64,000 bases of DNA from Pseudomonadota bacterium (GTDB lineage: Bacteria > Pseudomonadota > Alphaproteobacteria > MPNO01). A program made the translations under genes and the position numbers. Within the stretch, counting starts at the first letter, position 1. Each line of letters starts with the position of its first letter. Of the stretch, positions 1 to 64,000 are shown piece after piece. The notes under the pieces are model-generated. The model did not search any database. It saw nothing but the letters and a program-made list of their open reading frames with translations, and was not told the origin of the DNA. Location of the stretch: NCBI GenBank assembly GCA_036339495.1, contig JAYZAW010000088.1, positions 4,588 to 68,587 of the forward strand, read 5' to 3'.

Positions 1-282
1 GGCGTCCTTGTCCAAACCCACGGCCCGCGCGGCCTGGACCGACAGCTTCGTCGCTATCATCTGCTTGATCAACGCCGGATAGATCGTCGACAGGGGAATG
101 GATCTATATTGTTCCGGCAGAGACCGTTGGGCAGACACCGCGTCGGAGCGGTGAATTTCCGCTCCGTTGACCCGCGCGACCACGGGATCTTCCGCCAAAT
201 TTCCCGATTGCGCCCAGCCGGAAGCGCCGAATAGCATCAACGGGGCAGCACAAACGGCCGCACGCAGAAAATTTACCGCCAT
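1..282 (-). CDS. Periplasmic peptidyl-prolyl isomerase/chaperone (SurA/PpiC-like), N-terminal fragment truncated by the window edge
   Basis: Reverse-complement translation from ATG (complement 280-282): MAVNFLRAAVCAAPLMLFGASGWAQ... with a signal peptide, then ...VVARVNGAEIHRSD..., typical of SurA-like N-termini. The frame stays open to position 1. It lies divergent to secA, as in many alphaproteobacteria. Confidence 0.4.
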   Translation of the reverse strand, partial: MAVNFLRAAVCAAPLMLFGASGWAQSGNLAEDPVVARVNGAEIHRSDAVSAQRSLPEQYRSIPLSTIYPALIKQMIATKLSVQAARAVGLDKDA

Positions 283-542
283 CTGAAATCCTTTCGCGAC
301 AAGCCGTCGCGCATCGTTAATGCCGCAAATGCGGCCTGAAGGGCCATTTCTCAACTCAATTTCAATATTAGAATGCATAACCGGGGACGGCTTTCGTGAC
401 AACCATTCCGTATGATTAACCACATGATTAACCAAGCTGAAGGGACCTATAATGTACTTCCTGACATTGACAGGCGGGGATCACCTGCCTATCTGTGTTG
501 CAGCTTACGTCTAGGAATATTGAACAGATTTAAAAAGGTAGG

Positions 543-3332
543 TTGATGCTCAGCCGCATTGCGCACAGCCTGTTCGGGAGCGCGAACGATCGGGTTGTAA
601 AAGGCCTCGCCAAAACGGTCGCCGACATAAACGCGATCGAACCCGAGCTGGAAAAGCTTACGGACGACGAACTCAAGGCCCGCACCGGCTGGTTGCGCGA
701 ACGCCATCAGGCTGGGGAGCTCCTGGACGACCTGCTCGTGGACGCTTTCGCGACTGTGCGCGAAGCCAGTAAGAGGACCTTGGGTCAGCGTCATTTTGAC
801 GTCCAGCTGATGGGCGGAATCGTACAGCATAATGGCATGATATCCGAGATGAAGACCGGCGAGGGCAAAACGCTGGTCGCCACGCTGTCGGTCTATCTCA
901 ACACGCTGGGCGGGCTCGGCGTTCACGTGGTCACCGTCAATGATTACCTCGCATCGCGCGATGCCGATTGGATGGGGCAGATATATAAATTCCTCGGCCT
1001 GACAGTAGGTTGCCTGGTCCACGGGATTGACGACCAGGAACGCAAGGCGGCCTATGCCGCCGACGTGACATACGGCACGAACAACGAATACGGCTTCGAT
1101 TATCTGCGCGACAATATGAAGTTCGAACTCGAAGAGATGGTGCAGCGGCCGTTCAACTTTGCCATTGTCGATGAGGTCGATAATATTTTCATCGACGAGG
1201 CGCGGACGCCGCTGATAATTTCAGGCCCGGCGGAAGACGCCGCCGAAATGTACAACAAGGTCGACAAGCTGATCCCGTTGCTCTCTCCCGAACATTGGGA
1301 AAAGGACGAAAAGCAACGCACCGTCGCATTGACAGACGAAGGCTCGCACCGCATGGAAGAGCTTCTGAATGAAGCGGGTCTGCTTGACGGCCAGCCGATG
1401 TACGACATTTCCAATGTGACCCTGGTGCATCACTCCAATCAGGCGCTCCGCGCCCACACGCTGTTCGAACTCGACACCGATTACATCGTTAAAGACGGCA
1501 TGATCGTCATCATCGATGAATTTACCGGCCGCATGATGGAAGGCCGGCGCTATTCGGAAGGCCTGCACCAGGCGCTTGAAGCCAAGGAAGGCGTTCAGGT
1601 TCAGAACGAAAACCAGACGCTCGCCTCGATAACATTTCAAAACTATTTCCGGCTTTATCCAAAACTTGCCGGCATGACCGGAACCGCAATGACGGAAGCC
1701 GGGGAATTTGCCGATATTTACGGCCTGGAAGTGGTCGAAATGCCGACCAATGAACTTTGTGTACGCGACGATCAGGATGACGAGGTCTACCGGACGGCGG
1801 ATGAGAAATATAACGCAATTCTGGAATTGATCTCCGAATGCAAGGCGCGCAATCAACCGCTCCTGGTGGGCACGGTCAGCATCGAAAAATCGGAACATAT
1901 TTCCAATCTGTTGACCAAGAACAAAATCGAGCACAACGTGCTGAACGCGCGTTATCACGAACAGGAAGCCTATATCATCGCGGATGCCGGTGGGCCCGGC
2001 GCTTTGACGATCGCCACCAACATGGCGGGCCGTGGCACGGACATTCAGCTTGGCGGCAACGCGGAAATGCGCGTCGAGCAGGAGCTCGCCAAGCTAAAGG
2101 ACGACGCCGAACGGGAACAACGCCGAACGGAAATCATGGCCGAGATCGAAAAAGAGGTTGAGGAGAACCGCAAGATCGTTGTCGAAGCCGGCGGGTTATA
2201 CGTCATCGGCACGGAACGCCACGAAGCGCGGCGCATCGACAATCAGCTTCGCGGCCGGTCCGGCCGGCAGGGCGATCCAGGCGTATCAAAATTCTTCCTG
2301 TCGTTGGAAGACGATTTAATGCGCATTTTCGGGTCCGAACGAATCGACACCATGCTGCGCAAGCTGGGTCTTCAGGAAGGCGAAGCAATCGTCCATCCCT
2401 GGATCAACAAGGCGCTGGAAAAAGCGCAGAAAAAGGTCGAAGAGCGAAATTTTGAGATTCGAAAAAATCTTCTGAAATTCGACGATGTCATGAATGACCA
2501 ACGGAAAGTCATCTATGAACAGCGAAAAGATTTGATGAAGGCGGACGATGTTTCGGCCACCGTGAACGATATGCGACACGAAACCATTTCGAACATGGTG
2601 TCACGCTGCATTCCGGAACGCGCCTATGCGGAACAATGGGATGTTGACGGGCTGCACGAGGAAGTATTGCGGATATTATCGCTCGATCTTCCGATCGCCG
2701 ACTGGGCCGGCGAGGAAGGCATCGCGGACGAAGAAATTCGTGAACGCGTTCAGCAGGCCGCCAACAGGCTAATGGCGGAGAAAACCGCGAATTACACACC
2801 CGAGATCATGCGGCTCGCCGAAAAAAACCTGCTGCTCCAACTGCTCGATCAGACTTGGAAAGAACATCTGCTGTCGCTTGATCATTTGCGCCAGGGAATT
2901 GGACTTCGGGCCTATGGCCCAAAGGACCCGCTGAACGAATATAAGCGTGAAGCGTTCAATATGTTCGACACCATGCTCGATGAACTTCGGGAAACAATGA
3001 CAACGGTGATGTCTCATCTGGAATTGCAATTCGACTCCGCCGAAAATATCGCATTCGACCGCGAACAGGGCGATATGCACGAAATCCGCAACGATTCCGC
3101 ATTCCAGGATGACGATGCCGCAGCCGGCGTTCATCCCGCGGCGATGGCGCTAAGTGGCGCCACGGTCGGAACGGCCCCCGACGAGATTCCGCCGGGCTGG
3201 GTTTTCAACGATGCGCTTGCGCGCCATCTCGACCCCAATGAGCAGGAAACCTGGGGGAAAGTGCCCCGCAATGCTCCATGCCCCTGCGCAATGGGCAAAA
3301 AATACAAGCATTGCCACGGCCGGGTCTCCTAA
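543..3332 (+). CDS. secA: Preprotein translocase ATPase SecA
   Basis: 929 aa. The N-terminus [12 protein letters not shown]...VVKGL and the DEAD-motor motifs ([12 protein letters not shown]) are present. The C-terminal zinc-finger [14 protein letters not shown] is typical of SecA. Confidence 0.97.
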
Positions 3333-4309
3333 AGTGACCCGTTTCCCATCCCGATAAATTTTTCGCGGCGAAGCTGACGAAGCTTTCCGCCATCCATGTT
3401 CGCAAAGTCGCCCAGTGCGGCTTCAAACGCATCGCCGACCGCCTTAATGGTTTCGGCGGGACCACGATGAGCCGCCCCCAGCGGTTCCGGGATGATCGTA
3501 TCGATCACGCCCAGCTTCTTCAGATCTTCCGCCGTCAATTTCAGCGCATCCGCGGCTTCCTCGGCGTGATCTCCATCACGCCACAGAATTGAAGCGCAGC
3601 CTTCCGGCGAAATGACGGAATAGACCGCGTGCTCCAGCATCATGACCGTATTGGCCGCCGCCAGGGCAATTGCGCCGCCCGATCCCCCTTCACCGATAAC
3701 GGCGCTGACCAGGGGAACCTTGAGCCCAAGGCAGGTCTCAACCGAACGGGCGATTGCCTCGGCCTGACCCCGTTCCTCGGCGCCGATTCCGGGATAGGCG
3801 CCGGGCGTGTCGACTAGGGTAACCACCGGCAAATCGAACTGTTCCGCCAGTTTCATCAGGCGCTGCGCCTTGCGGTAGCCTTCCGGACGGGCCATGCCGA
3901 AATTATGTTTCACGCGGCTTTCGATTTCCGCGCCTTTTTCCTGACCAATAACAACCACGGACATTCCCCGAAATCGACCCAGCCCACCGACAATAGCGGC
4001 GTCTTCAGCATAGGTCCGGTCGCCGGCCAGTGGCGTAAAGGAATCGATCAGAGCGCCAATATAATCCAGGCAGTGTGGACGGTCCGGATGACGGGCGACC
4101 TGAACCCGTTGCCATGGCGATAACTTGGCATAGGTTTGTTTCAACAACCGTTCGACCCGGGTTTGAAGGCGCTCTACTTCTTCAGCTATTTTGATATCGC
4201 CGGTATCGCTCTGATGCCGAAGTTCTTCGATCTTGCCTTCGAGTTCGGCGATCGGCTTTTCGAAATCCAAAAAGCTGGGAGTGCGTGTTTCTGCCACTTT
4301 TTCTGTCAA
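3329..4309 (-). CDS. accA: Acetyl-CoA carboxylase carboxyltransferase alpha subunit
   Basis: 326 aa with [11 protein letters not shown]...PHCLDYI...[17 protein letters not shown]...GEGGSGGA motifs. Its stop overlaps the secA stop region (convergent) and its start overlaps the xerD stop by 4 nt. Confidence 0.93.
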
Positions 4310-5265
4310 TTCTTATTCGCCATCGGATGGTGCGTACGAACCAGGTCCTTCAAGCGCTGATCCAGAACATGAGTGTAAATCTGAGTGGTCGATAGATCGG
4401 CGTGCCCAAGCATTTCCTGCACCGTTCGGAGATCTGCGTCATGAGCGAGCAAATGACTCGCAAATGCGTGGCGCAATACATGGGGAGATACGCGTGACGG
4501 ATCAATACCCGATTTCAGCGCCAGGCGCTTCAAAATCAGGGCGAGGCCGCTTCGGGTCAAATGACCGCCCGCTCCACGCGACGGAAACAAATGCGCCGAC
4601 GCACGCCCGACCATAAAATCTTCCCGGTGCGGAAGATAGGCTTCGACCGCCCGGCGCGCTGGTTCTCCGAGCGGAATGATGCGTTCCTTGTTCCTTTTGC
4701 CCACAACGCGCAGCATCTGACCATCGCGGCGCAGAGCGGATAGAGGCGCCGATACGAGCTCGGAAACCCGCGCGCCGGTGGCATATAGAAGTTCGAGCAA
4801 CGCGATCTGACGCGCGCCACGCGGACCTTTCCCATTTCGCGCCGAATTCAAGAGGCCGTTGACCTCGTCCTCACTAAGAATCTTCGGCAATGTGCGGTCA
4901 AGGCGAGGCGATTCCAACACAGAACACGGATTGTCGGCGCGCACGCCGTCGGTCTGCAGGAACCGGTAGAATTGACGCAAACAGGAAAGACGTCGCGAAG
5001 CCGTTCTGGGCGCTATTCGCCGTTTTGCAAGAAGAACGAAAAATTCACGGAGATCAGCGGTCTTCGCGGTTTCTGGCTTAAATCCCTGATTTTGCGAAAA
5101 TATTTCGAAATCTACCAGATCGCGTTCGTAGGATTGAACCGTATTGGTCGAGGCGCCCCGTTCGACAACCATCATTTCAAGAAATGAATCCACAAATCGC
5201 GAATGGGACGCCGCGCCACCGAGAAGTCGCCCAGTCCGCGAACGCGGCAATTCGGAAGTCTTCAA
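4306..5265 (-). CDS. xerD: Tyrosine site-specific recombinase XerD
   Basis: 319 aa. Catalytic motifs are [12 protein letters not shown] and [15 protein letters not shown], with an N-terminal SAM-like domain. It is translationally coupled to accA and to the upstream 616-aa gene. Confidence 0.88.
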
Positions 5266-7112
5266 AGCCCGGCGCCGATTGCGGCTTCGAGCGCCAAGGC
5301 GCGCGCTTCCGTTTCGAGCCCAACACGCAGCAGTGCCGAGATCACGGTCGTAATGGTCAATGGATTTGCGCCGGCAATGGGTTTGTCGCCAAGCGTCAGC
5401 AGCGACATCAAAATCGTTTCGCCGACGCGCTTTGCTTCGGAAGCATGGCGCAAAGCGAATCTTAGGGCGACGTCCGGAATATCGGCATTAATGGATGGCG
5501 CCACATCGACCAAGCTTGTCCATATTTCAGGGCCAACCGGCCGGCCGAGCGAGTCGAACAGGCTAAACAGCATCAGCGCCTTGGACTTCGCCACATCGCC
5601 GGAATTCGATTGAAGCAATTTCCACCAAGTATTCAAACGCTCGGGATCCCAATTATCGGCATCGTCATCCACAAGCATCACTAACGGCCATAACGCGATC
5701 GTCGCCGCCTTGGCTTCATCATTTGCCTCCGACTGCTGTTCGGCAAGCGCATACCAAGCCATAGCCCGCTCGGTTTCGCCGGCAAGGAACAACCCGGACG
5801 CGGCGTCCTTTGCGAACCAAACCAATTCAGGCGCGGGATCAATGGACCTGAGAACCGGCAGGCTGGCGCGCAAGAGAATATCGCGTCCGCCTCGTTCCCG
5901 ACCCAATTCCCAGGATTGACGTAATGCCTCGGCAATTGCCGTCGGTTGCCCACGGGATTCCGCGTCGCGCAAAAGCAACGCGCGACCCGTTGGACCCCAA
6001 ATTTCCACCGCCGCGGCAACCGGGTTGCGCAGCTGTTCGGGCGCGAACCGCATCGCACGATAGAGTTCGCCAAGTTCACGCGGCGACAACGCGCCAATCA
6101 TCATCGCCCGTTCCGCCGCGTCGAGCCGGATTTTGAGTGCCGCATTTGGGCTCAACGCGACGGCCCGCAATACCGCGGGGCGGCTCGACTGGATGACATC
6201 TTCTGGAAGTTTGAGATTTGCCGCCCGCATCATGGAAATATGCAAGCCATTGGGTTTATTAAGACTTTCGACAAGTGCGTCCTTGTCACCAGCGAGGGCA
6301 TCAACCAGAGAAAAGAATTCCGGACCCACATCCGTCTCACGCTCGCGCAATATATCGGCAATCATCGCCGATTTCGCATGTTCGCCGGCAAGCGCGAGAC
6401 AGAATGCATTCGCCTGCTGCCAATATAATCCTTTATGGCGACCGATCAGCCCTCGCACCTTGGCGCAAGCGCCGGAATTATCGTTTTGGAAATACAGCCC
6501 CTCGATTTCCGCCCGTCCCAACTGTTCGTCCACACTACCCACGGATGAAACCCGGAGCAGGCCGACCGCCGATTTCATGTCGCCAACGGCGGCAAGCCGT
6601 TCGACCCTCAGCGCCAAAAGACCTATTCCATTGGATTTTCCCTTGGGCGCGGTGGCCCGCGACAACAACAACCGAACCATCAAATCGCGAACAAAGCGCG
6701 AGCGGACGACGGGGGTCAGTCCGGGGAGCAGACGCTCAACCAAGGCCCTGTCCGTCCCTTCCCAAAGATTGACGCCGAATCCACCTTGGGATTCATCCAG
6801 CAAACCAACGGAATCCGAATCAACCGCGGACAAGGAATCGACCTCGACACGCGCCGCGTTTCTAGATCGGTCACGAACATCCGGAACGGTTTTCGACGCG
6901 GGGGCTGGAATAGGTATGAGCCGCTGGGAAGGCGACGGCGTAATGGGGGCCAATTTCACCGGAGGACCGACCTGCGCAGTCTGGGCGGATTTCCACGCGC
7001 CGACTTCGGCGGCGGCGGCCATTGGGGGCGCGGATGCCACACTTGCGGACAACAGGACCCAGCCACAGACAACCGCAACCCGGCGGCAAAGGTTACCGAG
7101 GAAAACGATCAT
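5262..7112 (-). CDS. Hypothetical secreted alpha-helical protein (616 aa), co-operonic with xerD-accA
   Basis: Long ORF with an N-terminal hydrophobic signal-like segment (VVCGWVLLSASVASAPPMAAAA). It is Ala/Leu-rich, with no catalytic motif recognised. Its stop overlaps the xerD start. Confidence 0.5.
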   Translation of the reverse strand: MIVFLGNLCRRVAVVCGWVLLSASVASAPPMAAAAEVGAWKSAQTAQVGPPVKLAPITPSPSQRLIPIPAPASKTVPDVRDRSRNAARVEVDSLSAVDSDSVGLLDESQGGFGVNLWEGTDRALVERLLPGLTPVVRSRFVRDLMVRLLLSRATAPKGKSNGIGLLALRVERLAAVGDMKSAVGLLRVSSVGSVDEQLGRAEIEGLYFQNDNSGACAKVRGLIGRHKGLYWQQANAFCLALAGEHAKSAMIADILRERETDVGPEFFSLVDALAGDKDALVESLNKPNGLHISMMRAANLKLPEDVIQSSRPAVLRAVALSPNAALKIRLDAAERAMMIGALSPRELGELYRAMRFAPEQLRNPVAAAVEIWGPTGRALLLRDAESRGQPTAIAEALRQSWELGRERGGRDILLRASLPVLRSIDPAPELVWFAKDAASGLFLAGETERAMAWYALAEQQSEANDEAKAATIALWPLVMLVDDDADNWDPERLNTWWKLLQSNSGDVAKSKALMLFSLFDSLGRPVGPEIWTSLVDVAPSINADIPDVALRFALRHASEAKRVGETILMSLLTLGDKPIAGANPLTITTVISALLRVGLETEARALALEAAIGAGL

Positions 7113-7467
7113 CGGGAATTACCTTTTCGACAACTTTTGAAGGTGGTGGAATGTCCCATGTCGCGAGGAATGCCGCGCCGACAAATAGAAACACCACGAT
7201 GACGGCAATAATGGCGGTGGTCAATTTTCTCATACAAATCCCCGGCCAAGAGGCGGAATGCCGCAATACCCCACCACCGTTCCCCTCACGTCACTGGCCG
7301 TTTGTCCGCGACATGTTGGAGAATTCATTTTATATTGAGCCGATAATGTCGAACTGTGGCGATTTTACGGCAGTGTACAGTCTGGTTCCGCTGCTTTCAA
7401 CGACGGCTGAACCGCGCAACGCTTGCGGTCACGGGAAGTATATACTCCGAATCATGCCTATCGGAAA

Positions 7468-8046
7468 ATGAACCAATCTCAAAACATTCCCGCACTACCG
7501 ACGATACCGCGGACCTTGGTTTTGGTGGGGCTCATGGGCGCGGGTAAAACCTGCATCGGCCGTGAACTGGCCAATCGGCTCGGGTTGCCTTTCGTGGACG
7601 CCGACACTGAGATTGAAACAGCGGCCGGCTGTTCGATTGAAGATATATTCAATATGTATGGCGAAGTGGAATTTCGCGCCGGAGAACGACGGGTCATAGC
7701 CCGCTTAATGAATGATCCCGTGCACATTCTTGCCACGGGCGGCGGCGCGTTCCTGGATACAAAAACCCGTGAACTTGTCCGGGAAAAAGGTATTTCGATT
7801 TGGCTGCGAGCGAGCCTTGATCTGTTGGTGGACCGCGTGTCGCGCCGCACCAATCGTCCTCTACTCAAAGACGGTAATCAGCGCGAAATTCTTGAGCGTT
7901 TGATGGAAGAGCGTTATCCCACATATGAACAAGCCGACATCGTCGTCGATAGCGGGCGCGAGCCGCCGGAAATCACCGCTGACAGGGTGGTCGGAGAACT
8001 GCAAAATTACGCGGCCCCGACAGGGGTAGAGGCGCAAGACTCATGA
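7468..8046 (+). CDS. aroK: Shikimate kinase
   Basis: P-loop LVGLMGAGKTCIGRELA and ...LPFVDAD... are present. I chose the internal ATG at 7468, where the ORF-track start at 7423 adds a 15-aa unlikely leader. A 4-nt overlap with aroB follows. Confidence 0.9.
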   Translation: MNQSQNIPALPTIPRTLVLVGLMGAGKTCIGRELANRLGLPFVDADTEIETAAGCSIEDIFNMYGEVEFRAGERRVIARLMNDPVHILATGGGAFLDTKTRELVREKGISIWLRASLDLLVDRVSRRTNRPLLKDGNQREILERLMEERYPTYEQADIVVDSGREPPEITADRVVGELQNYAAPTGVEAQDS

Positions 8047-9158
8047 AGGCAATCAATACGGTTCACGTCGCTTTGGACAACCGGTCTTATGACGTTGTCA
8101 TCGGACCGGGGTTGATTGGGGAAGCCGGACAACGGCTTAAAGTGCTTGCTGGATCGAATCCTATCGTGGTCGTCACCGATAAAAATGTTGCGGGTCTGCA
8201 TCTTGAAATATTGTGTGGTGCACTGGACGATGCGGGAATTCCTCATCACGAGATCATCCTTCCGGCAGGAGAACAGACCAAAGATTTCGGCCACCTCCAA
8301 AATCTTATGGAAGCGGTGCTCGACCTGCGGCCAGACCGCGGCTGGTCTCTTCTCGCGCTGGGTGGTGGAGTAATCGGCGACATCGTCGGCGTGGCGGCAA
8401 GTTTGGTATTGCGCGGCATCGGGTTCATTCAGGCGCCGACAACGCTGCTTGCCCAGGTCGACAGTTCAGTCGGAGGAAAAACAGCGGTCAACTCGCGGCA
8501 TGGCAAAAATCTCGTGGGCAGTTTTTATCAGCCGCAACTGGTTTTGGCCGACACCGAAACCTTGGATACTCTCGACCGGCGTGAACTCCTCGCCGGATAC
8601 GGCGAAGTGGTCAAATACGGATTACTCGGCGACCGGAAGTTCTTCGATTGGCTGACCGAGAACGGCGTAGACTTGATCGAAGGCAATGCGGACGCTCGCC
8701 GCCATGCGGTTATGACGAGCTGCGCCGCCAAAGCGGCAATTGTTGCGGAGGACGAACGAGAGCTTGGCCGGCGCGCATTGTTGAATCTAGGGCACACATT
8801 CGGACACGCGTTGGAAGCAGAAACCGGATATAGCCGGAATTTGCTGCATGGAGAGGCGGTCGCCATCGGTAGCATTTTAGCGTTTGAGCTTTCCGAAGCG
8901 TTGGGACTTTGCGCGCATAAGGATGTGGCGACGGTGCGCAGGCATTTTAAAAAAATCGGGCTGCCAACGAATATCAGCGATATTCCCACTCCGATCAGAG
9001 ATCCGCTCGCGTTACTCCGCCATATGCGCCAGGACAAAAAAATAAAAGACGGCAAACTACGATTTATACTGGCGCGGGGAATTGGCGATGCGTTTATCGC
9101 CGAAAATATCGATGAGGGCAAAGTTGCCGATTTGCTGGAAACCGCAGTCGCCGCCTGA
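8043..9158 (+). CDS. aroB: 3-dehydroquinate synthase
   Basis: 371 aa with GGGVIGDIVGVAA...QAPTTLLAQVDSSVGGKTAVN and NLGHTFGHALE motifs. Confidence 0.93.
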   Translation: MKAINTVHVALDNRSYDVVIGPGLIGEAGQRLKVLAGSNPIVVVTDKNVAGLHLEILCGALDDAGIPHHEIILPAGEQTKDFGHLQNLMEAVLDLRPDRGWSLLALGGGVIGDIVGVAASLVLRGIGFIQAPTTLLAQVDSSVGGKTAVNSRHGKNLVGSFYQPQLVLADTETLDTLDRRELLAGYGEVVKYGLLGDRKFFDWLTENGVDLIEGNADARRHAVMTSCAAKAAIVAEDERELGRRALLNLGHTFGHALEAETGYSRNLLHGEAVAIGSILAFELSEALGLCAHKDVATVRRHFKKIGLPTNISDIPTPIRDPLALLRHMRQDKKIKDGKLRFILARGIGDAFIAENIDEGKVADLLETAVAA

Positions 9159-9207
9159 TGGCACAAATTAAAACACACATGCCTCAATTGTTCCGACATA
9201 GGCCTGT

Positions 9208-10518
9208 TTGAGAATGGAAACGGTAACCCTTCTCGCATTGGGTGGAATCGTCATCCTTTTGCTGCTATCGGGATTCTTCTCCGGGTCCGAAACCGCGCTC
9301 ACGGCGGCATCCCGACCGCGAATGCACCAGCTCGAAACCGAAGGCAACAAGCGGGCAAAACTTGTCAACGGAATGCGTGATCATCGCGACCGGATGATCG
9401 CGGCCATCCTGCTCGGAAATAATTTGGTAAATATTCTAGCGTCCGCTCTAGCGACCAGCATTTTGATCACCTCTTTCGGCGAAGCGGGCATCGTTTACGC
9501 GACCGCCGCCATGACCGTGCTGATCCTGATTTTTGGTGAAATACTTCCTAAAACATATGCCTTTCGTAATGCCGACCGGGCGGCGTTGACCCTGGCGCCG
9601 ACACTGCGCGTGGTCATTGCGGTTCTGGCGCCCATCTCGGATACGGTCCAGGCAATTATCCGGATTACCTTTCGGTTATTTGGCGTGGATTTAAAGCATG
9701 GTGAGGAATGGGCCGCGACCGAGGAGGAACTTCGCGGCGCAATTGAGCTACATGACGAAGGACCGGAGAGCCGTCAGCAAAGAGCCATGCTGCGCAGCAT
9801 TCTTGATCTTGACGATGTCGAGGTGGAGATGGTGATGCGCCACCGCACCGATATCGCCACAATCGATGCGGACCTGCCGACTGGCGATATCGTCGCACAA
9901 GCTCTGGATAGCCCTTATACGCGGATACCGCTGTGGCGCGAAGAGCCCGACAACATCATCGGGATTTTGCACGCCAAGGCCCTGCTCCGCGCGATTAGCG
10001 AACATCGCGGCGAGTTGGAACATTTGTCGCTGGACAGCATCGTCACGCCGCCATGGTTTATTCCGGAAACGACAACGCTTTTGGAGCAGCTTCAGGCTTT
10101 CCGACGCCGACGTGAACATTTTGCACTGGTCGTTGACGAATATGGCTCACTTATGGGCGTCGTGACATTGGAAGACATTCTGGAAGAAATTGTCGGCGAT
10201 ATCGCCGACGAACATGACGTTGTCCCAATCGGCGTGCGACCACAGCGCGATGGATCATATCTGGTCGATGGAAGCGTCACCATCCGTGATCTCAACCGCC
10301 AATTCGAATGGCGTTTGCCGGACCAAGACGCCGCAACCATTGCCGGGCTGGTGCTACACGAAGCCAAGGTCATCCCCGAAGTGGGACAAATTTTCATATT
10401 TCACGATTTCCGTTTTGAAATCATCCGCCGGCAACGCAACCAGATCACATTGATCCGAATTTCACCGCCCGCGGGCGGAATTTCCGGCGGGTCCGCGGCG
10501 GACGAAACAGCAAGCTAA
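9208..10518 (+). CDS. CNNM/HlyC-CorC family transporter (DUF21 + CBS pair + CorC_HlyC; TlyC-like hemolysin family)
   Basis: 436 aa. An N-terminal multi-TM DUF21 segment (LLLSGFFSGSETALTAAS) is followed by a CBS pair and a C-terminal transporter-associated domain. Confidence 0.8.
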   Translation: MRMETVTLLALGGIVILLLLSGFFSGSETALTAASRPRMHQLETEGNKRAKLVNGMRDHRDRMIAAILLGNNLVNILASALATSILITSFGEAGIVYATAAMTVLILIFGEILPKTYAFRNADRAALTLAPTLRVVIAVLAPISDTVQAIIRITFRLFGVDLKHGEEWAATEEELRGAIELHDEGPESRQQRAMLRSILDLDDVEVEMVMRHRTDIATIDADLPTGDIVAQALDSPYTRIPLWREEPDNIIGILHAKALLRAISEHRGELEHLSLDSIVTPPWFIPETTTLLEQLQAFRRRREHFALVVDEYGSLMGVVTLEDILEEIVGDIADEHDVVPIGVRPQRDGSYLVDGSVTIRDLNRQFEWRLPDQDAATIAGLVLHEAKVIPEVGQIFIFHDFRFEIIRRQRNQITLIRISPPAGGISGGSAADETAS

Positions 10519-10538
10519 ACGGGATCGGTAAAATTGCG

Positions 10539-11585
10539 ATGACGAAACCCGATCAACGTTCCATTGGAGTATGGTTGCTTGGCGTCGCCTTGATGACTTT
10601 CGTCATGGTGATTTTAGGTGGGGTAACGCGGCTCACCGACTCGGGACTGTCGATGGTCGACTGGCAGCCGGTCACGGGACTTTTGCCGCCATTGTCGGAT
10701 GAAGCGTGGCGAGACGCATTCAATATGTACAAGAAATCACCGGAATTCATCAAAGTGAATTTCTGGATGACATTGTCCGATTTCAAATCAATTTACTGGA
10801 TGGAGTTTATCCATCGCGTTTGGGGTCGGGCGATCGGCATCGCGTTTCTATTGCCATGCATATATTTCATGGCGCGCCGGCGTATCGGCGCCCGTCTGAT
10901 GCCTAAACTTATCTTCGCTTTCATTCTAGGCGGATTACAGGGCGTTCTCGGGTGGTACATGGTTAAAAGCGGGTTGGTCGACCGGCCCGACGTCAGCCAG
11001 TACCGGCTGGCCGCCCATCTCGGACTCGCGATTGTCATCTATCTGTATCTGCTATGGCTCGCGCTCAACCTATTTGTTCCAAGGGGAAAATCGGGCGCGA
11101 AATTCGCATTGAATGGGCTGCGGACTTATGCGGGTGTGATCATGTTCTGGGCCTTTACGACGGCGATCTGGGGCGCTTTCGTTGCCGGGATCGATGCGGG
11201 GCATACATACAATACCTTTCCGCTCATGGGTGATCATTTCGTCCCTGATGGTATGTTCTCACTGGAGCCATGGTTGATCAATTTCTTTGAAAATGCGACA
11301 ACGGTCCAGTTCACCCATCGGATTCTTGCGATTTCGTTATGGCTGATCGTAATCGGGTTCTGGGTATGCGCCATGCGAGGTCCCGCACATGGACAAATTC
11401 GTTTGGCGTCGTCAATTTTAGCGGTGGTTGCAACCTGCCAGGCCGGTCTCGGCATTGCGACGTTGCTCAGTGACGTAATGATCGAAATCGCGGCATCGCA
11501 CCAAGCCGGCGCGCTGCTGTTGCTTACCTGCGCAATTTGGGCAATGTTTGAAACATTTCCGACGCTTGACCCAGGTCGATATTGA
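10539..11585 (+). CDS. ctaA: Heme A synthase (COX15/CtaA)
   Basis: 348 aa polytopic membrane protein with conserved His motifs (EFIHRVWGR, QFTHRILA) typical of the COX15/CtaA family. Confidence 0.85.
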   Translation: MTKPDQRSIGVWLLGVALMTFVMVILGGVTRLTDSGLSMVDWQPVTGLLPPLSDEAWRDAFNMYKKSPEFIKVNFWMTLSDFKSIYWMEFIHRVWGRAIGIAFLLPCIYFMARRRIGARLMPKLIFAFILGGLQGVLGWYMVKSGLVDRPDVSQYRLAAHLGLAIVIYLYLLWLALNLFVPRGKSGAKFALNGLRTYAGVIMFWAFTTAIWGAFVAGIDAGHTYNTFPLMGDHFVPDGMFSLEPWLINFFENATTVQFTHRILAISLWLIVIGFWVCAMRGPAHGQIRLASSILAVVATCQAGLGIATLLSDVMIEIAASHQAGALLLLTCAIWAMFETFPTLDPGRY

Positions 11586-11671
11586 GGCTAACAATCCCGC
11601 CACCGTGGTGATTTGAGCCGGCCGGCTTGCGACCACGTTAAAAAATCGCGCTAAAAGGCCGGAGGGTAGAT

Positions 11672-11703
11672 CCCCCGGTTTTCATTGGCCGGGGGTTTTT
11701 ATT
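11672..11703 (+). terminator. Rho-independent terminator-like hairpin (cccccgg-N10-ccggggg followed by a T-run) between ctaA and metZ
   Basis: Perfect 7-bp GC stem at 11672-11678 and 11689-11695, followed by TTTTTATTT. It lies 87 nt after the ctaA stop and 30 nt before the metZ ATG. Confidence 0.6.
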
Positions 11704-11733
11704 TGGTCCCGATTTGGACCGTGGGAGAGTGAC

Positions 11734-12930
11734 ATGAAGATCGACAAGGATGCCCAGGATTCATGGCGACCAAGGACACAGATGGTTCGCGGCGGATTGA
11801 ATCGTTCGGAATTCGGGGAAACCTCGGAAGCGATGTTCATGACCTCCGGCTATGTTTATGAAGCGGCGGAACAGGCGGAAGATGCCTTCAAGGATCGCGT
11901 CGACCGTTTCATCTATTCCCGGTTCAGCAATCCCACGGTCGATATGTTTCAGGACCGGTTGTGTCTGATCGAAAATGCCCCGGCGTGCCGCGCAACATCC
12001 ACCGGGATGGCGGCCGTATTCGCTTCCATGGCCTGTATGGTCAAGGCGGGCGATCATGTCGTTGGCTCGCGGGCTGTGTTTGGCTCCTGTCTTTATATTT
12101 TGACCGAAATTCTGCCGCGCTATGGTGTTGAGACCACCATCGTGGACGGGCTGGACCTAAATCAATGGCAAGAAGCGCTGAGCCGGCCCACCACCTGTGT
12201 GTTCATTGAGACGCCTTCCAATCCCGGGCTCGACATCATCGACATTGCCGCGGTGTCCGATTTGGCCCACGCGGCGGGCGCCAAAGTCGTGATCGACAAT
12301 GTATTTGCGAGTCCGGTACTGCAAAAGCCGTTGGAGCTGGGCGCCGATATTGTTGTCTATTCCGCAACAAAGCACATTGACGGCCAAGGCCGTTGCATGG
12401 GCGGCGCGATTTTGGGCACGGAAGATTACTGTGAAAACACATTGAAACCTTTCATGCGCCATACCGGACCTTCCATGAGCCCGTTCAATGCATGGGTCCT
12501 TCTAAAAGGGCTGGAAACCCTTGAATTGCGTGTCGAACAGCATTGTCGCAACGCTGCCAATGCCGCCGCATTTTTATCCGACCTGGAGGGGCTGACACGG
12601 GTGGTGTATCCAGGGCTTGAAAGCCACCCACAGCATGAACTCGCGAAAAAGCAAATGAAGGATTACGGCAACATCGTCACGTTCGACATTGACGGCGGCA
12701 AGGAACGATCATTCCGGTTCCTCAATGCGCTTCGCCTGATCGATATTTCAAATAATCTGGGAGACACCAAAAGCCTGGTAACCCATCCTGCGACCACTAC
12801 CCACCAACGCCTGTCGCCGGAAGATCGCGCGTCATTGGGCATTAGCGACAGTCTGGTACGGCTTTCCGTCGGGCTGGAGGATGTCGAAGACGTCAAGGAA
12901 GACATCTCACAGGCCCTCGCATCCGCTTAG
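11734..12930 (+). CDS. metZ: O-succinylhomoserine sulfhydrylase (Cys/Met-metabolism PLP enzyme family)
   Basis: 398 aa. Motifs are ...YSRFSNPTV...VVYSATKHIDGQG..., with the PLP-lysine in SATKH, in the cystathionine gamma-synthase/MetZ family. A GGGAGAG Shine-Dalgarno sequence precedes the ATG. Confidence 0.85.
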   Translation: MKIDKDAQDSWRPRTQMVRGGLNRSEFGETSEAMFMTSGYVYEAAEQAEDAFKDRVDRFIYSRFSNPTVDMFQDRLCLIENAPACRATSTGMAAVFASMACMVKAGDHVVGSRAVFGSCLYILTEILPRYGVETTIVDGLDLNQWQEALSRPTTCVFIETPSNPGLDIIDIAAVSDLAHAAGAKVVIDNVFASPVLQKPLELGADIVVYSATKHIDGQGRCMGGAILGTEDYCENTLKPFMRHTGPSMSPFNAWVLLKGLETLELRVEQHCRNAANAAAFLSDLEGLTRVVYPGLESHPQHELAKKQMKDYGNIVTFDIDGGKERSFRFLNALRLIDISNNLGDTKSLVTHPATTTHQRLSPEDRASLGISDSLVRLSVGLEDVEDVKEDISQALASA

Positions 12931-13056
12931 CCAAATTTCCAACATGCGTTGACTGTGGCCGCGAAGGATATAGGCTTATGCGGACGGACCGTTGGCAATG
13001 GCGTTGAGCGTCGTGAACGGCCGGCCCGACCCAGGTAATTTAGGAGGCCTGGCGCC

Positions 13057-13449
13057 ATGTACGCTGCAACGACCCAAAAAATATGTGTTTCGGTGGAACC
13101 GATCTATCTTGAGGATCAATCGTCGCCGGAGGACAGCCAATTCATGTGGGCCTACCATGTCCGTATCGATAATAGGGGCGTTCAGTCGGTCCAAGTGCTG
13201 AGCCGATACTGGCATATCACGGATTCGATCGGACGAATTCAAGAAGTACGTGGCGCGGGCGTTGTCGGCGAACAGCCGGTGGTCAAACCCGGTGGATCCT
13301 ATGAATACACGAGCGGGACGCCGCTACCGACGCCATCGGGCATCATGCTCGGGTCCTATGGGGTGAGAACGGCGGACGGCCAGCAGTTCGATATCGAAAT
13401 CCCGGCGTTTTCACTCGACAGCCCTTACCAATCGCATCAACTCAACTGA
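13057..13449 (+). CDS. apaG: ApaG (DUF525) protein
   Basis: 130 aa with ...FMWAYHVRIDNRG...YWHITDSIGRIQEVRGAGVVGEQP... matching the ApaG family. It is stand-alone, with no apaH. Confidence 0.85.
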   Translation: MYAATTQKICVSVEPIYLEDQSSPEDSQFMWAYHVRIDNRGVQSVQVLSRYWHITDSIGRIQEVRGAGVVGEQPVVKPGGSYEYTSGTPLPTPSGIMLGSYGVRTADGQQFDIEIPAFSLDSPYQSHQLN

Positions 13450-13489
13450 GTGATCGACCCGAGGCATTCTAGTTAAGGAGAATTCCGAA

Positions 13490-14128
13490 TTGTCATCCAC
13501 CAACAAGCCCAAGCTAACGACTATAAGTCCGGTAACGCGGCCTGACGCGGAATCCGCCCGGGAGGCCGTCAGAACATTACTCAGGTGGGCCGGCGACGAC
13601 CCGTCCCGGGAGGGCCTGGTTGATACGCCGGACCGGGTCGTACGCGCCTTTGGGGAATGGTTTTCCGGCTATGACGAAGACCCGGTTGACGTTCTTTCCA
13701 AGACCTTCGAAGAAGTCGAAGGTTATGATGAGATGGTCGTGCTGAGAAATATCGGTTTTACCTCGCATTGCGAACATCACATGGCGCCGATCATTGGCCG
13801 CGCCCATATCGGCTACCTACCGGCAAATCGCGTGGTCGGAATCAGTAAACTCGCGCGGGTCGTGGAGGTCTATGCCCGGCGGCTCCAGATACAGGAAAAA
13901 ATGACCGCCCAAATCGCCAATGCCGTGAATGACACACTGAAACCCATAGGGGTCGGCGTGGTGATTGAGGCATCTCACGGCTGTATGACGACCCGGGGAG
14001 TCAACAAATCCAATTCAAGCCTGATTACCAGCCGGATGATCGGAGGCTTCCGCGACAATCCTTCAACCAGACGGGAATTCCTGTCCGCCATTGGAAACCC
14101 GGTTTCAGGTCAGAATTTTGGCGCCTAA
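13490..14128 (+). CDS. folE: GTP cyclohydrolase I
   Basis: 212 aa with [22 protein letters not shown]...[13 protein letters not shown] signature. Confidence 0.92.
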
Positions 14129-14154
14129 ATCGGCCTCAAGGGTGCGACCGTAAT

Positions 14155-15603
14155 TTGCTTGATCTTCGCCCCATATTCTTTGTTGTCGGCGTATTGCTGA
14201 CCACCCTGGCCGCCGCCATGTGTGCGCCGCTGATCGTTGACGCGATCGATGGAAATCTCGATTGGAAAGTGTTCGCGGCATCGGCGGGATTGACGTTGTT
14301 TGTCGGCGTCACGATGACATTGACATGCCGATCATCCTGGACCCGCTTCAGTATTCGGCAGGCATTTATTCTGACTACCGCGAGCTGGCTGGTGCTCACC
14401 ATGTTCGCCGCCCTACCTTTCGCCTTCGCGGGGCTGGGGCTAAGCTATACCGACGCTTTTTTTGAAGCAATGTCGGGAATAACCACCACCGGCTCAACGG
14501 TCATGACGGGGCTCGATAACGCGCCCCATGGCATTTTGCTGTGGCGTTCCCTGCTGCAGTGGCTCGGCGGCATCGGCATCATCGTCATGGCTGTCGCGAT
14601 TTTGCCGGCATTGCAGATCGGCGGAATGCAGCTGTTTCGCATGGAATCGTCAGACCGCTCGGAAAAGGTCATGCCGCGTGTTGCCCAAATAGCGAGCGGC
14701 ATCGGTTTCATCTATCTCGGTTTGACGGCGATATGCGCTCTCGCGCTCTGGAGTTCGGGCTTCAGCGGCTTTGACGCCATCGCCCATGCGATGACCACCA
14801 TTGCAACGGGCGGGTTTTCGACCTCGGACGGATCCATCGGTGGTTTCGGCAACGTAAACGCGGAAGTTATCATCACCATTTTCATGATCGTCGGCGGCTT
14901 GCCCTTTGTCCTCTATCTCCAGGCGGTCCGCGGCAATCCCATGGCTATCCTTCGCGACAGCCAGGTTAGGTGGTTCATCACCTTTGTGGCGCTTTGCATC
15001 GTCATTACGGTGTTGTGGTTATACACCACCCACGATGGGAGCATTTTAAGCGCGCTCCGGTATGTATCGTTCAATGTGGTCTCAATCATTACTGGAACCG
15101 GGTATACGTCGGCCGATTATGGCTCCTGGGGCGGATTCGCCATGGGGATCTTTTTTTTCATCATGTTTATCGGCGGCTGCGCCGGCTCAACCACATGCGG
15201 AATCAAGGTCTTCCGGTTCCAGGTTCTGTACGCCACCGCGGAAACCCAGATCCGGCGCCTGATCCAACCGCACGGCGTTTTCGTGGCGCATTTCAATCAG
15301 CGCCCAATTTCGGAAGAAGTCGCTGGATCGGTCATGAGTTTTTTCTATCTGTTTGTCATCAGCTTCATGGTGTTGACGCTCTTGCTGAGCATGATCGGGC
15401 TTGATTTCGTCACCGCGGTTTCAGGAGCCGCGACGGCAATTTGCAATGTGGGCCCGGCGCTTGGAGATATTATTGGCCCCATGGGAAACTTCGGAACGCT
15501 TCCCGACGCCGCCAAATGGGTGCTTTCCGCCGGAATGCTGCTGGGCCGCCTGGAATTGTTTACGGTGCTGATCCTGTTTGCGCCCTCATTCTGGAAAGGT
15601 TGA
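14155..15603 (+). CDS. trkH: TrkH-family K+ uptake permease
   Basis: 482 aa polytopic protein with repeated MSGITTTGST / TTIATGGFS selectivity-filter-like motifs of TrkH/KtrB. Confidence 0.88.
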   Translation: MLDLRPIFFVVGVLLTTLAAAMCAPLIVDAIDGNLDWKVFAASAGLTLFVGVTMTLTCRSSWTRFSIRQAFILTTASWLVLTMFAALPFAFAGLGLSYTDAFFEAMSGITTTGSTVMTGLDNAPHGILLWRSLLQWLGGIGIIVMAVAILPALQIGGMQLFRMESSDRSEKVMPRVAQIASGIGFIYLGLTAICALALWSSGFSGFDAIAHAMTTIATGGFSTSDGSIGGFGNVNAEVIITIFMIVGGLPFVLYLQAVRGNPMAILRDSQVRWFITFVALCIVITVLWLYTTHDGSILSALRYVSFNVVSIITGTGYTSADYGSWGGFAMGIFFFIMFIGGCAGSTTCGIKVFRFQVLYATAETQIRRLIQPHGVFVAHFNQRPISEEVAGSVMSFFYLFVISFMVLTLLLSMIGLDFVTAVSGAATAICNVGPALGDIIGPMGNFGTLPDAAKWVLSAGMLLGRLELFTVLILFAPSFWKG

Positions 15604-15615
15604 ACCGGGAAAGCC

Positions 15616-16785
15616 ATGGCTGGAATTGCAATTGAAGCCACCGAATGGATCGAACGGTTGATCGGTTTTGACACCGTGTCGGCCAATCCCAACATGCCAC
15701 TTGTGGAAGACGTGGCGAATTATCTCGACGGATTCAATATTCCGGCAAAACTAATCCCCGACGACACCGGTTCAAAAGCAAATCTATTTGCCACCATTGG
15801 CGCCGATACAGACTTCGCGGAAGGCATCGTGCTGTCGGGCCATACGGACGTTGTCCCCGTGGCAGGGCAACCCTGGGATAGCGATCCGTTTCAAATGATG
15901 GAAATGAATGGCCGGATCTATGGCCGCGGCTCGGCCGACATGAAAGGCTTCATTGGCTGCGTCCTCGCCATGATCCCGGAATTGGCGGCGCGCAATCTTT
16001 CCATGCCGGTTCACCTCGCCCTATCTTATGATGAGGAAGTCGGCTGTATCGGTATCCGCCATTTGATCGGCCTGATCGGCACGGAATTGCCCCGCCCGAA
16101 ACTGGTCATCGTGGGCGAACCCACCGGCATGAATGTGTTCGACGCTCATAAAGGCATTTCCCAACAAAGCACCACGGTCACCGGGCTTGACGCACATTCA
16201 AGCCGGCCCGGTGAGGGCGTCAATGCGGTCGCATTCGCCGCTGAAATCATTGGCTTCATCAGTCGGCTCGCATTGGAATATGCCGCGGCAACGCACGATG
16301 ATGGCCGCTTCGACCCACCCGGCACTACCTTCAATATTGGAACCATCGAAGGCGGAACGGCCGTCAACATCATCGCGCGGGAATGTACCTTCAAATGGGA
16401 GTTTCGTCCAACTCCGGGAACCGACCCGCAGGCTATACTGAAACGGGTAGAAGCATATATCGACAGCGAAATCCTTCCTCGGATGCATGCTGTCGACCGC
16501 AATGCCAGTGTCCGGACCACAGTCAATGTTACCGCGCCGACGCTCGAATCCGACTCCGAATCGCTGGCCGTTCAGTTTGTCCTCCGTCTGGCGGGCGCAA
16601 ACCAGACGGGCGCCGCGTCTTATGTCTGTGAAGCCGGGTTGTTTGCGGAAGCTGGTATTCCGGCGGTTATTTGCGGGCCCGGGAACATCGCCCAGGCGCA
16701 TAAACCGAACGAATTTGTCGATTTGAGACAGATCAATGCATGTTCGAATTTTTTGTCGAACCTGATGGACAATCTGTCGAATTAG
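15616..16785 (+). CDS. argE: Acetylornithine deacetylase (M20 peptidase family)
   Basis: 389 aa with SGHTDVVPVAGQPWDSDPF and RGSADMKG motifs of ArgE. Other arginine-pathway genes, argF and argD, lie nearby. Confidence 0.8.
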   Translation: MAGIAIEATEWIERLIGFDTVSANPNMPLVEDVANYLDGFNIPAKLIPDDTGSKANLFATIGADTDFAEGIVLSGHTDVVPVAGQPWDSDPFQMMEMNGRIYGRGSADMKGFIGCVLAMIPELAARNLSMPVHLALSYDEEVGCIGIRHLIGLIGTELPRPKLVIVGEPTGMNVFDAHKGISQQSTTVTGLDAHSSRPGEGVNAVAFAAEIIGFISRLALEYAAATHDDGRFDPPGTTFNIGTIEGGTAVNIIARECTFKWEFRPTPGTDPQAILKRVEAYIDSEILPRMHAVDRNASVRTTVNVTAPTLESDSESLAVQFVLRLAGANQTGAASYVCEAGLFAEAGIPAVICGPGNIAQAHKPNEFVDLRQINACSNFLSNLMDNLSN

Positions 16786-16790
16786 CCGGT

Positions 16791-17393
16791 TTACCGCGAT
16801 GAAGACCGAAAATGCTTTTTGATCTGGATTTCCAGTGAAGCATTGATATCGTTCATCATGGCTTCCACCATGTCAAACCAGGTTTTCTCGCGGTCATACA
16901 GAGAAATATTCTCTGGAACCGATTTTGATCGCTGCGCACGCGATACGACCGCGCCCGATTGCCGACCTTCGCCATCCAGAATTGCGATGGCGATTTCGAT
17001 CACGCCGTCATACCGTTCCGCCTGATCGGTCGTCAGCATGGCGCGTACGCCGGTACTGCGCGCCAGCGGCACTTCGACAACGCTCGCCCGGCGAATGGTG
17101 ACCCGCGCGGTCCCCGAAGCGCCGACGGGTTTGAGCCGCTCGCGGCTCCAACGTTCGGCCGCCGCCTGTGGTTTGACGGGAAACAGATGCTCCACGTTGG
17201 GCGCGACACCGGTCGATCTATACTCGCTGACGATTTTTATCTGGGCGACATCAAGCTTGATGGGCTCCAGATGGGCATAAGACAGCTGTGGAAAGCCGCT
17301 CGGCGGCGGCGGCGTTTCGCAACCCGAAAGCATTGCAATCGCGACAACTGCCACAAACAAGTTCTTCGGCCGCAACATTTCAATCATCTCCAT
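16791..17393 (-). CDS. Hypothetical lipoprotein
   Basis: Lipobox AIAMLSGC. With the likely start at MLRPKN (17378), the Cys falls at about position 20. No enzymatic motif was recognised. Confidence 0.55.
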   Translation of the reverse strand: MEMIEMLRPKNLFVAVVAIAMLSGCETPPPPSGFPQLSYAHLEPIKLDVAQIKIVSEYRSTGVAPNVEHLFPVKPQAAAERWSRERLKPVGASGTARVTIRRASVVEVPLARSTGVRAMLTTDQAERYDGVIEIAIAILDGEGRQSGAVVSRAQRSKSVPENISLYDREKTWFDMVEAMMNDINASLEIQIKKHFRSSSR

Positions 17394-17438
17394 ACCTCTT
17401 TAAGCCCGGCAAATTTTTGCATATCGGGTGGGACTTAT

Positions 17439-18386
17439 TCAAGACGCGTAAATGCCGTCCAGATCCATCGGGGCGAAATTATAGTCGAGACCACAGAATT
17501 CGCAGGTGACGATCACCATGTCGTCGACGGTCATCTGTTCGATTTCGGCCCTGGGGAATGACCTTAACATGCCGACGACCTTGTCCTGCGTGCAGCGGCA
17601 AAACATGACCAGCGGGTTCGGTTCAAAAACTCGCACGCCGTCTTCATGAAACAAGCGATATAGAAGCTCATGCGGGTGGAGCGCAGCATCGAGCAATTCC
17701 TCCTCGCTCGTTGAACTCATCAATGCAACCGCGCTCACCCAATCATCTTCGTCATCGTCATCCCGTGCTTCACCCGACAGCAGGCTTCGGCCCTTATTCG
17801 GTAACCGTTGTATCATCACGCCGCCGGCGCGCCACGCGGACTCAGCCGATTCCACGGGGACACGGCCGGCCGCCAGAAGGACCACTGCGTCCAGCTGTTC
17901 AGATTGTCGGATGTAGTTATGGGCGCTTTCCGCCAACCGAGCTCCGGTAAGTTCGACAATGCCTTGAAATCGTTCCGTATCGGGCCCTTGATCGACAGTA
18001 AATGCGAGATGACCGGAGCCCAGCAGACGCGGGACCGGACTTGCGCGCCAATCAACGGGATCATCCTTGCCCGCAACAGCCCGAAGCCGTTCGTCATCGA
18101 ATTGGGCATAACCCCGCATTTTGCCATCCGTGGTGATATCAACCACGAGTGTCCCTACCGGACCGTCGCCCTTCGCCTGGACCGAAAACACGCCATCGAA
18201 TTTCAGCGCGCCCGAGATCAAAGCGGCAAGCGCCAGCAATTCGCCCAGCAATGAAGCGACCGGTTCAGGATAATCATGGTTGCCAAGCACGTCCTCGACA
18301 ACTTTTCCCAACCGCACCGTGCGGCCTCTTGCGGCAATTTTTTCAAGCTGAAATGGCTGAACAAGATTATCGGTTATAGACGCCAT
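17439..18386 (-). CDS. hslO: Redox-regulated chaperone Hsp33
   Basis: 315 aa. The C-terminal zinc centre CRC...CEFC (FCRCTQDKV...VTCEFCGLDY) and the N-terminal Hsp33 fold sequence are present. Confidence 0.87.
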   Translation of the reverse strand: MASITDNLVQPFQLEKIAARGRTVRLGKVVEDVLGNHDYPEPVASLLGELLALAALISGALKFDGVFSVQAKGDGPVGTLVVDITTDGKMRGYAQFDDERLRAVAGKDDPVDWRASPVPRLLGSGHLAFTVDQGPDTERFQGIVELTGARLAESAHNYIRQSEQLDAVVLLAAGRVPVESAESAWRAGGVMIQRLPNKGRSLLSGEARDDDDEDDWVSAVALMSSTSEEELLDAALHPHELLYRLFHEDGVRVFEPNPLVMFCRCTQDKVVGMLRSFPRAEIEQMTVDDMVIVTCEFCGLDYNFAPMDLDGIYAS

Positions 18387-18399
18387 GAGACTTCACGTT

Positions 18400-19311
18400 T
18401 TAACCCAGACACCAAGTCAATATAGCCTTTTGCGCATGCAAACGATTTTCCGCCTCATCCCAGACCACGGATTGCAGGCCATCCATAACAGATTCCGATA
18501 CTTCTTCATCGCGATGCGCTGGTAGGCAATGCATGAACAACGCGTCCGGTTTTGCCGCCACCATCAACCTGTCGTCCACGCAATAAGGGGCCAAAATTTT
18601 CCGTCGTCGATCCGCCGCTTCATCACCCATGGAAACCCAGGTGTCGGTGACCACGCAATCCGCCCCGGAAGCTGCTGCCAATGGGTCCTTCGTACAGGTA
18701 ATTGCGCCGCCATTTTCCCGCGCCCAATCCAGGACATCCTGGGACGGGGAAAATTCATTTGGACAGGCCAGTCTAATCTCAAATCCGAATTTGACGGCCG
18801 CCTGAATCCAGGTGGTGGCCATGTTGTTTCCATCGCCCGACCACGCGACGATCTTTCCCGCGATAGGCCCCCGATGCTCTTCGAAGGTCATCACATCGGC
18901 CATCAATTGACACGGGTGAGAGTGATTGGTTAACCCATTGATCACGGGCACGGTTGCGTATTCAGCCAGGTCTCGCAAGTTACCGGCGTTTGTGGTCCGC
19001 ATCATCACCACGTCGACATATCGCGACAAAACCCGCGCCGTATCGGCTATGGTTTCGCCGCGGCCGATTTGCATTTCCGTCGGCGTCAGCACGACGACCG
19101 AACCGCCGAGTTGCTTCATCCCCACTTCGAAGGACACCCGGGTCCGGGTCGACGGTTTTTCGAAAATCATCGCAAGCGTTTTCCCGGCGAGCCCGCCTGG
19201 CGGCGGCGCAGTGGCGTCGCCGCGCTTAAATGCCGCGCCGAGGTCAACAATCTGGCGCAGCGTATCGGCCTCTAGGGCGGCCAGATCGAGGAAGTGCCGT
19301 GGGTGTGTCAC
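18400..19311 (-). CDS. argF: Ornithine carbamoyltransferase
   Basis: 303 aa with [16 protein letters not shown] and [11 protein letters not shown] motifs. Confidence 0.93.
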
Positions 19312-20480
19312 CCTTCAAGCTCCACGCAGGATTTCTCCAGGATCTGGCACGCCTCATCCACATGGGATTGTTCAGCGATCAACGCGGGCACCATGCGCAC
19401 AACATTATCGGCGGCGAGCACCGTCAACAAGCCATGCTCGGTCAGCTTCGCGCCGAGTTCCGCGTTTGGAACAACGCATTTCATGCCCCACATCAGACCA
19501 GTCCCACGTATGGTTTCAAGAACCTTGGGGTGGCGTTGCGTGATGTCATTCATTTGCCTGCCAAGCTCGGCGCCAGTTTTCCGCGCTTGATCAAGAAATC
19601 CGTCTCCAAGCACGATGTCGAGCACCGCATTGGCGACCGCCATGGCCAGCGGATTGCCGCCAAATGTACTGCCATGGGTGCCCGCGACTATTCCAAGCGC
19701 CGCGCTTTCGGTCGCTAGGCACGCGCCGATGGGAAAGCCGCCTCCAAGGCCCTTGGCGACCGCCATCACGTCGGGCGTGACGCCCGAATGTTCATGGGCG
19801 AACAACTTGCCGGTCCGGCCCATGCCGCACTGGACCTCGTCATAGATCAACAACAGGCCGAATTCATCGCAGGCGTCCCTCAACCCCTGCAGAAATTCGG
19901 TACTGGCGGGGAAAATGCCTCCTTCGCCCTGCACCGGTTCGACAAGAATGGCCGCGGTTTCTTCGGAAATCGCGTCACGCAATTTATTGAGATTTCCGAA
20001 GGGAACATGGTCGAAGCCCTCGACCATCGGTCCGAATCCCTTTTTATGCGCCGGATTGGCGCCCGCTGAAACGGTGGTCAGGGTCCTGCCGTGAAAGCTG
20101 CCTTCAAAGGCGATAACCCGATAGCGCCCTTCCCGCCCGGAATCCGAATGAAATTTGCGCGCGAGCTTGAGACTGGCCTCGACCGCCTCGGCGCCCGAAT
20201 TGCAGAAGAACATCGTGTCGGCGAAGCTGTTGGCGACCAACCGATCAGCGAGCCGTTCCTGTTGCGGAATGCGATAGAGATTGGATGTATGCCAAAGTTT
20301 CTCAGCCTGGCCGACCAGCGCCTGGACCAAATGCGGATGGCTGTGGCCCAACAAGGTAACCGCAATTCCGCCACCGAAATCGAGGAAGCGCCGACCGTCG
20401 GTCGTGTACAGATCGAGACCTTCACCCCGTTCGAAAGCAAGCTCCGGCTGTCCGTAACTCGGCATAATTGCTGGAATCAT
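19308..20480 (-). CDS. argD: Acetylornithine aminotransferase (class III PLP aminotransferase)
   Basis: 390 aa with ...[18 protein letters not shown]...GGGFP... motifs. It has a 4-nt overlap with argF. Confidence 0.9.
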
Positions 20481-20580
20481 GATCGCCTCCCCGTCACCGC
20501 CAAATCACGGCAAGTGATTGGTTCCATATGAAAAAAGGCGGCGAGTATGTTGCGCGCGGCAATGGCTGTCAATGTATAGA

Positions 20581-20620
20581 GCATAGTCCGGTCATATAGG
20601 ATCATTTGACCGGACTATGC
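20581..20620. promoter_or_regulatory. Perfect 13-bp inverted repeat (gcatagtccggtc N14 gaccggactatgc): candidate operator or terminator hairpin
   Basis: The two arms are exact reverse complements of each other. It lies 16 nt past the ABC-2 permease stop and about 100-140 nt upstream of argD, and no T-tract follows immediately. Confidence 0.45.
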
Positions 20621-20635
20621 CATGGCCGAAGGGGT

Positions 20636-21469
20636 TTAGCTCTTGAGCTTGTAACCGCTGGCAAACATCCAGTGGCAGGCCAACCAAAGCGCAATATCGA
20701 CCGTCAGCACCACGATTACGCCGGCGATCAGAGAGCCGTCATGATGGCCGATAAAGCCGTATCGGAACCCATCGATCAGATAGAAAAACGGGTTGAACAT
20801 CGCGACGTCCCGCCACATTTCCGGCAGACGGTCGATTGAATAGAACGTTCCGGAAAGAAACGACAGGGGCGTCACCAGAAAATTAGTGATCGACGCAATA
20901 TGATCGTATTTTTCGGTCCAAATCGCCGTCATGAGGCCAAGCAAGGACAGCATGATGGGTGCGCCGGCGGCATGGAACAGCACCAGCCAGATATCGTGGA
21001 TATGAAGCGGAACGAATATTGAGGCCGCGAACCCAACACAGGCCGCGACCAGAATGCCGCGGGTCGCGCCGCCGAGACCAAATCCCAGGGTCAACTCCAC
21101 TGGTGCCATTGGCGGCATCAGCATATCGACGATGTTGCCCTGTATCTTCGACATCATGACCGACGACGTCGTGTTGGCGAAAGAATTTTGTATGATTGCC
21201 ATCATGATCAGACCGGGCGCCAGGAACTCGGTGAACGGCACGCCGCCGAGTTCCCGCACCGCGCCACCCAGCGCCAGCGAAAATACCGCCATGAACAGCA
21301 GCGTCGTCACCACCGGCGCCAACAAGGTTTGCAATCCGACTTTGGCGAAACGCCGGACCTCTTTCTCGTAATGGGTCCACGTGCCCAGCCAGTTTACGGC
21401 GCCAATGATCCGAGGTTCCGGGGGTTGCCCGCCCGCTGGACGTTCTGCATGCTTTTGATCAGTCGCCAT
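20636..21469 (-). CDS. ABC-2 type transporter permease (NodJ/YadH-like), with no ATPase partner nearby
   Basis: I chose the start at ATG complement 21467-21469 (MATDQKH...). The longer ORF-track start overlaps the upstream gene by more than 200 nt. It is a 6-TM ABC-2 permease fold and overlaps the MscK-like stop by 11 nt. Confidence 0.75.
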   Translation of the reverse strand: MATDQKHAERPAGGQPPEPRIIGAVNWLGTWTHYEKEVRRFAKVGLQTLLAPVVTTLLFMAVFSLALGGAVRELGGVPFTEFLAPGLIMMAIIQNSFANTTSSVMMSKIQGNIVDMLMPPMAPVELTLGFGLGGATRGILVAACVGFAASIFVPLHIHDIWLVLFHAAGAPIMLSLLGLMTAIWTEKYDHIASITNFLVTPLSFLSGTFYSIDRLPEMWRDVAMFNPFFYLIDGFRYGFIGHHDGSLIAGVIVVLTVDIALWLACHWMFASGYKLKS

Positions 21470-23807
21470 CGCCGCCCTCGGTTCCAGGCGCGTCGGAATC
21501 GGGGGTCGCCTGACCGGCGCCGGACCGCGCCGTTTTGTTCCGGGTGACCGATGCCCGCTCCCTGCCCGCATCGGGCTGGCCCGATAGCATGCGGATGCGC
21601 GCGGCCGGCGCCTGGCCAAATCTGTCTTCTCCAAAATAGACCGTCTGATGGGGAAACGGAATTTCGATACCCAACTGGTCAAAACGTTTTTTCATGCGGC
21701 GGTTAAACTCGCGGCCGACCTGCCATTGCTTGATCGGCAATGTCGTGAACCGCGCCTTGATCACGACGGCGGAGTCCGCCAGTTGATCGACTCCAAGAAT
21801 TTCAAGCGGTTCGATGATCAGATCCTTGAAGCTATCATCCTGCTGCATTTCCGCGCCGATCTCGCGCAGCACTTCGACCACGTCATCGGTATCTTCGCTA
21901 TACCCGACGCCGACATCGAAAACATATCGGGAAAATTCCTTGGTCATGTTTTCGACGGTGGTGACTTCGCTGAACGGGATGATATGCACGTTGCCACCGA
22001 CATCCCTCAGCCGGAGCGTCCGGATAGTCAGGCTTTCAACCAGCCCGCCATGGCTGCCGATCCGAACTACGTCGCCGACCGCGATCTGGTCTTCCATCAG
22101 AATGAAAAATCCGGTGATGATATCCTTGACCAGGGCCTGCGCGCCGAAGCCGACCGCCAGGCCCAATATTCCCGCGCCCGCAAGCAATGGTCCAATATCC
22201 ATCCCCACTTCGGACAACGATGACAAAATTACCAATATTATCAGAGTGATCATCAGGGCATTTCGTAAAAGCGGAAGCAATGTCCGCGCTCGGCTGCTGA
22301 CATCCGCGCCGTCCGCATCGCTCTGGTTTAAATATCGTTCGATTGCGGAACTGAAAAATTCCCAGACCAGCACCGCCAGAATCACGATCACGATGATGGT
22401 CAGCAGGCTACCGGCAATGCTCCGCCCGATGTCGGTGGCCAACCATCCGAAGGCGTCGATTCTCCATGCCTGCAATACGGCGAAAACCGCGAGCGCCACG
22501 ATGACGGCGCGGACGCCGTGATGAAGAATGGCGAGGTAGCGGCCGGCGCGCGCTTCCAACCCCGGGAAACGCCGGCGGACATCTTCGCCAATCCCGAGAC
22601 CCCGTTCGAGTAATTGTTTCATTGCCCGCGACAATAGGACTGCTGCGGTCACGATAATGATCGTGAACACCGTTCCCTTCACGATCAGCGCAAATCCGCC
22701 TTCAAGATTTACCGCCCAGACCAGAAACAGCGCCGTAACATAAATAATCGCGAGAACATGCCAGATATCCGCCAATCTTCGGCGCAACACGCCGATCCCC
22801 GCCCGACCGGACTCGACCTCGGTTGACCCGGAAATCCATTTTGCCAAATTGTTCCGGTTCTGAAGAATCAGGACAACCAACAGCAGGGCGATCATAAGTC
22901 CGATGAGCAACCGGATGGTCTGATAACCGCTGGACGGCAACCCAAGCAGCAAGGACGCTTCGGCGAGAAAATAGCCATAGACGCCGATATTAACGAAGCG
23001 CCTCACCCAAAGGGACATGTAGTTCGCATTCAGGTCGCTCAGCGGAAAAAGACGCCGTCCCTCAGCTTGCGGCGCCAAAACTGTACACGCGATTGAAATG
23101 ATGCCGCGTGCAACTAAGATGGCGTTGATCACCGAAAGGGCGACAAGATTGATTGTCTTGTCGGCATGAACCACCGGCAACGCGCCATAGGTCGCGATGC
23201 CGAATGCCAGCAAAGGCAGCAAATCAACAAATATTCGCGCCGTCAAAAGCGGGATCCTGACGAGTATTGAACTCGATTGACGGTCCGCGATTATCCCGCG
23301 TAAACGCCCCAAAGCCAGGTTCACGATCCAGAAAACGATGACACCGGCGGCCACGACAGCCATAATCTTCCAGATCAACGCGATCCAGAATGCGCGGTTT
23401 TCGATGTTGGAAAACTGGTCGCGGACCCAGTTTATTGCTCCTGAAAAATCGACGAACGCGTCGGATCCGGAGACAAGCTTGTCCCCGAAATTACTGAGGC
23501 GCTCGGAGACTACATCAATAAATCTTGCGCCTATGCGGCGGTCGTTCGCATCTTTTCCTTCCACTTGCCGTCGGACGGCGAGCAGAGCGTTTAGCTGGCC
23601 AATCAGCTTTTTCCGCGCGGATTTGTCCTCCAGCGTATCGACCAGCGCCTTGATCTCCGCGTCGGGTAGCGCGCCCATGGCGGACTCGGCCTGAACTCCG
23701 GAGTCGGTTTGCGCGTCCGCCGGGCCGTCCAAAACCATCGCGGCCAGGAAAAACATCAAAAACGCAAATGGAACGATCCGTGCATGCGTGAGAAATGGTG
23801 AATTCAT
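21459..23807 (-). CDS. Large mechanosensitive channel of the MscS family (MscK/MscM/KefA-like)
   Basis: 782 aa. A signal peptide plus periplasmic coiled-coil N-domain is followed by about 10 TM helices. The MscS core GFGAQALVKDIITGFFILMEDQIAVGDVV is present, and the C-terminus is acidic. Confidence 0.85.
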   Translation of the reverse strand: MNSPFLTHARIVPFAFLMFFLAAMVLDGPADAQTDSGVQAESAMGALPDAEIKALVDTLEDKSARKKLIGQLNALLAVRRQVEGKDANDRRIGARFIDVVSERLSNFGDKLVSGSDAFVDFSGAINWVRDQFSNIENRAFWIALIWKIMAVVAAGVIVFWIVNLALGRLRGIIADRQSSSILVRIPLLTARIFVDLLPLLAFGIATYGALPVVHADKTINLVALSVINAILVARGIISIACTVLAPQAEGRRLFPLSDLNANYMSLWVRRFVNIGVYGYFLAEASLLLGLPSSGYQTIRLLIGLMIALLLVVLILQNRNNLAKWISGSTEVESGRAGIGVLRRRLADIWHVLAIIYVTALFLVWAVNLEGGFALIVKGTVFTIIIVTAAVLLSRAMKQLLERGLGIGEDVRRRFPGLEARAGRYLAILHHGVRAVIVALAVFAVLQAWRIDAFGWLATDIGRSIAGSLLTIIVIVILAVLVWEFFSSAIERYLNQSDADGADVSSRARTLLPLLRNALMITLIILVILSSLSEVGMDIGPLLAGAGILGLAVGFGAQALVKDIITGFFILMEDQIAVGDVVRIGSHGGLVESLTIRTLRLRDVGGNVHIIPFSEVTTVENMTKEFSRYVFDVGVGYSEDTDDVVEVLREIGAEMQQDDSFKDLIIEPLEILGVDQLADSAVVIKARFTTLPIKQWQVGREFNRRMKKRFDQLGIEIPFPHQTVYFGEDRFGQAPAARIRMLSGQPDAGRERASVTRNKTARSGAGQATPDSDAPGTEGGDGD

Positions 23808-23953
23808 TCTGTTTCATCGGTTTTTCGGAATTGAAGCGAATTTATCTTCTCTACGTCGACATGTCACACTTTATACGGCTTTGATCGAAATCACGTGAAC
23901 CCGGCGGGACCATCGCCTATGATCTGTCGTCAGAATCCCGGGAATATAAAATT

Positions 23954-24790
23954 ATGGGTACAATAAATCTGTCGGATAAAGTCGCCATTGTCACCGGCGG
24001 CGGGCGCGGGCTCGGCCGCGCCATGACGCTGTCCCTCGTGGAAGCGGGCGCCAGCGTTTGCGCCGCAACCTATAACGCGGAAGATATCGACAATCTGCGC
24101 ACTGAATGTGACAGCCTGCCCGGACGGGTCCTGGCCATCGAAACCGACATTCGCAGCGCGGAAGATTGTGCGATCGCCGTTCGCAGCACGGTCGATGCGT
24201 TCGGCGGCGTCGATATGCTGGTCAATAATGCGGGCGTCGGCATGGTACTGGTCAGCGACAACTACACCCGCGTCGCGCCGAAGTTCTGGGAGATCGAACC
24301 GGACGCATGGCGTCAGATTATTGACACCAACTTTTCCGGCGCATTTCAGATGGCGCGAGAAGCAACGCCCCATATGCTGGAAAAAGGCTGGGGCCGCATC
24401 GTAAATGTGACCACCAGCATCCACACCATGCAACGCAAGGGGTATTCGCCTTACGGATCATCCAAGGCGGCGTTCGAGGCGGCGAGCCTGTCTTGGTCGG
24501 AAGATTTGGAAGGCACCGGCGTTTCGGTGAATATTCTGATTCCCGGCGGCGCGGCGGATACGACTCTGCTGCCCGGCAAGCCCGGCGATCCGGGACGATC
24601 CGGCGCCGATGGCAATCTGCTGGACCCGGTGGTCATGAAAGCTGGCATTCAATGGCTCGCGTCGAATTTTTCCGACGGCGTCAACGGCTTGCGCTTTATC
24701 GGCAAGGACTGGGATTCGTCCTTGCCGCCGGAACGGGGCGCGGAAAATTCGGCGGGGCCGATCGGTTTCGATCCCCGGCCGAAACAATAA
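23954..24790 (+). CDS. SDR-family oxidoreductase
   Basis: VAIVTGGGRGLGRA Rossmann motif and a YxxxK active site (YGSSKAA). It lies 23 nt upstream of the CoxL-like gene. Confidence 0.85.
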   Translation: MGTINLSDKVAIVTGGGRGLGRAMTLSLVEAGASVCAATYNAEDIDNLRTECDSLPGRVLAIETDIRSAEDCAIAVRSTVDAFGGVDMLVNNAGVGMVLVSDNYTRVAPKFWEIEPDAWRQIIDTNFSGAFQMAREATPHMLEKGWGRIVNVTTSIHTMQRKGYSPYGSSKAAFEAASLSWSEDLEGTGVSVNILIPGGAADTTLLPGKPGDPGRSGADGNLLDPVVMKAGIQWLASNFSDGVNGLRFIGKDWDSSLPPERGAENSAGPIGFDPRPKQ

Positions 24791-24812
24791 ACGCGGAATT
24801 CAAGGAACGATC

Positions 24813-27137
24813 ATGGTGAAGTTTGGCGTAGGACAGGGCGTACCACGTTGGGAAGACCCGCGACTATTGCGCGGCGGCGGGCGTTATTCGGACGATATCA
24901 ACCGATCCGGTCAGGCATATGGCCATGTCGTAAGATCGATTCACGCCCATGCGGTTATCAATTCGATCGATGTTGCCGCCGCACGGGCCGCGCCAGGCGT
25001 GTTGGCCGTCTATACCGGGAAAGACTACGCCGCGTCGGGTCTTGGTGCGATACCCTGCGCCGTGCCGCGCCAGAAACCAGATGGCTCGCCGATGTTCACC
25101 CCGCCCAATATGGCGCTGCGGACCGGGCGGGTCCGCCTGGTCGGCGATTACGTTGCCTTCGTCGTTGCGGAAACGCTGGAGCAGGCTTGCGATGCCGGGG
25201 AACTGGTGGAAATCGACTATTCGCCCCTGCCGTCGGTTACCGCGACGATGGACGCCACCGCCGACAATGCCGCGAGCGTCTGGGACGAGTGCCCCGACAA
25301 TGTCTGTTTCAAGTTCAATCTGGGCGATAGGGCAAAAACCGATGCCGCTTTCGACGCCGCCGATCACGTCACGCGGCTGGAGATGAATATCACCCGGGTT
25401 GCGGTCAACCCGATGGAGAACCGCGCCTGCGTCGCGGAATATGACAAATTTGATGACCGCTATACGCTTTACGCCGGCTGCCAGGGACCGCACGGGTTGC
25501 GGCAGGCGATGGCGGAGCCGATCCTGAAGATCCCGGAAAACAGGCTCCGCATCGTCAGTGACGACATGGGCGGCGCTTTCGGCATGCGGAGCGGGCCATA
25601 TTGCGAATATATTCTTTGCCTGTGGGCGGCAAAAAATATGGACCGGCCGGTGAAATGGACCGGCGACCGCACCCAGGGCATGATGAGCGACGATCACGCC
25701 AGGGATAATTTTACCACCGCCGAACTGGCGCTCGACCATGACGGAAAATTCCTCGGACTTCGCATCCGCACGATCGCCAATCTCGGCGCGTATCTGACCT
25801 TGCTCGGCCCCCATTCGCCGACCAATAATCTTGGGACTTTGGCCAATACTTACACCACGCCCGCGTTCGATATCGAAATCACCGGGGTTTTCACCAATAC
25901 AAATTCCACCGGACCGTACCGGGGGGCGGGCCGTCCGGAAGCGGCATATGTCATCGAACGGGTGATCGACAGCGCGGCGCGGGAAATGGACATCGACCGG
26001 GCGGAAATCCGCCGCCGCAACATGATTCCCGAAAGCGCCATGCCCTATCAAACCGGGCTGTTGTTCAAATATGATTGCGGCCAATTCGAAAAGAACATGG
26101 ATGGCGCGCTGAAAATGTCGGAATTCGATGGGTTCGAGAACCGAAGGACGGATGCCCGATCACAGGGCAAACTGCGCGGCATCGGCATCGCCAACGCCAT
26201 CGAGCAATCGGCCGGCGGACCGCAGGAAACCGCCCAGATCCGGTTCGACCCATCGGGCAGCGTCACTTTGATCATGGGCACCCATAATCACGGCCAGGGA
26301 CATGAAACCATTTTCCGCCAGATGCTGTCGGAAAAGCTGGGGCTTGAGTTCGAACAAATCGTGCTGTCCCAGGGCGACACCGACAAGGTGATCGCCGGCA
26401 CGGGGACGTTCGGGTCCAGATCGTCGGGCGTCGGCGGCGCGTCGATCATGATGGCCGCCGACAAGATCATCGATAAATGCCGCATCGTGGCGGCACATCA
26501 GCTGGAAGCGGCCGAGGAAGATATCGAGTTCGAAAATGGCGATTTTACAGTTGCCGGCACGGACCGCTCGGTCAGCCTGATCGACACGGCCAAGGCGGCG
26601 CAGAACTTCATAACCGCACCGCCCGGCATGGAACCCGGCCTGGATGAATGGTCGGCATGGCGTCCGCCCGCGCCGACATTTCCCAATGGCTGCCATGTCT
26701 GCGAGGTGGAAATCGACCTGGAAACCGGTGAACTCGATTTGCTGTGCTACTGCGCGGTCGATGACGTGGGAACGGTCATCAACCCGCTATTGCTCGACGG
26801 TCAGGTCCACGGCGGCATTGCCCAGGGCGTTGGGCAGATCGTGATGGAAAATGTCGTCTGGGACCGTGAGTCCGGCCAGCTCATCGCGGGCTCCTTCATG
26901 GATTACGCCATGCCGCGCGCCGATGATTTTCCCAATTTCAAATTGAAAACCAACGAAGTGCCGAGCGCAACCAACCCCATGGGTGTCAAGGGCGCGGGTG
27001 AAGCCGGCTGCGTGGGCGCCATGCCCGCCTTGATGAACGCCATAGTCGATGCGCTGGCCCCAATCGGAATCGATAGCTTTGATATGCCCGCAACGCCGGA
27101 ACGACTGTGGCAGGCTATTAAACACGCTTCAGCGTAG
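24813..27137 (+). CDS. Xanthine-dehydrogenase-family molybdopterin-binding large subunit (form II CoxL-like; substrate unknown)
   Basis: 774 aa. The active-site loop is PYRGAGRPEAAYVIE, the form II-type YRGAGR motif rather than the CO-dehydrogenase VAYRCSFR motif. The N-terminal a/b-hammerhead region is present, and no adjacent FAD or 2Fe-2S subunit genes are seen. Confidence 0.8.
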   Translation: MVKFGVGQGVPRWEDPRLLRGGGRYSDDINRSGQAYGHVVRSIHAHAVINSIDVAAARAAPGVLAVYTGKDYAASGLGAIPCAVPRQKPDGSPMFTPPNMALRTGRVRLVGDYVAFVVAETLEQACDAGELVEIDYSPLPSVTATMDATADNAASVWDECPDNVCFKFNLGDRAKTDAAFDAADHVTRLEMNITRVAVNPMENRACVAEYDKFDDRYTLYAGCQGPHGLRQAMAEPILKIPENRLRIVSDDMGGAFGMRSGPYCEYILCLWAAKNMDRPVKWTGDRTQGMMSDDHARDNFTTAELALDHDGKFLGLRIRTIANLGAYLTLLGPHSPTNNLGTLANTYTTPAFDIEITGVFTNTNSTGPYRGAGRPEAAYVIERVIDSAAREMDIDRAEIRRRNMIPESAMPYQTGLLFKYDCGQFEKNMDGALKMSEFDGFENRRTDARSQGKLRGIGIANAIEQSAGGPQETAQIRFDPSGSVTLIMGTHNHGQGHETIFRQMLSEKLGLEFEQIVLSQGDTDKVIAGTGTFGSRSSGVGGASIMMAADKIIDKCRIVAAHQLEAAEEDIEFENGDFTVAGTDRSVSLIDTAKAAQNFITAPPGMEPGLDEWSAWRPPAPTFPNGCHVCEVEIDLETGELDLLCYCAVDDVGTVINPLLLDGQVHGGIAQGVGQIVMENVVWDRESGQLIAGSFMDYAMPRADDFPNFKLKTNEVPSATNPMGVKGAGEAGCVGAMPALMNAIVDALAPIGIDSFDMPATPERLWQAIKHASA

Positions 27138-27143
27138 CGCCAG

Positions 27144-29936
27144 TCACATTTGTGTGGAGAGAAACTCGCGGGTTACGCGGATCGCATCCGCCAATCCGAC
27201 GCGTTCGATGGAAACGCCTGGCGGAAACGCGCCGGCCAGGCGCGACGGCATCATTGGGTCGAGCATGATGAAAATTCCGGCATCGCCCTGACGCCGCACC
27301 AGCCGGCCATAGGCCTGTTTCAGTCTGAGCCGGGTGATCATGTCGTCATAATGCCCGCGCGCGAACGCCTTGCGGCGATGACGATGCAGAATGGAGGGCC
27401 GCGGCCAGGGAACCCTGTCGAACACGATAAGCCGCAAAGATCGGCCCGGCACGTCGACCCCGTCACGCACCGCATCGGTTCCCAGCAGACAGAAATCCTC
27501 CTCGGCGCGGAAGATATCGATCAGGCTGGCGATATCCATATTGTCCGCATGCTGAGCCAAAAGCGTGAGACCGGCCACTTCCAGTTCCTGTGCAATTTTC
27601 CCATGCACGGCCCGCAATCGTGAGATTGCGGTAAACAGCCCGAGCGCGCCGCCGCCCGCCGCAACAAATAATTCCCGATAGGCGGCGGCGACCTGGGTCA
27701 GATTATCCTTTCTCACATCGGTGATCACTAAAACACGGGTCTGGACCGGATAATCGAAGGGCGACGGCGCCAAGGCGCGAATTGCCTGATTTTCGAGATG
27801 GCTGGCGCCGCTGCGTTCCTCGGCGGCGATCCAGTCGACTTCTTCATCGCCGGTACCATCCCGCATGGTGGCCGAAGTCACGACCATGCCATGGGCCGGC
27901 GAGGCCACCAGACGCGCGAAAGGTATCGTCGGATCGGTCCAGTGCCGGTGCATGCCGACATCGAAATCGCGTCCTCCCATGCGGCTGATGGAAAACCAGT
28001 CGACGAACTCCTCCGGGACGCCTTCGCCGAGCGCCGTCAACATGGCGCGCCACGCTTCGATCTGGCCTTCGACGCGGCGGCGCAAACCGCGGCATACCGC
28101 CTCGACCCGGTTGCGGGTTGCGGTATCGAGATCGGCGGCGCGGATATCCAGCTGGCCGGTCAGTCTTTCGGTCAGTGCCCGGATCGGATTGGACAACCGG
28201 CCGAGCGCGATTTCCAGTTCAAGCGCCGCGTCCAGCAAACCATCGACCAGGGGCAAGGTTTCGGTTTCGAGATTGTAGGGCGTGTTGGGATCGTCGGTGC
28301 GGGCATAGACCTGCCGGCGGACCAGACTCAAAAAAGCCTCCGCGGCGCCGTGGGGGGACCCCCCGGAAAAACGCTGACGCCAATCCGGTCCTGGTAGTTT
28401 GCGAGCCGCCTGCAGGACTTCGACAAGCCGATCCTCGGTCGTCTCGTCAAAAGCCGCCATGTCCTCAATGCGCCGCCTGAGACCCCGCGCCCGGCTATGG
28501 CGGCCTTCTTCCGCGCCAAGCAGCCAATGGCGCAGATCGGCACATTCCTGCCCGCCGAGATGGGCCGAAAACGCGCTGTCGGCGGCGTCGAAGACGTGAT
28601 GACCCTCGTCGAAAATCACGCGCGTGGGGACAAACCCGTCATCAAGCCCGCCGGACGCCGCTTGTGTCATGACAAGGGCATGGTTGGCGACCACGAGATC
28701 GGCGCGGCGCGCCCTGCGGACGGCGCGCTCGATGAAGCATTTGTGATAATGCCGGCACGCCGAATAAATGCATTCGCCGCGCCGATCGGTCAGCCCCAGC
28801 GTATTGCGCGCGCCCAGCAGATCGCCGAGCCAGGCCGGAAAATCGCCACCGACCATGTCGCCATCCCGCGTCGCCGACGCCCAACGCGCAATCAGCCCCA
28901 GCGCGATGGCGTCTTCGGGCCGCGCGCCGATCCTCGGCGTCGCTTCTTCCAAATTTAACAGACACAGATAGTTTTCCCGACCCTTCCTTATCACCACCCG
29001 GCGCGATTTGACGGCGGGATCGGGGCAGAGCCGGTCCAGCTCGCCATCGATCTGGCGCTGAAGGTTGCGGGTATAGGTGCTGATCCAGACCGGCGCTTCG
29101 TTTTTTTCCGCCCACAGACTGGCGGGCGCGATATAGCCGAGGGTCTTGCCGACGCCGGTTCCGGCTTCGGCGATCACAAGATTGGGTTCGTCCTCGCGCT
29201 CGCGCTGGGTAAAGGCGAGGCTCACGGCGGATGCATAATCCGCCTGCTGGGGTCGTTCCTCGGCATCATCGCCGACCAGCCCGGCAAGGCGCGCGCGCGC
29301 CGCGGCCGGATCGATCACGATATTACCGGGCGGAGGTTCAGGCGCATAGTCGGACCATTCAGGCAGCCGACGCCAGATATCCAGATTACCTCCCGAGATA
29401 TCGTCATCCATGTCCAGTGCGCCGCGCACCGCGGGCGCCCAGCCCCAGCCGCCCCGCGCCATCGGGGAAACAATTGGGGCCGCCGCGCGTTTGTCGCGCT
29501 CATCCATGTCGCGCAATCCGTCGATCAACCGCGACGACGCCTCCACCAAAAGGCGGGCAGAGGCCTCAAGATTTTCCGGACGGGCAAGACCGAGCGCATC
29601 CGCAATTCCGTTAATTGTCGGCAGGCAGGTTTGTGCCGGAAATACGAAGGCAAACAACTCCAGGATATCGCGCGCTTTGAACGGTCCGCTCCCCAGCCGG
29701 CGCGCGACGGATGGCTGATGGCAGATAATCGGAATCATGCCGCCCGCGATCATCCCGGACGCATCGGCTCGCCGGATTTCACGCGGCTCTTTGCCGTCTT
29801 CCAACAACACCACGCGGCGAATTCCCACGACAAGCACCGGCGATGGAATCAAAAGAAGGTCGGAAGAAGCTAATTCGTTCATTGGTTCATTCATATCTGC
29901 GTGGGCAGTATAGGGCGCGGACGCCGGACCCGCCAT
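27144..29936 (-). CDS. DinG/Rad3-family ATP-dependent DNA helicase (Fe-S type)
   Basis: Walker A IAEAGTGVGKTLGYIAP, a DEGH box (VIFDEGHHVF) and the four-Cys Fe-S insert (YLCLLN...GECIYSACRHYHKC) are present. The start was trimmed to ATG 29936 (MAGPAS...) because the ORF-track start would overlap lysK. An alternative start is 29894. Confidence 0.8.
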   Translation of the reverse strand: MAGPASAPYTAHADMNEPMNELASSDLLLIPSPVLVVGIRRVVLLEDGKEPREIRRADASGMIAGGMIPIICHQPSVARRLGSGPFKARDILELFAFVFPAQTCLPTINGIADALGLARPENLEASARLLVEASSRLIDGLRDMDERDKRAAAPIVSPMARGGWGWAPAVRGALDMDDDISGGNLDIWRRLPEWSDYAPEPPPGNIVIDPAAARARLAGLVGDDAEERPQQADYASAVSLAFTQREREDEPNLVIAEAGTGVGKTLGYIAPASLWAEKNEAPVWISTYTRNLQRQIDGELDRLCPDPAVKSRRVVIRKGRENYLCLLNLEEATPRIGARPEDAIALGLIARWASATRDGDMVGGDFPAWLGDLLGARNTLGLTDRRGECIYSACRHYHKCFIERAVRRARRADLVVANHALVMTQAASGGLDDGFVPTRVIFDEGHHVFDAADSAFSAHLGGQECADLRHWLLGAEEGRHSRARGLRRRIEDMAAFDETTEDRLVEVLQAARKLPGPDWRQRFSGGSPHGAAEAFLSLVRRQVYARTDDPNTPYNLETETLPLVDGLLDAALELEIALGRLSNPIRALTERLTGQLDIRAADLDTATRNRVEAVCRGLRRRVEGQIEAWRAMLTALGEGVPEEFVDWFSISRMGGRDFDVGMHRHWTDPTIPFARLVASPAHGMVVTSATMRDGTGDEEVDWIAAEERSGASHLENQAIRALAPSPFDYPVQTRVLVITDVRKDNLTQVAAAYRELFVAAGGGALGLFTAISRLRAVHGKIAQELEVAGLTLLAQHADNMDIASLIDIFRAEEDFCLLGTDAVRDGVDVPGRSLRLIVFDRVPWPRPSILHRHRRKAFARGHYDDMITRLRLKQAYGRLVRRQGDAGIFIMLDPMMPSRLAGAFPPGVSIERVGLADAIRVTREFLSTQM

Positions 29937-29996
29937 TGACGCGATTCGGGTGCGCGCGTAGGTTCTGCGCCGCTGCCCCAACGACAAGGAAATTTC

Positions 29997-31583
29997 GTGA
30001 GTACCGACCGCAACGATGCCAATTCCGCGCGATCCTGGCCTTTCGAGGAGGCCCGGAAGGTGCGCGACCGACTGGGCGGCCAAACACCGGAAAAGGGCTA
30101 TGTGCTGTTCGAAACCGGCTATGGCCCGTCGGGACTGCCCCATATCGGGACATTTGGCGAAGTCGTCCGCACGACGATGGTGCGCAAGGCGTTTGCCGAG
30201 ATCTGCGACATGCCGACGCGACTGTTCGCCTTTTCCGACGATATGGATGGGCTGCGCAAGGTGCCCGACAATGTTCCGAACCAGAAAATGATGAACGAGC
30301 ATCTCGGCAAACCATTGACCGCGATTCCCGACCCGTTCGGCACCCATGAGAGTTTCGGCCACCACAATAATGCCCGGCTTCGAGCCTTTCTCGATGAGTT
30401 CGGCTTCGACTACGAATTCCAGTCGTCAACCGAGTGTTACAAGAGCGGCAGGTTCGATGCGGCGCTGCTCGGCGTGATGGCCCATTATGACGAGGTCATG
30501 AAAGTCATCCTGCCGACATTGGGCGAAGAACGCCGCGCGACCTACAGCCCGTTTTTGCCTGTCTGTCCCAAAACCGGGGTGGTGCTGCAGGTTCCCGTGA
30601 TCTCCCGCGATCTGGAGGCCGGCACGATTGTCTATCGCGACGAGGACGGCGCCACGCAGGAAGTATCGGTGACCGGCGGCCATTGCAAACTGCAATGGAA
30701 AGCCGACTGGGCAATGCGCTGGGTGGCGCTGGCGGTCGATTACGAAATGTCAGGCAAGGATTTGATCGAGTCGGTAAAGCTGTCGGGCCGCATTTGCCGC
30801 ATTCTCGGCAGCACCCCGCCGGAAGGATTTACCTACGAACTGTTCCTGGACGAAAACGGCGAGAAAATCTCCAAATCCCGCGGTAACGGCTTGTCCGTCG
30901 AGGAATGGCTGACTTATGCACCGCCGGAAAGCCTGTCGCTGTTCATGGTCAACTCACCGCGCAAGGCCAAGCGGCTGCATTTCGATGTGATCCCGCGCCA
31001 GGTCGACGATTATCTGACCCATCTGGGAAAATTCGTGGAACAGGAACCCGCCGCGCGTTTGGACAATCCCGCATGGCACATCCACGGCGGCGTGCCGCCG
31101 GCGGCGGAAGGCTTCGTGACATTCGGTCTGCTGCTAAACCTCGCCAGCGTTTGCAATTCGGACGACAAATCGGTGCTCTGGGGCTTTATCACCCGATATG
31201 CGCCCGATGCGACGCCGGAAACGGCGCCTATCCTGGACCGGTTGGTGGAATACGCAGCGCACTATTACCGGGATTTCGTAAAACCCGCCAAAAACTACCG
31301 CGCACCGTCGGACATGGAACGCACGGCGATTGAGGAATTGGTCGCCGAATTGGAGGCGCTGCCCACCGACGCCGATGCGGAAACCATTCAGACCGAAATC
31401 TACGAAATCGGCAAACGGCACCCGTTTGAAAATCTCCGTGACTGGTTCAAGGCCTTGTATGAGGTTTTACTGGGCCAAAGCCAGGGGCCGCGCTTCGGGT
31501 CATTTGTCGCGCTCTACGGCAAGGACGAAACGATCGCACTGATAAAACATGTGCTCGCCGGTGAAAGACCCGCCTCGGATTGA
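29997..31583 (+). CDS. lysK: Class I lysyl-tRNA synthetase
   Basis: 528 aa with a class-I HIGH-like motif (GLPHIGT) and KMSKS-like KISKS ([11 protein letters not shown]). This is the class-I LysRS typical of many alphaproteobacteria. Confidence 0.88.
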
Positions 31584-32387
31584 TCAACCGGGCGCTGTTC
31601 CCACGCCGACTCGCACATGCTGCATCAGTCGATATGCATCACCATGACGATACGGCTCAAAAGCATCGATAACCGTCTGGATCAGCACCGCCTGTTCAGC
31701 GGCAAGCAGCGATTCCATCTGAGCGGCGTTGCTGCGAATGATCCGATTCGGCCAAAAATCGCTGCCGACGGAAACTTCGCGTTCCGCCCTGAATTCCTGT
31801 TCCTTCACGCGTGTGAATCCAGCCGCCTCAAGCACGGTCGACACAGCACCGTTTGCGCCCAGCGCGTGGCGCTTGGGCGGTGCGCTGGGGGCTGGTTCTC
31901 CGAAATAGCCGCGCACCGCCTCGGCGAGAACCGCATGAAGCGGGTTGTCGTCATGGGGTCCCCAGACCATATAGGCGACCCTGCGGCCGGGCTTCAAGAC
32001 GCGTTTCGCTTCCGATGCCGCCGCGACGCGATCGGCCGGGAACATCAATCCGAACTTACAGGTTACCGCATCGAAACTATTATCGGCGAATGGCAGGGAT
32101 TGCATATCGGCAACGGCGGGTTCGATCTGGGTGAGATCCAGCGTTGATGCGCGCCGCCGGGACCCGCCCAGCATTTCGGTCGAAAAATCACTCGCCACCA
32201 CAGATCCGCTGGACCCGACGCGAAGCGCGATGCTGATGGCGGGTTCGCCGCCGCCCGACGCCAGATCGAGCACGAATTCGCCCGGCGACACGCCGGCGGC
32301 GGATATCAGGGCTTGGTTTTGGGTATCGTCAGGGGATTCTCCCTTGGGTGCGGTGCGCAGCCAACCCACGCTGCGTTTCGCCCACAT
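31584..32387 (-). CDS. Class I SAM-dependent methyltransferase
   Basis: SAM-binding motif VLDLASGGGEP and a post-I acidic motif are present. I chose the start at ATG complement 32385-32387 (MWAKRS) to avoid a 91-nt overlap with the upstream gene. Confidence 0.7.
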   Translation of the reverse strand: MWAKRSVGWLRTAPKGESPDDTQNQALISAAGVSPGEFVLDLASGGGEPAISIALRVGSSGSVVASDFSTEMLGGSRRRASTLDLTQIEPAVADMQSLPFADNSFDAVTCKFGLMFPADRVAAASEAKRVLKPGRRVAYMVWGPHDDNPLHAVLAEAVRGYFGEPAPSAPPKRHALGANGAVSTVLEAAGFTRVKEQEFRAEREVSVGSDFWPNRIIRSNAAQMESLLAAEQAVLIQTVIDAFEPYRHGDAYRLMQHVRVGVGTAPG

Positions 32388-32406
32388 GGCGCGGTCCGAA
32401 GCACTG

Positions 32407-33276
32407 TTATCCGCCACGATCAAATCCTTTTTGTCCTTCGCGCGCTGCAAATTCAAAATAGAGCTTGTTGGCGAGATTGGCGAATTGACCCTGCTCATAT
32501 TCCTGGTCCTCGACTTTCACCACAGGTAGGACCTTGGAGAAATTGCCGGTTAAGAAGATTTCATCCGCGTCGAGCACGTCCTGGAAACGCAATGTCCGTT
32601 CCTGAACCTCCACCCCGTCGCCGCGCAGCAATTCCATGATGCGCCGCCGGGTCAGACCCGCGAGAAACGTGCCGTTGGGAACCGGCGTCATGACCACGCC
32701 ATCTTTTGCCATGAAAAGGTTGGATGTCGTGAATTCGGCGACATTGCCAACGGGATCAAGCACGATCGCGGAATCGAACCCTTTTTTGCGCGCATCCATC
32801 ATCGCGCGCGCCACATTGGGGTAAAGACACGACGCCTTGGCGCCGGTGGGCGCCGATTCCGGCGATGGCCGGCGATAGGGCGACAGACAGGCCGTGCTTC
32901 CTTCCCAGACCACCATCGGCGCGACAAACACCGTCAACATGAATTTCACGCTGTCGAGAACCGGCGTCACGAACCCATCGGCGAAATAAAATAGCGGGCG
33001 GATATAAAGCTCTGCATCCTCCGAAAATTTTTCGATCCCTTCCCAGGCCAGGCGTTCAATTTCATCCGCCGTGATCGCCGGCGTCATGCCGAAAGATTTT
33101 GCCGATTCGATGACCCGCCGGCAATGGCGGTCCAAATCTGGCGCCAGTCGGCCGAACGCCCGCGCGCCATCGAACACGGCGGACGCCATCCACAGCGAAT
33201 GCACCATCGGCCCGAACATGGGCGCGTCGCCCTCATGCCACGCGCAATCATGAAATGTGTAATTGTCTGCAGTCAT
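32407..33276 (-). CDS. Class IV PLP aminotransferase (branched-chain / D-amino-acid aminotransferase family)
   Basis: 289 aa with the fold-type IV pattern (...ELYIRP..., ...EFTTSNLFMAKDGVV.TP...GLTRR...). Confidence 0.7.
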   Translation of the reverse strand: MTADNYTFHDCAWHEGDAPMFGPMVHSLWMASAVFDGARAFGRLAPDLDRHCRRVIESAKSFGMTPAITADEIERLAWEGIEKFSEDAELYIRPLFYFADGFVTPVLDSVKFMLTVFVAPMVVWEGSTACLSPYRRPSPESAPTGAKASCLYPNVARAMMDARKKGFDSAIVLDPVGNVAEFTTSNLFMAKDGVVMTPVPNGTFLAGLTRRRIMELLRGDGVEVQERTLRFQDVLDADEIFLTGNFSKVLPVVKVEDQEYEQGQFANLANKLYFEFAAREGQKGFDRGG

Positions 33277-33319
33277 ACTGATGATAGGAGAACCACGACT
33301 GCCCCTCCGGTATCAAGCC

Positions 33320-33781
33320 CTAGGATTCGGCCTGACGCCTTTTGGATGAGTCCGGCGCAGTCTCAAACGCCTCGGCATAAGCGCGAATGCGCAGCACCAT
33401 CGCGTGCAGCCCATTGGCACGGCTACCACTGAGATGGGAGCCCAACTCAAGCACTTCGAAGAAATCAGGCGGTGTGTTGATAATCTCTTCAGGGGTGCGG
33501 CCCGAATAAATCCTAAGCAACAAGGCGACAAGGCCCCGGACAATCAACGCGTCGCTATCGGCATTAAAATACAGACGATCTCCATCTCGCCGCGCATAAA
33601 ACCAGACCCGTGACTGGCACCCTGGAACCAGATGACTATCCACCTGCATATCTTGGGGAAGCCCGGCCAGTTTGCGGCCAAGTTCAATGATATATTCATA
33701 GCGCTGCATCCATTCGCCGAGGAACTCGAATTCCTCCACGAGATTTTGCTTTGCTTCTTCCAGAGATTCGTCCGCCGTCAT
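33320..33781 (-). CDS. sufE: SufE-family sulfur acceptor protein
   Basis: The conserved Cys is in LVPGCQSRVW, with an upstream ...EWMQRYEYIIELG... motif. The start was trimmed to MTADES. Confidence 0.85.
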   Translation of the reverse strand: MTADESLEEAKQNLVEEFEFLGEWMQRYEYIIELGRKLAGLPQDMQVDSHLVPGCQSRVWFYARRDGDRLYFNADSDALIVRGLVALLLRIYSGRTPEEIINTPPDFFEVLELGSHLSGSRANGLHAMVLRIRAYAEAFETAPDSSKRRQAES

Positions 33782-33923
33782 CACCGTTCCGAATATTTTG
33801 TTTAAAGTCTTGGCGTGGATATAGATGGGATGGGCTCCGCAATCAACGATCTCCATTTAAACAGCGAGGTGATTCGGATAGTGTCGCATTACGGTAATGT
33901 GGCGCCTCAAATCAACATCAAAC

Positions 33924-35057
33924 ATGCCGATCGAGGCTTTTGTGCTCGACCCATTCCAATTTGCCGGTCCGGTTTTAAGATCGTTGCCGCCGGAAACGGC
34001 ACATCGGTTGGCCATTCACGCGATGCGTCTGGGTCTGGCTTTCCCGGAAAACGAAGCGTCGGACCCCATACTGGCGTGCGAACATTGGGGACTGAAATTC
34101 GCCAACCCAATCGGTCTCTCCGCCGGTTTCGACAAGGATGCGGAGGTGATGGGCGCGGCGCTGCGCCTCGGATTCGGTTTTACGGAAGCTGGCACGGTCA
34201 CGCCTCTACCCCAGCCGGGAAACCCAAAACCAAGGCTGTTCCGGCTAACCGAGGATCAGGCGGTCATCAATAGGTTGGGCTTCAATAACGGTGGATTGAC
34301 CCGGTTTGCCGTGCGATTTGCCCGCCTTGACCGGAGCGCACCGAAAGGTCCCGCCGGCGCGAATATCGGCCGAAACAGTTCGACTGAAGAAAAATCCGCA
34401 ATTGCGGATTTCGAGATCGCAACCGAAGTGCTTGCGGGTCTGGTTGATTATCTGGTGATCAATATTTCCTCGCCGAATACGCCAGGTCTACGCGGCCTGC
34501 AACAACGGGGGCGGCTGGAGGAACTCATCGGACGATGTGTGGAAGCGCGCGCCCGGGGAATGCGCAGTGATGCGCCGCCGCCGCCATTGCTGGTGAAAAT
34601 TGCGCCTGACCTGGATGAAAGCGCGAAACGCGATATTGCCGAATTGGCTTTGGAGGCCAACATTGCCGGGCTGATTGTCTGCAACACAACAATCGATCGT
34701 CCCACGACATTAAAATCCCAGTTTCGGAACGAAGCGGGAGGACTAAGCGGCGCGCCGATATTCGATTGCGCGCGAAATTTCGTGGCCCACATGTACCGGT
34801 TGACCGATGGCCGGATCCCCATAATCGGTTGCGGCGGCATTGGCAGCGGCGACGATGCCTATGCCATGATTCGGGCGGGCGCATCATTGGTTCAGCTCTA
34901 TAGCGCCTTGGTTTTCGAGGGTCCCGCGCTGGTTTCCCGCATAAAGAAGCAGCTTGCGGAGCGTTTGCGTGGAGATGGCTTCGCCTGTATCGAGGCCGCA
35001 ATTGGCGTCGACCACTGCAAAACCGCCTCGGCGCGGGCGCGAATTAATATAAAATGA
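33924..35057 (+). CDS. pyrD: Dihydroorotate dehydrogenase (quinone), class 2
   Basis: NISSPNTPGLR signature, an N-terminal membrane-association helix and an FMN-binding GGIGSG motif are present. The start was chosen at MPIEAF (33924). Confidence 0.9.
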   Translation: MPIEAFVLDPFQFAGPVLRSLPPETAHRLAIHAMRLGLAFPENEASDPILACEHWGLKFANPIGLSAGFDKDAEVMGAALRLGFGFTEAGTVTPLPQPGNPKPRLFRLTEDQAVINRLGFNNGGLTRFAVRFARLDRSAPKGPAGANIGRNSSTEEKSAIADFEIATEVLAGLVDYLVINISSPNTPGLRGLQQRGRLEELIGRCVEARARGMRSDAPPPPLLVKIAPDLDESAKRDIAELALEANIAGLIVCNTTIDRPTTLKSQFRNEAGGLSGAPIFDCARNFVAHMYRLTDGRIPIIGCGGIGSGDDAYAMIRAGASLVQLYSALVFEGPALVSRIKKQLAERLRGDGFACIEAAIGVDHCKTASARARINIK

Positions 35058-35134
35058 TTATTCGTGGTTAACGAGGTTTTAAGACAACTGAACGAGATTT
35101 AACGCGGGATTAACTTCACGGAGCGTGCGTCTCC

Positions 35135-36379
35135 ATGTCTTTTCTGCGTCATCTGTTCGTCGTCTTGATGTATGCGACGGCCGCCGCCGCCGTGGCGGTG
35201 TCAACGCCGCGTCTTCTCCCCGGGATCGATATTCAGACCGGGCTCATCCTTGGCGGCGTGGTCCTGCTGTGCTGCGCATTGCTGCATGAAGTGTTTGCCC
35301 GGCAAATCCAGCATGGCCACCGGTCGGATGAAATTCACGACATACGGGAAAGCCAGGACGAGGTCGGGCGGGAACTGACCCTGGCCCGCGCGGAAGTCGG
35401 CAACATTCACGAAGCCTTGTCCAATTTCCGGGGCGCAAGGGCCTCAAGCCAATTCCAGAGCGACTTTGAGAATATGGTCTCGGAAGTCCGCATGCTTCAA
35501 AACCTGGTCGAACAGTTATCGACCCAGTCACACACCGGTCAGGCCGGCCATTCGGCAATCAGCCAGATTGATCGCAGCGAACCCGCCACGGGATCGAATC
35601 GTCGCGTGGCTCCGGTCGCCAACGACCTGGATGATGCCGCAATTCTGCAAATCATCCAGGACGGACTGCGCCAGGATCGGGTCGATCTGGTTCTGCAGCC
35701 GATCGTCAGCCTGCCGCAGCGAAAAAGAAAGTTTTTCGAAGCTTTTACCCGGATCCGCGCCGATGATGAGTTGATAATCCTGCCGGAGCAGTATATTTCC
35801 ATCGCGGAGCGTGAAGGTCTGATCACGGCGATCGACAACATGTTGCTGTTTCGTTGCGTTCAACTTTTGCGCAAAACCCAGGGTCCCAATAAAAATGTCG
35901 GTTTCTTTTGCAATATATCGCCATACACGGTGGCTGATTTGGGATTTTTCCGGGAATTTGTTGAGTTCATGAGCGACCACGCGGAGCTCGCTTCTAACTT
36001 AATCTTCGAATTCTCGCAGGCAACAATTGCCAATCAGGATGAACAGATTATGCGGCAACTGGCCCGGCTGGCGGCCATGGGGTTCCGCTTTTCACTGGAT
36101 CAGGTTACGACTCTCAGCCTGGATTTCGTGGCGCTTTCGGAACAGCATTTCAAATTCGTCAAAATCGAAGCGGAAGCCTTGCTGGCTGAGTTCAGTAATC
36201 CGTCCGACATCAAGGATATCGATCTTCAAGATCTCAAACGCGCCTTCGAACGCCACGGCATCGATCTGATCGTCGAAAAAATCGAAACCGAGCCCACTTT
36301 GCTTGAAGTGCTCGATTTTCAAGTCGATTTCGGCCAAGGATATCTTTTCGGCGCACCCAGCAAGAGCCATACTGCATGA
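35135..36379 (+). CDS. Membrane-anchored EAL-domain protein with degenerate catalytic motifs (likely non-catalytic c-di-GMP receptor)
   Basis: An N-terminal TM region and a coiled-coil linker are followed by an EAL domain (LQPIVSL...FFEAFTRIR...AEREGLI...CNISP...EFSQ...SLDQVTTLSL...KIEA...EKIETE...GQGYLFGAP). Q replaces the second acidic residue of ExxE. DQ stands in place of DD, and the DFGTGYSS loop is absent. Confidence 0.7.
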   Translation: MSFLRHLFVVLMYATAAAAVAVSTPRLLPGIDIQTGLILGGVVLLCCALLHEVFARQIQHGHRSDEIHDIRESQDEVGRELTLARAEVGNIHEALSNFRGARASSQFQSDFENMVSEVRMLQNLVEQLSTQSHTGQAGHSAISQIDRSEPATGSNRRVAPVANDLDDAAILQIIQDGLRQDRVDLVLQPIVSLPQRKRKFFEAFTRIRADDELIILPEQYISIAEREGLITAIDNMLLFRCVQLLRKTQGPNKNVGFFCNISPYTVADLGFFREFVEFMSDHAELASNLIFEFSQATIANQDEQIMRQLARLAAMGFRFSLDQVTTLSLDFVALSEQHFKFVKIEAEALLAEFSNPSDIKDIDLQDLKRAFERHGIDLIVEKIETEPTLLEVLDFQVDFGQGYLFGAPSKSHTA

Positions 36380-36413
36380 ATTATGTGCGAAACCCCGTCC
36401 AACAAAAGGCATC

Positions 36414-37292
36414 ATGACCGCACCCATAAAATTGCTTCCCGGCATTTCCTCGATTGCCCCGGATTATGATGGCTTCATTCTGGATCTCTGGGGCGTGATT
36501 CACGACGGCGTAAAACTTTATGATGACGTCATCGACACGCTGGAAAAATTACACTCCGAAAACAAGGCTTTCATCATGTTGTCGAACGCCCCACGCCGCA
36601 GTTCCGCGGTAGTGGAACTGATGATCGGCATGGGCATGCCGGAGAAATTCTGTGATCACGTGATGTCGTCGGGCGAAGCCACTTGGCAGGAACTCCGCGA
36701 CCGGACCGACCCCTGGTATGATGGGATTGGGGGGCATTGCCTTCATATCGGCCCTGATCGCGATCAGAACCTGTTTGAAGGGCTGCATTTTGAAATCGTC
36801 GAGGACCCCACAAAAGTTGATATTATTCTGAACACCGGCCCCTGGCGCGACGATGAAAGGGTCGAGGACTACGAAGACCTCATGAAACAAGCCGCGGAAT
36901 TGGACGTGCCCATGCTGTGCGCCAACCCGGACCTTGTGGTGATACGCGGCGGTACGCGCATCATCTGCGCCGGCGCCTTGGCGGCGCGATATGAGGAACT
37001 GGGCGGAAGGGTTCGCTATCTCGGCAAACCCCATCCATCGATCTACCCTCATTGTTTCGACATACTTGGCATTTCTGACAAAAGCCGGATTATAGCTGTT
37101 GGGGATTCACTGCGCACCGACATTGCCGGCGCCAAGGCGGCGGAAATAGATTCGCTTCTGGTTGTTGGTGGAATTCATGGAGATGAAGTTGGAATGGCAA
37201 ACGGTGGGCACCCGGACGAAACAAAAATCAGCGAAATTTGCGCGCGGGAAAATCAAAAACCGGTCGCGGCGATTTCTGAATTCATATGGTAA
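36414..37292 (+). CDS. HAD-superfamily class IIA hydrolase (TIGR01459-like)
   Basis: Motif I DLWGVIHDG is present, with HAD-IIA architecture. The start was trimmed to MTAPIK to avoid overlapping the EAL gene. Confidence 0.7.
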   Translation: MTAPIKLLPGISSIAPDYDGFILDLWGVIHDGVKLYDDVIDTLEKLHSENKAFIMLSNAPRRSSAVVELMIGMGMPEKFCDHVMSSGEATWQELRDRTDPWYDGIGGHCLHIGPDRDQNLFEGLHFEIVEDPTKVDIILNTGPWRDDERVEDYEDLMKQAAELDVPMLCANPDLVVIRGGTRIICAGALAARYEELGGRVRYLGKPHPSIYPHCFDILGISDKSRIIAVGDSLRTDIAGAKAAEIDSLLVVGGIHGDEVGMANGGHPDETKISEICARENQKPVAAISEFIW

Positions 37293-37341
37293 GCTTAATG
37301 TGTAATTTGAAACTGGGTAATGTGGTTTCGCCGGATTTTAA

Positions 37342-37869
37342 TTGGGACCCTGCTGTAAAGCCGAACAATATACAGACAAATGGGTATTTGAGGACATGAG
37401 GAACCAAATGCTTGGTTTTCTTTCTTCCAGAGACAAATGGCCGGAACTGGCCTCAATGATTGTTTCCGCGATCTGGCTTGCGATCTGCGTGATTTATATT
37501 GACAGCCAGGTTGGCTGGTCGTCGATTACGGCATTTCTGCCCCATGAAATCGGCGCCGCCTTTACCGGGATATTTGCGCCGCTCGCTTTCCTGTGGCTCG
37601 TGGTCGCACATATGCGCCGCAGTTCTGAGCTGCGTGAAACATCGATGGAGCTGCAACAGGAACTTAGGCGCCTCGCGTTTCCAGGGGATGACAGCGACGA
37701 ACGTTCACAAACGGTCGCCGACGATTTGCGCCGATATGCTGAAGCCCTGTCCTCGGCGTCGGAAAACGCCGCCGTCCAGTCGGAAAACCTGTTAAGCTCC
37801 ACATTCCTGTCGGCGGATGTCGGCAAGCTGTATCTGCTTCTCACCCGGGCGGTGGGGCGGCTGAACTAG
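37342..37869 (+). CDS. Hypothetical small membrane protein (2 predicted TM helices)
   Basis: Two hydrophobic helices (IVSAIWLAICVIYI; FTGIFAPLAFLWLVVAH) are followed by a charged C-terminal tail. No homolog was recognised. Confidence 0.45.
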   Translation: MGPCCKAEQYTDKWVFEDMRNQMLGFLSSRDKWPELASMIVSAIWLAICVIYIDSQVGWSSITAFLPHEIGAAFTGIFAPLAFLWLVVAHMRRSSELRETSMELQQELRRLAFPGDDSDERSQTVADDLRRYAEALSSASENAAVQSENLLSSTFLSADVGKLYLLLTRAVGRLN

Positions 37870-37900
37870 ACTCTTATCCAGGAACAGGGATCGCGGGCTC

Positions 37901-39076
37901 GTGCTGGTCCTTTTTTTCACCGTCTTCATCGATTTGGTCGGGTTCGGGATCGTGCTGCCGTTGCAGCCCTTTTACGCCCAGAAATTTGGCGCCGCCCCCG
38001 AAATCATCACGCTGGTCGCGGCCGGTTTCACCCTGACACAATTTATGTTCGCTCCAGTTTGGGGACGACTCAGCGACCGGATTGGCCGCCGCCCGGTTCT
38101 GTTGATCACCATCTTCGGCACGTTCATCGGCTATCTATGGCTGGCCCTGACGGATTCCCTTCTCATGCTGTTTGTCGCGCGGGCATTCGGCGGCGCGATG
38201 GCCGCGAATATCGGAGTCGCGCACGCCTATGTCGCCGACGTTACGGGCCCCGATGACCGGTCCCGGGGCATGGGCCGGATTGGCGCGGCGGCGGGGCTCG
38301 GCTTTGTCACCGGGCCGGCAATCGGCGGCCTGCTTGCGGGACCCGATCCGGTGAATCCCGATTTCCAGTTCCCTTTCCTTGCGGCCGCGGCGTTTTCCGC
38401 GGCGGCATTCATCCTCGCAATATTTTTCCTGCGGGAAACGGTTGATCGCGACGCGCGAAAGGCGGCGGCGGCGCTCACCGGATCACGCATCGCCGCTTTC
38501 CGCAACGCCTTGTCTCGGACCAATGTCGGTTTGCTGTTATTGCTGGTCATGATGACGCCGTTTGTATTTTCCGGCATCGAAACGATTCTCGCCATCTGGA
38601 CTGAGCACATCCTCGCTTGGGGGCCGGAGCAAAACGGATATATGTATGCCTTCATGGGTTTGGTGGCAGTATTCGTCCAGGGGCTGCTGATCGGGCCGCT
38701 GACGCGCAAATTCGGCGAAAAGCGGCTCATAGGCGGCGGGGCCGTCGCGGTGTTCCTGGGGACGCTCTGGCTCCCTTGGGGCATGGGATATGCCGGCATC
38801 ATGGGCGCGCTGGGGTTGATTGTGATCGGCGTCTGCATGTGCGGGCCTTCGCTCTCGAGCCTGATTTCACAACATGCGGCCGTGCATGAAAGAGGCCGGC
38901 TTCTGGGGGTTTCCCAGTCTTCCGCCGGATTTGGACGGATCATGGGGCCGGCGTTGAGCGGCACGGCATTTGCGGCGCTTGGCGCGGATTCCCCGTTCTA
39001 TATCGGGGCCATCGTCATGATCGTGATGCTGGTTCTGAGTTTTAGGATCGCGGGGCGGTCGCCGACCCCGAATTAG
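37901..39076 (+). CDS. MFS transporter (Tet/TCR-like 12-TM efflux family)
   Basis: Motif A-like GRLSDRIGRRPVLL follows TM2, within a 12-TM organisation. Confidence 0.85.
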   Translation: MLVLFFTVFIDLVGFGIVLPLQPFYAQKFGAAPEIITLVAAGFTLTQFMFAPVWGRLSDRIGRRPVLLITIFGTFIGYLWLALTDSLLMLFVARAFGGAMAANIGVAHAYVADVTGPDDRSRGMGRIGAAAGLGFVTGPAIGGLLAGPDPVNPDFQFPFLAAAAFSAAAFILAIFFLRETVDRDARKAAAALTGSRIAAFRNALSRTNVGLLLLLVMMTPFVFSGIETILAIWTEHILAWGPEQNGYMYAFMGLVAVFVQGLLIGPLTRKFGEKRLIGGGAVAVFLGTLWLPWGMGYAGIMGALGLIVIGVCMCGPSLSSLISQHAAVHERGRLLGVSQSSAGFGRIMGPALSGTAFAALGADSPFYIGAIVMIVMLVLSFRIAGRSPTPN

Positions 39077-39181
39077 ACTGATTAAGCTTGACGAAGTGGG
39101 GCAAAAACGACTAAAAGTCGCCCCCTGCGGGCCGTTTGGGCTCGTTTTCTCTGTTTGAATCTGCGGTTCGGGAATCGAGTC

Positions 39182-39484
39182 ATGGCAAGACGTTGCGGTA
39201 TCACGGGTAAGGGCGTTCTCACCGGAAACAATGTGAGTCACGCCAACAACAGATCGCGCCGGCGGTTTCTACCGAATATTCAGGATGCTTCGATCCTGTC
39301 CGATGCGCTCGGCAAACCGATCCGCCTGAAGCTGTCGACCCGTGCAATCCGGTCGATCGAACATAATGGCGGGCTTGATGCCTATTTGCTCAAAACGTCG
39401 AATTCCAAGTTGACCGACGAAGCCGTCCGGCTGAAAAAGAAGATCAAGAAAGCCGTCGCGGCAAACGCCGCCGCTTTGGGTTAA
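39182..39484 (+). CDS. rpmB: 50S ribosomal protein L28
   Basis: [32 protein letters not shown] is the classic L28 N-terminus. The start was trimmed to ATG 39182. Confidence 0.93.
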
Positions 39485-39505
39485 CGCAAAATCTAATAAT
39501 CGCGA

Positions 39506-41386
39506 TCAGCTCGCGCGCGCGACCGTCTTCTTTCGCCGGCCGGCGGGCGACATATCTTCATCATCGAATAATTCGGCCAGGCGCTCCATCACGGTGCCGC
39601 CGAGTTGCTCGGCATCCATGATGGTGACGGCGCGTTTATAGTAGCGGGTGACGTCATGCCCGATGCCGATCGCCGTCAGTTCCACATTGGAGCGGGTTTC
39701 AATCCATTGGATCACGTCGCGCAGATGACGTTCCAGATAATTCCCGGGATTGACGGACAAGGTTGAATCATCGACCGGCGCGCCATCGGAAATCACCATC
39801 AGGATGCGTCGCTGCTCGGCGCGCGCGATCAGCCGGTTGTGAGCCCATAACAACGCTTCGCCGTCGATATTTTCCTTGAGTAGCCCTTCCCGCAGCATCA
39901 GGCCCAAATTCTTCCGCGCGCGCCGCCAGGGCGCTTCAGCCGGTTTGTAGATAATATGGCGCAGATCGTTGAGCCGGCCCGGATTGGGCGTCTTGCCCTC
40001 GGACAACCATTTTTCCCGCGACTGGCCTCCCTTCCAGGCCCGGGTGGTAAACCCGAGAATTTCGACCTTGACGCCGCACCGTTCCAATGTGCGCGCCAGA
40101 ATATCGGCGCTCATCGCCGCCACGGTAATGGGACGGCCGCGCATGGAGCCGGAATTATCAATCAGCAGGGAAACAATGGTGTCGCGAAAATCGGTTTCCT
40201 TTTCCACTTTATAGCTTAATGGATGGGTTGGATTTATGACGACCCGGGAAAGCCGCCCGGCGTCAAGGATGCCTTCTTCCAGGTCAAACTCCCATGACCG
40301 GGTCTGCTTCGCCTGCAAGCGGCGCTGCAGGCGGTTCGCCAACCGGGAGATGACGCCTTGGAGATGCGCCAGCTGCTGATCGAGGTGATGGCGAAGCCGC
40401 GCGAGCTCCTCGGCGTCGCACAGCTCATGCGCTTCAATAACCTCGTCATATTCCAGGGTGAACGGAAGATAAGCGGGCTGACGTTTTTCATCGCCGTAGG
40501 TGCCGTCCGGCCGGCGTCGGCGATGGGATTCTTCGCCTTCCTCCTCGCCGCTACCGGGCATCATTTCGTCTTCGCCCTGCTCCGACATCATCTCCTCGGC
40601 GTCGGCGCCTTCGGAATCCTCCATGTCATCGCTGGGCGAGCCCTGCATATCCGCGGATGCGCCTTCGGAATCGTCGCTGTCCTCGCTGGACTCATCGGAG
40701 GAGTCGTCGTCGTTCTCGTCGCCCTCCTCGGTATCGGAACCTTCGGATTCGCTGCCATCCTCATCCATCAATTCGAGATCGATCAGCAGGCGTTTTATTA
40801 CATCGGCGTATTGTTCCTGGTCGGACAGGCTGTCTTTCAATACCTCCAAATCCATCTCAACCTGTTCGTCGAGCTCCGAGCGCCAAAGATCGACGATCTG
40901 GCGTCCTGATTCTGGAATTTCATCGCCCATCAGATGTTCGCGCGCAAGAAGACCCAGCGCTTCGGCCAGCGGCGCATCCTCCCGGTCGGTGATCCGCGCG
41001 TATCCCTTGGCCCGGCACCGTTCTTCGACCGCCGCCTTCAGATTATTGGCAACGCCGGCCATGCGTTTGGCGCCCAGGGTTTCGACCCGTACCTGTTCCA
41101 GGGTTTCAAATATCGCGCGCGCCGTTTCTCCTCCCGGCGCTCGGGCGGCATGAATTCCATCATCGTGATAGCGTAGTTTCAACGCCATGCCGTCGGCTTC
41201 GCCGCGCAGGTGCCGGATTTCATCATCGCCCAGATCACGGGACGGCACCGGCAGGCGCGCCTGATTGTCGACCAGACGCGCCTCCGCGCCGAAATTGACC
41301 TGAATGTCCTCCCGCTCCGCGATGGCGCGCATCGCCGCCGCGGTCACCCTGCGAAAGGCCTCTGCCGGAGTTTCGTTCGCCGCCAT
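39506..41386 (-). CDS. cobT: CobT-like protein (aerobic cobaltochelatase CobT homolog; acidic tract + C-terminal vWA domain)
   Basis: 626 aa with a central poly-D/E/S tract and a C-terminal vWA domain (LLIDNSGSM ... [10 protein letters not shown]). It is paired with the cobS homolog. Confidence 0.85.
40526..40780 (-). repeat. Low-complexity acidic (D/E/S-rich) coding tract inside cobT
   Basis: About 85 codons of GA[AG]/GA[CT]/TC-rich sequence encode ...[35 protein letters not shown]...EEEGEE. Confidence 0.8.
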
Positions 41387-41393
41387 GGGAAGC

Positions 41394-42398
41394 CTAGTTT
41401 ACCGCTGTCTTAACGCTCGATTCCGGGAGATCTTCGCCGAAACAGCGCTGATAATATTCCGCCACGGCAGGGCGCTCCAACTCATCGCACTTGTTCAGGA
41501 ACGTCATCCGAAACGCTGTCGCGAGGTCATTGAATATCTGTGTATTCTCGGCCCATGTGATCACCGTCCTGGGAGACATTACTGTGGAAATGTCGCCGTT
41601 CATGAAGCCGGCCCGTGTCAAATCAGCCACGGTGACCATGGAGCTGACCTGATCGCGGCCGTCATCCGTGTCATACGCCGGGACTTTGGACAGAACGATT
41701 TCCATCTCGGCGTCATGGGGCAGATAATTAAGCGTCGTCACCAGATTCCAGCGGTCAAGCTGACCCTGATTGATCTGCTGGGTGCCGTGATAAAGCCCGG
41801 TCGTATCGCCGAGCCCGATGGTATTGGCGGTGGCCAGCAGCCGGAACGCGGGATGCGGCGTGAGAACTTTGTTTTGGTCGAGCAGGGTCATCTTGCCATT
41901 GGCTTCAAGCACCCGCTGGATCACGAACATCACGTCCGGCCGCCCGGCGTCATATTCGTCGAACACCAATGCGCAGGGGGACTGAAACGCCCAAGGCAAA
42001 ATGCCTTCCCTGAATTCCGTGACCTGTTTTCCGTCACGCAGCACGATCGCGTCCTTGCCGATCAAATCGATACGGCTGATATGGCTATCGAGATTGATCC
42101 GGATACACGGCCAGTTCAAACGCGCGGCGACCTGTTCGATGTGCGTCGATTTTCCGGTGCCGTGATAGCCCTGGATCAGAAGCCGCCGGTTGTGAGCGAA
42201 CGCGACGAGAATTGCGAGCGTCGTTTCCTTGTCGAAACAATAGGTTTCATCGAGATCGGGGACATTTTCCGTCGCCTCGCTGAACGCCGGCACCGTCATG
42301 TCGATATCAATTCCGAACACCTGATGCACTGAAATTTCAATATCAGGCATGTTCAGGGCAACGCCGTTGGCGCCCCCATTTGCTTTTTGTGATGGCAT
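41394..42398 (-). CDS. cobS: CobS-like AAA+ (MoxR-class) ATPase
   Basis: Walker [10 protein letters not shown] and Walker B LVFDEYD are present. At 334 aa it is the characteristic CobS size and sits 8 nt from cobT. Confidence 0.88.
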
Positions 42399-42419
42399 AT
42401 ACTGGGATTCCTCGGTCTA

Positions 42420-43058
42420 CTAACGGGGCTCTGCTTGGAGCCACTCGCTGCGCTTTAGTGTTGAATAGGCGTCATTGATCAATTTTAACCGTTCTTCAGC
42501 CTTCTTGTCGCCCCCGTTCGCGTCTGGATGGAGGCATTTTACCAGTTCCTTGTAACGGATTTTTATCTGATCCGCATTAACGGGCGGCGCCAAATCGAGC
42601 ATCGCCAAGGCTTTTTGTTCCTCTGTCTCGGGCGCCCAAGATTTTGCGCCAGAACCGTTTTGGAACCCGTTCGCCGTCTTACTATTTTCAAACACCCCGA
42701 AATCATCCCTGATTTCAGGGCCTTCGCCATTCATCCGATAGGCGCCGCTGGTCCCGAATGGCCAGCTGGGCCGCCGCCAAGTCGCGTCCGCCCGCCGATG
42801 CGCTTCGATTTCCGGCTCGCTGAGACCTGCATAATAGTCCCATGCGGCGTTATACTCGCGCACGTGGTCGAGGCAAAGCCAAATAAAGCGTTTCAGATCA
42901 CGACGCGACGCCGGCGCCCGATGGATCGCCTCTGCGTCGCAATCGGGCGCGGCGCAGATTCCATCAGCGCCATGGGGCTGGTCAGCCTCAATCAGGCTCA
43001 AAATATCCGCTTTTCTATTCACGGCGCACAGTATGGTGACGCAGGGGGTGGGGTGCAA
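42420..43058 (-). CDS. J-domain protein with Cys-rich N-terminal region (the alphaproteobacterial partner of cobS/cobT)
   Basis: C-terminal J domain ...IKIRYKELVKCLHPDANGGDKKAEERLKLINDAYSTLK, where the HPD motif is present. The N-terminus carries several Cys residues (CVTILC...CAAPDC...CLDH). Confidence 0.75.
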   Translation of the reverse strand: MHPTPCVTILCAVNRKADILSLIEADQPHGADGICAAPDCDAEAIHRAPASRRDLKRFIWLCLDHVREYNAAWDYYAGLSEPEIEAHRRADATWRRPSWPFGTSGAYRMNGEGPEIRDDFGVFENSKTANGFQNGSGAKSWAPETEEQKALAMLDLAPPVNADQIKIRYKELVKCLHPDANGGDKKAEERLKLINDAYSTLKRSEWLQAEPR

Positions 43059-43100
43059 GGTCGCTAAGCTCCCCTATTTCCGCCGCCAAAGACTGCGAAT

Positions 43101-43667
43101 TCAGGTCCCGGTATAGTAATCCGGAAAGTCCGCACGCACGATTTTCCCGTCGCTGCTCCACGTATGGCAGGTATTCAAGGTCGGTTTTACGCCTTTTTCC
43201 TTGCTTCTCTGCCGGGGCCCGGACCGCGACCACAGGACCGTGTGAAAAGCGACAGTCGCGATCGGGCGCAGCAGATCCACCAAATGGGCGCAACCGTGCA
43301 CGCCGCCGAGCCGTTGGCGGACATCGCGGTTCCATCCCGGCCCGATTTTGAGCCCCATGAGTTTATCGAAGCTGGGGACAATATTGCCGCAAATGGGAAA
43401 CGGCGAGGCATCCATTACCGTTTCGACATTCTGGACGACGATATCGTCATCGACGGTCAGACGCAGCCACATATCGTGGTAAAACTGGCCTGGTGCCATC
43501 GTGCCGCGATATTTGTTTTCAAACGCGTAAGCCTTGGCGTCGGTAAGATGCCCTTCGATATCCCACATTCCATCGTCGCGCGCGAAACTGCGGCATTCGC
43601 TTGCCCTTGTGTGAACGGGCTCGCGCGTCACCTGCGGCGATGTCAGCGGCATATCGGTCTCCATCAA
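43101..43667 (-). CDS. DUF2889-like conserved hypothetical protein
   Basis: 188 aa containing ...GGVHGCAHLVDLLRPIATVAFHTV.... It is divergently transcribed from the PaaK-like ligase gene. The family assignment is from memory of the motif and has low certainty. Confidence 0.45.
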   Translation of the reverse strand: MMETDMPLTSPQVTREPVHTRASECRSFARDDGMWDIEGHLTDAKAYAFENKYRGTMAPGQFYHDMWLRLTVDDDIVVQNVETVMDASPFPICGNIVPSFDKLMGLKIGPGWNRDVRQRLGGVHGCAHLVDLLRPIATVAFHTVLWSRSGPRQRSKEKGVKPTLNTCHTWSSDGKIVRADFPDYYTGT

Positions 43668-43793
43668 TTGAGAAGCCCGGCACTATACGTGGGACGCGGA
43701 TTTGGTCAACGATCCCTGGTATAATATCAACGGTCCTTGCCGCGCCCCGCCCGGTCCCATACAACATGCCGGAATGGCAGAAAGGCGAAACAT

Positions 43794-44975
43794 ATGAGTT
43801 TCCCGCGCGACACGGTCAACCAGATGCTGGACCGGCTTGGGGCGCATCCATTTTATAGGAACCGGCTGCCCGGCGCGGTATCCGGCGCGGAAGAATTCGC
43901 CGCCGCGATCCCGCTGATGGCGCGCGGCGATTTGGTCGCCGAGATGGAAAAGCCCGGCTATGGCGCGTTCGGCGGCGCTAACCCGGTCCGTATGAATATG
44001 AGCCCCATGGGCGCCTCGCTGATTCCGGCCATGCAAAGCGCGGGCGATATCGCCAACATGGTGGCCGCCTGCCGGACTCATCTGGATGCCTGCGGGATTA
44101 CCGACGACGACATTTGCGCGGTCACGTTCGGATATCATCTTTTCGTCGCCGGGCTGTTTTACCAAACCCAGATGGAGGCCCATGGCGTGGCCTGCATTCC
44201 CTTGGGACCGGGCGAGGTGGAAAGGGCGGTGGAACTTTGCGCCAGACACAATGTCACTGTGCTGGCGGGCAATCCGTCGTTTTCGCTGCGGCTGATCGAA
44301 GCCGGTTTGAAACCGCCCCGGGTGTTTTTCGCGGGCGGCGAAGCCTTTACCGGCAACCCGGCGCTCCATGGCGCGGTGCGCGCGGCCATGCCCGACACCT
44401 TTCTCGTCGATGCGTTTTCGTTGTCTGAATTCCTTCCCGTGGCCCGCACCTTTCCCGGCGGCGAAGGCGTACATGTATTTGACGAACTGGTTTATGCGGA
44501 AGTCATCGACCCGGAAAGCGGTTTGCCGGTGGCGGATGGCGAGCGCGGAGAACTGGTGCTGACCCATCTCAAAAAAGAAGCGCAGCCTTTAATCCGCTAC
44601 CGCACGGGCGACTTGACGGTCAGGCGCATGACCGATCCGGTTTGCGGGCGGGTGGTAAATCTTCCCCGAGTGGTTTTTGGCCGAACCGATAACATGGTCA
44701 AAATCAAGGGCGTCAAGCTCTACCCATCGGAAATCCGGGCTGTTTTATTGGGGATCAAGGGGATCACCGGCAAGTACAGCTTGTCGGTTTCATCCGGCCC
44801 GGGCGGCGGTGATCGGATAGCGCTTCGGCTGGAAGGCGCGGCCGGCGATGACATCATCGAAGAAATTTCAAAACGGTTCAAATCCCAGACCCTGATTTCC
44901 GCCGACGAAATCGTACTGGTCGAGGAACTCCCCGGCGACGCGTTGGTTGCCGACACGCGAAGGGACACTTCATGA
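43794..44975 (+). CDS. Phenylacetate-CoA ligase / coenzyme F390 synthetase / LuxE-like adenylate-forming enzyme
   Basis: About 394 aa with the PaaK-family architecture and a C-terminal ...VKIKGVKLYPSEIRAVLL... motif (the invariant Lys in the KIKG context). The start was trimmed to MSFPRD (43794). Confidence 0.75.
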   Translation: MSFPRDTVNQMLDRLGAHPFYRNRLPGAVSGAEEFAAAIPLMARGDLVAEMEKPGYGAFGGANPVRMNMSPMGASLIPAMQSAGDIANMVAACRTHLDACGITDDDICAVTFGYHLFVAGLFYQTQMEAHGVACIPLGPGEVERAVELCARHNVTVLAGNPSFSLRLIEAGLKPPRVFFAGGEAFTGNPALHGAVRAAMPDTFLVDAFSLSEFLPVARTFPGGEGVHVFDELVYAEVIDPESGLPVADGERGELVLTHLKKEAQPLIRYRTGDLTVRRMTDPVCGRVVNLPRVVFGRTDNMVKIKGVKLYPSEIRAVLLGIKGITGKYSLSVSSGPGGGDRIALRLEGAAGDDIIEEISKRFKSQTLISADEIVLVEELPGDALVADTRRDTS

Positions 44976-46075
44976 GCGACTGGCGCTTTATCGTCGATCA
45001 CAATTCCTATGCCGATTTTTCGGTCTCTGTCTCGCCGGCGATTGAAAAGGCCGTGGTATCGGGTGAAGCGCCGCCGACAGTCTTTCTTTGCCTGTTCGAC
45101 GCTGATTCGATCACCATCGGCGTCAATGAGGACCCGGAGCAAGCGCTCGATTTGGAATTTTGCGACCAACACAACATCGCCTTTCGCCGCCGACTGAACG
45201 GCGGAGGGGCTATTTATGCGGGTAAAGGCTCGGCGCTGATCGTATTGACGCTCAAAACAGACCATGAACGGGTCCCTGACACGTCCGCGGACGCGTTCCC
45301 CCAAATTCTGACGGCTTTTGCCGAGGTTTTCGCCCGGCGCTATGGTTTTGAGGCGGAATACCGGCCGCTCAACGATATTCAGGTCGAAGGCCGAAAACTG
45401 GTACCGACGTCGCTGAAAATCGAAAACGGCGTCATGACCATGCGCTTTGTGGTCAATTTGAAACCCATCGACACTGAAATGGCGGGCCGCACCATGCCCA
45501 TGCCGCCGGAAAAAGTGGCGGATAAGGAACTCAAGGATCTGACTTCCCGCTTTACCTGGCTGGAGCGCGAAGCAAAACGCGAAATCTCCAGCGCGGAGCT
45601 TGAAGCATTTACGCTGGATTGCATCGAGCACGCCTTCGGTGAGACCAATCTGGAACGTTCGAATTTAATCGCCGCTGAAAATTCATACGCCGAGGATTTT
45701 CGGGCCCAATTCGAGGCCGACGACTGGCTGTTCGGAAAAAGCGAACGCAACCGATTCCGCGATCTGTTGCGGCCCGGCGACACGGTCGGTCGCGGCCGGG
45801 TCAAGGCCGTGGGCGGGATGATCCGCGCGACATTGGCTATTCGCGACGGGCGGGTTTTGCAGGCGATCATCAACGGCGATTGGCATCCACGTCCGATCGA
45901 CGGCATCGGTTGGCTGGAAGAGGCGCTGACGGGAGTGGCGGCGGAACCGGCGGCGCTGAAGGATTGCGCCGGTGCATTCCTTGACCGGCTGGACATCGAG
46001 TTCGCGGGGGTCGAAAAGGCAGATTTGACCTCGGCGCTCGAAAAAGCACTGGCCGATCAGCAGCCCGGTCTTTGA
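44972..46075 (+). CDS. Lipoate/biotin protein ligase-fold protein (LplA-like, divergent)
   Basis: 367 aa. A BPL_LplA_LipB-type N-domain carries the ...NDIQVEGRKLVPTS... lysine motif, and a C-terminal accessory domain is present. The start overlaps the ligase stop by 4 nt (ATGA). Confidence 0.6.
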   Translation: MSDWRFIVDHNSYADFSVSVSPAIEKAVVSGEAPPTVFLCLFDADSITIGVNEDPEQALDLEFCDQHNIAFRRRLNGGGAIYAGKGSALIVLTLKTDHERVPDTSADAFPQILTAFAEVFARRYGFEAEYRPLNDIQVEGRKLVPTSLKIENGVMTMRFVVNLKPIDTEMAGRTMPMPPEKVADKELKDLTSRFTWLEREAKREISSAELEAFTLDCIEHAFGETNLERSNLIAAENSYAEDFRAQFEADDWLFGKSERNRFRDLLRPGDTVGRGRVKAVGGMIRATLAIRDGRVLQAIINGDWHPRPIDGIGWLEEALTGVAAEPAALKDCAGAFLDRLDIEFAGVEKADLTSALEKALADQQPGL

Positions 46076-46078
46076 AAC

Positions 46079-46462
46079 ATGCCGGATTCCGTCGAACTCC
46101 CGGCTGTTCCCGGCGCTTATGTGCTGATCATGGAGAGCAAGCGCCCAATTCCGGTGGCGATCGGCAGTCTGCCTGAAACGACGCTTCCCCCTGGACAATA
46201 TGCCTATGTAGGCAGCGCCCGGGGACCCGGCGGCATCCGCGCAAGGGTGACCCGTCATCTGCGCAGGGACAAAAAGCTCCACTGGCATATCGACCGCATC
46301 ACCACGGCGACCGAAATCACCGATATACGAACCTACCCGGGCGGCGATGAATGCGGTCTGGTGGCCAAAATACTGGCTCACCCGGGCGCGCATCACCCGA
46401 TCATCGGATTTGGCAGTTCCGATTGCCGCAATTGCGCGTCGCATTTCGTCGCGCTGGATTGA
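46079..46462 (+). CDS. DUF123 (Uri/GIY-YIG-like superfamily) protein
   Basis: 127 aa with GAYVL...YAYVGSA...KKLHWHIDRI... motifs characteristic of DUF123. It starts 3 nt after the LplA-like stop. Confidence 0.55.
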   Translation: MPDSVELPAVPGAYVLIMESKRPIPVAIGSLPETTLPPGQYAYVGSARGPGGIRARVTRHLRRDKKLHWHIDRITTATEITDIRTYPGGDECGLVAKILAHPGAHHPIIGFGSSDCRNCASHFVALD

Positions 46463-46475
46463 ACGGAATCACCCC

Positions 46476-46766
46476 TTACTCAGCCGCCGCGGCCGCTATT
46501 TCGGCGGTATCGATTCCGGACGACTGCGCCATGCCCATAGCCACCAGATAGGTGTCGAGCAACAATTCCTGCTCCTGGCGGTCGGCATCTTCCATTTTGC
46601 GCAAACGAACCACCTGGCGCATGATTTTTGGATCGAATCCGGTTCCCTTGGCCTCGGCATAGACCTCTTTGATATCGGCGCCGAGTTCGGCTTTTTCCTC
46701 TTCAAGCCGCTCAATTCGTTCAATAAATGAGCGAAGCCTATCCTGCGCTGCATCACCGTCGACCAT
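46476..46766 (-). CDS. gapR: GapR-like nucleoid-associated protein (DUF2312)
   Basis: ...[65 protein letters not shown]... The start was trimmed to MVDGD. Confidence 0.8.
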
Positions 46767-46893
46767 GGTCGTCTCTCCCTTACACAAATTCCCGGAATCG
46801 GAAGTCAGAACCATAAAGAACCACGCCCCGAATCAGAACGATCAGACCTGGACGACAGCCAAATAGCTGTGGATAAGGAGTCAATAACCTCGA

Positions 46894-47208
46894 TCAGCCA
46901 TCCGTGGTCAGCTTCGGATCGGCCATGACTTCCTTGTCTTGCGCCCGTTGTTCGGCGCTGGCCTCGGCTTGATGGTTCGCCTTCCATTCGTCATAGGGCA
47001 TGCCGTAAACATGCGCGCGCGCGTCTTCCATCGACAAGTCAACGCCGCGTTCCTTGCCCGCCGCAACCATCCACTTGCTGAGACAGTTCCGGCAGAACCC
47101 CGACAGATTCATCAAATCGATATTCTGCACATCCTTGCGCTTCTGGAAGTGACCGATCAATGTGCGAAATGCCGCGGCTTCCAATTCCGTGCGGGTTTGT
47201 TGGTCCAT
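46894..47208 (-). CDS. DUF1244 protein
   Basis: MDQQTRTELEAAAFRTLIGHFQKR...NLSGFCRNCLSKW motif. The start was trimmed to ATG 47208. Confidence 0.7.
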   Translation of the reverse strand: MDQQTRTELEAAAFRTLIGHFQKRKDVQNIDLMNLSGFCRNCLSKWMVAAGKERGVDLSMEDARAHVYGMPYDEWKANHQAEASAEQRAQDKEVMADPKLTTDG

Positions 47209-47286
47209 TCTGTCCTCCTGAATTTGGTCTGGATGGAATATTGGACCCGCCACCGCGAATGTCCATCCCCTAGACAGGACCATTTA

Positions 47287-48096
47287 TCACAGGCCGGCGA
47301 CCGTTTCCTCGATCAGTAAGTCGACCACTGATTTCAGCGCGGACTCATGGTCCGACCCCAATTTTACCGCCGCGTGATAGGCCGCAAGCTGGTGATGCGC
47401 GCTAGCGCCTCGGGTGACGATGATACGCGCATGTTCGAGTTCGTCCCGCCAGTCGAAAAATTCGGCGTCTTCACGCAGCAGTTCAATGATTTCGTGGAGC
47501 AATTCGTTGAATGGGACGATTTTACCCTTGCCGAAATCGACCAAACCTTCATCGAAACCGTAACGTTGGGCGCGCCACCTGTTTTCATCGACTAGAAATC
47601 TCGAATAAACGCGCCAGCGCTGATTATCGCGCCGCAGCCGGTACAGCGCCCGGCACAGGCATCGATAGTTCGCCGCGATGCATATGGCGTCGTCGAGCCG
47701 GGTACAAACATCGGTAATGCGCATTTCCAATGTGGGAAACCGCGCCGACGGGCGGATATCCCACCAAATATTTCTGGCGTCCTCGATCAAACCGGCGTGA
47801 ACCAGGGCATTCACGGTCCGTTGGTATTCTCCATGGCTTGCGAATTGCTCCGGCAGACCGCTGCGCGGCAATTCGTTGAACACACAGAGCAGGTATGATT
47901 TCAACCAGGTATCAGCCTCCTCCCAAAATGGCGACGAGGTGCTCAGCGCCAACAAATGAGGCAGGAAGTATGGGATCTGATTGAGGATGTCGATGGCGAG
48001 GTCATCATCGTCGAGGCCATTGAGTCTCTCAGAAAATTGTAACGCAAAGGCCGTGATCGTCGCTAGGCTGCGGGGTGATCCGCGGAACGTAACGGA
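47287..48096 (-). pseudogene. N-terminally truncated GCS2-family carboxylate-amine ligase (YbdK-like) remnant
   Basis: The open frame encodes only the C-terminal 220-265 aa (...IPYFLPHLLALSTSSPFW...WWDIRPSARFPTLEMRITDVCTRLDDAICIAANY...). This aligns to YbdK residues from about 125 to the end. Upstream, the frame has no ATG/GTG and runs into the adjacent ADH gene, so the N-terminal catalytic region is missing. Confidence 0.6.
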
Positions 48097-49130
48097 TCAA
48101 GAATTAGCTTGCCCGAAGTTTCCCGGCGTTCCATAAGCCCATGGGCGATATCGGCCTCGTGCAGCGGTAGGATACGGTCGATTTTCGCTGGGCGAATGGT
48201 TCCGGCTTGCGCCTGTTCCATGGTCCATTCAATGTCGCTGGTATCGCACCCGGGACTGCCGAGGATTTTGATCCGCCTGAGATAAAGCCGCGTTATATCG
48301 AGCGGAACCGTACCACCGCCATGCGCGCCCGCCGTGACCAGCCGGCCGCGGGCGGCAAGGCTATTGAAGGCGCCGGGCCACAAATCTGGATCACCGATAT
48401 TTTCCGCGACAACTTGAACGCCGCGCCCATCCGTCAGTCGCCCTACTTCCCCGGCCAGGTCCTGAGTCCGGTAATTGATACCGAAATCGGCGCCAAAATC
48501 GATCCCCGTTTGCACCCTTTCATCGGTGCCGGCCGCCGCGATTACGGTCGCGCCCATCTGTTTGGCGACCTGGATGGAACTGGACCCGAGGCCGCCCGCC
48601 GCGCCCATCACCAGAATCCACTCGCCTGATTGCAACTCGGCGCGCTTATGCAGCATATGGCGCGCGGTTGGAAAATGGCGGGTGATAACGGTGGCTTCGG
48701 CAAACCCCAGCTTGTCCGGAATAGGGTAAACAACCTGCTGCGGCACCATGACCTGCTCGGCATAGCCGCCCCAACGGTTCACGCCCAGGCTGCTGCCGCC
48801 GATGCATTCCGATTGCTGCCCCGCCACACAGAATTCACATGTCTCACAGCGAATTCCAGCCTGAACATTAACCCGGTCGCCGACCACCACGTGATCGACA
48901 TCGGCACCCACGGCGATCACGACCCCGCTCGGGTCGACGCCGAGCACATGCGGCAAGGGCGTACCACGTGCGTAGCGGCCGGACCTCACCATGACATCCA
49001 GCGTGTAATTGACCGACACGCTATGGACCGCGACCACAACATCGCCGGAGGCCGGGGCCAAATCCGGAAGTTCCTCCAGACGCATGACCTCTGGACCGCC
49101 GAACTCCCTGATCACCAACGCTTTCATCAA
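48063..49130 (-). CDS. Zinc-binding alcohol dehydrogenase / quinone oxidoreductase (MDR family)
   Basis: 355 aa with a GroES-like N-domain, CETCEFCVAGQQSEC structural-zinc Cys cluster and GAAGGLGS Rossmann motif. Confidence 0.82.
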   Translation of the reverse strand: MMKALVIREFGGPEVMRLEELPDLAPASGDVVVAVHSVSVNYTLDVMVRSGRYARGTPLPHVLGVDPSGVVIAVGADVDHVVVGDRVNVQAGIRCETCEFCVAGQQSECIGGSSLGVNRWGGYAEQVMVPQQVVYPIPDKLGFAEATVITRHFPTARHMLHKRAELQSGEWILVMGAAGGLGSSSIQVAKQMGATVIAAAGTDERVQTGIDFGADFGINYRTQDLAGEVGRLTDGRGVQVVAENIGDPDLWPGAFNSLAARGRLVTAGAHGGGTVPLDITRLYLRRIKILGSPGCDTSDIEWTMEQAQAGTIRPAKIDRILPLHEADIAHGLMERRETSGKLILDPLRSADHPAA

Positions 49131-49155
49131 ATTATCTTTTCAAACGATCGGTAAT

Positions 49156-50211
49156 TCATTTGTCACCAAGTTCCGCGCGCACGATGGACGCGCCATCGAC
49201 CATGGCCGAAAGCTTGCCGAATGCGATCTCGCGGGACAGATACTTCATGCCGCAATCGGGCGCCACGATTAGACGGTCAGCCGATACGCGCTTCAGGGCC
49301 TGGCGAATTCGATCCGCCACCATTTCCGGCGTCTCAACTTCCGGGTCGCCCATGGAAATCACGCCCAGCATGATTTTTTTCGACGCCAACGATCCGATTA
49401 CGGAATTATCGAGCCGGGGTTCCGCGGCCTCAATCGAAATCTGATCGGCGCAACACGCATCCAATTCGGGCAAAAAAGAATATCCGCTGGGCTTTTCATG
49501 GACGACCGCGGCATATCCGAAGCACATATGGATTGCCGTCTCGCCGGTTGCGCCTTCCAGCGCCCGGGCGATCGTTTTGACGGCGTATCTCTTGGCTTTT
49601 TCATGGCGCGACTGCATCCATGGCTCATCGAGTTGAACGATATCGGCGCCGGCGTGGAACAACGCCCGGACTTCTTCATTGACCGCCTCGGCATAGGCCA
49701 TCGCCAAGGCTTCTTCGTCCCCGTAATACTCGTCTTGCGCCTGCTGACTCATGGTGAAAGGGCCGGGTAGAGTTATTCTGATGGCGCGATCCGTGTTGGC
49801 GCGCAAGAATTCGGTATCGCGCACCTGGACCGGCCGCGCCCGTCGAATCGGCCCGACGACGCGGGGCACGGGCGTGGAACTTCCGGTTCGTCCCAGCACC
49901 GAGCCCGGGCTGTCGATATCGACGCCTTCGAGCGCGGTCGCAAAATGGTTTGAATAGCTTTCCCGTCTGATCTCTCCGTCGGTAATGATATCGATCCCGG
50001 CGCGTTCCATATCGCGCACAGCCAGAATTGTGGCGTCGTCCTGCGCGTCCTGGAGATTTTCCTCGGACACCCGCCATAACTCACGCGCCCGCACGCGAGG
50101 GGGCATTCGGCTTTTCAGTTTGTCCTGATCAACCAGCCATGTGGGCTGAGGGTAGCTTCCGACCACGCTGGTCGGAAGCAGATTTGGAACTGTTCTACTC
50201 ATACGCGCCAA
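49156..50211 (-). CDS. Cobalamin-independent methionine synthase (MetE) C-terminal-domain-like protein
   Basis: 351 aa. The UroD/MetE-like barrel starts with VVGSYPQP (compare the MetE C-domain) and carries zinc-ligand-like His/Cys (HMCFG...APDCGM). Confidence 0.65.
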   Translation of the reverse strand: MARMSRTVPNLLPTSVVGSYPQPTWLVDQDKLKSRMPPRVRARELWRVSEENLQDAQDDATILAVRDMERAGIDIITDGEIRRESYSNHFATALEGVDIDSPGSVLGRTGSSTPVPRVVGPIRRARPVQVRDTEFLRANTDRAIRITLPGPFTMSQQAQDEYYGDEEALAMAYAEAVNEEVRALFHAGADIVQLDEPWMQSRHEKAKRYAVKTIARALEGATGETAIHMCFGYAAVVHEKPSGYSFLPELDACCADQISIEAAEPRLDNSVIGSLASKKIMLGVISMGDPEVETPEMVADRIRQALKRVSADRLIVAPDCGMKYLSREIAFGKLSAMVDGASIVRAELGDK

Positions 50212-50219
50212 CCTCTTAT

Positions 50220-51290
50220 TTAATGCGAACTGGGTTGTTTCATGAATAAGCTTCGATCCGCCGTTTTGACGGGAATGCTGATCATATTATCGTCACGCAG
50301 GATGCCGAGCGATACCGTCACGCCGGCCTCTCCGGCGCTCCAGACCTTGCGGTAAAGATCGGCGAGACCGCTGACCTGAAGCCCGTTGACGGCAAGCAGC
50401 ACATCACCCGGCTCGACGCCGGCCTCTTCCGCGGGACTACGATCCGAAATCGACGTCACCAGCACGCGTCCAAGGGCTTCCATGCTGTAAAGACCCATCC
50501 AGGGCCGGGCCGGACTGGTTCTGCGCCCAAATTTCAGCAAATCGTCGAGTACCGTCTTAAGTAGATCAATCGGCAAGAACATGTTGCCCGCCTCGATCAC
50601 GTCGTCCTGCGCCGCATCCTGCACGAACAGCGAGCCAACCCCGACGAGTTGCCCGCTATCATCGATCAGCGCCGAACCGCTCCAATGGGGATGGGGCGGC
50701 GTGGTAAAAATCGCTTCGTCTAGCATATATTCCCAATAACCGGCGAATTCCCGTTTTGACGCCACGATGGCGTTGATCGCCTGGCCGCGCCCGCCGCGCG
50801 CGCCGATAATCAGGGTTTCCTGTTCGATGATATCGGCGGAATTCCCGAGTTCGATGGGTTTCACCCCGAGATCCCCCGCGGCGCGCAAGAGACCGAAGCC
50901 GGTTTCATAGTCATAGGCAATCGCATGGGCTTGGGTGGTGGCTCCATTATTCGCGCTGAGAATAACGGTCTCGGTTTCAGCGATCAGATAGCCGATGGTG
51001 ACCACCAAGCCGTCATCGCCGATCAGGATGCCGTTACCTTCCCTTTCGGTCCCCAGATACGAGGATGAGAAGGCGTCTTCCGGCGCGCGCGACTGCAAAT
51101 TAAGAACAGGCGCCAGCGCCGCGTCGAGATCAAAAGCCAGCTGATCGGGCTCCGGCCGCGTCGCCGTCGTAAACATGGGATCGAAAACATGGGCAAGCCC
51201 AAGGGGCTTGTGACCGTTTGATTCTTTAATTCCGTTCATGGGCCCTACCGACCTGCAGCCTTCTAATCGGGCGCGGAGAGACCCTATCAC
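50220..51290 (-). CDS. Trypsin-like serine protease with C-terminal PDZ domain (S1C-like)
   Basis: A chymotrypsin-fold region (...WSGSALIDDSGQLVGVGS...) is followed by a PDZ-like region (...GVEPGDVLLAVNGLQVSGLADL...). The likely start is MNGIKE (51239). Confidence 0.55.
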   Translation of the reverse strand: MIGSLRARLEGCRSVGPMNGIKESNGHKPLGLAHVFDPMFTTATRPEPDQLAFDLDAALAPVLNLQSRAPEDAFSSSYLGTEREGNGILIGDDGLVVTIGYLIAETETVILSANNGATTQAHAIAYDYETGFGLLRAAGDLGVKPIELGNSADIIEQETLIIGARGGRGQAINAIVASKREFAGYWEYMLDEAIFTTPPHPHWSGSALIDDSGQLVGVGSLFVQDAAQDDVIEAGNMFLPIDLLKTVLDDLLKFGRRTSPARPWMGLYSMEALGRVLVTSISDRSPAEEAGVEPGDVLLAVNGLQVSGLADLYRKVWSAGEAGVTVSLGILRDDNMISIPVKTADRSLFMKQPSSH

Positions 51291-51410
51291 CCGCCCCCTC
51301 CCCGCGCAAAGGGTCGGGCGGATCGTTCCCGAGAGACAGCGTGGATATGGCGCTGCCGGTCTCGCATGCTATTCTTCGCCCGATATCGCCATCATTACGA
51401 TTAGTGACAC

Positions 51411-53498
51411 ATGACAGACCAACCCCGTTTCCGAATAGGCGTCGATGTCGGCGGCACCCATACGGACCTTGTCCTTCTTGATCCCGTCGCGGGATCGATC
51501 GCCATCGAAAAGGTACCCAGCACGCCGTCAAACCCGGCCCTGGCGGTGCTGGATGGTATCGGCCGGTTAATCGCCAACGGGATCGACCCGGCGGCGATCG
51601 AATTCTTTTCCCATGGCACGACGATTACGACCAACGCGTTGCTGCAGATGCGCGGCGCCCGGGTTGGATTGCTGATCAGCGACGGTTATCGGGCGATTCA
51701 AGAGGTCCAGAACCAGGCCCGCGACGGAAATCCGTTCGATTATTATTACAAGAAACCCGAACCGATCGCGCCACAAAGCCTGACTAGGGAAATTCCGGGC
51801 CGCATCGATTTTGAAGGCAACGAGCTTACCCCATTGGATGAGGAGACCGTGCGGCGCGCGGCGGGCGAACTTGCCGCCGCGGACGTTAAATCAATCGCTA
51901 TCTGTTACCTGTTTTCATTCATGAATTCCGCCCATGAAGATATCAGCCGACGACTCATCGAAAAGAGTTTCCCGAAAATTCAGATTTCAACCTCGTCCCA
52001 GGTGATGCCGCGAATCCGTGAATGGCCGCGTCTGTCCACCACCCTGCTGAACGCCTATCTGGAGCCGGTGCTGGTGCGCTATATCTCCGATCTTGCCGAC
52101 GGTCTTGATGACATCGGCGTCGCCACGCCACAACGATTCCTGATGCAATCGAATGGCGGTGTTATGCCGTTTAGCGCCGCCATATCGGGCGGCAAGACGG
52201 TGCACACGCTGTTGTCCGGCCCCGCGGCGGGTGCCCAGGCCGGCGCGTATCTGGCCCCCGACGACGCACAAAAGGGTCTGGTGACGCTGGATATGGGCGG
52301 CACGAGCTGCGATATCGCCTTTATTGAAGGTGGCGCGCCACTGGAAACCACCGAGAGCGTGGTCGACCGACGACCACTGGATGTGCCGGCCCTCGACCTC
52401 ACGACAATCTCGGCGGGCGGCGGATCAATCGCCTGGATCGACCGGGGCGGATTCCTGTGCGTCGGCCCCCATAGCGCGGGCGCCGATCCCGGCCCGGCCT
52501 GTTACGGTCAGGGCGGCGAGGACCCGACAGTGACCGACGCCGACATCGCCTGTGGATTTCTGAATCCGGAACAATTTCTCGGCGGGGCGCAAAACATCGA
52601 CGCCGAAGCCTCGCTGACTGCATTGACCGAGAATATCGGCAATGGAATAGGGCTTACCGCACTGCAAGCCGCCGCCGGCATCCGGCGCATCGTCGACATG
52701 CGCATGGCGGACGAGGTCCGCGTCGTAGCGGCCAAACGCGGCGTCGATCCGCGGGAATTTACGCTGTTGCCGTTCGGCGGCGCGGGCGCGGTGCACGCCG
52801 CCGCCGTGGCCGAGGAACTCGGAATAAGCCGTATTCTGGTCCCGCCAAGACCGGGCGCCTTCTCCGCGCTGGGTCTGCTCTGCACCGATGTTGTACATGA
52901 TTATATCCGGTCCGAATTGCGCCCGCTAGATCAGATCTCTCCCGACCATGCCGGGCAAATCTTCCACGAGCTTGAGGCGCGCGCATCCAGTGAATTGAAG
53001 GATGAGGGCCTGGACCCGGCGGCTGCGCAACATCACCGCGAACTGGACATGCGCTATGTCGGTCAGGGCTATGAGCTTCGAGTGCCTCTTGATGGGTTGG
53101 GAAAGAACGGATTGGACGATGCGGCCATCGCGGCGGCGCGCGAGCGGTTCGATGAAATTCATGCCCGGCTTCACGGCCATGCGGCGGCTGAAAAATCGGT
53201 CGAGGTGGTGAGTTACAGGTTGCGCGTCCGCGTGACGGTGCCTCGATACGAACCGTCCCCGCCCGTCGAGGCAACGCCCCATGACGCGCCCGAGTCCAGC
53301 CTCGCCGGGAAGCGCGAGGTTTATTTCGATGGCGAAACGGCCCAAATCGCCAAAGTGTTCTATCGTGGCGGGCTGGATGCCGGCGCGCGCATGGAAGGCC
53401 CGGCAATCATTGAACAGTTCGACGCCACAACTGTTGTTCCGCCGGGCTGGACGGTGTTTGTGGGAGGCAATCTCAGCCTGATCCTCAACCATGGTTGA
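51411..53498 (+). CDS. hyuA: Hydantoinase/oxoprolinase A-family subunit (HyuA-like)
   Basis: 695 aa. N-terminal FRIGVDVGGTHTDLVL (ASKHA fold) and a central ...DMGGTSCDIAFI... motif are present. Its stop overlaps the hyuB start. Confidence 0.9.
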   Translation: MTDQPRFRIGVDVGGTHTDLVLLDPVAGSIAIEKVPSTPSNPALAVLDGIGRLIANGIDPAAIEFFSHGTTITTNALLQMRGARVGLLISDGYRAIQEVQNQARDGNPFDYYYKKPEPIAPQSLTREIPGRIDFEGNELTPLDEETVRRAAGELAAADVKSIAICYLFSFMNSAHEDISRRLIEKSFPKIQISTSSQVMPRIREWPRLSTTLLNAYLEPVLVRYISDLADGLDDIGVATPQRFLMQSNGGVMPFSAAISGGKTVHTLLSGPAAGAQAGAYLAPDDAQKGLVTLDMGGTSCDIAFIEGGAPLETTESVVDRRPLDVPALDLTTISAGGGSIAWIDRGGFLCVGPHSAGADPGPACYGQGGEDPTVTDADIACGFLNPEQFLGGAQNIDAEASLTALTENIGNGIGLTALQAAAGIRRIVDMRMADEVRVVAAKRGVDPREFTLLPFGGAGAVHAAAVAEELGISRILVPPRPGAFSALGLLCTDVVHDYIRSELRPLDQISPDHAGQIFHELEARASSELKDEGLDPAAAQHHRELDMRYVGQGYELRVPLDGLGKNGLDDAAIAAARERFDEIHARLHGHAAAEKSVEVVSYRLRVRVTVPRYEPSPPVEATPHDAPESSLAGKREVYFDGETAQIAKVFYRGGLDAGARMEGPAIIEQFDATTVVPPGWTVFVGGNLSLILNHG

Positions 53499-55161
53499 CG
53501 TCATCACCACCCAGATCCTGTTGGGCAAGATTTCGGCTCTGACCGATGAGATGCATTATCATTTTTACCGATCAGGTTATTCGACCATCATTCGGGAATC
53601 CCGTGATTTTTCATGCGCCATTCTGGATCGGACCGGCGGGTTGATCGTGGCCCCACCGATGTTTTTCCATGCTCCGGTATACAAACATCTTGTGGCGCGC
53701 ATTCTGGAACTTTACGGCGAAAACGGGCCGCGGGAGGGCGATGTATTTGTCTGCAACCACCCCTATGAGGGTGGCCTGCCCCATGTGTCCGACATGGCGT
53801 TCGTTGCGCCGATATTTGCGGACGGCAAATTGGTCGGATTCTCCGGTTCGATCGCCCATAAGGCGGATATCGGCGGAACCAACCCCGGCAGCACATCGGC
53901 AAACTCAACCGAAATCTACCATGAAGGTCTCTTGCTGCCGCCGATCCGAATTGAATCGGGCGGCATCCCGAATGCCGATCTGGAAAGATTGATCCTCGCC
54001 AACTCACGCCAACCGGAATTGGTTCAGGGTGACATGCGGGCGCAAATCGCGGCTACAAAAATGGGAGTCGTCCGGATCGGAGAGCTGTGCGCGCGCTTCG
54101 GCGCGGATGTGATTACGGACGCATTTGCCGCAATCCTGAACCGCGCGACCGTGGAGCTGACACGATCCATCGCCGCCCTGCCCGACGGAGTTTCGGAAGC
54201 GGTCGGCCACATGGATGACGACGGCGTCGAACATGATCGCCCGGTGAAATTTGCGGTAACGATTACCGTCGCGGGCGATGCCATCACTTTTGACTTTTCC
54301 GGCAGCGACCGGCAAGCTAAGGGCCCAGTCAATCTTCGCCCCTCGATGGTCGAGGCCTGCGTGTTCTATTCTCTGATCGGCTGTCTCGACCCCGATCTGG
54401 TCTTTAATGACGGCATGCGCGAGGCCGTGAAGTTCATCTATGCCCCCAATACCATCACCAATGCATCTCCGCCGGCGCCGGTGTCGAGCTATCAGAAGGC
54501 CAATCTCAAGCTAGTCGACGTCATTCTGGAAGCCCTGGCCCGATTCCGGCCGGAACGGGCGATCGCCAATTCGGGCTCTTCAGGCTCGATCGCGATTTCC
54601 TGGCTTGGCGGCGGGCGGGAAGGCCAGACGAACCTGCAATATGAAATAATTGCTTCAGCCTATGGGGGCGGCAACGGCCATGATGGATGCTCAGCAGTGG
54701 CGACCCACCTGTCCAACCTGCATATCACGCCGATCGAAATTCTCGAATCCGAGTTCCCGTGCCGAATCACCGAGTTCAGCCTGATCCCGGATTCCGGCGG
54801 TGGCGGCGAATTTCGCGGCGGGCTCAGCTTTCGTCGCACATACGAACTCTTGCAGGACGCCGTGGTAACGCGCCGTTATGACCGCGCGCGCATCCCGCCG
54901 AAGGGTCTGGAAGGCGGCGCGGACGGTCGCGCGAGCAAATTCGTAATCCGCGCGGATTCGCCGGATGAAGAAGAGACCCCGGCGTCCGGCCGTTTCGCTT
55001 TGAAAGCAGGTGAAAAGTTCTTGCTCGAATGCGCCGGCGGCGGCGGATTCGGCGATCCCGGTCGGCGGGACCGACGCGCCGTGGCGCGCGATATCGATGA
55101 AGGATATGTCAGCCCGGCCAGCGCCGCGCGTGACTACGGGTACGACACCGGCGCGACCTAA
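53491..55161 (+). CDS. hyuB: Hydantoinase B/oxoprolinase-family subunit (HyuB-like)
   Basis: 556 aa with MVDVITTQILLGKI... as the typical HyuB N-terminus. It overlaps hyuA by 8 nt. Confidence 0.9.
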   Translation: MVDVITTQILLGKISALTDEMHYHFYRSGYSTIIRESRDFSCAILDRTGGLIVAPPMFFHAPVYKHLVARILELYGENGPREGDVFVCNHPYEGGLPHVSDMAFVAPIFADGKLVGFSGSIAHKADIGGTNPGSTSANSTEIYHEGLLLPPIRIESGGIPNADLERLILANSRQPELVQGDMRAQIAATKMGVVRIGELCARFGADVITDAFAAILNRATVELTRSIAALPDGVSEAVGHMDDDGVEHDRPVKFAVTITVAGDAITFDFSGSDRQAKGPVNLRPSMVEACVFYSLIGCLDPDLVFNDGMREAVKFIYAPNTITNASPPAPVSSYQKANLKLVDVILEALARFRPERAIANSGSSGSIAISWLGGGREGQTNLQYEIIASAYGGGNGHDGCSAVATHLSNLHITPIEILESEFPCRITEFSLIPDSGGGGEFRGGLSFRRTYELLQDAVVTRRYDRARIPPKGLEGGADGRASKFVIRADSPDEEETPASGRFALKAGEKFLLECAGGGGFGDPGRRDRRAVARDIDEGYVSPASAARDYGYDTGAT

Positions 55162-55904
55162 CCTACTTCCATCGCCGTCACGCCGCCATCGACGAACAAA
55201 TCCTGGCCCCAGATAAATGACGCCTCGTCGGATACCAGAAACAATACCGCCCGCGCCGTGTCGATCGGTTCGCCGGGACGGTCGGCGAGATTGGTGATCG
55301 GGCGGTTCGGGTCGACATCCGCCTGGCCCACGGGAGACCCGGTCTTGTTGGGCGACACGGTATTAACGCGAATGCCGTATTTGGCGAGTTGGAAGGCGCT
55401 CGACCGCGTAAAATTGGCGACCCCGCCCTTGGCCGAGGCATAAGCCACGGCGCGCGCGCGCCCACGATGGCCCGACGTCGAGCCAATATTGACGATCTTG
55501 CCGCCATCGCCCTGTTCCACCATCCGGGCGGCGACATATTTGGTCATCAAAAAGGGCGATTTCAGCGTCACCGCGATGGTGCGGTCCCATTCTTCCTCGG
55601 TGATTTCCAGTATGTCCCTGTTGTCGGAAATCGCCACGTTATTGACCAGAATGTCGATCCGCCCGAAACGTTCAACCACGCCGGCGACTAGGGTTTCGAC
55701 ATCATCGGACTGGGAAACATCCGCGACAAAAGCCGCCGCGTCGCCGCCGGCGCCGGCAATATCGGCCGCAACAGCCGCGCCGCGATCCTTGTCAAGATCG
55801 ACGACGGCGATACGCGCGCCTTCGGATGACAGCAGATGAGCGATCTGTTCGCCGATATTACGCCCCGCGCCGGTAACGATCGCAACCTGGTTTTCAAGTT
55901 TCAT
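55158..55904 (-). CDS. SDR-family oxidoreductase
   Basis: 248 aa with VAIVTGAGRNIGEQIA and YASAKGG (YxxxK). Its stop overlaps the hyuB stop, so the two genes converge. Confidence 0.85.
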   Translation of the reverse strand: MKLENQVAIVTGAGRNIGEQIAHLLSSEGARIAVVDLDKDRGAAVAADIAGAGGDAAAFVADVSQSDDVETLVAGVVERFGRIDILVNNVAISDNRDILEITEEEWDRTIAVTLKSPFLMTKYVAARMVEQGDGGKIVNIGSTSGHRGRARAVAYASAKGGVANFTRSSAFQLAKYGIRVNTVSPNKTGSPVGQADVDPNRPITNLADRPGEPIDTARAVLFLVSDEASFIWGQDLFVDGGVTAMEVG

Positions 55905-55939
55905 GTCTTTGCCTCAATTCGAGAATTTAAATGTAACCA

Positions 55940-56791
55940 CTAATACGGCGCATCGCCCAGCACGGTGGTGCGGTGAATGGTGCGGATGTCGGCGTAGTCA
56001 TATCTGCCGCAAGCGCGGTGATTGACGGACCGATTGTCCCACATTACGAAATCGCCGCTCAGCCATTTGTGGCGATAGCGGTTTTTTTTGTCCAGCTGGT
56101 GCGCGATCGGTTCGTCCAAAAGGGGTTGGGCTTCACTGTCATCCATTCCGTCGATGGCGATGGTAAAGCGTGGCGACAGATACAGAGTCTTGCGGCCGGT
56201 TTCAGGGTGAGTCCGGCCCAGAGGATGGGTTACAGAGGCGTCGCGCGCAAGATAGAACTCTTCGGCATTCTGACGCGTCCCGGCGATGGCGACCCGGGGG
56301 TTTTTTAATTTGTTCACCGTATGCACCCCGCGCAATCCGTCGAGCTGGCGTTTCATTTTCGCGTCCAGCGCGTCATAGGCTGAGTGACAATTGGTGAATT
56401 CCGTATCGCCGCCCCGGTTCGGCAGGCGAAGAGCGAACAGTATCGTCACCAAAGCCGGAATTTCCTTGAACGAAAGGTCGGAATGCCAGGCGTCGCCAGC
56501 ATCGGGCACGCCGATCGGCTCACCGTCTTGCAAATCGTTTGACAATACCAGGATCTCGGGAAATCCATCCGTGAGATAGCGCGTATTGTCGTGGGCCTCG
56601 ACAGCGCCGAAACGGCGGCTGAACGCGATCAGCGCCGCCGGTGGGATTTTCTGGTCTCGGACCACGACCATGTGATGATCCAGCAAGGCGCGGCGAACAA
56701 CTTCGAAATCCTCTTCATTATCCCGAGACAAATCCACCGCGGTAATTTCGACCTCCAGCACCGGAGACATTTCTGTTATTTTCATACCCAT
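55940..56791 (-). CDS. TauD/TfdA-family Fe(II)/2-oxoglutarate dioxygenase
   Basis: 283 aa with the HSDLSF (HxD) facial-triad motif and a distal His (...WDNRSVNHRA...). Confidence 0.8.
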   Translation of the reverse strand: MGMKITEMSPVLEVEITAVDLSRDNEEDFEVVRRALLDHHMVVVRDQKIPPAALIAFSRRFGAVEAHDNTRYLTDGFPEILVLSNDLQDGEPIGVPDAGDAWHSDLSFKEIPALVTILFALRLPNRGGDTEFTNCHSAYDALDAKMKRQLDGLRGVHTVNKLKNPRVAIAGTRQNAEEFYLARDASVTHPLGRTHPETGRKTLYLSPRFTIAIDGMDDSEAQPLLDEPIAHQLDKKNRYRHKWLSGDFVMWDNRSVNHRACGRYDYADIRTIHRTTVLGDAPY

Positions 56792-56976
56792 ATTCCATTG
56801 TTTTCCGCCTGCCCGAACGCGTCAACCCGCGCCCATGACATATTGGAACAACGAAATGCGGACGCGCCATACCCGCTGCCTCAGTACAATCGGCGCAGGC
56901 CCCAGGCCGGGATAATAAAGAAATCGCCCGACAACCGATCAGGCTTGGAAGTGAACTACTTCGTAAGAACTCGTTT

Positions 56977-57315
56977 CTAACCGGAAACCGAACCTTCAAG
57001 CCGGCCTTCAATTTCGCGGATTGCATAGACTTTCATCAATAACCCGCGACAGTTCACTCCGTCGCCATTATCAAGGCGAAATATAAAATTATGCCTGGGA
57101 CAGCGGATCATGCTGTCATTCCTCATGAGGACGGCTTTCATCAGCGAGTCCCCCTGATGCGGGCAGAGCGCCTGAACGCCGCGGAACCCATCCGCTGTTT
57201 TGAGAATCAAGATATCCTCGCCGCCCAGTCTCGTCGAAACCGGGAATGCGACCTGCGACGGGTCAATCCCATCAAGCGCCGTCCATTCGCCAGATTCTTG
57301 AACTGGTTCGGCCAT
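56977..57315 (-). CDS. Rieske [2Fe-2S] domain protein
   Basis: 112 aa with CPHQG ... CPRHNF (CxH-N-CxxH) ligands. Confidence 0.8.
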   Translation of the reverse strand: MAEPVQESGEWTALDGIDPSQVAFPVSTRLGGEDILILKTADGFRGVQALCPHQGDSLMKAVLMRNDSMIRCPRHNFIFRLDNGDGVNCRGLLMKVYAIREIEGRLEGSVSG

Positions 57316-57322
57316 GCCCGGA

Positions 57323-58834
57323 CTAAGCTGCGATCAGACTGTCACTGACAACTTCGCGAATCCGTTTGAGTGCGAGATCGCTTGTCAGCTGTAATAAAAA
57401 CAGACCGATCTGCATGGTGAATGGATTGTCGAGGAAGCACGCGAATGTTCCGGTGAGCGCATCGCGGAGCAACAAGTCGTGTTCTCGTAACGTATCGTGG
57501 AACGCTTCCTGAAGAGCCACGGCCATATCCAGATCGAGTTCTTCCAGTGAATAAGTCCAGTTCCACGATTCCAGCCTTACGCCAAGCGCGCGCAAAAACC
57601 CCAATTGCGCCGGCGTTAATAGCCTGGCGGCGTCGGGAACATGATCTTCGGCAATTTGTAGAAGCCAATTCTTTTCGTTCTGGCACAGCGTGAGATCGCT
57701 GTCATAGCGCACGCCGTTCTTGAACGCCATCACCGGTTCGAAGCGCTGTCCCATGACCCGGGATCTTCCGTATGTGTCCATGGCGTCGATTTCGTCGTCC
57801 TCGATCTTGAAGACCGTGATGTCCGCCGGCATCCCGACTTTCAGACTCCCGGCGCGATCATCAAGCGACAATGCCTTCGCTGGTGCGATTGTAACCGAGT
57901 CGATGATTTCCGTAACAGTCATCCCGAGATGGAGGAACATGCCCATGATATGCGCAAGCGAAAAGACCGGGCCGAGGACATTGAATTGCTGCAGATCGGA
58001 ACTGATGATGTGGGGCCGAAGGTCCTGAGCGAATGCCTTCTCGGCCAAATTCCAGCCAAAGTTAAACCCGCCGAACCCAACATCGAAAATAACGCCGCGC
58101 CGTTCGGCATCCCGCACGATCGGCAAAACCTTGCCGTGTTCATCAAGAATGGGCGAACCGCTATCGTGATAGATATGGGTTATGATATCGCCCGGCTGCG
58201 ATATGTTGAAAATTTCATAAACCACTGGATCTTCCGGCTGATTCTGGAACTCACCGATGTGGCTGTAAAGCGGCACATCAATGATCTCTGCCAGACCCTT
58301 GGCCATCTTCAACGGCCCGGTTCCATAACTGCCAAGCGCGGCGACTTTCAAATATCGAATAAGTCCGGGATGCGCCTCCATGAAGTCGAGCCAGTCGGTG
58401 ATCGGCCAGTTCATCAGGCTGCGGATTTCACCCTCGATATACTCCGATCCGATGATGCCCATGGGACGGACATAGGGGCCGGCGTACAAATCCGTGACGG
58501 TCTGGTTTTCCAGCAGGGCGGCGAATTCTTCCATAACGCCGATTCCGGGCCCACCGGCATCGACATAAGTTGTAACGCCCTGGGCAATGCCGATGCTGTC
58601 CGGATCGGCGAAGCCAAGTGTTCCGTATGTATGCACATGCAAATCAACCCATCCCGGGCTGAGGATATGATCGTCAAGATTAATGATTTTCGCGCCTTCC
58701 GGAACGGAGCCGCCAATCGCGGAAATTCTTCCGTCCGCAACGAAAATATCGTCGATACGGTCAATCGACTGGGCTGGGTCGATGACCCGCGCGCCGCGCA
58801 GCACCAATGATTGACTATCATTTGTCATACACAC
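57323..58834 (-). CDS. Amidohydrolase-superfamily enzyme (metal-dependent hydrolase; D-aminoacylase / cyclic-amidase-like)
   Basis: 503 aa. The N-terminus is LRGARVIDP...DGRISAIG...GWVDLHVHT (HxH metal motif), with an extra C-terminal helical domain. Confidence 0.75.
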   Translation of the reverse strand: MCMTNDSQSLVLRGARVIDPAQSIDRIDDIFVADGRISAIGGSVPEGAKIINLDDHILSPGWVDLHVHTYGTLGFADPDSIGIAQGVTTYVDAGGPGIGVMEEFAALLENQTVTDLYAGPYVRPMGIIGSEYIEGEIRSLMNWPITDWLDFMEAHPGLIRYLKVAALGSYGTGPLKMAKGLAEIIDVPLYSHIGEFQNQPEDPVVYEIFNISQPGDIITHIYHDSGSPILDEHGKVLPIVRDAERRGVIFDVGFGGFNFGWNLAEKAFAQDLRPHIISSDLQQFNVLGPVFSLAHIMGMFLHLGMTVTEIIDSVTIAPAKALSLDDRAGSLKVGMPADITVFKIEDDEIDAMDTYGRSRVMGQRFEPVMAFKNGVRYDSDLTLCQNEKNWLLQIAEDHVPDAARLLTPAQLGFLRALGVRLESWNWTYSLEELDLDMAVALQEAFHDTLREHDLLLRDALTGTFACFLDNPFTMQIGLFLLQLTSDLALKRIREVVSDSLIAA

Positions 58835-58892
58835 ACTCCGGATTTTTTATACCACTATCATACAGTATTGATTAAAAAATGAGAACTCAGAA

Positions 58893-58904
58893 TTGATGCA
58901 TCAA
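58893..58904. promoter_or_regulatory. 12-bp perfect palindrome TTGATGCATCAA in an AT-rich promoter region upstream of the amidohydrolase gene
   Basis: It lies in the 95-nt AT-rich spacer (58835-58929) about 60 nt upstream of the start of the minus-strand amidohydrolase. A TTGAT half-site recurs at 58867-58871. Confidence 0.35.
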
Positions 58905-58929
58905 GCCGCCGCGGCAATCACTAATCGCC

Positions 58930-59631
58930 CTATTCCTTAATATTCGTTCTTTGCCGCAGCACCGCCAAAACCTCATTCGAAGTCATGACGTCACCAAATT
59001 GCTGAATAAAAGTTTCCAGCGAGGCGCGATGTTCGTCGTCGGAAAGTGCCCCTAGGCAGTCCGAGACCATCACGGTGCGAAAATCGAGCATCATCGCGTC
59101 CCGCCCGGTCGCCTCACAACACACATTGGTCTTGGTGCCGGCGATCAGCAAATTGGTGATGCCCCGGCTGCGCAGCGTCCTTTCAAGGGGTGATGATCCC
59201 GGAATCAATGCGCTATACCGGTTCTTGGTGATCTGCAAATCGTCGGATCCGACCTCGAGGTCGCGCCACACAGTCTGGCCCTCACCGTCGGGCGACAGGC
59301 TTTCAATAGTTCTCTGGCGAACATCGGCCGCGACGAAGTTATTGAAAAACATGTCCCAGTCGCTGGCGCGGCTGTTATGGGCGTTGGCGTGGGTGACCCA
59401 GATGATCGTGGCGCCCAGGTCACGCAGCGCGCCGGTGATAAAATTGATATTGTCGACAATACCGCGTGACGACGGCACCTCGGCGGGCGACCCCGGTTCC
59501 ACGAAGGTGCCCTGCATGTCGATCACCACCAGCGCGGTCTTGGCCGGGTCCAGGCTGTCAAACAGATGATACCGGCCACGACGCGCCAGGACGCGATCCA
59601 CAATCTCCTGTCTGATTTCGGTATCGTGCAT
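58930..59631 (-). CDS. Isochorismatase-family cysteine hydrolase (N-carbamoylsarcosine amidase / biuret hydrolase-like)
   Basis: 233 aa. The D-K-C triad context reads ...ALVVIDMQ..., ...ITKNRYSAL... and ...LLIAGTKTNVCCEATGRDA.... Confidence 0.78.
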   Translation of the reverse strand: MHDTEIRQEIVDRVLARRGRYHLFDSLDPAKTALVVIDMQGTFVEPGSPAEVPSSRGIVDNINFITGALRDLGATIIWVTHANAHNSRASDWDMFFNNFVAADVRQRTIESLSPDGEGQTVWRDLEVGSDDLQITKNRYSALIPGSSPLERTLRSRGITNLLIAGTKTNVCCEATGRDAMMLDFRTVMVSDCLGALSDDEHRASLETFIQQFGDVMTSNEVLAVLRQRTNIKE

Positions 59632-59640
59632 CGTTTATCC

Positions 59641-59913
59641 TCAGCTTTCGCCCATGATATCTTCAAGATACGGGTCGTCTTTCACCGCCGTCTCCGTGCC
59701 CAACTGAAGACCGCATCCGGGGCAGATAAATAGACGCAACAGGACGAAATCGGCGCTGCGATAGGGTGCGCCGCCGGCGCCATCCATCGGGCCTTCCCGG
59801 CAAATTGCGCCATTCTTCCAATTGTCTTTCGACGCGCCAAGATCGTGGCCGCATTTTCGGCATTTGGTGTGTCCGTCGTCGATCTCAAGATATTCAGAAA
59901 CGCGCTGGGTCAT
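59641..59913 (-). CDS. Small Cys4 zinc-ribbon protein, acetone-carboxylase gamma-subunit-like third subunit of the downstream hydantoinase pair
   Basis: 90 aa with CRKCGH...CPGCG (CxxC...CxxC). Its start overlaps the hyuB2 stop (ATGA). The gene order A-B-small matches acxABC. Confidence 0.55.
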   Translation of the reverse strand: MTQRVSEYLEIDDGHTKCRKCGHDLGASKDNWKNGAICREGPMDGAGGAPYRSADFVLLRLFICPGCGLQLGTETAVKDDPYLEDIMGES

Positions 59914-61745
59914 TCCGCGGCCTCCCGGTTGAGGCGCGCCGCGTATAGCTCATTGCGTAGCGCTTCGGTGTCTCGCGCGTCGACCGCGTTGTTTTCATCC
60001 GTAAACGCGACGCCGTATATGCGCCGCGCACTGTCGAACGAGACCACGCCGGCGAGGCAGTCGTCCAGGACCGCCTGGGGGTCCCGTTCCAGCGGGTCGC
60101 CATAACCGCCGCCGCCATTCCAACGGATGTAAAGCGCATCTTCGCCCATCAATGGGAATACGCCCCAGGTCACGGCTTCCTGTTCGCCAGGCAACTCGTC
60201 GAGAGTCTGCGCGAACTTGCTGTCGACATTGCTTTCATCGCCATCGACTTCGTTGTTATGAACCCAGACATAGCCGTTGGGCGCGCCGGGATATCCGCCG
60301 CCGAGACCGTCGCTCATGGGAAAATCATCGCCCTTGCCGGAAACCACATAGTGGATTCCGCCATCGGGCGAATCATGCGGCACCACGCCGAATTCCATAC
60401 CGGCGCCGCCGCGGTATTTGCCGGCCCCGCCGGAGTCGATCATGCGGCGGCGGAACAGATATCGGATCGGAAATCCGGCCTCGACCGATTCCACGTTCGC
60501 CATGCGCGAAATGGGATTGGGGACCTCGCCGCCCACATCGACGCCGTCGGCGAATGTCCGCGCGCCGCCGGCCCCGGCGAATGTTTCGGTGAAGATGCCG
60601 ATCGCCTCGCCGCCATGCTGATTGCGGCCAAACTTGAACACCGCGAAATGGTTGGCGTGCCAGACCGCTGTCGCTTCTTTCGCATATGTTTTGCTGGCTT
60701 CGAGCATTTTCCCGATCGTGGCGCAGGCCGCGTTATTGACCGACTGAATCGCGCCGACCGTCGCGACCGAGACAGGCGCGGGCCGGATGCAATTCACGAT
60801 GCTGCCTTCCGGGGCGATCATGGTGATCGGCTTGATGACCCCTTCGTTCCATGTGATATCATAGCACAGCAGAGGAAACAGCGGTGCGAACAAGCCGCCC
60901 AGCGAGGCCCATTTTGTGCAGTTGATGGCGTATTGCGCCTGTTCGCTGGATCCGGTGAAATCGAAGACCAGTTCGTCATCCTGCTTGGTCATGGTCAGGA
61001 CGACCCGGAAGACGTCATCCTTCACGTTCAGATATTGCCGCGATTGCCAGCTTCCGTTGGGCAGTTCGCGGAGCCGGTCGCGCAGCAGGGATTCAGACTG
61101 ATCAATCAGCGTGGAACAGGCTTCGTCGACGGTTTCATGGCCGTATTTGTCGATCAGCCTGTGCATCCGGTCCTTGGCGACATTGTTGCAGGCGATCATC
61201 GACCGGATATCGAGAGCGACCATTTCGGGCGAACGCACCATGTTAAGGAGGGTATCGAGCATGTCATGGCGCAACTCGCCCTTTTCCACCAGGCGAATGC
61301 CGGGCGAGCTGAAGCCTTCGGTGAAGATATCGGGCGAATCCGGGCTGAAGCCACCGGGATTGGTCGCGCCAATATCATAGACATGGACGAAACATGCGCT
61401 CCACGCCACCAGATCTCCCTGATGATGGATCGGCGCTACGAGATAGATATCCGAGGTGTGCAGGGCCGCCGTATAGGGATCGTTGAGCAAATAGACATCG
61501 CCTTCGTTGATGTCGCCCTTGAATCGCCGGATGATCGACTGGCAGGCTTCGGCGGCGCTGGTCAGATGATGCAGGAAACCGACACCGCCCATCAGCAACG
61601 AGCCGTCCGCCCGATAGAGCGACACCATCAGATCATGACCTTCGTTGGTAATCGCGCTGCCGGACACATGTTTCAACGTGATGACGGCCTCGTCGATGAT
61701 GCGAAACAGGCGATGCCGAATGATGGAAAAGGTGATCGGGTCCAT
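59910..61745 (-). CDS. hyuB: Hydantoinase B/oxoprolinase-family subunit (second copy)
   Basis: The start was trimmed to MDPITFSIIRHRLF (ATG complement 61743-61745). The ORF-track start would overlap hyuA2. About 611 aa. Confidence 0.88.
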   Translation of the reverse strand: MDPITFSIIRHRLFRIIDEAVITLKHVSGSAITNEGHDLMVSLYRADGSLLMGGVGFLHHLTSAAEACQSIIRRFKGDINEGDVYLLNDPYTAALHTSDIYLVAPIHHQGDLVAWSACFVHVYDIGATNPGGFSPDSPDIFTEGFSSPGIRLVEKGELRHDMLDTLLNMVRSPEMVALDIRSMIACNNVAKDRMHRLIDKYGHETVDEACSTLIDQSESLLRDRLRELPNGSWQSRQYLNVKDDVFRVVLTMTKQDDELVFDFTGSSEQAQYAINCTKWASLGGLFAPLFPLLCYDITWNEGVIKPITMIAPEGSIVNCIRPAPVSVATVGAIQSVNNAACATIGKMLEASKTYAKEATAVWHANHFAVFKFGRNQHGGEAIGIFTETFAGAGGARTFADGVDVGGEVPNPISRMANVESVEAGFPIRYLFRRRMIDSGGAGKYRGGAGMEFGVVPHDSPDGGIHYVVSGKGDDFPMSDGLGGGYPGAPNGYVWVHNNEVDGDESNVDSKFAQTLDELPGEQEAVTWGVFPLMGEDALYIRWNGGGGYGDPLERDPQAVLDDCLAGVVSFDSARRIYGVAFTDENNAVDARDTEALRNELYAARLNREAAE

Positions 61746-61758
61746 GGGAGCCTCTATG

Positions 61759-63888
61759 CTAGTTGAACTCGATGATGATATTGCGGAATTCGTCCATTTT
61801 CGCGCGCTGGCTATCCTGGACGACAATGGTCGTGATCGGCGTGTGAATAACGGCCGGTCCGGCGATTTCGTTGCCCGCGCGCAATTTGGTGAAATCATAA
61901 ATATCCGCCTCGGCCATGCCGTCGCGCGCATCAACAAAGATCTCGCGCCTTCCCGTTCTGGCATCGGACGGGTCCGCTGGGCCCGGCTTTTCGATTTCTA
62001 TTTCCGGTCGTTTCAATAACCCGCTGGCAGAGAGCCGGAACATGGTCATTTCAATGCCGGCTTCGCGATAGGCGGAGCCTTTGCCGTACTTGCGCTCATA
62101 AAGCTGCTCGAAATCGTCGATCAGACTTTCCAGCGCGGTCACATCCAATGGTGTCTTCGCATTCACGGGGGTAGTGACCTCATGAACCTGGCGCGCATAT
62201 CTAAGATCGACCGACCAGTCGAGCCGGACATCGTCACCGCTGAAGCCTTCGGATTTGAGTTGGTCGAGGGCATTTGCGATCATCGGCTGATAAAGCTTGT
62301 TGATGGCATCCGGGTCTGCGTCGGACGGCAGTGTTGTCGTCGCCGAAAATTCGTGGACAATATCGGCCGACACCAACCCGAATGCGCAATTGACCGACGC
62401 CGTGCTGGGCACGACGATGCGCTTGACATTGAGCTCCGCGCCGAACATTGACGCCAGTATTGGGCAGGATCCGCCGAATGCATGCAGCACGTGATCGCGC
62501 GGATCGAGACCCCGCTCGACGGTGATTTCATGAATTAAATCAGTGATTTGGGCTGCCGCGATGCGGAAGATGCCGAACGCCGCCGCTTCCACCGAAAGCC
62601 CCAGAGGTTCGGCAATCTGTTGTTCAAACACCGAGCGCGCGGCATCCATGTCGAGGGTCATGGCGCCACCCAGAAACGTGTCCGGATCCATGTATCCGAC
62701 CAGCGTAAACACGTCGGTCAGCGTGACTTCCAGGCCACCCCTTCCATAGCAGACCGGCCCCGGATCGGCCCCGGCGCTACGCGGCCCGACTTTGGGAATT
62801 TTGGTTCGCGGGTCAATCGTTACGATGCTGCCGCCGGCGGCGCCGATCGATACCACTTCGATCTTGGGCACCACATAATGATATCGGTCGACCATGGGCT
62901 CGCGCGCATATTCGATCTCGCCGTTCTGGATGACCCCGACCTTGAATGTGGTGCCGCCCATATCGGCGGCGATAATATCACGGTCGCCCATCAGATCGCC
63001 AAGCGCCTTGGCCCCGATCACGCCCGCCGCCGGGCCGCATTCGATCATGCCGACGGCGCGGTCGGCGGCTTCTTCCGCCGGCAAAAGCCCGCCATAGCCC
63101 TGCATCACCATCAGCGGTCCGGCATATCCGTGTTCGGCCAGCAACACCTGGAGATTGGTCACGTATCCCCGGGTGATGCTGCCGGCATAGGCATTGATCA
63201 CCGCCGTCGATGTCCGCTCATATTCGCCCAGGCTCGGCGCGATTTCGCTCGACAGAGTGACATAGGCGTCCGGCGCCACCCGATTGATGATCTCGCCGAC
63301 GCGCCGTTCGTTTTCGTCGTTATAGAACGACCAGAGGAAACAGACCGCGATGGCTTCAACATCCTTATGGTCGATTAGCGCGCGGACCGCGTGTTCGATG
63401 TCGGCGTCGTCGACCGGCAGCAGAATTTCACCCTTGTAATCGGCCCGTTCGCGCACGCCCTGGATGGCGTCCGGCGCCACCAGCGGCGCGGGCCGGTCGG
63501 TGGCAACGGGATGCTTGATCCATTCCTCCGGCTGCCCGGCCCAGCGCCCATAGGCGCCTCGCGTCACCAGCAAGGTGTCTTCAAACCCCGCCGTCGTGAT
63601 CAGGCCGGTGGTGGAGCCGTCCCGGGTGAGCAGGGTATTATCGACGACGGTCGAGCCATGCATGAATAGATAGGTTTGCGCGAACAGCTCTTCGACCGAC
63701 AGCCCCATGCTCTCGGCGGCGACCCCGATCGAATCCATCACGCCATTGGCGAAATCCGGCGGCGTCGACAACGCCTTCCCGACGAAAAACTGCTCGCCGT
63801 CGGCAATCACGATCGTGTCGGTGCAGGTGCCGCCGACATCCGTGGCCACGATATATTTTGATTGGCCTTCACTCTCCGTCATTGTCAA
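61759..63888 (-). CDS. hyuA: Hydantoinase/oxoprolinase A-family subunit (second copy)
   Basis: 709 aa with YIVATDVGGTCTDTIVI at the N-terminus. Its stop is 13 nt before hyuB2. Confidence 0.9.
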   Translation of the reverse strand: MTMTESEGQSKYIVATDVGGTCTDTIVIADGEQFFVGKALSTPPDFANGVMDSIGVAAESMGLSVEELFAQTYLFMHGSTVVDNTLLTRDGSTTGLITTAGFEDTLLVTRGAYGRWAGQPEEWIKHPVATDRPAPLVAPDAIQGVRERADYKGEILLPVDDADIEHAVRALIDHKDVEAIAVCFLWSFYNDENERRVGEIINRVAPDAYVTLSSEIAPSLGEYERTSTAVINAYAGSITRGYVTNLQVLLAEHGYAGPLMVMQGYGGLLPAEEAADRAVGMIECGPAAGVIGAKALGDLMGDRDIIAADMGGTTFKVGVIQNGEIEYAREPMVDRYHYVVPKIEVVSIGAAGGSIVTIDPRTKIPKVGPRSAGADPGPVCYGRGGLEVTLTDVFTLVGYMDPDTFLGGAMTLDMDAARSVFEQQIAEPLGLSVEAAAFGIFRIAAAQITDLIHEITVERGLDPRDHVLHAFGGSCPILASMFGAELNVKRIVVPSTASVNCAFGLVSADIVHEFSATTTLPSDADPDAINKLYQPMIANALDQLKSEGFSGDDVRLDWSVDLRYARQVHEVTTPVNAKTPLDVTALESLIDDFEQLYERKYGKGSAYREAGIEMTMFRLSASGLLKRPEIEIEKPGPADPSDARTGRREIFVDARDGMAEADIYDFTKLRAGNEIAGPAVIHTPITTIVVQDSQRAKMDEFRNIIIEFN

Positions 63889-64000
63889 TAATCCGGCTGT
63901 TTTGCCGGTTCCCCTGCTACCGCGTCCGCGAATTGCGCAGTCTCATATTGCCCCTGGATAAAGTCAACCAAATGCCGATTGAATCGGACCGATCCGCCCG

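Follow-up and report, generated by a model that had tools for sequence, protein, structure and literature searches.

A conserved pair of PaaK-like and LplA-like genes in Alpha- and Betaproteobacteria, a candidate split carboxylate-CoA ligase

The locus lies within a 64,000-nucleotide stretch of DNA, analysed at full length and referred to here as the window. A DUF2889 gene on the minus strand (43101–43667, identified by ORF and Pfam) is followed by three genes forming a single plus-strand unit. These encode a 393-aa PaaK-like protein of the ANL superfamily (43794–44975) and a 367-aa LplA-like protein with a divergent LplA fold (44972–46075), both recognised by ORF, Pfam and PDB matches, and a 127-aa DUF123 protein with a GIY-YIG fold (46079–46462, ORF and Pfam). 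The longest ORF of the PaaK-like gene runs from an alternative start, TTG 43737, and gives 412 aa; the likely start is ATG 43794, after ‘aggcgaaacat’, as the resulting 393 aa agree with orthologue length. Direct reading of the plus strand places a stop/start overlap, ATGA, at 44972–44975 (‘cttcATGAgcg’), which indicates translational coupling of the PaaK-like and LplA-like genes. At the LplA-like/DUF123 junction, ‘ctTTGAaacATGccg’, the stop at 46073–46075 and the start at 46079 are separated by a 3-nt gap. An earlier note on this DNA had given the same gene positions, overlap, gap and coupling, all borne out by the sequence, and had correctly described the flanks, a J-domain protein and GapR (Pfam) together with CobS and CobT. 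Its expectation of a lineage-conserved, non-mobile module also held, the unit being chromosomal and conserved across a lineage.

Pfam profile searches confirmed the four family assignments proposed in the note. The PaaK-like protein matched AMP-binding (E = 1e-8, 34.5 bits, cut-off 29.9) and, slightly below the 25-bit cut-off, AMP-binding_C_2 (E = 6e-5, 23.7 bits), and the LplA-like protein matched LplA-B_cat (PF21948) over residues 27–213 (E = 2.7e-23, 83.4 bits, cut-off 27). DUF123 (PF01986; E = 2e-22, 79.9 bits, cut-off 25) and DUF2889 (E = 6e-42, 143 bits) were both clear matches. The placement of the 367-aa protein in the LplA fold and of the 127-aa protein in DUF123 was thus upheld. The note had further likened the PaaK-like protein to LuxE, a link which was not upheld, with no LuxE match in Pfam at E ≤ 0.01.

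We compared 81 loci from different species, including marine Rhodospirillaceae-type MAGs, Defluviicoccus, Roseospira and Paraburkholderia, and thus spanning Alpha- and Betaproteobacteria. In 80 of the 81 the two genes are adjacent and co-directional, PaaK-like first and LplA-like second; the sole exception has no upstream DNA. LplA-like proteins share 51–87% identity across these loci and co-diverge with their PaaK-like partners (r = 0.88). The three-gene order with DUF123 occurs in 35 loci, all from one clade in which DUF123 is co-inherited with the pair (r = 0.80), and DUF123 is missing from the other 46. DUF2889 adjoins the pair in two loci only, those of the window and of L002, its closest relative. 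The conserved core is therefore an obligate PaaK-like/LplA-like two-gene pair, with DUF123 a clade-restricted accessory gene that is non-essential to the unit and DUF2889 a mere neighbour outside the module. Co-localisation of the three plus-strand genes, as the note had proposed, does recur elsewhere, but the unit that is conserved throughout is the pair, and DUF2889 drops out as a member. With L002 as reference, dN/dS was 0.078 for the PaaK-like gene, 0.088 for the LplA-like gene and 0.19 for DUF123, values that indicate purifying selection on each gene. A literature search found no publication describing the pair.

The ANL two-domain fold of the PaaK-like protein is detectable by profile, and PDB structures of PaaK were matched over residues 55–355 with E-values of 1e-29 to 2e-38, the lowest being obtained with the family profile. 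Scores against the NCBIfam PaaK models were low (165.8 bits vs a cut-off of 700 for NF041878; 130.7 vs 646.3 for TIGR02155), and an AF2 model of the protein was poor (pLDDT 59). Motifs were analysed in 199 orthologues, with invariance of A5, A7 and A8 judged in 35 diverse ones. These three motifs are kept and invariant: A5 as F208-S-L-S-E212, A7 as Y269-R-T-G-D273 and A8 as G296-R-T-D299..K303..G306. The A3 phosphate-binding P-loop, canonically (S/T)(S/T)G(S/T)TGxPK, is degenerate, reading S70-P-M-G-A-S-L-I-P78 in the window; across the orthologues S93-SGTTGKPT of E. coli PaaK becomes S/T-P-M-G-x-x-L-V/I-P, with leucine at the G98 equivalent in 198 of 199 sequences and valine or isoleucine at that of K99. 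This mapping was reproduced by a profile-to-PDB alignment of the family, and the altered loop is itself invariant at P71, M72, G73, L76 and P78. The A10 lysine column (E. coli PaaK K424; Px4GK) holds D, E or G, just downstream of a 5-residue deletion. None of the 199 orthologues thus has the ATP-binding P-loop or the catalytic lysine of A10, and the note’s premise of two different carboxylate-activating enzymes fails. Canonical PaaK paralogues at the same loci, none of them partnered by an LplA-like protein, retain ‘SSSGSTGVPR’ and ‘FKAKRVRD’.

The LplA-like protein presents a different picture of conservation. In all 201 sequences examined, the RRxxGGG motif (R73, R74, G77–G79) and the catalytic lysine K142, equivalent to K133 of E. 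coli LplA, are kept, and N134-D135, K181, D184, K185, R193 and T195 are further invariant residues. Residues of the lipoyl pocket are replaced, with A-G in place of E. coli H79/D80 and R158 in place of H149, and the GSA that follows the catalytic lysine in LplA reads PTS. LplA structures in the PDB were matched at E = 4e-13. The Lip_prot_lig_C profile (PF10437) matched residues 280–355 weakly (17.1 bits, cut-off 24), and this stretch could be aligned with the C-domains of 1VQZ and 5IBY; a divergent C-terminal domain thus appears to be present. A domain of this kind is needed for lipoyl-AMP synthesis (PMC7253636). Among NCBIfam models, the lipoate-protein ligase equivalog TIGR00545 scored 82 bits (cut-off 280), and the matches to LplAB, LplA large subunit and LplB were weak (29.5 bits vs a cut-off of 65 for LplB). 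Relatives at 40% identity or less exist without any PaaK-like partner, hence this subfamily has some function of its own, a point that counts against the split-ligase reading proposed below.

The DUF123 protein has the GIY-YIG alpha/beta fold, with conserved G12, Y14, Y43, G45, R56, R59, H60, W69, H70 and D72, followed by E91, C92, D115, C116, C119 and H122. The conserved Tyr, Arg, His and Glu would equate to the catalytic residues of GIY-YIG nucleases, while C92, C116, C119 and H122 possibly form a metal site.

The usual setting of the pair is CoA-thioester catabolism. A PaaG-type crotonase lies beside it in 70 of the 81 loci, a PaaH-like 3-hydroxyacyl-CoA dehydrogenase in 54 and an NMO/FabK-like (FMN) enzyme nearby in 37, and other recurrent neighbours include thiolases, an HMGS-like protein and DUF35. 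In Paraburkholderia the pair is also accompanied by CoA-transferases and acyl-CoA dehydrogenases, and some clades have genes for an HcaT-like transporter and gentisate dioxygenase linked to it. The window and L002 have lost all of the associated catabolic genes from the locus, and no crotonase, dehydrogenase or thiolase of these types was found within the 64 kb. In this lineage the pair and DUF123 are separated from the catabolic genes, yet remain under purifying selection. The pathway link for the window’s own genome is an extrapolation from other genomes. As the note had observed, no GcvH/E2, paa operon or BCCP lies near the unit.

The recurrence of CoA-thioester enzymes suggests a small-molecule acyl-CoA product, and we tentatively favour a reading, held at somewhat short of even confidence, in which the two proteins together constitute a split AMP-forming carboxylate-CoA ligase, the LplA-like protein making the acyl-AMP and the PaaK-like protein the thioester. 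Adenylation by ANL enzymes needs the P-loop, which holds the beta- and gamma-phosphates of ATP, and the A10 lysine; with both lost, just the LplA-like protein of the pair looks able to adenylate. A10-lysine mutants of PrpE and Acs reportedly lose adenylation and still convert acyl-AMP and CoA to acyl-CoA. In the proposed sequence of steps, the LplA-like protein would bind a carboxylic acid and ATP and form acyl-AMP, which the PaaK-like protein would accept, probably within a complex, moving the acyl group to CoA. The gene neighbourhoods of other genomes suggest that the acyl-CoA would then enter a paa-like or beta-oxidation-like route through the PaaG-type crotonase, PaaH-like dehydrogenase, thiolases and NMO/FabK-family FMN enzyme. 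The pair thus probably serves a breakdown pathway and not protein tagging. The linkage of HcaT-like transporters and gentisate dioxygenase in some clades makes an aromatic or arylalkanoic acid the probable substrate. LplA enzymes normally retain the acyl-AMP and then transfer the acyl group to a protein lysine, and we know of no described hand-off from LplA to an ANL enzyme.

The PaaK-like protein may instead be a complete acyl-CoA (or acyl-AMP) ligase with a non-canonical nucleotide site, leaving the LplA-like protein as an accessory subunit (substrate-binding, regulatory or chaperone-like) or responsible for another step, such as amide formation. Because the altered P-loop is invariant, it could be such a site instead of a dead one; its strict conservation suggests new function and not decay, invariant positions make up about 40% of the PaaK-like protein, and PaaK structures are still matched over residues 55–355. 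We nevertheless regard this alternative as unlikely, as both adenylation-specific elements, reported to be strongly conserved among aryl-CoA ligases, are gone from every orthologue, and the full set of catalytic-core motifs kept in the LplA-like protein would be needless in a purely structural subunit.

The note itself had favoured two-step acyl transfer to, or tagging of, a protein or a nucleic-acid-associated target, in which the LplA-like protein would be the transferase acting on a protein lysine and DUF123 a functional third component. The customary acylation of protein lysines by the LplA family, the retained catalytic lysine, the GIY-YIG nuclease fold of DUF123, its translational closeness to and co-inheritance with the pair in one clade, and the presence in the window of the three genes alone, without CoA enzymes, are consistent with this. 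On the other hand, DUF123 is absent from more than half of the loci and its homologues, ~50–55% identical, are found in unrelated gene contexts; the neighbour families found in six or more loci include no candidate acceptor, whether a carrier protein or one with a lipoyl/biotinyl domain; and PADLOC matched no known defence or tagging system. With CoA-thioester enzymes as the recurrent partners and nothing in the neighbourhoods indicating a protein or nucleic-acid target, we consider tagging quite improbable.

Less probable again is a role of the LplA-like protein in cofactor salvage as an ordinary lipoate/octanoate-protein ligase, assisted by a PaaK-like protein working, for example, in reverse to turn octanoyl- or lipoyl-CoA from beta-oxidation into acyl-AMP. 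Its core motifs and apparently full LplA architecture, the beta-oxidation-type neighbours that could provide medium-chain acyl-CoA and the precedent of a lipoyl-AMP relay in vertebrates would fit such a role, but its equivalog score is far under the cut-off, the LplA-conserved residues around the lipoyl pocket are replaced, none of the 81 loci links the pair to GcvH, E2, LipA or LipB, and the gentisate dioxygenase, HcaT-like transporter and PaaG-like crotonase are left unexplained. Lastly, a chance grouping of unrelated genes, or else the remnant of an operon in decay, for which the stripping of catabolic genes from the window and L002 would speak, is extremely unlikely given near-universal adjacency in two proteobacterial classes, the coupling ATGA overlap, intact full-length ORFs and dN/dS of 0.08–0.19; both versions are effectively refuted by the comparative data, the gene neighbourhoods having been the note’s own proposed check.

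Should the split-ligase reading be correct, the ATP-dependent adenylation would be carried by a subunit of the LplA/class-II-synthetase fold, and the pair would act at the head of a so far uncharacterised paa-like catabolic pathway in marine Alphaproteobacteria and Paraburkholderia, where it is widespread (~80 bacterial species). More tentatively still, the sequences raise the possibility that this is the first acyl-CoA synthetase built from two unrelated adenylate-enzyme superfamilies, its ANL subunit a dedicated acyl-AMP:CoA thioester former that has lost adenylation for good.

Among known systems, GIY-YIG nucleases (UvrC N-terminal domain, I-TevI, T4 EndoII) have the G-x-Y/Y-x-G pair, Arg, His and Glu in common with the DUF123 protein, which differs in being very small, without a DNA-binding extension, in its additional conserved Cys/His set and in its location in metabolic operons and many unrelated contexts. 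PaaK and its relatives (PDB 2Y27, 2Y4O, 4R1L and 6HDW, a 2-hydroxyisobutyryl-CoA synthetase; E = 1e-35 to 1e-38 with the family profile) share fold, domain order and motifs A5, A7 and A8 with the PaaK-like protein, whose gene in most genomes likewise has PaaG-like and PaaH-like neighbours. Unlike PaaK, all PaaK-like orthologues lack the P-loop and A10 lysine, score 4–5 fold under the equivalog cut-offs and are always encoded beside an LplA-like gene, with no paaABCDE epoxidase genes nearby. LplA (PDB 1VQZ, 5IBY, 8CRI; E. coli b4386) shares its catalytic domain and, as it appears, a C-terminal accessory domain with the LplA-like protein, and the RRxxGGG and N-D motifs, catalytic lysine and K/D/K/R/T adenylate-loop residues are common to both. 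The LplA-like protein is ~30 aa longer, has other residues in place of H149, the H-D that follows GGG and the GSA behind the lysine, scores well below the equivalog cut-off and has no linked lipoyl-domain partner, although such linkage is not what defines LplA; it is instead obligately coupled to an ANL protein, within acyl-CoA catabolic operons.

The lipoate-activating enzyme of vertebrates is a medium-chain acyl-CoA synthetase. In the vertebrate lipoyl-AMP relay it is joined by a ‘half ligase’, LIPT1, one partner being unable to adenylate, although the physiological relevance of this relay is disputed (PMC7253636). ANL and LplA-fold enzymes there share one acyl-adenylate chemistry, as proposed for the pair, hence the note’s statement that such a pairing is not a known pathway holds for the pair itself, on which no publication was found, but not for the combination of folds. 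The roles appear reversed, since here it is the ANL partner that has lost the adenylation motifs and the LplA-fold partner that is intact, and the predicted acceptor is CoA and not a protein lysine. Bipartite lipoate ligases (Thermoplasma LplA-LplB; sLpl(AB) of the sHdr system) similarly divide the adenylation function over two adjacent gene products, but there each part is an LplA domain and a lipoyl-domain protein is modified, whereas the LplA-like protein already appears to hold both domains and its partner comes from an unrelated superfamily.

Gene calls, Pfam searches and the sequence junctions bear out the four families and the layout that the earlier note had assigned to this locus. A DUF2889 gene (43101–43667, minus strand; ORF map and Pfam) is separated by a divergent spacer of 126 bp (43668–43793) from a plus-strand PaaK-like gene (43794–44975), whose longest ORF opens at 43737 and whose probable start, from the ORF map and sequence, is the ATG at 43794. 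This ATG is preceded by 'aggcgaa' and gives a protein of 393 aa, the length of all orthologues compared. The LplA-like gene (44972–46075, plus strand, 367 aa) overlaps the preceding stop in ATGA at 44972–44975, the DUF123 gene (46079–46462, plus strand) starts 3 nt past the LplA-like stop, and downstream of DUF123 lies the convergent GapR gene (46476–46814, minus strand). Pfam matches were obtained to DUF2889, AMP-binding/AMP-binding_C_2, LplA-B_cat, DUF123, GapR, a J-domain protein, CobS and CobT, with a weak Lip_prot_lig_C match at the LplA-like C-terminus. Among NCBIfam models the closest to the PaaK-like protein is PaaK (166 vs an equivalog cut-off of 700) and the closest to the 367-aa protein is lipoate-protein ligase (82 vs 280), both scores falling far short. 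The spacer at 43668–43793 holds one sigma-70-like match (TTGACC-16-TATAGT, minus strand, pointing to DUF2889) and no plus-strand match for the operon, and the total of such matches in these 126 bp is not above that in shuffled sequence.

A search of one-genome-per-species contigs with an LplA-like profile returned 105 relatives, and the best 80 of the 105 were used. Their hosts are uncultured marine Rhodospirillaceae, other Alphaproteobacteria, Defluviicoccus, Roseospira goensis, Algihabitans and Kiloniellales, together with ~18 species of Paraburkholderia, Caballeronia and Burkholderia. Gene content was taken from conservation-weighted gene calls and tblastn mapping, and neighbours were counted by mapping window proteins and neighbour families back to 81 loci, the window counted in. 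Adjacency of the two ligase-like genes is obligate, with PaaK-like immediately 5′ of LplA-like on the same strand at 80 of 81 loci and the one exception beginning within the LplA-like gene. The gene-neighbourhood comparison proposed in the earlier note thus upholds a two-gene pair, but not the three- or four-gene module envisaged there: DUF123 lies immediately 3′ of the pair at 35/81 loci, all in one clade, and DUF2889 adjoins at two (2/81), the window and its closest relative L002 (87% identical). LplA-like relatives whose identity is 40%, 37% and 28% lack a PaaK-like partner, hence the pairing defines one clade only, of at least 51% identity.

In other genomes the pair is surrounded by CoA enzymes. 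A crotonase gene follows the pair or DUF123 at 70/81 loci, and a 508-aa 3-hydroxyacyl-CoA dehydrogenase (PRK08268, PaaH-like) is present at 54/81. Further recurrent neighbours are an NMO/FabK-like FMN enzyme (37/81), a TPP enzyme (PRK08327, 35/81), an HcaT-like MFS transporter (34/81), a small DOPA-dioxygenase-family protein (32/81) and gentisate 1,2-dioxygenase (18/81), the last mostly with FAA-hydrolase and MarR genes. Thiolase, HMG-CoA-synthase-like and DUF35 genes form a trio in ~18 loci; in the marine locus L001 (9895–13128) and ~17 other marine loci they are consecutive and downstream of the pair, with the third encoding zf-ChsH2/OB domains. This alphaproteobacterial trio resembles the archaeal thiolase/HMGCS/DUF35 complex. 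Paraburkholderia loci carry LysR, SDR, acetyl-CoA transferase and thiolase genes upstream, and genes for a crotonase, MaoC, a citrate-synthase-fold protein, acyl-CoA dehydrogenase, a CaiB-type transferase and PrpD downstream.

A simple beta-oxidation hydratase was considered for the linked crotonase and rejected, as both PaaF catalytic glutamates (E109, E129) are absent (for example, in L042 at 9565–10347, a Defluviicoccus-type locus) and the protein resembles the isomerase PaaG. It carries 'IPD' where PaaG has its aspartate (68/70 sequences) and is probably of the isomerase or hydrolase type rather than a hydratase. Given the recurrent neighbour enzymes and the PaaG-like crotonase, the usual setting of the pair is a CoA-thioester catabolism operon of paa-like flavour. 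The earlier note had suggested acyl transfer to, or tagging of, a protein or possibly a nucleic-acid-associated target; the recurrent neighbours instead tie the pair to acyl-CoA catabolism.

For the PaaK-like protein, 199 orthologues were aligned to E. coli PaaK and to canonical PaaK paralogues, which some of these loci encode a few kb from the pair. The A3 P-loop, S93-S-G-T-T-G-K-P-T in E. coli PaaK and 'SSSGSTGVPR' in the paralogues, reads S/T-P-M-G-x-x-L-V/I-P in the PaaK-like family, with G98 replaced by L in 198/199 sequences and K99 by V or I. An independent profile-to-PDB alignment maps the P-loop in the same way ('ASSGTTGKPT' of 2Y4O against 'LSPMGASLVP' of the family). The A10 lysine, which is K424 of 'SEGKACRV' in E. 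coli PaaK and lies in 'FKAKRVRD' in the paralogues, is replaced by D, E or G, and a deletion of 5 residues immediately precedes it. The A5, A7 and A8 motifs, present in E. coli PaaK and the paralogues, are invariant in the family, over 35 diverse orthologues, as F-S-L-S-E, Y-R-T-G-D and G-R-T-D..K..G. The P-loop binds ATP phosphates (Ser94, Thr96 and Thr97 in PaaK1), the highly conserved A10 lysine is the central residue in the adenylation conformation, and A5, A7 and A8 place the nucleotide and bind ribose (PMC8388817). With the P-loop and A10 lysine lost and A5, A7 and A8 kept, the PaaK-like protein looks fit to bind an AMP moiety and not to adenylate. An AlphaFold2 model of it (mean pLDDT 59) was built from an alignment of 35 orthologues, all rows at least 68% identical, which is too shallow and leaves the model unusable for fold or pocket.

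The motif pattern of the LplA-like protein is the opposite, so that loss and retention in the two proteins are complementary. Across 201 LplA-like sequences, R73-R74..G77-G78-G79 (RRxxGGG), N134-D135 and K142 (equivalent to E. coli K133) are invariant, as are K181, D184, K185, R193 and T195. Its C-terminal domain is divergent and aligns with the LplA accessory domain, with a weak profile match. Departures from canonical LplA are A-G for the H-D after GGG, PTS for the GSA after the lysine, and R158 for H149.

The pair is likely a functional unit serving acyl-CoA metabolism. For its chemistry we tentatively propose, from computational evidence, a split ligase, which is a serious possibility short of an expectation. 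The LplA-like protein would produce an acyl-AMP, and the PaaK-like protein, coupled to it translationally and probably also physically, would acylate CoA from that intermediate. The acyl-CoA would then enter crotonase, dehydrogenase and thiolase steps, the putative substrate being an aromatic or arylalkanoic acid. PrpE and Acs mutated at the A10 lysine no longer adenylate but still convert acyl-AMP and CoA to acyl-CoA, which makes an ANL protein confined to thioesterification plausible. In Defluviicoccus-type loci (L015–L024, L030, L035, L039, L042, L060) the region ~4.5 kb upstream of the pair encodes a canonical PaaK paralogue whose P-loop and A10 lysine are both intact, followed by the DOPA-dioxygenase-family gene; these genomes therefore retain a complete ligase alongside the split pair.

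The 64-kb window contains no member of any of the associated catabolic families. This bare arrangement is limited, among the 81 loci, to the window and L002; the next relative, L003 (74% identity), retains the downstream crotonase and NMO genes. Despite the bare locus all three genes are intact and under purifying selection, with window-to-L002 dN/dS of 0.078 (PaaK-like), 0.088 (LplA-like) and 0.19 (DUF123) at dS ~0.8–1.0, similar to GapR (0.10).

We regard DUF123 as accessory or a passenger and not as essential; it is absent at 46/81 pair loci. Within the clade that bears it, its divergence tracks that of LplA-like (r = 0.80; 0.88 for PaaK-like), hence it has been inherited in place. Across 60 sequences G12, Y14, Y43, G45, R56, R59, H60, W69, H70 and D72 are invariant, as are F111, G112, D115, C116, C119 and H122, and E91 and C92 are kept in at least 90%; C92, C116, C119 and H122 may form a metal site. 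A sequence search against solved structures gave no match for DUF123, and literature searches for the name returned only prefix matches (e.g. DUF1234, DUF1236). Homologues ~50–55% identical have other neighbours: they follow a gene for a PAS histidine kinase or a glyoxalase, or adjoin one for a Flp pilin. In a further context of this kind (L083, 3739–5522) the homologue, 48% identical to that of the window by alignment and 52% by BLASTP, shares 4 nt with the end of the preceding gene, which encodes an ATP-grasp ligase, a second instance of DUF123 behind a carboxylate-activating enzyme which may be coincidence.

Elsewhere in the window, a SAM_alpha riboswitch (RF00521, Alphaproteobacteria; 11595–11674, plus strand; 71 bits vs a gathering score of 36) immediately precedes the gene of a PLP enzyme of Cys/Met metabolism (11734–12930). 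A GCS2/YbdK carboxylate-amine ligase ORF (47287–47955, minus strand, 222 aa) matches profile positions 159–372 of 378 with ~107 bp to the next gene, and looks like a 5′-truncated gene or pseudogene. The 93-nt tRNA-Phe called by ARAGORN at 49617–49709 (minus strand) lies inside a Meth_synt_2 (MetE-like) ORF on the same strand (49156–50211) and is probably a false positive.

ANL enzymes are a textbook case of a single protein carrying out two half-reactions by domain alternation. If the split-ligase reading is true, these half-reactions are separable in evolution, the adenylation half having been discarded and an LplA-fold enzyme recruited for it, and LplA-fold chemistry, beyond protein lysines, takes in CoA thioesters of small molecules. 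Hundreds of 'phenylacetate-CoA ligase' and 'lipoate-protein ligase A' labels in marine metagenomes and Paraburkholderia would then need re-annotation. The pair also flags a catabolic operon, conserved and uncharacterised, of abundant marine bacteria (HcaT-like transporter, TPP enzyme, pair, PaaG-like crotonase, NMO/FabK-like enzyme, PaaH-like dehydrogenase), whose substrate could be found by experiment since the pair is carried by Paraburkholderia and Roseospira strains in culture, among them Paraburkholderia tropica LMG 22274, P. unamae and Roseospira goensis JA135.

The LplA-like protein belongs to a wider, uncharacterised subfamily of ~365-aa proteins (80 clusters at E ≤ 1e-30). One JGI metagenome contig (L087, 298–3803) encodes three tandem LplA-like paralogues (375, 362 and 378 aa) without a PaaK-like gene. 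Of these only the middle one has the catalytic lysine, lost from both outer copies, a pattern that suggests a heteromeric assembly of LplA-like proteins. LplA-like matches of 450–1117 aa were rejected as fusions of the pair, to which they are unrelated, since they join canonical-type ligases to DUF116 or CO_dh, and no PaaK-LplA fusion was found among the best 120 PaaK-like matches. PADLOC gave no meaningful match to a defence system. The earlier note had put the arrangement forward as a candidate undescribed module, and literature searches combining lipoate-protein ligase with phenylacetate-CoA ligase or CoA ligase, or using 'LplA-like', found no description of the pair. The PaaK-like protein differs from PaaK proper in lacking the P-loop and the A10 lysine and in scoring below the equivalog cut-off, and its partner falls below the equivalog score for LplA. 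As an analogue the vertebrate lipoyl-AMP 'half-ligase' comes closest; relative to it the pair is predicted to have reversed roles and a different acceptor.
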